Positions 1-30,509 of a stretch of 30,509 nt of DNA are shown one piece after another. Made by a program: the position numbers and the translations under genes. Positions within the stretch are counted from its first letter, which is position 1; every line of letters begins with the position of its first letter. The notes below the pieces were generated by a model. It was not told the DNA's origin and did no database searches. It worked only from the letters and a program-made list of their open reading frames with translations. This DNA comes from Alloascoidea hylecoeti (taxonomy: Eukaryota). Where the stretch lies: contig BCKZ01000008.1 of the NCBI GenBank assembly GCA_001600815.1, positions 806,001 through 836,509 of the forward strand. The letters run 5' to 3'.

Positions 1-1
1 A

Positions 2-424
2 AGGTGGACTATTCCTAAATCATTTGGCAACCAACAATATCATGATGCAAGGAAGGCATGTTCAGGAGATTTATGGCCCCTTGGAGCGAAAACAAAAGTC
101 CTTTGCGGAGCTCAAAATGCACAAATAAAGATAAAAATTGAAAAACGTGAAGCAGAAAAAGCCAAAAGGCAACAACTTAGAAAAGAAAGAGAAGAAAGGG
201 AAGGTAAAATTAATAATCTTGCATCTAAGGGAATTAAAATATCCGATGAAGTGCTAAGAGAACTAGAACTTATTCAGGACCCCCGTGATTTAAGTTTGAT
301 TGATCTGAAACTGGGAAAGAGTGTAAAAGACCGTCTCGGTGAATCCGATGATGAATTTTCGAAAGAGTTAAGAAGAGTTCAAAAAAATATGTTGAAATAT
401 AAAAAGGATGATAAAAGTGATTAA
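2..424 (+). CDS. 3' end of an unidentified protein-coding gene (partial, runs in from the window edge); charged, coiled-coil-like C-terminus
   Basis: Frame 2 is open from base 2 to TAA at 422-424 ([28 protein letters not shown]...[22 protein letters not shown]...KKDDKSD*). About 140 stop-free codons in AT-rich DNA. Not in the ORF track. Confidence 0.7.
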
Positions 425-952
425 GATGATAAGAATGACTTCTTCTAAAATGTCTAGATTTTCTACCATAACTATTAATAATGTACATATGTTATAGGAG
501 AATAAAATGTAGATAGGCATACCGGTAAGTAGGTTATAATATAAATAATAACCAAGTCATAATCATTAATATCTAAAGTAATATTTATAGTTGCGTACAT
601 ACACAAATATTTGCAATTGGTTCAATATTTAATGTTTCTTTAGCTGAATATAAGTTGAGACCTGATGACAAGTGTAGTAATATAATGACAAAGAACCCAC
701 TTACATATTTCGTATGTATTTATATGGTTTCGTAGAGTTAATAGCAATGATATAATGATGCATATATGAATATTTTCATATATTATATATATTTCAATAT
801 CTCATATTCATCTTCACCATTAAAAGGTTGTCATACTCATTGATATTTTGATTTTATTTTGAACTTAAGCGTCATAACTACTATTTTAATTCGCAATCGA
901 TATCAATTACTTATAACCAGGTCTTCATTCATCTCGATTGATATACAACAGA

Positions 953-1270
953 ATGGAAGGTAATATTTTGGCCACTTCTTATCAATTTGTCCCATTTACC
1001 CAGATCAATAAACTTCGAATGGATGGTTCGAACTCTTTGCAATTCGAAGGTAAAAAGTCCTGCCCCAAATATATGCCCTTTGGTATAATCAATAACCATA
1101 GTCTAGATATCGGTAATCAGCAGGAGAGGCTTAAAAATGGCATGCATATTTCAATTGATCATGAACCAGACCAAGGTACACATTTGAATAAGAAGATAGA
1201 CTGCAAGTTTGGTCATGATTCCCATCAGAATTCGAAGGGAAATGAATCACCTGAATATACATATTATTAA
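953..1270 (+). CDS. Possible small orphan ORF (105 aa from the first ATG)
   Basis: Open frame, slightly GC-richer than its flanks. No recognisable motif. Confidence 0.25.
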   Translation: MEGNILATSYQFVPFTQINKLRMDGSNSLQFEGKKSCPKYMPFGIINNHSLDIGNQQERLKNGMHISIDHEPDQGTHLNKKIDCKFGHDSHQNSKGNESPEYTYY

Positions 1271-1816
1271 GTTTTAAATATATATTGTATTAAAGTTCAA
1301 AAAGCCTGTGCACCAAAAATCCAATCGACTCTTTCTAAGAGTGTAATATATAGAATATCCAACATATTGATATATTAATATGCATATATACATTTTTTGC
1401 ATGCTCTTGAATTATAGGATAGGTTACTATTTTACCTTGAAAATTTGAACCCTTCTCAATTTAAAATAAAAATATATCTGCAGCAATCATCTTCTAGTTC
1501 ATGAATCATACCTAAAACTGGGAGATTGCGTTTTCATTAAATCCTTAAGACTTTCAGTACCAATTTTAGCAATATAAAATATAAGCCTATAGTATAGGTT
1601 TACCTGACTGGAATCGTGCATCTGCTATCGAGTGCCTACAATCGATAATCATTCTTTCGCAATTGATAGGCTTATATACATTAAAACACAATAACATAGA
1701 AATAGATAGATATCGCTAGTTTTTAATTTTACACAGTTTGAATAGATACAGAAAACTTATTCGTAGTTTCATAAAATATAGATCATATTAATCAAGTATT
1801 CAACCAATCATAATAT

Positions 1817-2226
1817 TTAATCGAATTTTCCCAAAAATATTTTCCTTTCAGCTATTAGTAGTCTCATTACAGCTTGAAAATTTGCAATACGTATAGACTT
1901 CTCGATAGTTAAGTTATGTGCATTATTTTCTTTTAGATAATTATTACAATATAACTGTCCTTGTGAAATAGCTTGACTTTGAAGGTCTGAGGAGAAAACT
2001 TTGGTTAATATATTATGAATTTTTCTTTTGTACTAAAATACAACTTACCCTTTACTAAAGAGTGGAGACTTAAAATGGGCTTATTATTATCATCGACATC
2101 AAGCGCTAGCTTATCAGATGGCCTCATTAATTTTTCTTGGAATTTAAATATGCGTTGTCTAAGAGAGTAGTTTGGCATCTCCAAAGTGGGATTCCTATTG
2201 TAAGCTGATGAACCTATAATTGACAT
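1817..2226 (-). CDS. Predicted two-exon orphan gene, 115 aa (exon 1 2226-2049, intron 2048-1987, exon 2 1986-1817)
   Basis: GTAAGT donor at 2048, TTAAC branch-like site, pyrimidine tract and CAG acceptor at 1987. The 62-nt intron matches the local size class. Splicing joins the 73-aa ORF in frame to a further 56 open codons (DLQSQAISQGQLYC...KIFLGKFD*). Confidence 0.55.
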
Positions 2227-2584
2227 TTCAATTACAAATTAAGTATTTAATGATCCAGCAAGATATATTGAAGATATTTTACTTAGGTGAAAGCCAAATG
2301 TATGTTTTATCAAGTTTTTTTCATTTTAGTAACTGCAATGGTCTTATGCATATTTCATTTTATGTTTAATTCTTAATTATAGATACTTTTTTTGTTTTAT
2401 CCTCTAATATAATTTCCAGTTAAAAATTTATTTAGCCAAGGAAATCTCTAATCTTTTTTTTTTTAACTTTTCTTATATATTTTCCAATTAAATTATATAA
2501 CTAGAAACTATGTAAATTCTGAGGAAATTCTTATTATGTCGAGCGAATTTGTCTGTATTCTACAAGTGGAAATGAAATATATTC

Positions 2585-2656
2585 GGCCGTGTGGTCTAGT
2601 GGTATGATACTCGCTTTGGGTGCGAGTGGCCCTGGGTTCAATTCCCAGCTCGGCCC
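2585..2656 (+). tRNA. tRNA-Pro (anticodon TGG), intronless
   Basis: GGCCGTGTGGTCTAGTGGTATGATACTCGCTTTGGGTGCGAGTGGCCCTGGGTTCAATTCCCAGCTCGGCCC folds as a cloverleaf with A box, B box (GGTTCAATTCC) and anticodon stem CTCGC/GCGAG. A T5 run at about 2664-2668 could be the Pol III terminator. Confidence 0.97.
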
Positions 2657-3323
2657 GATTTCCTTTTTGCTATTTAAAATATTGGTCTTTTCCAAAAGTT
2701 ACCTAAGAAGGAACCCGAGCAGATGTAAATAAATATTAAAAAGGAGGGGAACAAAAATCCAACTACACATGTATTTGGATAGAAAATAATTATTAAACAA
2801 AAAATTATTAAATGATGATTCAAGTGATCGATACTGTTATCGTAAATCAAATGAGACAACGATTACACCTCAGATCAGATATCTAATCATTGAAACGTTA
2901 AAACAATACAAAATAACTCAAATAGTAAATAATTATAAATATTTTTAATGGATCATAAATATTTGATTCTCCAATGGTCATAGAAAAAGTGACTTAACTT
3001 GAAGATAGAAGTATTTTTGATCACGGGATCATTCGAGATTTTTATAAACATTTTGAAAATTTCCAAATTTCTATTTGATTCATCGATTTTCTTCTTTGTT
3101 TCTTTTATTATCCCAAAACCTCCTTTTTTTATTTAAAACTCAACTTCACCGTCTTTTTGTAAAAGACTTGTTTTGAAAAATTTAAATCTCCCTTTCTTTT
3201 ACGCATATTTCTCTCTTTATCCACCTTTGCCGCTTTTTTTAAATTTCATACATACGGCATCACTGTTCCAGAAAGGGGAAACAAAGGGCTATTAAATTTT
3301 CAATTTTCTAACAAATTCATACA

Positions 3324-5480
3324 ATGTCACAATCTTCATCTCCAAAAAAACCAACTCCCTCTATCTCTTCAAAAAGGAGTAAATCAAGAAAGCACCGATC
3401 ATCTTTTGCTGGAAATAATGTCATTAACAATGGTCAAACCCAAAGATATCCGAAAATAGACCTAGATCTTCCGAATAGTTACCAATCTTCTTCTTATCTT
3501 TCAAATCATTCACCAAGTTTACGAGGTCCTCTAAGATCAAATGCCGATGTTGCATCTGTAAACTATGGTTTCCCATCCAAATCAAGAAGTCAAAGTGTAC
3601 TAGATGGCAAAGCTCCAATTATTAATAATGCAGGTTCGGTCTATTCCGATTACTACGATGAACATGATCAAAATAATGATGATATGGGTAACTATTCTGC
3701 TTCAATACCATCTGTTGATGTTCAAAACCCTGATCCTGAAGTTGTAAAAGTTGTTACAAGACATTTGGTTACTGATGCAACAACTCATCCCGAACTTAAT
3801 TATTCATCATCTGAATTTGATTCTTTACAATTACAAGGTGGTGATATTACAAGAGAATTATATAATTGGCAAAGAGAACATGAAGGAGGTGAAGGTAATG
3901 TAAGATTTCAAAGATCAAGATCTTTTGTTGCCCATCCTTCAAATACACAAGATGGTGATGATTCTGTTCCAATTTCTGTACAAGATATTATGGTTCCTGG
4001 TGGATTTAGAAGAAGTTTTTTACTTCAAAAACATCAAACAAGACAAGCTTTAGATGATGTTGAAAATAACCCGAATACAAGTAATAATAATCAACCAACT
4101 TTTTTAACGAAAAATTTTATAGAGTTTTTAACATTATATGGTCATTTTGCCGGTGAAGAACTTGAAGAAGAAGATGATGATGAGGATGATGAGAATGCAA
4201 TATCTGATGATGATACTAATGAACCGGATGAAGAATCTCAATTATTACCACATAATCCAAGAATTCCATTGAAAAGATTAAAATCTTATCAAAATGGTGG
4301 TAATCTTGTATCAACATCAAAAGCAGTAATGCTATTATTAAAAAGTTTTGTTGGTACAGGTATATTATTTTTACCAAAAGGTTTTTATAATGGTGGTTTA
4401 TTATTTTCAACATTAGCATTATTAATTGCAGCAATTTTATCATATTGGTGTTTTTTATTATTAATTAAAAGTAAAATTAAAACAAATGTTAATAGTTTTG
4501 GTGATATTGGTGGTTATTTATTTGGTCCATCAATGAGAAAATTGATTTTATTTTCAATTGTTTTATCACAAATTGGTTTTGCATCTGCTTATATTGTTTT
4601 TACTTCACAAAATTTACAAGCTTTTATATTAGCTATAACTGATGGGAAACAATTATTTCAAATTGAAACATTAATTATTATTCAATTATTTATTTTTTTA
4701 CCCTTATCAATGGTTAGAAATATTGCAAAATTATCTGGAACTGCATTAATTGCTGATTTTTTCATCTTTTTAGGTGTTATTTATCTCTATTATTATAGTT
4801 TGTATACAATCAAGAAATTTGGAGTCTCTGATGTTGAATTATTCAATCCAAATGGTTGGACTTTATTTATTGGAACTGCAATTTTCACATATGAAGGAAT
4901 TGGATTATTAATCCCTATACAAGAGTCAATGAAAAAACCAAGTGAATTTAATATTTCATTAGGTTATGTTATGATAGGTATAACATTTGTTTTTGTATCT
5001 ATTGGTGCATTATGTTATTGTGCTTTTGGTTCAAATGTTCAAACAGTCGTTATATTAAATTTACCACAAGATAATAGATATGTTAATGGAGTTCAATTTT
5101 TTTATTCATTGGCAATTTTATTAAGCACACCATTACAATTATTCCCAGCGATTAGAATACTTGAAAATGGATTTTTTATAAGAAGTGGGAAATATAATAA
5201 AAAAATTAAATGGCAAAAGAATTTATTTCGATTTTTTTTAGTTTTAATAACTGCTTTTATTTCATGGATTGGATCAAATGATTTAGATAAATTTGTTGCA
5301 TTGGTTGGAAGTTTTGCATGTATACCATTAATTTATATCTTCCCTCCTTTGTTACATTATAAATCTTGTGCTACTGGGTTTTGGTCCAAATTAAGTGATA
5401 TTGTTATTTTTTTCTTAGGAATTGGTATGATGATTGGAACTACTTTTCAAACATTATCAAGTTGGATTAATAAATCTTAA
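3324..5480 (+). CDS. AVT3: Vacuolar amino-acid transporter (AAAP/Aa_trans family), Avt3/Avt4 type
   Basis: Long hydrophilic N-terminus with LQGGDITR, VPGGFRR and FIEFLTLYGHFAGE motifs, then LLLKSFVGTGILFLP and multiple TM segments. Lies near RPT1/RPC25/SDH1, as S. cerevisiae AVT3 does. Confidence 0.9.
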   Translation: MSQSSSPKKPTPSISSKRSKSRKHRSSFAGNNVINNGQTQRYPKIDLDLPNSYQSSSYLSNHSPSLRGPLRSNADVASVNYGFPSKSRSQSVLDGKAPIINNAGSVYSDYYDEHDQNNDDMGNYSASIPSVDVQNPDPEVVKVVTRHLVTDATTHPELNYSSSEFDSLQLQGGDITRELYNWQREHEGGEGNVRFQRSRSFVAHPSNTQDGDDSVPISVQDIMVPGGFRRSFLLQKHQTRQALDDVENNPNTSNNNQPTFLTKNFIEFLTLYGHFAGEELEEEDDDEDDENAISDDDTNEPDEESQLLPHNPRIPLKRLKSYQNGGNLVSTSKAVMLLLKSFVGTGILFLPKGFYNGGLLFSTLALLIAAILSYWCFLLLIKSKIKTNVNSFGDIGGYLFGPSMRKLILFSIVLSQIGFASAYIVFTSQNLQAFILAITDGKQLFQIETLIIIQLFIFLPLSMVRNIAKLSGTALIADFFIFLGVIYLYYYSLYTIKKFGVSDVELFNPNGWTLFIGTAIFTYEGIGLLIPIQESMKKPSEFNISLGYVMIGITFVFVSIGALCYCAFGSNVQTVVILNLPQDNRYVNGVQFFYSLAILLSTPLQLFPAIRILENGFFIRSGKYNKKIKWQKNLFRFFLVLITAFISWIGSNDLDKFVALVGSFACIPLIYIFPPLLHYKSCATGFWSKLSDIVIFFLGIGMMIGTTFQTLSSWINKS

Positions 5481-5751
5481 ACCCTACTATATCACTAAAC
5501 CCTAATCGGTTATATGCCAGAAGTGAAAAAAGAATATAAATTTAGATTATATATTTTAGCTAAAATAGAATAGAATTTGCACGTGGATATAATAAAAGGT
5601 AAGATATTTATTTATTTATAGACCCATTGAGGCGGGACTTAATTGTCCACTATATAATTTTAGTTCTACATTCCTTCAGCACTTAAATACATTCTTTTGA
5701 AAATTTGATGAAAACTGTTAAGTTATTTGTTGAATAATAAATAAATTTTAA

Positions 5752-7176
5752 ATGTCAAGCCCTCTTCTTCATAGTGATAGTCATACTGGCACATCTGAGT
5801 TTATTTCTGTCGATGATGTTGGTAGGGTTCAATTTAAGCAAGGAGCATGGTTATCGGGTACTGCGACAATAAACGATACAATCGGTAACGATATCAACAA
5901 ATCTGAAATCTCTTTAACATCAACTCCAATTGAAGAAGATGATAATGGACAATATAGTGATAATGAAAGTAAAAGTGATGATTTTATAATTCATCCAAAT
6001 AATACTATCACACGTTTATTAGATGTTATTAAAATTATAACTTCCCCGGAAAGAAGTACAATGGAATCTTTAGATACAACGAATAAAATCATAATGAGAG
6101 ATTTAAGTATAGTTTATCCAGGTGGTGATACAACTCCTTATATTCCAATTTCAGATATTATTATTGAACATAAATCTCCTGATCATAATACAGAAATTGT
6201 TGAAAGATTACGAAAAAGAGATAGTTCACCATCAAGATTAAATAGATCAACATCAAGACAATCTTTAAGAAGTGAAGTAACTTCATCATTTATTGATTTT
6301 TCTTATTTAAAAACTCATGCTTCAATTGGTATACCAACAATTGTTTGGAATAAACTATTAGAATTAATTAAAAAAGCATCTCCAGAATATATGAAAATTG
6401 ATTCAATTAATTATAAAAAATCATCTGGTTATACATGGTTACAAATTCAATTACCTAAAACACCAATTGATGTTGAATTAGGTAATGATAATGGTACCAG
6501 TGATTTTGGTACATTAGAGCAATTTTTATACAGATACAAAACAAATATGATTGGTTATTCAGCAATTATATTTCAATTAAAAAGAATTTCAAGAACTTCA
6601 AATGGATCAGTTGTTAAACCATATTATTATCAAATAATACCAACTTTACAAAGTTTTAAAGTAATTTCTGATATAAAATTATGCTCACCATCATTAAAAA
6701 AAATAGTTCAGACAGGAATTGTTGAAAAACAAATTAGTGATTCATTAAAATCATTACTTGGTCTTGATACATCATCAGATTCTGGAAATGAATCAAGAAT
6801 TTATATTGATAGTCCAATAACTACTGGTTTTAATTCAACACCAAAAATTACTAACATTAAAGAACCATTACAAATACAAGAAAAACAATTACAACCTATT
6901 GAAATACAACATATAATACCTAAGATAGATAACATTATTGTTAAAGATGAAGAAAAAATTGGTAAAGAAGTTACTCCTCCAAAAGTATTAACTAATAATA
7001 ATACAAATGGTTTAAATAAACTTATTGTGATTTTATATATTCTTTCATTATTATTATCTGGATTTTTATTTTTATTTTCAATTTTTGTTATATTTATGAT
7101 TCTTTATTTATCTTGTCAAATTGGAATCATTAATCCAAATGATATTTCAAAATTAGTGAAATCATTTTTTAAATAG
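5752..7176 (+). CDS. Hypothetical 474-aa protein with a C-terminal hydrophobic anchor
   Basis: Long ORF with host-like codon usage, Ser/Thr/acidic-rich. About 30 hydrophobic residues (LIVILYILSLLLSGFLFLFSIFVIFMILYL) are followed by a short tail ending KLVKSFFK. Confidence 0.8.
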   Translation: MSSPLLHSDSHTGTSEFISVDDVGRVQFKQGAWLSGTATINDTIGNDINKSEISLTSTPIEEDDNGQYSDNESKSDDFIIHPNNTITRLLDVIKIITSPERSTMESLDTTNKIIMRDLSIVYPGGDTTPYIPISDIIIEHKSPDHNTEIVERLRKRDSSPSRLNRSTSRQSLRSEVTSSFIDFSYLKTHASIGIPTIVWNKLLELIKKASPEYMKIDSINYKKSSGYTWLQIQLPKTPIDVELGNDNGTSDFGTLEQFLYRYKTNMIGYSAIIFQLKRISRTSNGSVVKPYYYQIIPTLQSFKVISDIKLCSPSLKKIVQTGIVEKQISDSLKSLLGLDTSSDSGNESRIYIDSPITTGFNSTPKITNIKEPLQIQEKQLQPIEIQHIIPKIDNIIVKDEEKIGKEVTPPKVLTNNNTNGLNKLIVILYILSLLLSGFLFLFSIFVIFMILYLSCQIGIINPNDISKLVKSFFK

Positions 7177-7394
7177 AATTTTTAATTTTTTTATTTGTCT
7201 TTCTTGGCTTGTTATGCTCTTCATTTGATATTTCTATAAATACATCATATAAACAAACCTTATAACTGTACATGTTTATCATATTCATCCTCATTTTTAA
7301 CTTATACACATATTGTGACCATCATCATCGTAATAAAGTTATTGAAAATCCAAGACCGCGCGTTTTAGACACCCTCCAAAAAATGATAGTGTTA

Positions 7395-8285
7395 CAACCA
7401 ACCACTAAATATTTGACAAGACCTTGAACTGTTCCCAAAGTAGTGTTTCTTGGATAGTAGAAATTCTATTAGACTATTATACACTGACATTTCAAATTTA
7501 GTATTTAGTGTTGGGGCCCTTAACGCTATAATCGGCCGTCAGAGAGTTAATTAGATTATCAATATTAATGATATCCTGATCAACGAGGTGCCAGTATTTT
7601 GAAAGAGACATGAGCATTAAGTATTTCTTTACAACATATGGAAGGCTCATAATTCCACCCTGTGATGAACTTGTTAAGAGGAGATTCCACATGCGTTCAA
7701 TTGGATTCAAGACCACTGAAAAAGGCGGCCACTCCAACACTTCTATCTCGTTGCCACGAAACCAATTCACAATGATATTAGCATTATGGATAAATGTGTT
7801 ATCCTGATGTCATGGTTGTGGAGTATATACTTTTCCAAATCGATCCGGATCGTGTAACGACCGAACATTCGTCACTACATACAACATCCCAAATGTCATG
7901 AGACCACTCTAATCTAACTTTAGACAATACCATTCTATTCATTTGGTTCTTCTGATTCAGATAAGACCATTTGCATGCCGAAAATATTCCATATTCATGT
8001 TCTTACAGAAGGGTTTATAAGCGGTATTTGATGTTGAAATTTGAAGCCTACTCCTCAACCGTGTTCAAGGGGAGCTTTCATAACCCTCAAAATTTAATTC
8101 ATTTCCCTATCTGTAAGTTGTGTAGGCTTTTTTTTGATTTGAGGAGGTGTTATTCTAGAAGAATTGTTGGTGAATTTCTTGTGAACCACACAGTTGTACA
8201 TGGACTATTAAGCCTTTTGCTTATTTTAAAAATCGTTTAAGTCATGATCCCTCAGATTACAGATTTAGACCCTCTTAGCTGGTTG
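7395..8285 (-). mobile_element. Degenerate Tc1/mariner-superfamily (DD34E) DNA transposon relic, copy 1, internally deleted
   Basis: The minus strand gives WDVVCSDECSV (first D) and QDNTFIH...VLEWPPFSVVLNPIERMW with exactly 34 residues between D and E. Stops and frameshifts elsewhere. Candidate ends TA|CAACCA (7393-7400) and TGGTTG|TA (8280-8287); boundaries tentative. Confidence 0.85.
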
Positions 8286-8417
8286 TAATTGGTTTCTAGA
8301 ATTAATATTACCCAAAATCTCGCTTAACGAAAATCTAGGAAACATTATATGGTATATTTAAAAGATTGTTATTTTGGAATGGTGGTCCAAAAAGAAGATG
8401 TGTCTGTATGTAGTAAA

Positions 8418-9673
8418 TTATTCCGAATCCGAGTCCAAATCAGAATAATCAGTAATTAACTGTTTTTTATTATTAGTGTTTATATTAAAATTGTTGATAG
8501 TAGGATTTTTAATTAATGTTGATGATTTTTTATTCTTTTTATTTTTTATTTTAACTCCATTTTTGATCACTTTTTGTGAGGTTATAGTTTTATTATTTAA
8601 AAATGGATCAATATCATTTCGTAATGATCTTTTTAAATTTAATATAAATTGAGATTTTGTATCTTTTTCAAATTTTGAACTTGAATTTGATTCTTGAACA
8701 TTACTTTTATTATTATTTTCAAATAAAGATGATGATTTTATTAATTTTAACTTTTTTCTTGATAAAAATTCTGATTTATTATTATTATTATTATTAAACA
8801 TTTTAATTGTTTCAATATCATCAATTATTGATTTATTTTCAATTGGAATTGAAATACCCATTTTGTTCATAATTTTTTCCTTTTCATCATTTATATTTTT
8901 AATATTTGCTTTTTCATCCTATTGAAAAAATTAATCAATGTTAATTTTTTTATTCTTATAATGATCTGTTTAACTTTTTATTACTTACTCGAAATATTTT
9001 TCTTAATTTTAATGATTGTTCAAAATCATCATTCCATTGTCTTTTATTAATTATAAATTGATTTTGTAATTTTAAATTTTCATGTATTATATTTTTTTGT
9101 TTTTCAATTTTTTTAGCAATTAAATGTAAATTATCACTTTCATTATTATTATTATTATCATCATTTTCATCTTCATCTTCATTTTTATTATTATTTCGTA
9201 TTCTTTCCCTTGCACCAAAAACAACTTCATATTTGGTATTACAAGGATCAGTTTTAATATAAATTTCATTTTTACAATTTTTACAATTTATTTTAAAACC
9301 AAATATTGAAGTTGTATAATAATTACCAATTTTTGATTTTTCAGCATTAAATCTTATACCTTGATCAATAAATTCATTACATTTTAAACAAAATATACCA
9401 AATGGTATTTCAAATCGAACAATTAAAATTCCTTTTGTTTTTAAATTTTTTGCACGAGGACCTAAATGATGGTTTTTGCCTGCTAATTGATTTAATGATT
9501 TTTTACCATCTTTTTAAAAATATTTTGTTAGTTAGTGTTTATTTAAATGAAGAGTTTTAATTGAAATACTTACCATAATCAGGAGGAATATATTTATTGT
9601 AAGCTAATTATAAATAATCATTAGTATATATTTATTTCATAGAAAAGTGAAGGTTTCATTTCTTACGCTGCAT
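8418..9673 (-). CDS. CWC16/Yju2-family splicing factor, CCDC130/Saf4 (YJU2B)-type. Four exons: 9673-9667, 9603-9574, 9509-8989, 8918-8418; about 352 aa
   Basis: Spliced product MQPYNKYIPPDYDGKKSLNQLAGKNHHLGPRAKNLKTKGILIVRFEIPFGIFCLKCNEFIDQGIRFNAEK...CKNCKNEIYIKTDP carries two CxxC zinc knuckles. Introns of 63, 64 and 70 nt have GTAAGA/GTAAGT donors and AG acceptors, and all joins are in frame. Confidence 0.88.
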
Positions 9674-9750
9674 TTGTGTTTCTATATGATGAAGTATTAA
9701 TAATGAGAAGGCATAAGTGTCACAACTGCAGACATCTCTACACCCTCAAC

Positions 9751-9758
9751 TTGCCACC
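9751..9758 (-). promoter_or_regulatory. PACE-like element (Rpn4 site) upstream of RPT1
   Basis: TTGCCACC is the reverse complement of GGTGGCAA and lies about 120 bp upstream of a proteasome subunit ATG. Confidence 0.75.
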
Positions 9759-9874
9759 CACTTCATCTTTCATTTACATTACATCTTTCATTTCCATTAT
9801 AATTATTGGAAATTATTAGAAATTATTGGATAATCATTAAATATTGAATAGATATTGATTAATAATTTATAAAA

Positions 9875-11197
9875 ATGGCACCAAAAGCAGATTGGGAAAA
9901 ATATAAAAAACCAATTGATAAAGAAGATTCAAAAAATGATAAAGTTATTCCATTAACAGAAGGAGATATTCAAGTTTTAAAAACTTATGGAGCAGCACCA
10001 TATGGATCAACATTAAAAAAAATTGAAAAAGATTTAAAAGAAATTGAAATTAAAATTAAAGAAAAAATTGGTATTAAAGAATCAGATACAGGATTATCAT
10101 CACCACATTTATGGGATGTTAAAGCAGATAAACAAAGAATGGGAGAAGAACAACCATTACAAGTTGCAAGATGTACAAAAATTGTTGAAAGTAATAATGA
10201 TGATGGCGGAGATGGTAAATCAAAATATGTTATTAATATTAAACAAATTGCAAAATTTGTTGTTGGATTAGGTGAAAGAGTTTCACCAACAGATATTGAA
10301 GAAGGTATGAGAGTTGGTGTCGATCGTAATAAATATGAAATTCAATTACCATTACCACCAAAAATTGATCCATCAGTAACAATGATGACAGTGGAAGAAA
10401 AACCAGATGTTACATATGGAGATATTGGAGGATGTAAAGAGCAATTGGAAAAACTTCGAGAAGTTGTTGAATTACCATTATTATCACCAGAAAGATTTAC
10501 AAAATTGGGAATTGATCCACCAAAAGGTATATTATTATATGGACCACCAGGTACGGGTAAAACATTATGTGCAAGAGCAGTTGCAAATAGAACAGATGCA
10601 ACATTTATAAGAGTCATTGGATCAGAATTAGTACAAAAATATGTTGGAGAAGGAGCACGAATGGTACGAGAATTATTTGAAATGGCACGTACCAAAAAAG
10701 CATGTATTATTTTTTTTGATGAAGTTGATGCAATTGGTGGAGCAAGATTTGATGATGGCGCAGGAGGAGATAATGAAGTTCAAAGAACAATGTTAGAATT
10801 AATTACACAATTAGATGGTTTCGATCCACGTGGAAATATTAAAGTTATGTTTGCAACAAATAGACCAAATACATTGGATCCAGCATTATTAAGACCAGGT
10901 AGAATTGATAGGAAAGTTGAATTTAGTTTACCAGATTTGGAAGGTCGAGCCAATATTTTTAGAATTCATTCAAAAAGTATGAGTGTTGATAGAGATATTC
11001 GTTGGGAATTAATTTCAAGATTATGTCCAAATAGTACAGGAGCAGAATTAAGATCAGTCTGTACAGAAGCAGGTATGTTTGCAATTAGAGCAAGGAGGAA
11101 AGTTGCAACAGAAAAGGATTTTTTGGCAGCAGTTGAAAAAGTTATTAAAGGAAATATGAAGTTTAGTAGTACTTCTCAATACATGCAATATAATTAA
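9875..11197 (+). CDS. RPT1: 26S proteasome regulatory AAA-ATPase subunit Rpt1 (Cim5)
   Basis: [20 protein letters not shown], Walker A GPPGTGKT, Walker B IIFFDEVD and C-terminal YMQYN. Confidence 0.98.
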
Positions 11198-11263
11198 TCA
11201 TAGAGAATATCAATATTTATAAGTATGTAAATATAATACAGAAGAGATCTAGAATTGTGAAGA

Positions 11264-11927
11264 TTAATCCCACCAAGTAGTTGGACCCATTCCTTCAGCA
11301 CAACAAGAAGCAACAAGAGCATAAGGAGGGACTTTATCCTTTTGATCATCTTCTAGTTGAGGGTCTTTAAAAGTATCAATTGGGCCATGTGGTTTTGTAT
11401 CATTGAATAATTCATCTTCTACTCTAAATCTAATTTTTTCATCAACATCTAAGAAATAAGTCTGACCTTCAGTTTTCCAAATCCAAGTTTTTTCTTTTTC
11501 ATCGCTATTCACGGCACAAGTTAATGTTGAGATTAATTGAAATAAAATAAATATGTATGATAACTTACAATTCAGAACCTTCAAATAATAAATGTTTGGG
11601 AATAAATATATCATCAAAAAACCCCAATTTAACTTTAATACCCTCGGACAGATTTTGAGATATCCAACCGATTAGGACCTCACCCACAAAGGGTTTAAAA
11701 ACCACCATCCTGAATTGTGTCTTCACGAAAACGGAGCCATCACCAGGTTTTATCAAGCCGTCATCGGCCTCTAGAATGTCGTACAGACAGACACACAGAC
11801 CTACCCCTGGGATCACGTGGTTGGCGTACTTGTGGTGGACCGCATTTCTGAGGGACTGTTCTGTGGGGAGATCGAAGGCGTCAGGAGTGATCCGCAGCAG
11901 GTCTGAGATCCGAGTGAGCGCAAACAT
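11264..11927 (-). CDS. RPC25: RNA polymerase III subunit C25. Two exons (11927-11569, 11504-11264); 199 aa
   Basis: MFALTRISDLLRITPDAF...KYANHVIPGVGLC...FRMVVFKPFVGEVL...GFFDDIFIP...F|DEKEKTWIW...GMGPTTWWD. A 64-nt GTAAGT..TTAAC..TAG intron joins two ORF-track fragments in frame. Confidence 0.95.
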
Positions 11928-12223
11928 AAATTGAATTTTCACTTTTGGTGCGCAGAGGAGCTGCCGATGGTGTGGGCTCCACGTGATATGCATGTGACTA
12001 CCCACGTGACTACCCACGTGAGGAGTCACATGCATGCCACGTGCCACGAAGTCCGACGAAAGTCCGCATTTGCGCTGCAGCCGCGCATTTTTACAGTAAT
12101 AGCTTGATGCTGATTGGTGCGCACGGAATGCAGCCCGAGTGCGGGATTAGGATCTTTCTCCCCTCCACACACAATAAATAAAACCCTCCAGTCTTTCTCC
12201 TTTCTCCGATCTCTTCTCCCCAA
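11928..12223. promoter_or_regulatory. GC-rich divergent RPC25/SDH1 promoter with four CACGTG E-boxes and a CCAAT (Hap complex) box
   Basis: CACGTG at 11980, 12003, 12015 and 12038, partly within a 12-bp tandem repeat CA(T/C)GTGACTACC at 11991-12021. TGATTGGT at 12111-12118 lies upstream of a respiratory gene. Confidence 0.7.
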
Positions 12224-14158
12224 ATGCTGCGTTCTCTCACTTCCCGTCCCCTCCGCTTGGTACCTAAACTATCAATTGGGGCAAGACTGTTCCATTCAAC
12301 CCCAACTGCCCGCAGGATCATCTCAAACGAAACTCCAAAAGGGAAAGATGCTTCTTCTCTACTGACGAAAAATTACCATGTTATTGATCATGAATATGAC
12401 TGCGTTGTCGTTGGTGCTGGCGGTGCCGGTCTAAGAGCTGCCTTTGGTTTGGCTTCTTCTGGTTATAAGACTGCTTGTATTTCAAAACTTTTCCCCACAA
12501 GATCCCACACTGTAGCTGCTCAAGGTGGTATTAATGCTGCCTTGGGTAACATGCACAAAGATGATTGGCATTGGCACATGTATGATACTGTCAAAGGTTC
12601 AGATTGGCTTGGTGATCAGGATGCTATTCATTATATGACAAAAGAAGCTCCTGATTCAATCATTGAATTGGAACATTACGGTGTTCCTTTTTCAAGAACA
12701 AAAGAGGGTAGAATTTATCAAAGGGCTTTCGGTGGTCAAGCTATTGATTATGGTCATGGTGGTCAAGCCTATAGAACTTGTGCTGTAGCTGATAGAACTG
12801 GTCATGCCTTATTACACACTTTATATGGTCAATCCTTAAGACATAACACTCAATTCTTTATTGAATTTTTTGCCCTGGATCTATTAATGCAAGATGGAAA
12901 ATGTATTGGTGTAATGGCTTATAATCAAGAAGATGGTACTTTACATCGTTTCAGAGCTCATGAAACAATCATAGCTACTGGTGGGTATGGAAGAGCTTAT
13001 TTTTCATGTACTTCTGCTCATACCTGTACTGGTGATGGTAATGCAATGGTTACTCGTGCCGGTTTACCTCTACAAGATTTAGAATTCATTCAATTCCATC
13101 CTTCTGGTATTTATGGTTCAGGTTGTTTAATTACTGAAGGTGCAAGAGGTGAAGGTGGTTACTTATTAAATTCTGAAGGTGAACGTTTTATGGAAAGATA
13201 TGCTCCAAGTGCAAAAGATTTAGCTTCAAGAGATGTTGTTTCAAGAGCAATTACAATGGAAATTAGAGATGGTAGAGGTGTTGGTCCATTAAAAGATCAT
13301 ATGTTTTTACAATTATCTCATTTACCTGCTTCTGTCTTACATGAAAGATTACCTGGTATTTCAGAAACTGCTTCCATTTTTGCTGGTGTCGATGTTACAA
13401 AAGAACCAATTCCAATCTTACCAACCGTTCATTATAATATGGGTGGTATTCCAACAAAATGGACTGGTGAAGTTTTAACAATTGATGAAGAAGGAAAAGA
13501 TAAATTAGTTCCAGGTTTAATGGCCTGTGGTGAAGCTGCTTGTGTTTCTGTTCATGGTGCTAATCGTTTAGGTGCAAATTCTTTATTAGATTTGGTTGTT
13601 TTCGGTAGAGCTGTTGCTCATACTGTCAGTGGGAAATTAGAACCTGGTAAAAAACATGATGCTGCCCCAGAAAATTTAGGTTTTAAAACAATTGAAAATT
13701 TAGATCATATTAGAACTGCAACTGGTCCTAAAAAGACTGCTGATATTAGATTAGCAATGCAAAAAACAATGCAAACTGATGTTTCTGTTTTTAGAACTCA
13801 AGAAAGTTTAGAAGCTGGTGTTAAAGGTATAACAGAAGTTGATAGAATGTTACCTGATATTGGTACAACTGATAGATCAATGATTTGGAATTCTGATTTA
13901 GTTGAGTCATTAGAACTACAAAATTTATTAACTTGTGCAATGCAAACTGCTTATTCTGCTGTTGCAAGAAAAGAATCGAGGGGTGCTCATGCAAGAGAAG
14001 ATTATCCTGAAAGAGATGATGTCGAATGGATGAAACATACTTTATCTTGGCAACATAATCCTGGTGAAGAAGTTGAATTGAAATATAGAAATGTTATTAG
14101 TCAAACTTTAGATCCAAATGATTGTAAAACTGTTCCTCCTGGTAAACGTGTTTACTAA
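12224..14158 (+). CDS. SDH1: Succinate dehydrogenase flavoprotein subunit, mitochondrial
   Basis: Arg-rich presequence, [16 protein letters not shown]-attachment motif [29 protein letters not shown] and ESRGAHAR. Confidence 0.98.
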
Positions 14159-14479
14159 ATCATTTTAATCATTAAAAATCAAAAAAATAATCAATCAATT
14201 AAAAAAAATTTCAAAAAAATTTATATATGAACTGAAAAAGAAACTCACATTTAGTTATATATCACATCACTGTTGATCATATATCATCATTGATCATATC
14301 GATATATATCCGAAACTACTTCTGTATGTTTTTATAAGTTTTTGTAGTTTCATGCATTTTTTTCAAACTGTTATCTTCTTTTTTTGTGAATATTTATTTA
14401 ACCCTTATTTATATGTTAATATTATTTGAGAATCAATGTGTATGTAATACTATAACTATGTATAAGGTGTGGTATAACC

Positions 14480-14590
14480 TAGTGTTGGACACGGAATGCG
14501 AATTACGGGGATTCTTACGGAAAATCGAGCTTTTTCCTGCGAATATTTACGGAGAAATCTTATATTTTCCACGGAAATTTTACGGAAAAT
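14480..14590 (+). mobile_element. Possible orphan hAT-like transposon end with ACGG subterminal repeats
   Basis: Starts TAGTGTTGG, fitting the hAT terminal pattern YARNG, followed by six (TT)ACGG copies in about 100 bp. No matching opposite end found. Confidence 0.35.
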
Positions 14591-14812
14591 GTCATTTTTT
14601 GGGGCATTCTGATATATACGCTGATCTGTGTACACATGAGACTTTGTTACCCTGCTACAATATCACGTGGTGCATCAGGTGATGTACGGAACCTTTCCCC
14701 ATAACTAGTATAACCTTCTATGATAAATATAAAATCAGGTTTTTTTTAAAGATACCGTGACTCTGGTTAATAAAATTATATATTTTTGGATTGTACTTAA
14801 ATAATTTGGTGA

Positions 14813-14996
14813 AAACATTGTCAAATTATTGATGAAAATTATCAAAGTCCAATTTCGGTATGAAATTTAAACCGTATAAGTTCTCCACTTCTAGTCTCCA
14901 CTTTCATTCGAATTCCCGCGGCCCCGTGTTATTGTTTGTCAACTCTCCACATTGACGTTCTTGATATAATTTTCACCAATCATTTGTCAATTGTTT
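14813..14996. repeat. Degenerate inverted repeat (arms about 14813-14853 and 14951-14996), MITE-like
   Basis: AAACATTGTCAAATTATTGATGAAAATTATCAA versus the reverse complement of the right arm, AAACAATTGACAAATGATTGGTGAAAATTATATCAA. The spacer holds three CTCCAC copies. Confidence 0.6.
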
Positions 14997-15409
14997 ACAG
15001 ATCTAGAATAATTCCAATTATAAAGTATTTGATACGCTTATAACTCACAATAGCCGAAATTAACCGAACATTGGTAGACCCAGGGAAACATTTAAATTGC
15101 TAATTATAAGCTTCTTTATGTACTCAAAATAGAATCATCTTTTTAAATACATCTGTATACCATAGAATGACTTCAAGAAATTCCATTAAGCAAAATTTCA
15201 CTTAATTGTAATTCTAAAAAGCATTTGCAATATAAATGAACTAAGTGAATTTATAATGTAATCCATATAAACATGGCTTCCCAATTTTTGATATAGATAG
15301 AAGGCTTAATTAATATAATTAATTGATTCTTCAACTAGTACTGCGTAATTCAGAGTGAATAAATATACCAACAACTTTTCTGGTGTAACACCCCCTCAAG
15401 CAGCCGATA

Positions 15410-16320
15410 TGGCTTAATGAAATGGTAGTAAATTGAATTCCTAGGGTTGTAAAATCTCCCCACTTGAATACGTTTGAGGAGTAGACTTAAAAGTTCAACA
15501 TAATTAGAATATCTAAAAATCCTTCTGTGAAAACACGAATATGTAATCTTTTCTCCTTATAAATGACCTTATCTGAATCAGGAGAACTAAATAAGTAGAT
15601 ATGTTATTGTCTGAATATAAATTTGGATGGTCTCATGACAATCAGGATGTTGTATTTAGTGATAATGATGAATGTTCGGTCGTTACTGGATCCATCTGGA
15701 AAGGCATATGCTCCACAATAGTCATACTAAGCCATTGAATCAAAAAATATTTATATTGTAGAGAAATCTGAGTCTCTAAGTGTTATAGTATGGACTAAAT
15801 TTGGAAAGGAAGCCGTACTTCACTGAGCTCGAGTGGTTGGCGTTCCCAACAAGCCACACCACAAGTTTATACTTAGAACTTTTGTAAAAAACCTTTGATG
15901 AGATTCCTAAAGTGGCTCATATTCATGCAGGATAATACACCAATTCATAAAGCTAGAATAACAATGGGTCGATATCGCCAGAAGAAGATAGAGGCGTTAG
16001 AGTGAGGTCCCTTTTCACTGCATCTAAATCCAATCGAACACATGTAGAACATCCTTAAAAATGTTTATCCCACAGACTGTAATTACGATTATGAAACTTC
16101 CACACGGTGTAAAAAGGAAGAAATATGATATGGGTCAGTATATCATTGATAAGCTGATTGATTCCATACTTCGTGGAAGGGACTGTCTATGGAGTTAAGG
16201 GCTCTTACACTAAATACTATTTGAAATGTCATTTTATATAGTCTAATAGAATCTCTAGAATTTGTGGAACAGTATACAATATTTCAAGAGCAGTTTAAGG
16301 TTTTGTAGACTATTCGTAAA
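15410..16320 (+). mobile_element. Degenerate Tc1/mariner-superfamily (DD34E) DNA transposon relic, copy 2
   Basis: DVVFSDNDECSV and FMQDNTPIHKARIT...ALE*GPFSLHLNPIEHM* with D-34-E spacing. Aligns by eye with the reverse complement of about 7410-8120, including the 3' non-coding part (CACTAAATACTA..TTTGAAATGTCA..TAGTCTAATAGAAT). Boundaries approximate. Confidence 0.85.
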
Positions 16321-17021
16321 CTCGACATAAAGTCTGTTTTGCCTTTTCTAAGATGTTGCACTTCATTAAATATCTAATTGAAGATAGTAAAATAGCTTAA
16401 GAATTTTTGAATCATTCATCACAATTATTGAAATTATCATTCTATCCGGGGGCAAAATAAGAAATAATTCTACTGGGAGACACTGTAAAAATTGTGAAAA
16501 TACTTGCTTAATAAGATTGACAAGTTTCGGAATCAATAAATCAGAATTATCGGTAGTAAAACAAAAAGTAACATGTCATGTAAGTTCTTTAGAAATTTAA
16601 ATCTATTTTCATTATTTGTGAATTTTTTCTTTTCTTAAAGCCAGGGGGTTAATGGAATTACAGACAGAATTATTGATCGACGTTTGGTTTCTTGCAGCTG
16701 CATATTATCCAAACAAGCAGTAATATTATATTACATATGCATAGCCATTAGCCTCATTCAGATCTCTAGAACACCTCTTGGTACCTGAAAAGGAGGGTTT
16801 CCCATTTTGTAACTATACATATGCATATGTTGGCACTAAAGCTGATGGTGTTGATGTTATCACTTCAAAATGTGTATTTTATATTGTTTCTGCTTTAAAA
16901 AGGATCTAATGAAGATAGAGTTGACTATTCTAAAGTTAAGCGGTATTGGGTAAGTCCCTTTTGTGTATATAAATATTTTTTCTTTCTTTCTTTAAATCTG
17001 AAATTCACATGCATGATCGTG

Positions 17022-17107
17022 CCGAACTTCGCCAAGTCTATAATTAACTAAGGTCGAGTTCGGCTTCGTTTCGAACTTCGCCAATAGGTGTAAGTTCGGA
17101 TTCGATT
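17022..17107. repeat. Two-unit direct/inverted repeat CGAACTTCGCCAA...AGTTCGG(C/A)TTCG, possible DNA-transposon subterminal relic
   Basis: CGAACTTCGCCAA at 17023 and 17072; AGTTCGG (reverse complement of CCGAACT) at 17057 and 17093. A CpG-rich patch in AT-rich DNA. Confidence 0.6.
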
Positions 17108-17269
17108 ACTCCGCGATGCGTGCCTTGGAAGCCAAAATATCAACTCTGCTACAATATTAATATATGCAACCGCTTCTAGAAATTAGGTGCTGCTAAGAAT
17201 TTAAATGATTTTAATTACTCATATTGTAACTAATTAGGAATCTGGGGTTATTCCCTTTTTGAGCATGCA

Positions 17270-18461
17270 ATTATGTTAATATTATGCCAATGTTATCTAT
17301 CTCTGTTGGTATATATGTTTATATTTAATCTAAATATTAATACAACTATTTATAAGAAAAAATTGCTGATTATATAATTTTATCTCGGTAAAAAGAAAGC
17401 GCCGAGCTCAATCCCTGTTGTATGCTATAGCTATAACTTACAAATATTATAAGATTTTAAAAAAATGCCAATTTATAATAATATCCCCGTTAATATTGAC
17501 ATTAATATTAATACATTTGGTAACCAGTTATAAACTGTCCAAGTCTACTATTTTTCTTTCCCACCTCATTAGAAAACCATGATATTTAAAATAAGTCTCG
17601 TTATTAACCTTTTTATTTCGAACGTGAAAATCTGAGTCAACATAACTTAAACAACGCTCGGAGTGGTTAGAATCCGACCTTATACAGCTAACAATGTCAC
17701 ATCCTGTATAAGTATCTTGTAATATGTGAATTGATTCCTTTTTTGCCTTTTTATTAATATCTTCCTCACTCGCGTGTGACCTTCCATGAATGCTCTCACG
17801 TATATGATTCTTACATATCCTCATTAACCGTTTTAAAAAAATATCATCACAACGTATTCTGGAGAACCCAGGATGATGAATATAATATCTGTGACAACCT
17901 ATAATTGCGTGCTCAAAATCAATTTTGGTTATCTCCCAATTACCATCTCTCTATTTATATTGAAAAAATGAAGATTGTTAGAAAAACATGTGTAATTTTT
18001 ATGGTTAATATAAGAATAGTTGCCGAGATCTTCCAATCTCAATTGCAATATCAATCGAACTTACCATATTTATATCTGTCGGTTTCATTTCAAATAAAAC
18101 TTCTCCGACATTGCATTCTTTACAGCAGTATCTTGTTTTCGAAGAATTCCTCCCAGGTGTATTTAGTACTTTAAAGTAAACCCTGTGTTGAACAGTGAAA
18201 TATAACCAACATGAGAATAACAACCAATATTTTGTACAGCAAAATGAACCAACTTTAATTTTAAAGTGAGAAAGACAATGTTTGATCCAAGTTCGAGGAG
18301 ATTCATGATCATATCTATGATCAGAGAGATAGGATTCCAATGTGTATGGGTAAAGTTCCATCTTTGGTTAGCTATGGTATATAAGTCTTGAGCTTTGAAG
18401 TTTGATGAAGAGATGGGAATCTATGAATATATATACACCTTTATAATCTTTATAATGTATG
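17270..18461. repeat. 1.2 kb direct repeat, copy A (pairs with 25691-26873)
   Basis: Collinear at offset 8421. I count 13 substitutions plus one 9-bp tandem duplication (CTTTATAAT) near the right end. Confidence 0.97.
17528..18361 (-). CDS. Family member A: 239-aa two-exon protein (18361-18065, 17950-17528) with a MuDR/FAR1-like Zn DNA-binding domain
   Basis: A phase-0 114-nt intron (GTAAGT, CTAAC, TAG) joins the two ORF-track pieces in frame: ...IKVGSFCCTK..WLYFTVQHRVYFKV...RYCCKEC...NM|RDGNWEITKIDFEHAIIGCH...ILQDTYTG...SYVD. The domain call is by motif resemblance. Confidence 0.8.
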
Positions 18462-18679
18462 CATTTATGTACACCACCCCAAAATGGCAATATTATGAAA
18501 ATATTAATTATATAGTTGTTATTTTAACAAATTAAAAACTAGGGACTTAACATCAGCTTTAGAGTTAAATTTAAATTCTTTAAATAATTTTAGATTATCT
18601 AAATTCCGAATTTGTGAAATCTTCATTAATTGAAATGATTTTATCATTTACTACTTCGGTACCTATTCGTAGTAGTATC

Positions 18680-19175
18680 AAACGATCTATTGGTTTAAAA
18701 AAAATCTGGTAATTTCCAAATTATACAAGATTCATCCCATGAACCAGAAACCAAATATTTATCATTAATATTCATACAACTAATACCACGTAAATGAGAT
18801 TTAATATATGATAATTCTGAAATCTTATGAGTTTTTAGTGAAGCTCCTAAAACTCTTAAACACTGAAAAGTTTCATTATCCCAAATTCTTACTGTACAAT
18901 CTTCTGAACCAGTTAAAATCCAGTTTTTATAAAATTGAACACAAGTTGTTTTTGCAGAATGACCACTTAATATATGCCGTGAAAATTTACTATTTTTCCA
19001 ATTTGATTCTAAAATATAACTTTTTTTATATAACTCATACCATGAGTCAGTTTCTGAATCGTCATTGTAGTATTTTCAAGTTTTTGATCTCTAAACTTTG
19101 CTCTCCATATATCATCATCTTCAGCTATTTGTTTCCATGATTTTGAAACTCTTCTACAAGTGACTAAAGTTTTTA
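18680..19175 (-). pseudogene. F-box/WD40 (beta-TrCP/Fwd1/Met30-like) pseudogene fragment
   Basis: Across frameshifts the minus strand reads TCRRVSKSWKQIAEDDDIWR (end of F-box), WYELYKKSYILESNWKNSKFSRHILSGH, TCVQFYKNWILTGSEDCTVRIWD and LVSGSWDESCIIWK (WD40 repeats). Truncated at both ends. Confidence 0.85.
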
Positions 19176-19856
19176 GTTACAAGTCTGAGTTGTGTGTGCC
19201 CAGAGAGGAAGTTGTTGGAAGCCCGTTGCATATATATTACTGTCGTAATATTTGATGTAATGCAACATACAAAATGATACACCTGTATAACTTTATAGGC
19301 CTACCTTATAAGGCCTTATAAGGCCTCATATAGCTAGCAGTTAATAGAATATTCTACGTCATTACTAACAGATAGTGAGTGCACCGAGGATCTCACGACA
19401 CCGAATATGAATTAGAGTTGCTAATTATCATTTTCTCAACTTAATTCTTATTTAATTTTCGCCAACCCTGTTGTTTGAATCCTTTTCAATCTAAAATAAA
19501 GGCCTAGAGATCATTAACTCTCTAGTCATAGCTCTAATCAATGGCTAAAAAGCTATATACCGAACAAACGTTAGACCTATAGGTTCATACAGAGGTGTAG
19601 ACTATAGAGACTCTATTATGAGATATATAATTGTGGTTATGGATTTATATTCAGACATACTTTCTCTTGGTTTAAATATTACATGATTTTAATTTTCATT
19701 GAATGATCTTTGATACAACATTATATATTATTTTTTGTTGTTAACTTTCTTTTCATTTGTAAGCTTAAGGATATACATGTATGTATCTTCTAAAGGAAGA
19801 CTTGAATTCAAACTATAAGTTATAGGCCTATATAGAACTAAGTCTTTTTATTATAA

Positions 19857-21782
19857 TTACCATTTACGTCCTTGTTGTAACAATGTATTATAATCAATAC
19901 ATTGACACTCTTTTACAATCCGATTCCTACCATTAACAGGGACAGAACCAAATCCACCATTCCAACCGAATGGAGAAGGACCCCAAACAGGGAAATAGCA
20001 AAGTTCATTCCATTTACATTTCTTATCGCATTGATAAAACACAGACCAATCCAAAGCATTTAACACGTCTCTTATATATTTTGAATGATGTAAAATATCT
20101 TCATGAAATTCCTTTGTATTTAAAGAACCATCAACATATTTAGAAACCAAGATATCTTTTGAAAGTTGAAAGACTGAGAATATCTCATCAACTAAAAATT
20201 CAGTTACCTTAACAACTGAAGACCAAATTAATAACTCTGATTTTGTTTCAATTGGATATCTTGGATGTGAATATTCATAAATGCAAGCATCTTTTGCCTT
20301 CAAAATTTGCTCAGTTTTATCCTTAATATTATGATCACTAAACCTTCTCACAAAATTATATGTGAATGTAGAAATATTCTTTGCAGCTGTTATCACTGAA
20401 TCATCATAATCTACTGAATTAGCAATATTTTCTTCAAAGGAGGTGAAAGTACTATTTAAAATTGATAAAATTGGAGCAAATTTGTAAATCATTGAATCAG
20501 TAACACGACGCCAATCCGTACCAGCTGATGGATCAAAAGGACCTTTTCTTAAAGCAACTTCTAAATCAGATATCATATCTTCTTTAATGTCATTTGAAAT
20601 ATTAGAAATTCTTCTAAGATATGGATCTGGTAAAACAAATGTCCTATTTATTGCAGTTACCATTCTTCTAAAATCTAATTCAATTCTTGGATCTCCATCA
20701 TAACTCATACCACCTGCTCTTAAGTGATCATATTCAGTCATTACATGCCAGAGACTAAGTATATCAGCTCTTTCCTTTGTAATATTTTGAACTTGACTAT
20801 TACCTGTGCTGGTAATCAATGTATTCTGTGAATACTTATTACTTGGAATTAAACCGTTATCCTCATTATCATTATGGTGATCTGTATAAATGAATTCTAA
20901 CTCCTCTTGAGGAAATCCACCAAATTCAGTAGCATTAACAAACGTAATATTTGAAATTAATTCAAGTTTTTCACTTTTAAAATCACAAATTATAATCTCA
21001 AACCCAATTTCTAATCTAATTACACCATCTAATCCAAATGGTTTACCCCATTTGCATATTTCTCGTGCAGCTTCACGTTCATTAACATATGTCTTATTAG
21101 GATCACCTCGTGATAAAATTAATTGTGTATCCATTTCACCGGTTTTTGTTTTTGCTGCACTTGCACCATCTAAAAGAATTAATTTATCAAGATTTCTTTT
21201 GACTCTGAAAGTGAATAAAGCCGATTCTCCACCAAAGAAATCAAAGGGGGGCTTTTTATCTTTTGATGGTTTTCTATCATTCGTATGATCGTGAGGACCA
21301 TCACCTGGTGGTGGACCACCTGGACCACCTGGATGTGAGCCATTTGGATGTGGACCGGGACCCATTCCTCTTCTGAATCCACTTCTAAATGAATATGAGA
21401 ATTCAGCATCCATAGCAATCCATTCTGGTGAAGATGGAAACTCTAGACCACCTTTTGAATGGTATAATAAGGTTCCTTCTGGGATAAAAGCTGGGATAAT
21501 TGATACACCAACTGGATTCAAGTCACTGCCCTTTTGCTTTAAAGCATTATTAATCGTATTGAAGACCGATGTGGCATTCTCGAATGTGATCGGAGATAGA
21601 TGATCTCTGAAATTAGTTAATGTTATTTGCAGTTTATCTCGAGAGTGATGTTCATGTTTGCCATGTCTTGGGTTATGCCATGGGCCGAATTCAGTGTTTC
21701 GTAATACAGGCCACCAAAAATAAATAAGTATAACGATGATACTAGTAGCCACCGAAACCGATCCAGCAAGAGTCTGTCTCAT
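19857..21782 (-). CDS. Uncharacterised membrane-anchored protein of the S. cerevisiae YOR389W/YPL277C family
   Basis: N-terminal TM segment and motifs PVGVS..PA.IP.GTL.YH, EWIAMDAEFSYSF, a Gly/Pro-rich insert, LDGASAAKT..GEMDTQL and ICKWGKPFGLDG.IR.E.GFE...CDF, recognised from memory of Yor389w. Confidence 0.85.
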   Translation of the reverse strand: MRQTLAGSVSVATSIIVILIYFWWPVLRNTEFGPWHNPRHGKHEHHSRDKLQITLTNFRDHLSPITFENATSVFNTINNALKQKGSDLNPVGVSIIPAFIPEGTLLYHSKGGLEFPSSPEWIAMDAEFSYSFRSGFRRGMGPGPHPNGSHPGGPGGPPPGDGPHDHTNDRKPSKDKKPPFDFFGGESALFTFRVKRNLDKLILLDGASAAKTKTGEMDTQLILSRGDPNKTYVNEREAAREICKWGKPFGLDGVIRLEIGFEIIICDFKSEKLELISNITFVNATEFGGFPQEELEFIYTDHHNDNEDNGLIPSNKYSQNTLITSTGNSQVQNITKERADILSLWHVMTEYDHLRAGGMSYDGDPRIELDFRRMVTAINRTFVLPDPYLRRISNISNDIKEDMISDLEVALRKGPFDPSAGTDWRRVTDSMIYKFAPILSILNSTFTSFEENIANSVDYDDSVITAAKNISTFTYNFVRRFSDHNIKDKTEQILKAKDACIYEYSHPRYPIETKSELLIWSSVVKVTEFLVDEIFSVFQLSKDILVSKYVDGSLNTKEFHEDILHHSKYIRDVLNALDWSVFYQCDKKCKWNELCYFPVWGPSPFGWNGGFGSVPVNGRNRIVKECQCIDYNTLLQQGRKW

Positions 21783-22114
21783 TATCTAACTGGTAATTAC
21801 AGCTTACAAGCGCAGCTATTTGTAATCGGCGGAATATGAAATAGGTTTGAAAATCTAAGCCATGTCTCTTAGGGGCTGAGATATCGGGGTTAAGCCCAAT
21901 TAGACACGCACTGCACGTGACAGATAACAATGGAGGCTTAAACCCAAGGAAAAGCATTCAGAACTTCCGGAAAATACTAGTTTATATATATCTTTATTAC
22001 CGCCATAATAAAAACACAAAATTTAAAACATTTTTTAAAAATTTTCAAAATTTTTTATTGTCTATATAAAATATGCTTATATTTAATAAGATACAGGAGA
22101 ATGTGATAGTTTTT

Positions 22115-22535
22115 TTTTATCGATTTTAGAAGCCTTTGGTGTTGTTCAGCACGTAGGATACCTCGTAAACATGGAGGCATGTTCTCCGCATAATTCACCA
22201 TTTCCATGATTTAATCGATGTAACGTAAGAATATGTACAAACTTGTGAATTCCCCTCACATCTGGCTCAACTCTAGAAGATGATCCATCCAAGTTTCGAG
22301 TGAATTGAGTGATTTACGTGGCCTTAGCACATCTATGAAATAGTGCCGATAGGACTCAACCATATGCAGCAGATGAGCAGCCTTTTCCTCAGAAATTGAA
22401 TATTATTCCACAATATCGCTAACCAGTTCATATATTTTGTTTGTCAGCCTTTCCAATGAGATATTCCATGTGATAGATCGTATTTTCAATAGGTTGTGCT
22501 TTTCCTTCACGACACTTCTTAAAAACTTTATTTGG
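22115..22535 (-). pseudogene. Possible degenerate coding relic of unknown origin
   Basis: One frame reads about 140 helical-looking codons broken by only three stops (IKFLRSVVKEKHNLL...VE*YSISEEKAAHLLHMVESY...). GC is higher than in the flanks. Confidence 0.3.
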
Positions 22536-22620
22536 ATAGAATGGCAATCTTAGAGTTATAGTGAGAGGGCCACTCAAAATGAACAACACTTAGGAAAAAA
22601 AAAATTAACATCCTCACAGG

Positions 22621-22804
22621 AAACGTGACCCTCCACCAAAATCACTTTAAGTATATATTAAGTAAGACAGAAGGCAGATAAATGGCAAATATGAACAAAG
22701 CTGTTCTTTCGAATTAGATTTTGTACTTCTCTGTCAAATTATTTGTCCCTATTTCTTAACTATTAGTATGGCGAAATTTGGAGGCCGTGTACAGGGTCAC
22801 GTTT
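22621..22804. repeat. Perfect 12-bp inverted repeat pair AAACGTGACCCT / AGGGTCACGTTT enclosing 160 bp
   Basis: Arms at 22621-22632 and 22793-22804. Confidence 0.6.
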
Positions 22805-23399
22805 GCATTTAATCACCTGCATTACATGTAAAATAAACCATACTATATCTAGATGAGTGCATGCAAATGTATGCTGTGATATTTCCTCATGGCGTAGTAA
22901 GTACAGTTGCATGCACATTATCTAAAGAGCAGAATTTCGGGTGAACAGTTTGAGTGACGGGCACATAACTATATGTTGATTAGATAATGCTTATATAAGT
23001 AACGGAGTCTATAATGTTTGGTTATTGAAAATTAAGCTAAACCCACTCGGCCCGATATATTATAATATAATACGATACATACGTATTATAATTATGTTGT
23101 GTTTGAAAATTCTGCATCACATCAAATAATGAAATAAAAGCTTGAATTTTTCTCAGTATCGTGTGACGGTTTTATAGTGCTACCAGTATACGAATTATTT
23201 CTTGAAACAAATCATTTTTAGGTTCAACAACAACAATTTAAAATTAAGTCATTTGAATAAGGTGTTTAAATTCATTTTTTTTGTAGTAGTTAACATATAC
23301 TTACATCATAAATCCATTAACTTACTATAGCTAGGTAGCAATATTTTTTGATTCCGATATTCTTATAATTACATATAACTAATCCTTGGCAGTTTCAAA

Positions 23400-24211
23400 T
23401 CACATTATTATTCCTGAATTTGATTCCTCATGCACTACTCTCTTCACCATTCTTGCAAACTGGGATCTATTTTTTTCAAGTTCTGAATACTCGGTGGAAC
23501 TACACCTTTTTTCCTTTATTCTAAATCCATCGGCAATATCAACGTATGAATAATGATTTACTTCACGTCCGCAAACCTTCCCGAAATAAATATCTTGTAG
23601 AATGTAAATAACTGTATCTTTGGTGTCTGTGTTACTTCTTATTGTCATTTTCCTTTCATGTTCAATTACTGTTTGAAGCAGATCGAAAATATAACCGCAT
23701 CTTTTGCGAGCACTATCTTCATATAAAGTTCTTATACTGTGAGTAGGAGTGTGTTGAAGACTAACAATATACCATTTCTATAATTATATTTATAATAATG
23801 AGTTAGATAATTGCAATAAAAAGAAAAAAGAAAAAACTTACATACCTCTTCTTCGTGTGCAGAGTCTGGTTTTCCAGCAAATATACTGTTTTTAATTCCT
23901 GTATTTTGAGAGCACTGTTTACAATAATACTCAAATTTTCCATTTGAAGATGTTTTCAAAGATCTTAAATTAACTTTCTGTTTTGCCGTTAGATATAACC
24001 ACGATAAGTACTGCAGTTCTCCCCTTGTATTGCAAGAATCTCCGACTTGTAGCACCAAATGATTTAAACATCTTTGAAACCAAGATCTTGTGTTTTCATT
24101 CTGGTATCTCATTTGAGTTCCATATTCGAGAATAGTTTCGAGGTTATGAGGATTGTAAGGTCTTGGGATTGGTCCTGGATCGTTGATCAGTTGGGATATT
24201 TTGATGGACAT
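23400..24211 (-). CDS. Family member B: divergent 247-aa two-exon paralogue (24211-23846, 23777-23400)
   Basis: Phase-0 68-nt intron (GTATGT, CTAAC, TAG). RSWFQRCLNHLVLQVGDSCNTRGELQYLSWLYLT...YYCKQC...EEE|KWYIVSLQHTPTH...ILQDIYFG...YSYVD aligns motif by motif with member A. Confidence 0.8.
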
Positions 24212-24649
24212 AGTTAAGATATGAATTATGTGTCTTTTCTACGCTTTAGTTTTCAGTCCGAGGTGACCATTAATTATTGCAACCGTTATTAATGTATATC
24301 TGTTATTAGTAATGGCTATGAGTGGGCTCAAAAAAGAACATGGAAGTATATCTGCAGAAAAATAAAGAAAGACAAAAAGAAGCATCAATCACTTAAATAT
24401 ATAAATATGTATTGAATTACAGTTTCTCCCGTCAAATCATACCAATTTGGAAACATATATCGAGGCTAAACGGAGACAAGCTGACTGAAAAGTTTGTAAT
24501 ACAACCTGCATACAAGATTTTAATGACTTTGTATCAGTTACTCATGATCATAACGTAAGCTGCTGTTTATGGGTATTAAAAGGTATCATTCAAATTTCTT
24601 TTGGATATATAACCACAGCTCAATCAGTGCCCTTTAAACTATATTTGCT

Positions 24650-25418
24650 AGGTATACCCTGTCCTATATAGTAAAAGCACCGGAAGATTTAATTTTTTAT
24701 ACACTATGAAGGGAGATTTCCACAAGGACAAGTCGAGGAGTGTCTTAAACATATGTGGCATGAATTTGGCAGTATTACAACCAGGGACTAGCTGGAAGGT
24801 TGCATCATACATATATTTATTTATAGGCCTATATAAATACTTAAATGCAACCCTCACAACTTATGCAAAACAGTGGTTAAACATCTTAAAAACAGCGATG
24901 TCGGTCATTTCTAACCATTCAACTGAATTTTCTCTTTGATACTTTCTATATTTATAAACTTCTATAAAGTTTTATTTAATCTTGCCGATAATTTCAATTG
25001 GAAATACAACCCAATTTAATATCTTGATGTATACTTGCAATTGTAATGGGACGTCGGGCTTTCAAAAGTAATTATATTATTCCAAATTACAAAATATTGA
25101 AGCCACTTCCGGATCCTATGATGCCTTGGTATTATATTTACGTAATATTGTAATTTTTTCTTTAGTTTATTACTCATAAACTATATCTCTTCTGGAATAA
25201 ATAGCAGTGTAATTAAATTATTTACCCACTTACTCTTTACTTGTGTAGATATATATCACTCGCAACAAAATTGCCAGTGATGAGCTTGATATACCTTCAA
25301 ATTATATACAGGTGCCTGTCTTATATGTTTCAATGAACATTCCGGAAACGTGTCTACGTACAATCCAGATCTTATAGCAAGAAATATAATGCTACCATAT
25401 GGAAACCCCCGTAAATGA
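24650..25418 (+). pseudogene. Family member C: probable degenerate fourth paralogue, opposite strand
   Basis: HYEGRFPQGQVEECLKHMWHEFGSITTRD*LE (24702-24797) versus RYDHESPRTWIKHCLSHFKIKVG and CLNHLVLQVGDSCNTRGELQ. TATGCAAAACAGTGG resembles the YCKQC codons. YTGACLICFNEHSGNVSTYNPDLIARN (25305-25385) versus YTGCDIVSC..HSERCLSYVDSDFHVRN. Confidence 0.55.
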
Positions 25419-25690
25419 CTGTACATGTCGAATATGTATTGAACCAGTCAGGATGATGATGATCATAACTGAAATTCTATTAAATAGGTAATTATAGCAT
25501 ATATTTATAATATTCCTAACTTTTTTTTTTTAACCTATGCAGCAGCTTCTAGAAACGAAAATTGGGTGCGGCTGAAAATTTAAGTTTATAAATGATTTTA
25601 ATTATATAAACGTTAACTTAATTAGCCCTATTGTAACTAATTGGGATTTATTCACTTTTGGTTTATATATTATTATTAACTTAATATTAT

Positions 25691-26873
25691 ATTATGTTAA
25701 TATTATGCCAATGTTATCTATCTCTGTTGGTATATATGTTTATATTTAATCTAAATATTAATACAACTATTTATAAGAAAAAATTGCTGATTATATAATT
25801 TTATCTCGGTAAAAAGAAAGCGCCGAGCTCAATCCCTGTTGTATGCTATAGCTATAACTTACAAATATTATAAGATTTTAAAAAAATGCCAATTTATAAT
25901 AATATCCCCGTTAATATTGACATTAATATTAATACATTTGGTAACCAGTTATAAACTGTCCAAGTCTGCTATTTTTCTCTCCCACCTCATTAGAAAACCA
26001 TGATATTTAAAATAAGTCTCGTTATTAACCTTTTTATTTCGAACGTGAAAATCTGAGTCAACATAACTTAAACAACGCTCGGAGTTGTTAGAATCCGACC
26101 TTATACAGCTAACAATGTCACATCCTGTATAAGTATCTTGTAATATGTGAATTGATTCCTTTTTTGCCTTTTTATTAATATCTTCTTCACTTGCGTGTGA
26201 CCTTCCATGAATGCTCTCACGTATATGATTCTTACATATCCTCATTAACCGTTTCAAAAAAATATCATCACAACGTATTCTGGAGAACCCAGGATGATGA
26301 ATATAATATCTGTGACAACCTATAATTGCGTGCTCAAAATCAATTTTGGTTATCTCCCAATTACCATCTCTCTATTTATATTGAAAAAATGAAGATTGTT
26401 AGAAAAACATGTGTAATTTTTATGGTTAATATAAGAATAGTTGCCGAGATCTTCCAATCTCAATTGCAATATCAATCGAACTTACCATATTTATATCTGT
26501 CGGTTTCATTTCAAATAAAACTTCTCCGACATTGCATTCTTTACAGCAGTATCTTGTTTTCGAAGAATTCCTCCCAGGTGTATTTAGTACTTTAAAGTAA
26601 ACCCTGTGTTGAACAGTGAAATATAACCAACATGAGAATAACAAGTCATTTTTTGTACAGCAAAATGAACCAACTTTAATTTCAAAGTGAGAAAGACAAT
26701 GTCTGATCCAAGTTCGAGGAGATTCATGATCGTATCTATGATCAGAGAGATAGGATTCCAATGTGTATGGGTAAAGTTCCATCTTTGGTTAGCTATGGTA
26801 TATAAGTCTTGAGCTTTGAAGTTTGATGAAGAGATGGGAATCTATGAATATATATACACCTTTATAATGTATG
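25691..26873. repeat. 1.2 kb direct repeat, copy B (pairs with 17270-18461)
   Basis: Near-identical to copy A, as described there. Confidence 0.97.
25949..26782 (-). CDS. Family member A': 239-aa two-exon protein (26782-26486, 26371-25949), near-identical to member A
   Basis: Same intron and frame as 17528-18361, with six amino-acid differences (K/R, K/E, Y/N, W/D, H/N, V/A). Confidence 0.8.
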
Positions 26874-28514
26874 ATAATACATCGCTTTCCTTATTATAAA
26901 CTTCTCAAGGAAATACTTGTTTCAAACTTTCAATCGCTGTAGTATTCAGTATTGTTTTTAATTTAACGTTGAAATAACAACTATGACCAATATTCCCGTA
27001 AGCTTGCCCCGTATAATTTGATAGTTAGAATAACGATATTGACAGTCAATTCAATTCAATGAGACCATAATTGATTAATATAAAAATTAAATCAGGAATA
27101 GAGGTCGAGGCAATTAGATTTCATAGCATTATAATGCAATAAAATTCCTTTAAATGAACATTTATCCTTTGTGAGGTGTGACTTTTATGAAATATTATGG
27201 AGCTAAGACGTTAATACAACTTTTGTAAAAGCCAACTAAACATCCAATTCTATACATTTTTTATTCATTACATCACAATTGTCAATTCATTTAATTTTTC
27301 TCTTGCGGCATTACAACAACCGTTTGGTTTGTTATGATCCTGAAATGTAGACACAACCAAATTGGACTCAGCAATTTTAATTATCTTATTTATACTTAAT
27401 ATCTATTGATTGACTTAATATTTTTTCTCAGTTGGGTTAGCACAACTTCCCTATAGCTGACAACTTGACAGTATACGTAATTAGCTTACGTATCTCATTT
27501 ATTTCTTCTATTTTATATATTAATGTATAGGAATATTAATTCAGTATTATTATACCAATATGGAGTGTAGTACCTAAAATATATTTATATTTGTTTCGAA
27601 ACTTTTGATAGGTAGAAGCAAATTTAAATACATAGAATGCATTATTAAAATATACAGGTATAATAATTAATGGTATATATAATCAGAGTTTCATTTTTTG
27701 TTTGTAAATTGAGATTGAATCGATCGAGATATTTCTTAAATCTACAGTACATAATTATAGGCTGGTCCGATTGCAATTGAAATTGGATCTATAAATACGT
27801 GATATCATTTAAAACAGCTACATAGATGACACATATCGTTATCTAGTTATAGCGTTCTAACGTTTAAGTTTGGAAATAGGACTCAATTAATATAACTGAC
27901 GAAGAGTGAACGGATCACATAGTTTTTTACAGAAATATGGCTAGTTGTATGCATATTAATTTTATGAATATCACAATTGTATCATAGTATAGTTATGAAA
28001 TAAAACTGCTCCCTCTTTTCATGATCAAAAGTACTATGTTTTATAAAAAACATTATAATTCAATTACATAAATTAGGATGATCATGGTTAGAATTATTAT
28101 TGTTATACATCAATATTTTTTAAATTCTATAACTATATCCATATTCAGCAACCTATTTAGTTTCATAACATCAACGTAGAATATATGAACATATATCCAA
28201 CTACAAATTGATTACGGTAGATAATATTAATTAACTGATATTTCATTAAATAAGATTAATCACAAACTTAATATATGAAGGAGGTTATCTTAAGCTTGCT
28301 ATATTAACAGCTGCAACATTTAAGGTTTGTTAACAAAGAAGAAACTTAACAATAAAGTAAATACCTATCAATATTGTATAATTGAGACCATGTTCTACAA
28401 ATACAGTACTTCATATAATACTTGTTTTACATGATACATGAATTATACATATGTAAACAATTAAACATTCCACCCTTCTCGTAGAAAGCACAATTTGAAT
28501 TATTAACAAGCTGG

Positions 28515-30509
28515 ATGGAAATACAACAAGCTAAATCTATTTCACCTGTTAATACCACTCGTGGACCACCAAAATCTTCCCTCACCCCCAGAGACAAATC
28601 CAATATAACGCGAAAATCTGTCTCTTTTGCTGCGGATGCCTCTTCTCTCATGTCTTCCAACGACCTTTTAGATACAGAGCCTAGAGATCATCCCGACGTC
28701 GCGAAAATAACAGATAGGGCTACGCGATCTGCAACAAAACATTATTCCCTGTCAAATAATCTTTATACTATTAATCAACTAGTGAATAGATCTGAAGAAT
28801 CTTTTAAAAAGGTAAGTGGCAAGATTCATATATGTTTCAACCCGTTTGAGGTAATTAAAACTACTCCTGACTGACCGAACCCCGTTATATTCTTGTATTT
28901 CTATTATTAATACTTCTCAGTATCGTAAACTATTTGAAAAAGGTGATTATGCGACTGCTTTATATGATTATATTTTTGGAACGACAATATCAACAGAAAT
29001 CATCACTCGTCATAAAGATTACTACACATTTTGTACAGCTAATAAAGAAGATAGTAGATCAATCAAAAATTTACGGTCGGTAAGTACTATCATGTCAATT
29101 ATTAATATATAACTACTACCCATTAACAATTATAGAACTACAAATCTGAAATAAGGAATGGAAATATCGATTTATGTATGCTTCAAATTGCATTGAAAGA
29201 TTCAATACATAGTCATAGCGACCATTTACAACCTGAATCATCAACTAGTAGACGCGACCCCTCATCTGATAGACGCGAACCTTCAACTTCTCGACCAAAA
29301 TCTAGACACGATGATAGGAGAAGAGATCACTCACAACCAAAGCACAGTCCTAATACCAGTACTAGTAGTAGGCGACCCGAAAGAATACCCGAAGAGGCAA
29401 GTCATAAGCCTAGCAATAATCGTATTGGGCCCAGAGTATCATCTAGAAGCAGAAATCCCAAAGATGGTAAATCAAAAGAATCTACTAACCCAAGGTCAAA
29501 TACAATGGAAGAGTTCCTTGCTGAGGTTGAGAAGGATATTAAAGGTAAGTACGCTTCTAACAAAGATAAACCCCCAGTAGAAAGGATAAGTGAAAAGCCC
29601 CGTCCAGTTAAAAAAATGAGCAAATCTAGTTTACGAAGTCAAGAGAGTAAGCATGGAAAGGAGAAATCAAGGCCTCCAAGTAGGTCAAAGTCAAGGCCAT
29701 CAAGTAGATCAAAATCACATCAAAGACCACCATCAAGACAAGAGAAGAAACTAGAGCCTAAGCCAATAGCCCTTCCGTCACCAATGGAAAATGATGAAAT
29801 TAGCGAATCTGATGAAAGTGATATATTTCATACTACTACTGATCTCCCAGCAACACTTCAAAGACATCTGCAATTTCCTGATATTGTCCCGAATTCGAAT
29901 TCGAATTCGAATCCAAAAGAAAAAAATAAAAAGGAATTAAAGGATAATGGTAAGAATTTCTCACCCCAATCATCCATAAGAAAGAAGGATCCAGGTCCAA
30001 TATACAGTGCTCCCAATAAGAAAATTAATGACGAAAATCCAAGGAAAAAAAATTCATCACCACATCCATCAAAAGATGTTCTCATCAAGTTAGATGAATC
30101 AATAACTGAACATCTAAGGAAGAGTGTTGATTCTAAACTGAAGACTCCAAAAGAAAAGACAAAAGCAGTTGATGCTCCTAAAAAGATAGATTCACCTCCA
30201 GTAAAGGACCCTAAACAAGAAAGTAACAAGGATAGAAAGATCCCTGAAAAAGAAGGTAAGCCAGATATTTTAGAAAAACCTCCTAAAAGTAATAAAACGG
30301 AACTACCCAAGGTGGAGCCCATCATTTCTAAAACACCAATAAAGTCTGAACCTAATCAAGAGAAACCTTTAGCTAAAGTTACTTCTAAAATTTCGAATGA
30401 CGACAAACAACCAAATAAGGAAGAGACTCCAAAGGAGGAATCGAAGATTACTGAAGAGCCTATTTTGAAAGAAACCCCTAAGACTGCTGTTAAACAGGAA
30501 GAAGAAAAG
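28515..30509 (+). CDS. 5' part of a multi-exon gene (28515-28811, 28921-29079, 29136->30509); possible USP8-dimerisation/MIT-like N-terminal domain followed by a long Lys/Pro/Ser/Glu-rich disordered region
   Basis: GTAAGT donors at 28812 and 29080 and CAG/TAG acceptors at 28920 and 29135, both introns phase 0. Exon 3 is open for 458 codons to the window end. The start codon is uncertain, as an upstream exon is possible. Confidence 0.75.

Follow-up and report, generated by a model that had tools for sequence, protein, structure and literature searches.

Three small spliced genes, here called A, B and C, lie on the minus strand of the 30,509-nt stretch of Alloascoidea hylecoeti DNA that was analysed (the window), and they encode members of one protein family with a common set of conserved motifs, A and C being the two copies of a direct duplication. 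With slightly more confidence than doubt, and on the strength of predicted structures, we read them as representatives of a very rare fungal (yeast-type) family that would carry a WRKY-GCM1/Aft2-type C2-H-(C/H) zinc domain binding DNA in a sequence-specific manner. If this reading is correct, yeasts possess a new and very narrowly distributed DNA-binding family, one that would join Aft and Rbf1 as late-arising transcription regulators invisible to domain annotation. The existence of such families would mean that regulator counts in non-model yeasts are underestimated.

Gene structure

An earlier note on this DNA had proposed three intact two-exon genes (239, 247 and 239 aa), with splice junctions at 18065/17950 and 23846/23777. 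All three genes are present where they were placed, all on the minus strand, and both junctions proved exact when read in the sequence. The features are as follows.

17528-18361, minus strand: gene A, two exons and one phase-0 intron, 239 aa
18065..18361, minus strand: A exon 1, 99 aa, ATG at 18361, read from the sequence and translated
17951..18064, minus strand: A intron, 114 nt, phase 0, with a GTAAGT 5' site, a TTCTAAC branch-point-like motif and an AG 3' site
17528..17950, minus strand: A exon 2, 140 aa plus stop (coding 17950-17531)
23400-24211, minus strand: gene B, two exons and one phase-0 intron, 247 aa
23846..24211, minus strand: B exon 1, 122 aa
23778..23845, minus strand: B intron, 68 nt, phase 0, with GTATGT, ATCTAAC and AG
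23400..23777, minus strand: B exon 2, 125 aa plus stop (coding 23777-23403)
25949-26782, minus strand: gene C, two exons and one phase-0 intron, 239 aa
26486..26782, minus strand: C exon 1, 99 aa
26372..26485, minus strand: C intron, 114 nt, identical to the A intron
25949..26371, minus strand: C exon 2, 140 aa plus stop (coding 26371-25952)

The splice signals of all three introns are of the yeast type, and the A intron contains in-frame stops. Because the 68 nt of the B intron are not a multiple of 3, the frame of B exon 2 can be reached only by splicing. Judged from their sequences, the three genes are intact and paralogous members of one family, and the encoded proteins are basic (pI 8.4-8.9). 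Annotation based on open reading frames misses all three: the sole entry in the protein collection, P0001, is exon 1 of B with its reading frame running on into the intron.

Similarity among the copies

A and B are about 33% identical in alignment (33-34% in both exons). Within the window, exon 1 of the two is matched by tblastn at E 1e-14 to 1e-15, the similarity being by this measure far beyond chance; exon 2 gave no tblastn match between A and B at E<=10 within the window, its likeness being visible only in the alignment and via the family HMM. Substitutions between A and B are saturated, so that the purifying selection suggested earlier for that pair is not measurable. A and C form one direct duplication of 1178 nt with 13 substitutions between the copies, none of which falls in the 114 nt of the introns (0 differences), and the pN/pS of 0.35 for this pair derives from 13 changes only. 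The duplicated copies and one further candidate are located as follows.

17270..18447, direct: duplication copy 1, with gene A, reaching 258 nt past the stop (3') and 86 nt ahead of the ATG (5')
25691..26868, direct: duplication copy 2, with gene C, at an offset of 8421
24989-25168, minus strand, in the interval separating B from C: candidate from the family-wide HMM, interrupted by an in-frame stop, that may be what is left of the N-terminal part of a decayed fourth copy

A fourth member, a pseudogene, had also been claimed. There are three members here and not four, tblastn and the two exon HMMs having found nothing of another. The score of the candidate at 24989-25168 is 6.9 bits, with an E of 0.22 for the window and 1 out of 1000 shuffles above it, and a fourth copy would be a weak relic at best. 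The surroundings of the copies also include an F-box/WD40 fragment at 18695-19176, and remnants of a DDE_3 transposase occupy 7498-7809 and have an inverted counterpart near 15358-16257.

Relatives outside this genome

A profile of exon 1, searched against 1,835,955,588 representatives, gave 10 matches at E<=1e-3, comprising P0001 (B itself) and nine other proteins, six of the nine full-length. In these six the exon-1 and exon-2 parts are contiguous in one protein, and the splice models are supported because such homologues bridge the exon junction. An external-family HMM built from the six contiguous homologues alone, and searched against the 1244 six-frame ORFs of the window, finds all six exons of A, B and C, collinear, at E 5.5e-24 to 1e-3, and nothing besides them below E=1. 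The values are 5.5e-24 for B exon 1, 9.1e-17 for C exon 1, 1.3e-14 for A exon 1 (HMM positions 99-187), 5.8e-16 for B exon 2 (positions 239-333) and 1e-3 for A exon 2 (positions 207-308).

Against its earlier description as lineage-specific, the family is not confined to this genome, nine other proteins coming from outside it, though with 10 matches in 1.84 billion it is tiny. None of the 10 matches carries a name or a Pfam domain. When 12 members of the family were run through hmmscan with Pfam and a cut-off of E<=10, nothing recurrent emerged, and none of WRKY, GCM, FLYWCH, FAR1, DBD_Tnp_Mut, AFT and zf-BED was matched; PDB sequences searched with the family profile gave 0 matches at E<=10. 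The family, suspected earlier to be undescribed, is real and previously unnamed, with no Pfam match for any exon or homologue, and the absence of a transposase catalytic domain that was noted for the local genes extends to all members, Pfam detecting no transposase domain in any of them. Some homologues have long low-complexity N-termini, as in yeast transcription factors, and one (P0008) is acidic, with a pI of 5.2; A, B and C are 'short forms' limited to the core.

Conserved residues and predicted fold

The motifs by which the genes were first recognised (W-x3-CL-x-H-x4-VG, WLY(F/L)T, YxCK(E/Q)C, W-x-I, H-x3/5-H, ILQDxYxG and SYVD) are all found in A, B and C. Among the nine full-length sequences the pattern C-x2-C-x29-35-H-x3-7-[C/H] is common to every one (9/9): the two Cys are always 2 residues apart, and the spacing of the second pair is H-x3-4-[C/H] in eight of the nine rows and x7 in P0010. 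A Tyr two positions before the first Cys (Y-x-C) is invariant in all rows, and a hydrophobic residue at this position is listed for the WRKY-GCM1 fold in PMC1702500. The Cys of the N-terminal W-x3-CL-x-H motif is absent from P0009 and P0010 and its His from P0003; both residues are variable in the family and therefore not ligands.

AlphaFold models were examined for two homologues, P0003 and P0006, which are not independent because both rest on one shallow 12-row alignment. For P0003 the pLDDT of the whole model is 76.8 and that of residues 51-150 about 86-95; in blocks of 10 residues the values are ~91-95 at 111-140, 88 at 141-150, and 74 then 94 at 151-170. Strands are predicted at 114-121, 127-133, 139-152 and 155-166, making up a four-stranded antiparallel sheet, and the P0006 model repeats this order of elements and this layout. 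In P0003 strand 127-133 closes with the invariant C133, and C136 stands ahead of strand 139-152, at the turn between strands 2 and 3. WRKY-GCM1 domains have two His (or H-x-C) ligands where strand 4 ends; the His and following C/H conserved in 9/9 rows here lie in the models 4-8 residues past strand 4, on a short helix and at a spacing other than x1. The beta-sheet and its Cys/His layout, foreseen before any search was made, are present in both predicted structures.

Foldseek against the PDB returned no match at E<=1e-3. A second fold search with a different tool, covering 48,161 PDB representatives, ranked the Aft2-DNA structure 4lmg_A second with one model (Z 5.7, rmsd 4.0, 102/120 residues aligned) and first with the other (Z 5.0, rmsd 4.3, 106/120 aligned), Z scores of 5.0-5.7 being called common by the tool and all lying below 8. 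AtWRKY18 (7z0r_B) was matched at Z 4.3 and AtWRKY1 (6j4e_B) at Z 3.9. The Aft2 scores tie with those of unrelated folds of the class II aaRS/PheRS-B and PolG2 types (2rhs_B, Z 6.0; 8f69_A, Z 6.4; 8s8b_B, Z 4.8). The original assignment to a MuDR/FAR1/Aft-type DNA-binding domain of the WRKY-GCM1 superfamily, made before any search, finds tentative structural support in the second and first ranks of Aft2, at scores that unrelated folds reach as well, but none in any sequence-profile link.

Proposed nature of the family

On these models a WRKY-GCM1-like zinc DNA-binding domain is plausible, and an Aft2-like predicted core would make A, B and C probably lineage-restricted DNA-binding regulators. 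The conserved core of ~230 aa would comprise short N-terminal helices, a 'VG' strand, the WLYFTAK helix and the four-stranded antiparallel sheet. With the invariant Y-x-C-x2-C borne by the sheet at the strand 2/3 turn, and H-x3-7-[C/H] on the short helix just past strand 4 (the W-x-I strand), the core would hold one zinc site of C2-H-(C/H) composition, and its sheet would be kin to the WRKY-GCM1/Aft2 type. Such a domain would be a zinc-dependent, sequence-specific DNA binder, its likely DNA-contacting element being the basic strand that follows the WLYFTAK helix; next would come the conserved C-terminal alpha/beta domain (ILQDIYxG...KRQxLMxRM), for which dimerisation is one possibility. The gene structures, the kinship of the three genes, their shared motifs and the A/C duplication are observed and the fold is predicted; that A, B and C bind zinc and DNA and act as regulators is inferred. 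More tentatively, we suggest a fuller account in which these are undescribed, lineage-restricted yeast zinc regulators that bind DNA, have a domain standing structurally between BED and WRKY-GCM1/Aft2 and are expanding in this genome by local duplication, and in which the exon-only divergence of A and C came from ectopic gene conversion with unseen paralogues.

It is rather unlikely that the core is instead a zinc-stabilised alpha+beta domain with another function, such as protein or RNA binding, whose likeness to Aft2 and WRKY is that of a common antiparallel sheet. The class II aaRS-type and PolG2 domains that are top or tied structurally, with all Z scores below 8, speak for such a core, as does the lack of a profile match to any DNA-binding family. 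Yet the aaRS-type matches lack a zinc site and are only pieces of large chains, whereas Aft2 is aligned over 85-88% of the chain, at ranks 2 and 1 of 48,161, and the Cys/His positions fit the strand 2/3 turn and post-strand-4 location of the WRKY-GCM1/BED zinc site as described in PMC1702500.

We think it improbable that the domain is an expanded BED-type finger rather than one of MULE/FAR1/Aft type. BED fingers are often derived from hAT transposases. Agreement of C-x2-C...H-x3-4-[C/H] with the formula given in PMC3606216 in 8/9 rows, and a second dyad on a predicted short helix, as PMC1702500 has it for BED and C2H2 fingers, favour a BED finger; the 29-35 residues between the dyads, which hold two long strands and give a four-stranded sheet as in WRKY-GCM1, argue against it, as does the failure of Pfam zf-BED to match at E<=10. 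No BED structure is among the fold matches listed, an absence that is not decisive.

Several copies within 9.3 kb, and the nearby gene fragments (F-box/WD40 at 18695-19176 and the DDE_3 remnants), could be taken to mean that the genes travel with, or are left over from, a mobile element (Mutator-like or another DNA transposon) and persist as selfish DNA, not as host regulators. This is most improbable, given that no inverted repeats of at least 20 nt flank A, B or C (the one pair detected is internal to B exon 1), that no member has a transposase domain, that A/C is a plain direct duplication, and that the ORFs are intact and the motifs kept across distant homologues. Neither the descent from Mutator-like transposases nor the selfish role raised in the earlier note finds evidence, in profile matches for the former or in flanking inverted repeats for either.

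Wor3 of Candida albicans reportedly belongs to a small yeast-restricted family that has low-complexity N-termini and no Pfam domain, and for which Lohse et al. in 2013 are said to have found no homology to known DNA-binding domains. That the present family is a distant branch of a described yeast DNA-binding family of this kind is hardly credible, the likeness to Wor3 being one of analogy only, while 0/10 family matches carry a name, the one conserved CTG codon tested is Leu, against a CUG-Ser clade host, and no paper was found naming both Wor3 and WRKY.

Comparison with known systems

The WRKY-GCM1/Aft2-type domain favoured here can be set against several described systems. With the plant WRKY domain it would share a four-stranded zinc sheet (74/80 residues aligned for AtWRKY18, 58/61 for AtWRKY1), but the WRKYGQK motif is missing, the Cys and His spacings are different and Z is low. 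The models resemble MULE/FAR1/FHY3 proteins (DBD_Tnp_Mut, FAR1) in their succession of strand, helix, Cys pair, W-containing strand and His ligands, and differ from them in having no profile match, no transposase domain and no inverted repeats.

The BED finger signature is given as Cx2CxnHx3-5[H/C] in PMC3606216, and the spacing within dyads is the same here, with 8/9 rows fitting it (P0010 has x7). PMC1702500 derives the second dyad of BED and C2H2 fingers from a helical segment, and in our models too it lies on a predicted short helix. Membership of the BED group is nonetheless unproven because the Pfam zf-BED model has no match despite the fit to the signature, and the family differs from BED fingers in a two-strand insert of 29-35 residues between the dyads, leading to a four-stranded sheet. 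The same paper, PMC1702500, proposes a BED/WRKY-GCM1 link on structural grounds, and the ligand arrangement seen here would, if the favoured reading is true, be a concrete intermediate from BED to WRKY-GCM1.

In that paper the WRKY-GCM1 core is a four-stranded antiparallel sheet, and among the WRKY, MULE and Aft types it describes C-x4-7-C...H-x-H, H-x-C and 20-70-residue-insert arrangements, the insert separating the paired Cys of Aft, Rbf1 and FAR1. The present family departs from the types described there, with C-x2-C and no 20-70-residue insert in 9/9 rows, and H-x3-7-C/H on a short helix. Aft1/Aft2 (Rcs1) of Saccharomyces are iron-regulon transcription factors of the 'insert-containing' family of the WRKY-GCM1 superfamily (structure 4LMG). 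From Aft2 the family is set apart by a lack of detectable sequence similarity, by the second dyad H-x3-7-C/H on a helix and by the extra conserved C-terminal alpha/beta domain. Aft2 is nevertheless the best-ranking solved WRKY-GCM1 structure for both models, both it and the present family are yeast-restricted, and the two resemble each other in having a hydrophobic side chain two places ahead of the first Cys and, going by the fold predicted for our family, a sheet whose strand 2/3 turn carries two Cys and whose strand 4 is followed by a dyad that includes His.

Gene models and their setting

There can be little doubt that genes A, B and C, three two-exon paralogues, and the family to which they belong are real. 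All three are minus-strand genes at precisely the positions given in the earlier note, and the motifs that it listed are found in each.

18361-18065, minus strand: gene A (239 aa), exon 1; intron 18064-17951; exon 2 17950-17531 plus stop
24211-23846, minus strand: gene B (247 aa), exon 1; intron 23845-23778; exon 2 23777-23403 plus stop
26782-26486, minus strand: gene C (239 aa), exon 1; exon 2 26371-25952

Each intron is in phase 0, with yeast-type signals that read GTAAGT...TTCTAAC...AG for A and C and GTATGT...ATCTAAC...AG for B. Identity between A and B is 33-34%, both exons alike; in tblastn searches within the window the similarity of exon 1 reaches E 1e-14 to 1e-15, exon 2 of A and B gives no match at E<=10, and its similarity is visible only by alignment and with the family HMM. 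An external HMM, built from six full-length homologues only with the window sequences left out and searched against 1244 six-frame ORFs, finds every one of the six window exons, collinear throughout (exon 1: B 5.5e-24, C 9.1e-17, A 1.3e-14; exon 2: B 5.8e-16, C 9e-4, A 1e-3) and no further ORF below E=1. The distance from the second Cys to the conserved Trp is 20 and 23 residues in the spliced models and 23-27 in contiguous homologues. Comparison with the homologues thus supports the predicted two-exon models well. The window's sampled words are next to absent from three same-study metatranscriptome runs.

The window is AT-rich (GC about 30%), and the host genome looks like that of an intron-poor, yeast-type fungus, with long uninterrupted ORFs for the succinate dehydrogenase flavoprotein, a 26S proteasome ATPase-like protein, Yju2 and an amino-acid transporter. 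The single CTG codon at a conserved position of SDH1 matches Leu in solved SDHA chains, so the genetic code, judged from this one site, is likely to be standard, and an alternative code was set aside on the same pairing; CTG codons number 0 in A and 3 in B. Other features of the window are as follows.

2585-2656, plus strand: tRNA-Pro (TGG)
7458-8180 and 15358-16257: similar stretches in inverted orientation, 72-85% identity
7498-7809: DDE_3 (Tc1/mariner-type) transposase fragment, overlapped by the first of these stretches
18695-19176, minus strand: F-box/WD40 stretch beside A in two overlapping frames (F-box 19009-19176; two WD40 repeats 18695-19075; Pfam F-box-like 3e-7, WD40 1e-13)
19857-21785, minus strand: uninterrupted 642-aa ORF between A and B, hydrophobic in a segment at the N terminus and elsewhere with a stretch rich in Gly, Pro and His; no Pfam match at E<=0.01

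The F-box/WD40 stretch, which looks like a truncated gene fragment, comes to a sudden end some 250 nt upstream of the boundary of the A duplication. The roughly 7 kb between the inverted stretches carry the housekeeping genes Yju2, proteasome ATPase and SDH1.

A fourth member of the cluster, described earlier as a probable pseudogene, was not confirmed, as neither tblastn nor the exon HMMs find a further copy in the window. One weak candidate, possibly the relic of such a copy, comes from the family-wide HMM: a minus-strand stretch between B and C (24989-25168) with an in-frame stop. Its score is 6.9 bits, with E 0.22 in the window, and was exceeded by 1 of 1000 shuffles.

The duplication carrying A and C

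A and C lie within a direct duplication (17270-18447 and 25691-26868) whose upstream limit is just 86 nt from the ATG, which leaves the promoter mostly not common to the two genes. All 13 of the 13 substitutions between the copies fall in the 720 coding nt. The intron and duplicated flanks, 458 nt together, have none, against about 17 expected at the synonymous rate; the clustering has P = 0.0017 at a uniform rate and 0.006 with G/C-site weighting. Five of the differing codons are synonymous and six nonsynonymous (pS 0.038, pN 0.0135, ratio 0.35), so that synonymous sites differ by 3.8% and the non-coding DNA is identical. Four of the changes are packed into 6 nt, 18224-18229 (Y45N, W46D). One candidate explanation for this exon-only divergence is ectopic gene conversion from unseen paralogues, and another is an effect of assembly or polishing. 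Reading the two 1.18-kb direct repeats as those of an LTR retrotransposon was rejected, as the genes themselves lie inside the repeats and no RT or integrase ORF is found between the two.

Family members, conservation and origin

The exon-1 profile, searched against 1,835,955,588 representative proteins, gives 10 matches (P0001-P0010) at the cut-off of E<=1e-3, one of which, P0001, is exon 1 of B from the window itself, continued into the intron. Six of the others (P0003, P0005, P0006, P0007, P0008 and P0010; 265-536 aa) are contiguous, with the homologues of exon 1 and then exon 2 in order, and for this reason intron presence seems to vary across the family. In P0002, P0004 and P0009 the homology stops nine residues past C-x2-C and is followed by a Val codon and unrelated sequence, a hint that these proteins may be read-through into a GT intron; the position suggests that this putative intron and the window's share one loop, the former 6-13 residues earlier. 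A maximum-likelihood tree of the nine full-length rows joins A and C as sisters (100/100), and B does not resolve with them and has branches as long as those to proteins of other genomes, from which it follows that the A-B split is old.

That the family is undescribed, as had been proposed, is borne out: it is very rare, and no member has a Pfam match of note or a name in its source. The family profile has 0 matches among PDB sequences at E<=10, and the exon-1 profile picks out nothing but BMP2, at a noise-level E of about 0.5. A word-index homologue search for exon 1 with longer proteins found none; with the family alignment the search returned only 4 rows, all already known, and with P0006 residues 136-417 only P0005, P0007 and P0004. 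As the index misses members, these three outcomes weigh little. Metagenome loci gave 225 pattern matches, of which 0 were confirmed, ESM Atlas held no usable match for P0003, whole or as residues 48-180, and a literature search on the motif strings returned nothing relevant.

Conservation is concentrated in P(Y)xL, RxW(F/I), WLY(F/L)T, Y-x-C-x2-C, the Trp-containing strand, the subsequent H then C or H, and ILQDIYxG, all kept in 9/9 full-length rows, with a C-terminal KRQxLMxRM-like helix in most. The ligand pattern C-x2-C-x29-35-H-x3-4-[C/H] holds in eight of the nine, the last spacing in P0010 being x7. The N-terminal W-x3-CL-x-H to which the earlier note drew attention is neither family-wide nor a ligand site, its Cys being missing in P0009 and P0010 and its His in P0003.

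Pfam shows no transposase domain in any member of the family, in agreement with the earlier reading that the catalytic domain is absent, and no inverted repeats of at least 20 nt flank A, B or C. The debris of the region, an F-box/WD40 fragment adjoining A and DDE_3 transposase remnants farther upstream, fits a duplication-prone region and does not show mobility of the three genes; transposase ancestry for the family is doubtful.

Predicted structure and comparison with known folds

The homologue P0003, standing in for A, B and C, was modelled with a 12-row family alignment (pLDDT 76.8, pTM 0.75; by 10-residue blocks, pLDDT 86-95 over residues 51-150 and 74, 94, 66 and 57 over 151-190). In the model a helix (72-83), a short strand at 'VG' and a second helix (95-109, WLYFTAK) precede four strands (114-121, 127-133, 139-152 and 155-166) and a short helix (170-173), followed by a C-terminal domain that is helical with a small sheet. 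Strand 2 ends at C133, C136 stands just before strand 3, and H170, H173 and C174 follow strand 4. The P0006 model has its elements in the same order; the two share one alignment and so are not independent. Taking the C-terminal domain for a PD-(D/E)XK nuclease was not favoured: the Pfam match of P0007 to PDDEXK_10 (E 0.016) and the fold matches to EcoRII, BsaWI and Ecl18kI (Z 3.8-4.7) are at noise level, and P0005-P0007 have not kept the acidic residue of SYVD.

Foldseek gave no match in the PDB at E<=1e-3, and full structural alignment was made against 48,161 PDB representatives.

Structural alignment of the predicted models with solved DNA-binding domains
P0003 and 4lmg_A (Aft2-DNA): rank 2, Z 5.7, rmsd 4.0, 102 of 120 aligned
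P0006 and 4lmg_A (Aft2-DNA): rank 1, Z 5.0, rmsd 4.3, 106 of 120 aligned
P0003 and 7z0r_B (AtWRKY18, among Foldseek's top 1000 chains): rank 37, Z 4.3, rmsd 3.8, 74 of 80 aligned
P0003 and 6j4e_B (AtWRKY1): rank 42, Z 3.9, rmsd 3.3, 58 of 61 aligned

The fold that the earlier note predicted thus stands in part. Aft2, a WRKY-GCM1 member, ranks second and first and is aligned over 85-88% of its chain in both models, a rank that carries weight because the superfamily was named beforehand from sequence and has few solved members; its Z of only 5.0-5.7, like the WRKY values, lies in a common range and ties with PheRS-B, other class II aaRS and PolG2 fragments (Z 4.8-6.4). For the predicted core, zinc DNA-binding domains of the Aft2/WRKY type are the best match. 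A zinc sheet related to WRKY-GCM1 or BED is the probable reading, and DNA binding by it is marginally favoured. The Candida Wor3 family, reportedly described by Lohse et al. in 2013, is an earlier case of a yeast DNA-binding domain confined to one clade; among the papers searched, none mentions both Wor3 and WRKY.

Membership of the MULE/FAR1/Aft type, as first proposed, fails on sequence and on one defining structural feature. In PMC1702500 the 'insert-containing' Aft/Rbf1/FAR1 family has 20-70 residues between its two Cys, whereas the A/B/C family has only two and is not a member. The WRKY-GCM1 fold definition in the same paper includes a four-stranded core, a hydrophobic residue at the second position ahead of the first Cys, and two His ending strand 4 (PMC1702500). 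The models and alignment have the four-stranded core, the Cys pair at strand 2/3 and the hydrophobic residue before the Cys; their fit to the two-His feature is loose, as the second dyad is carried by a short helix and spaced x3-7. BED and C2H2 fingers, as described there, have a Cys hairpin as in WRKY-GCM1, but in them a helical segment provides the His ligands (PMC1702500), and the BED signature is given in PMC3606216 as Cx2CxnHx3-5[H/C]. The A/B/C family fits this signature but has two extra long strands, and its domain thus looks intermediate between the BED and WRKY-GCM1 types.
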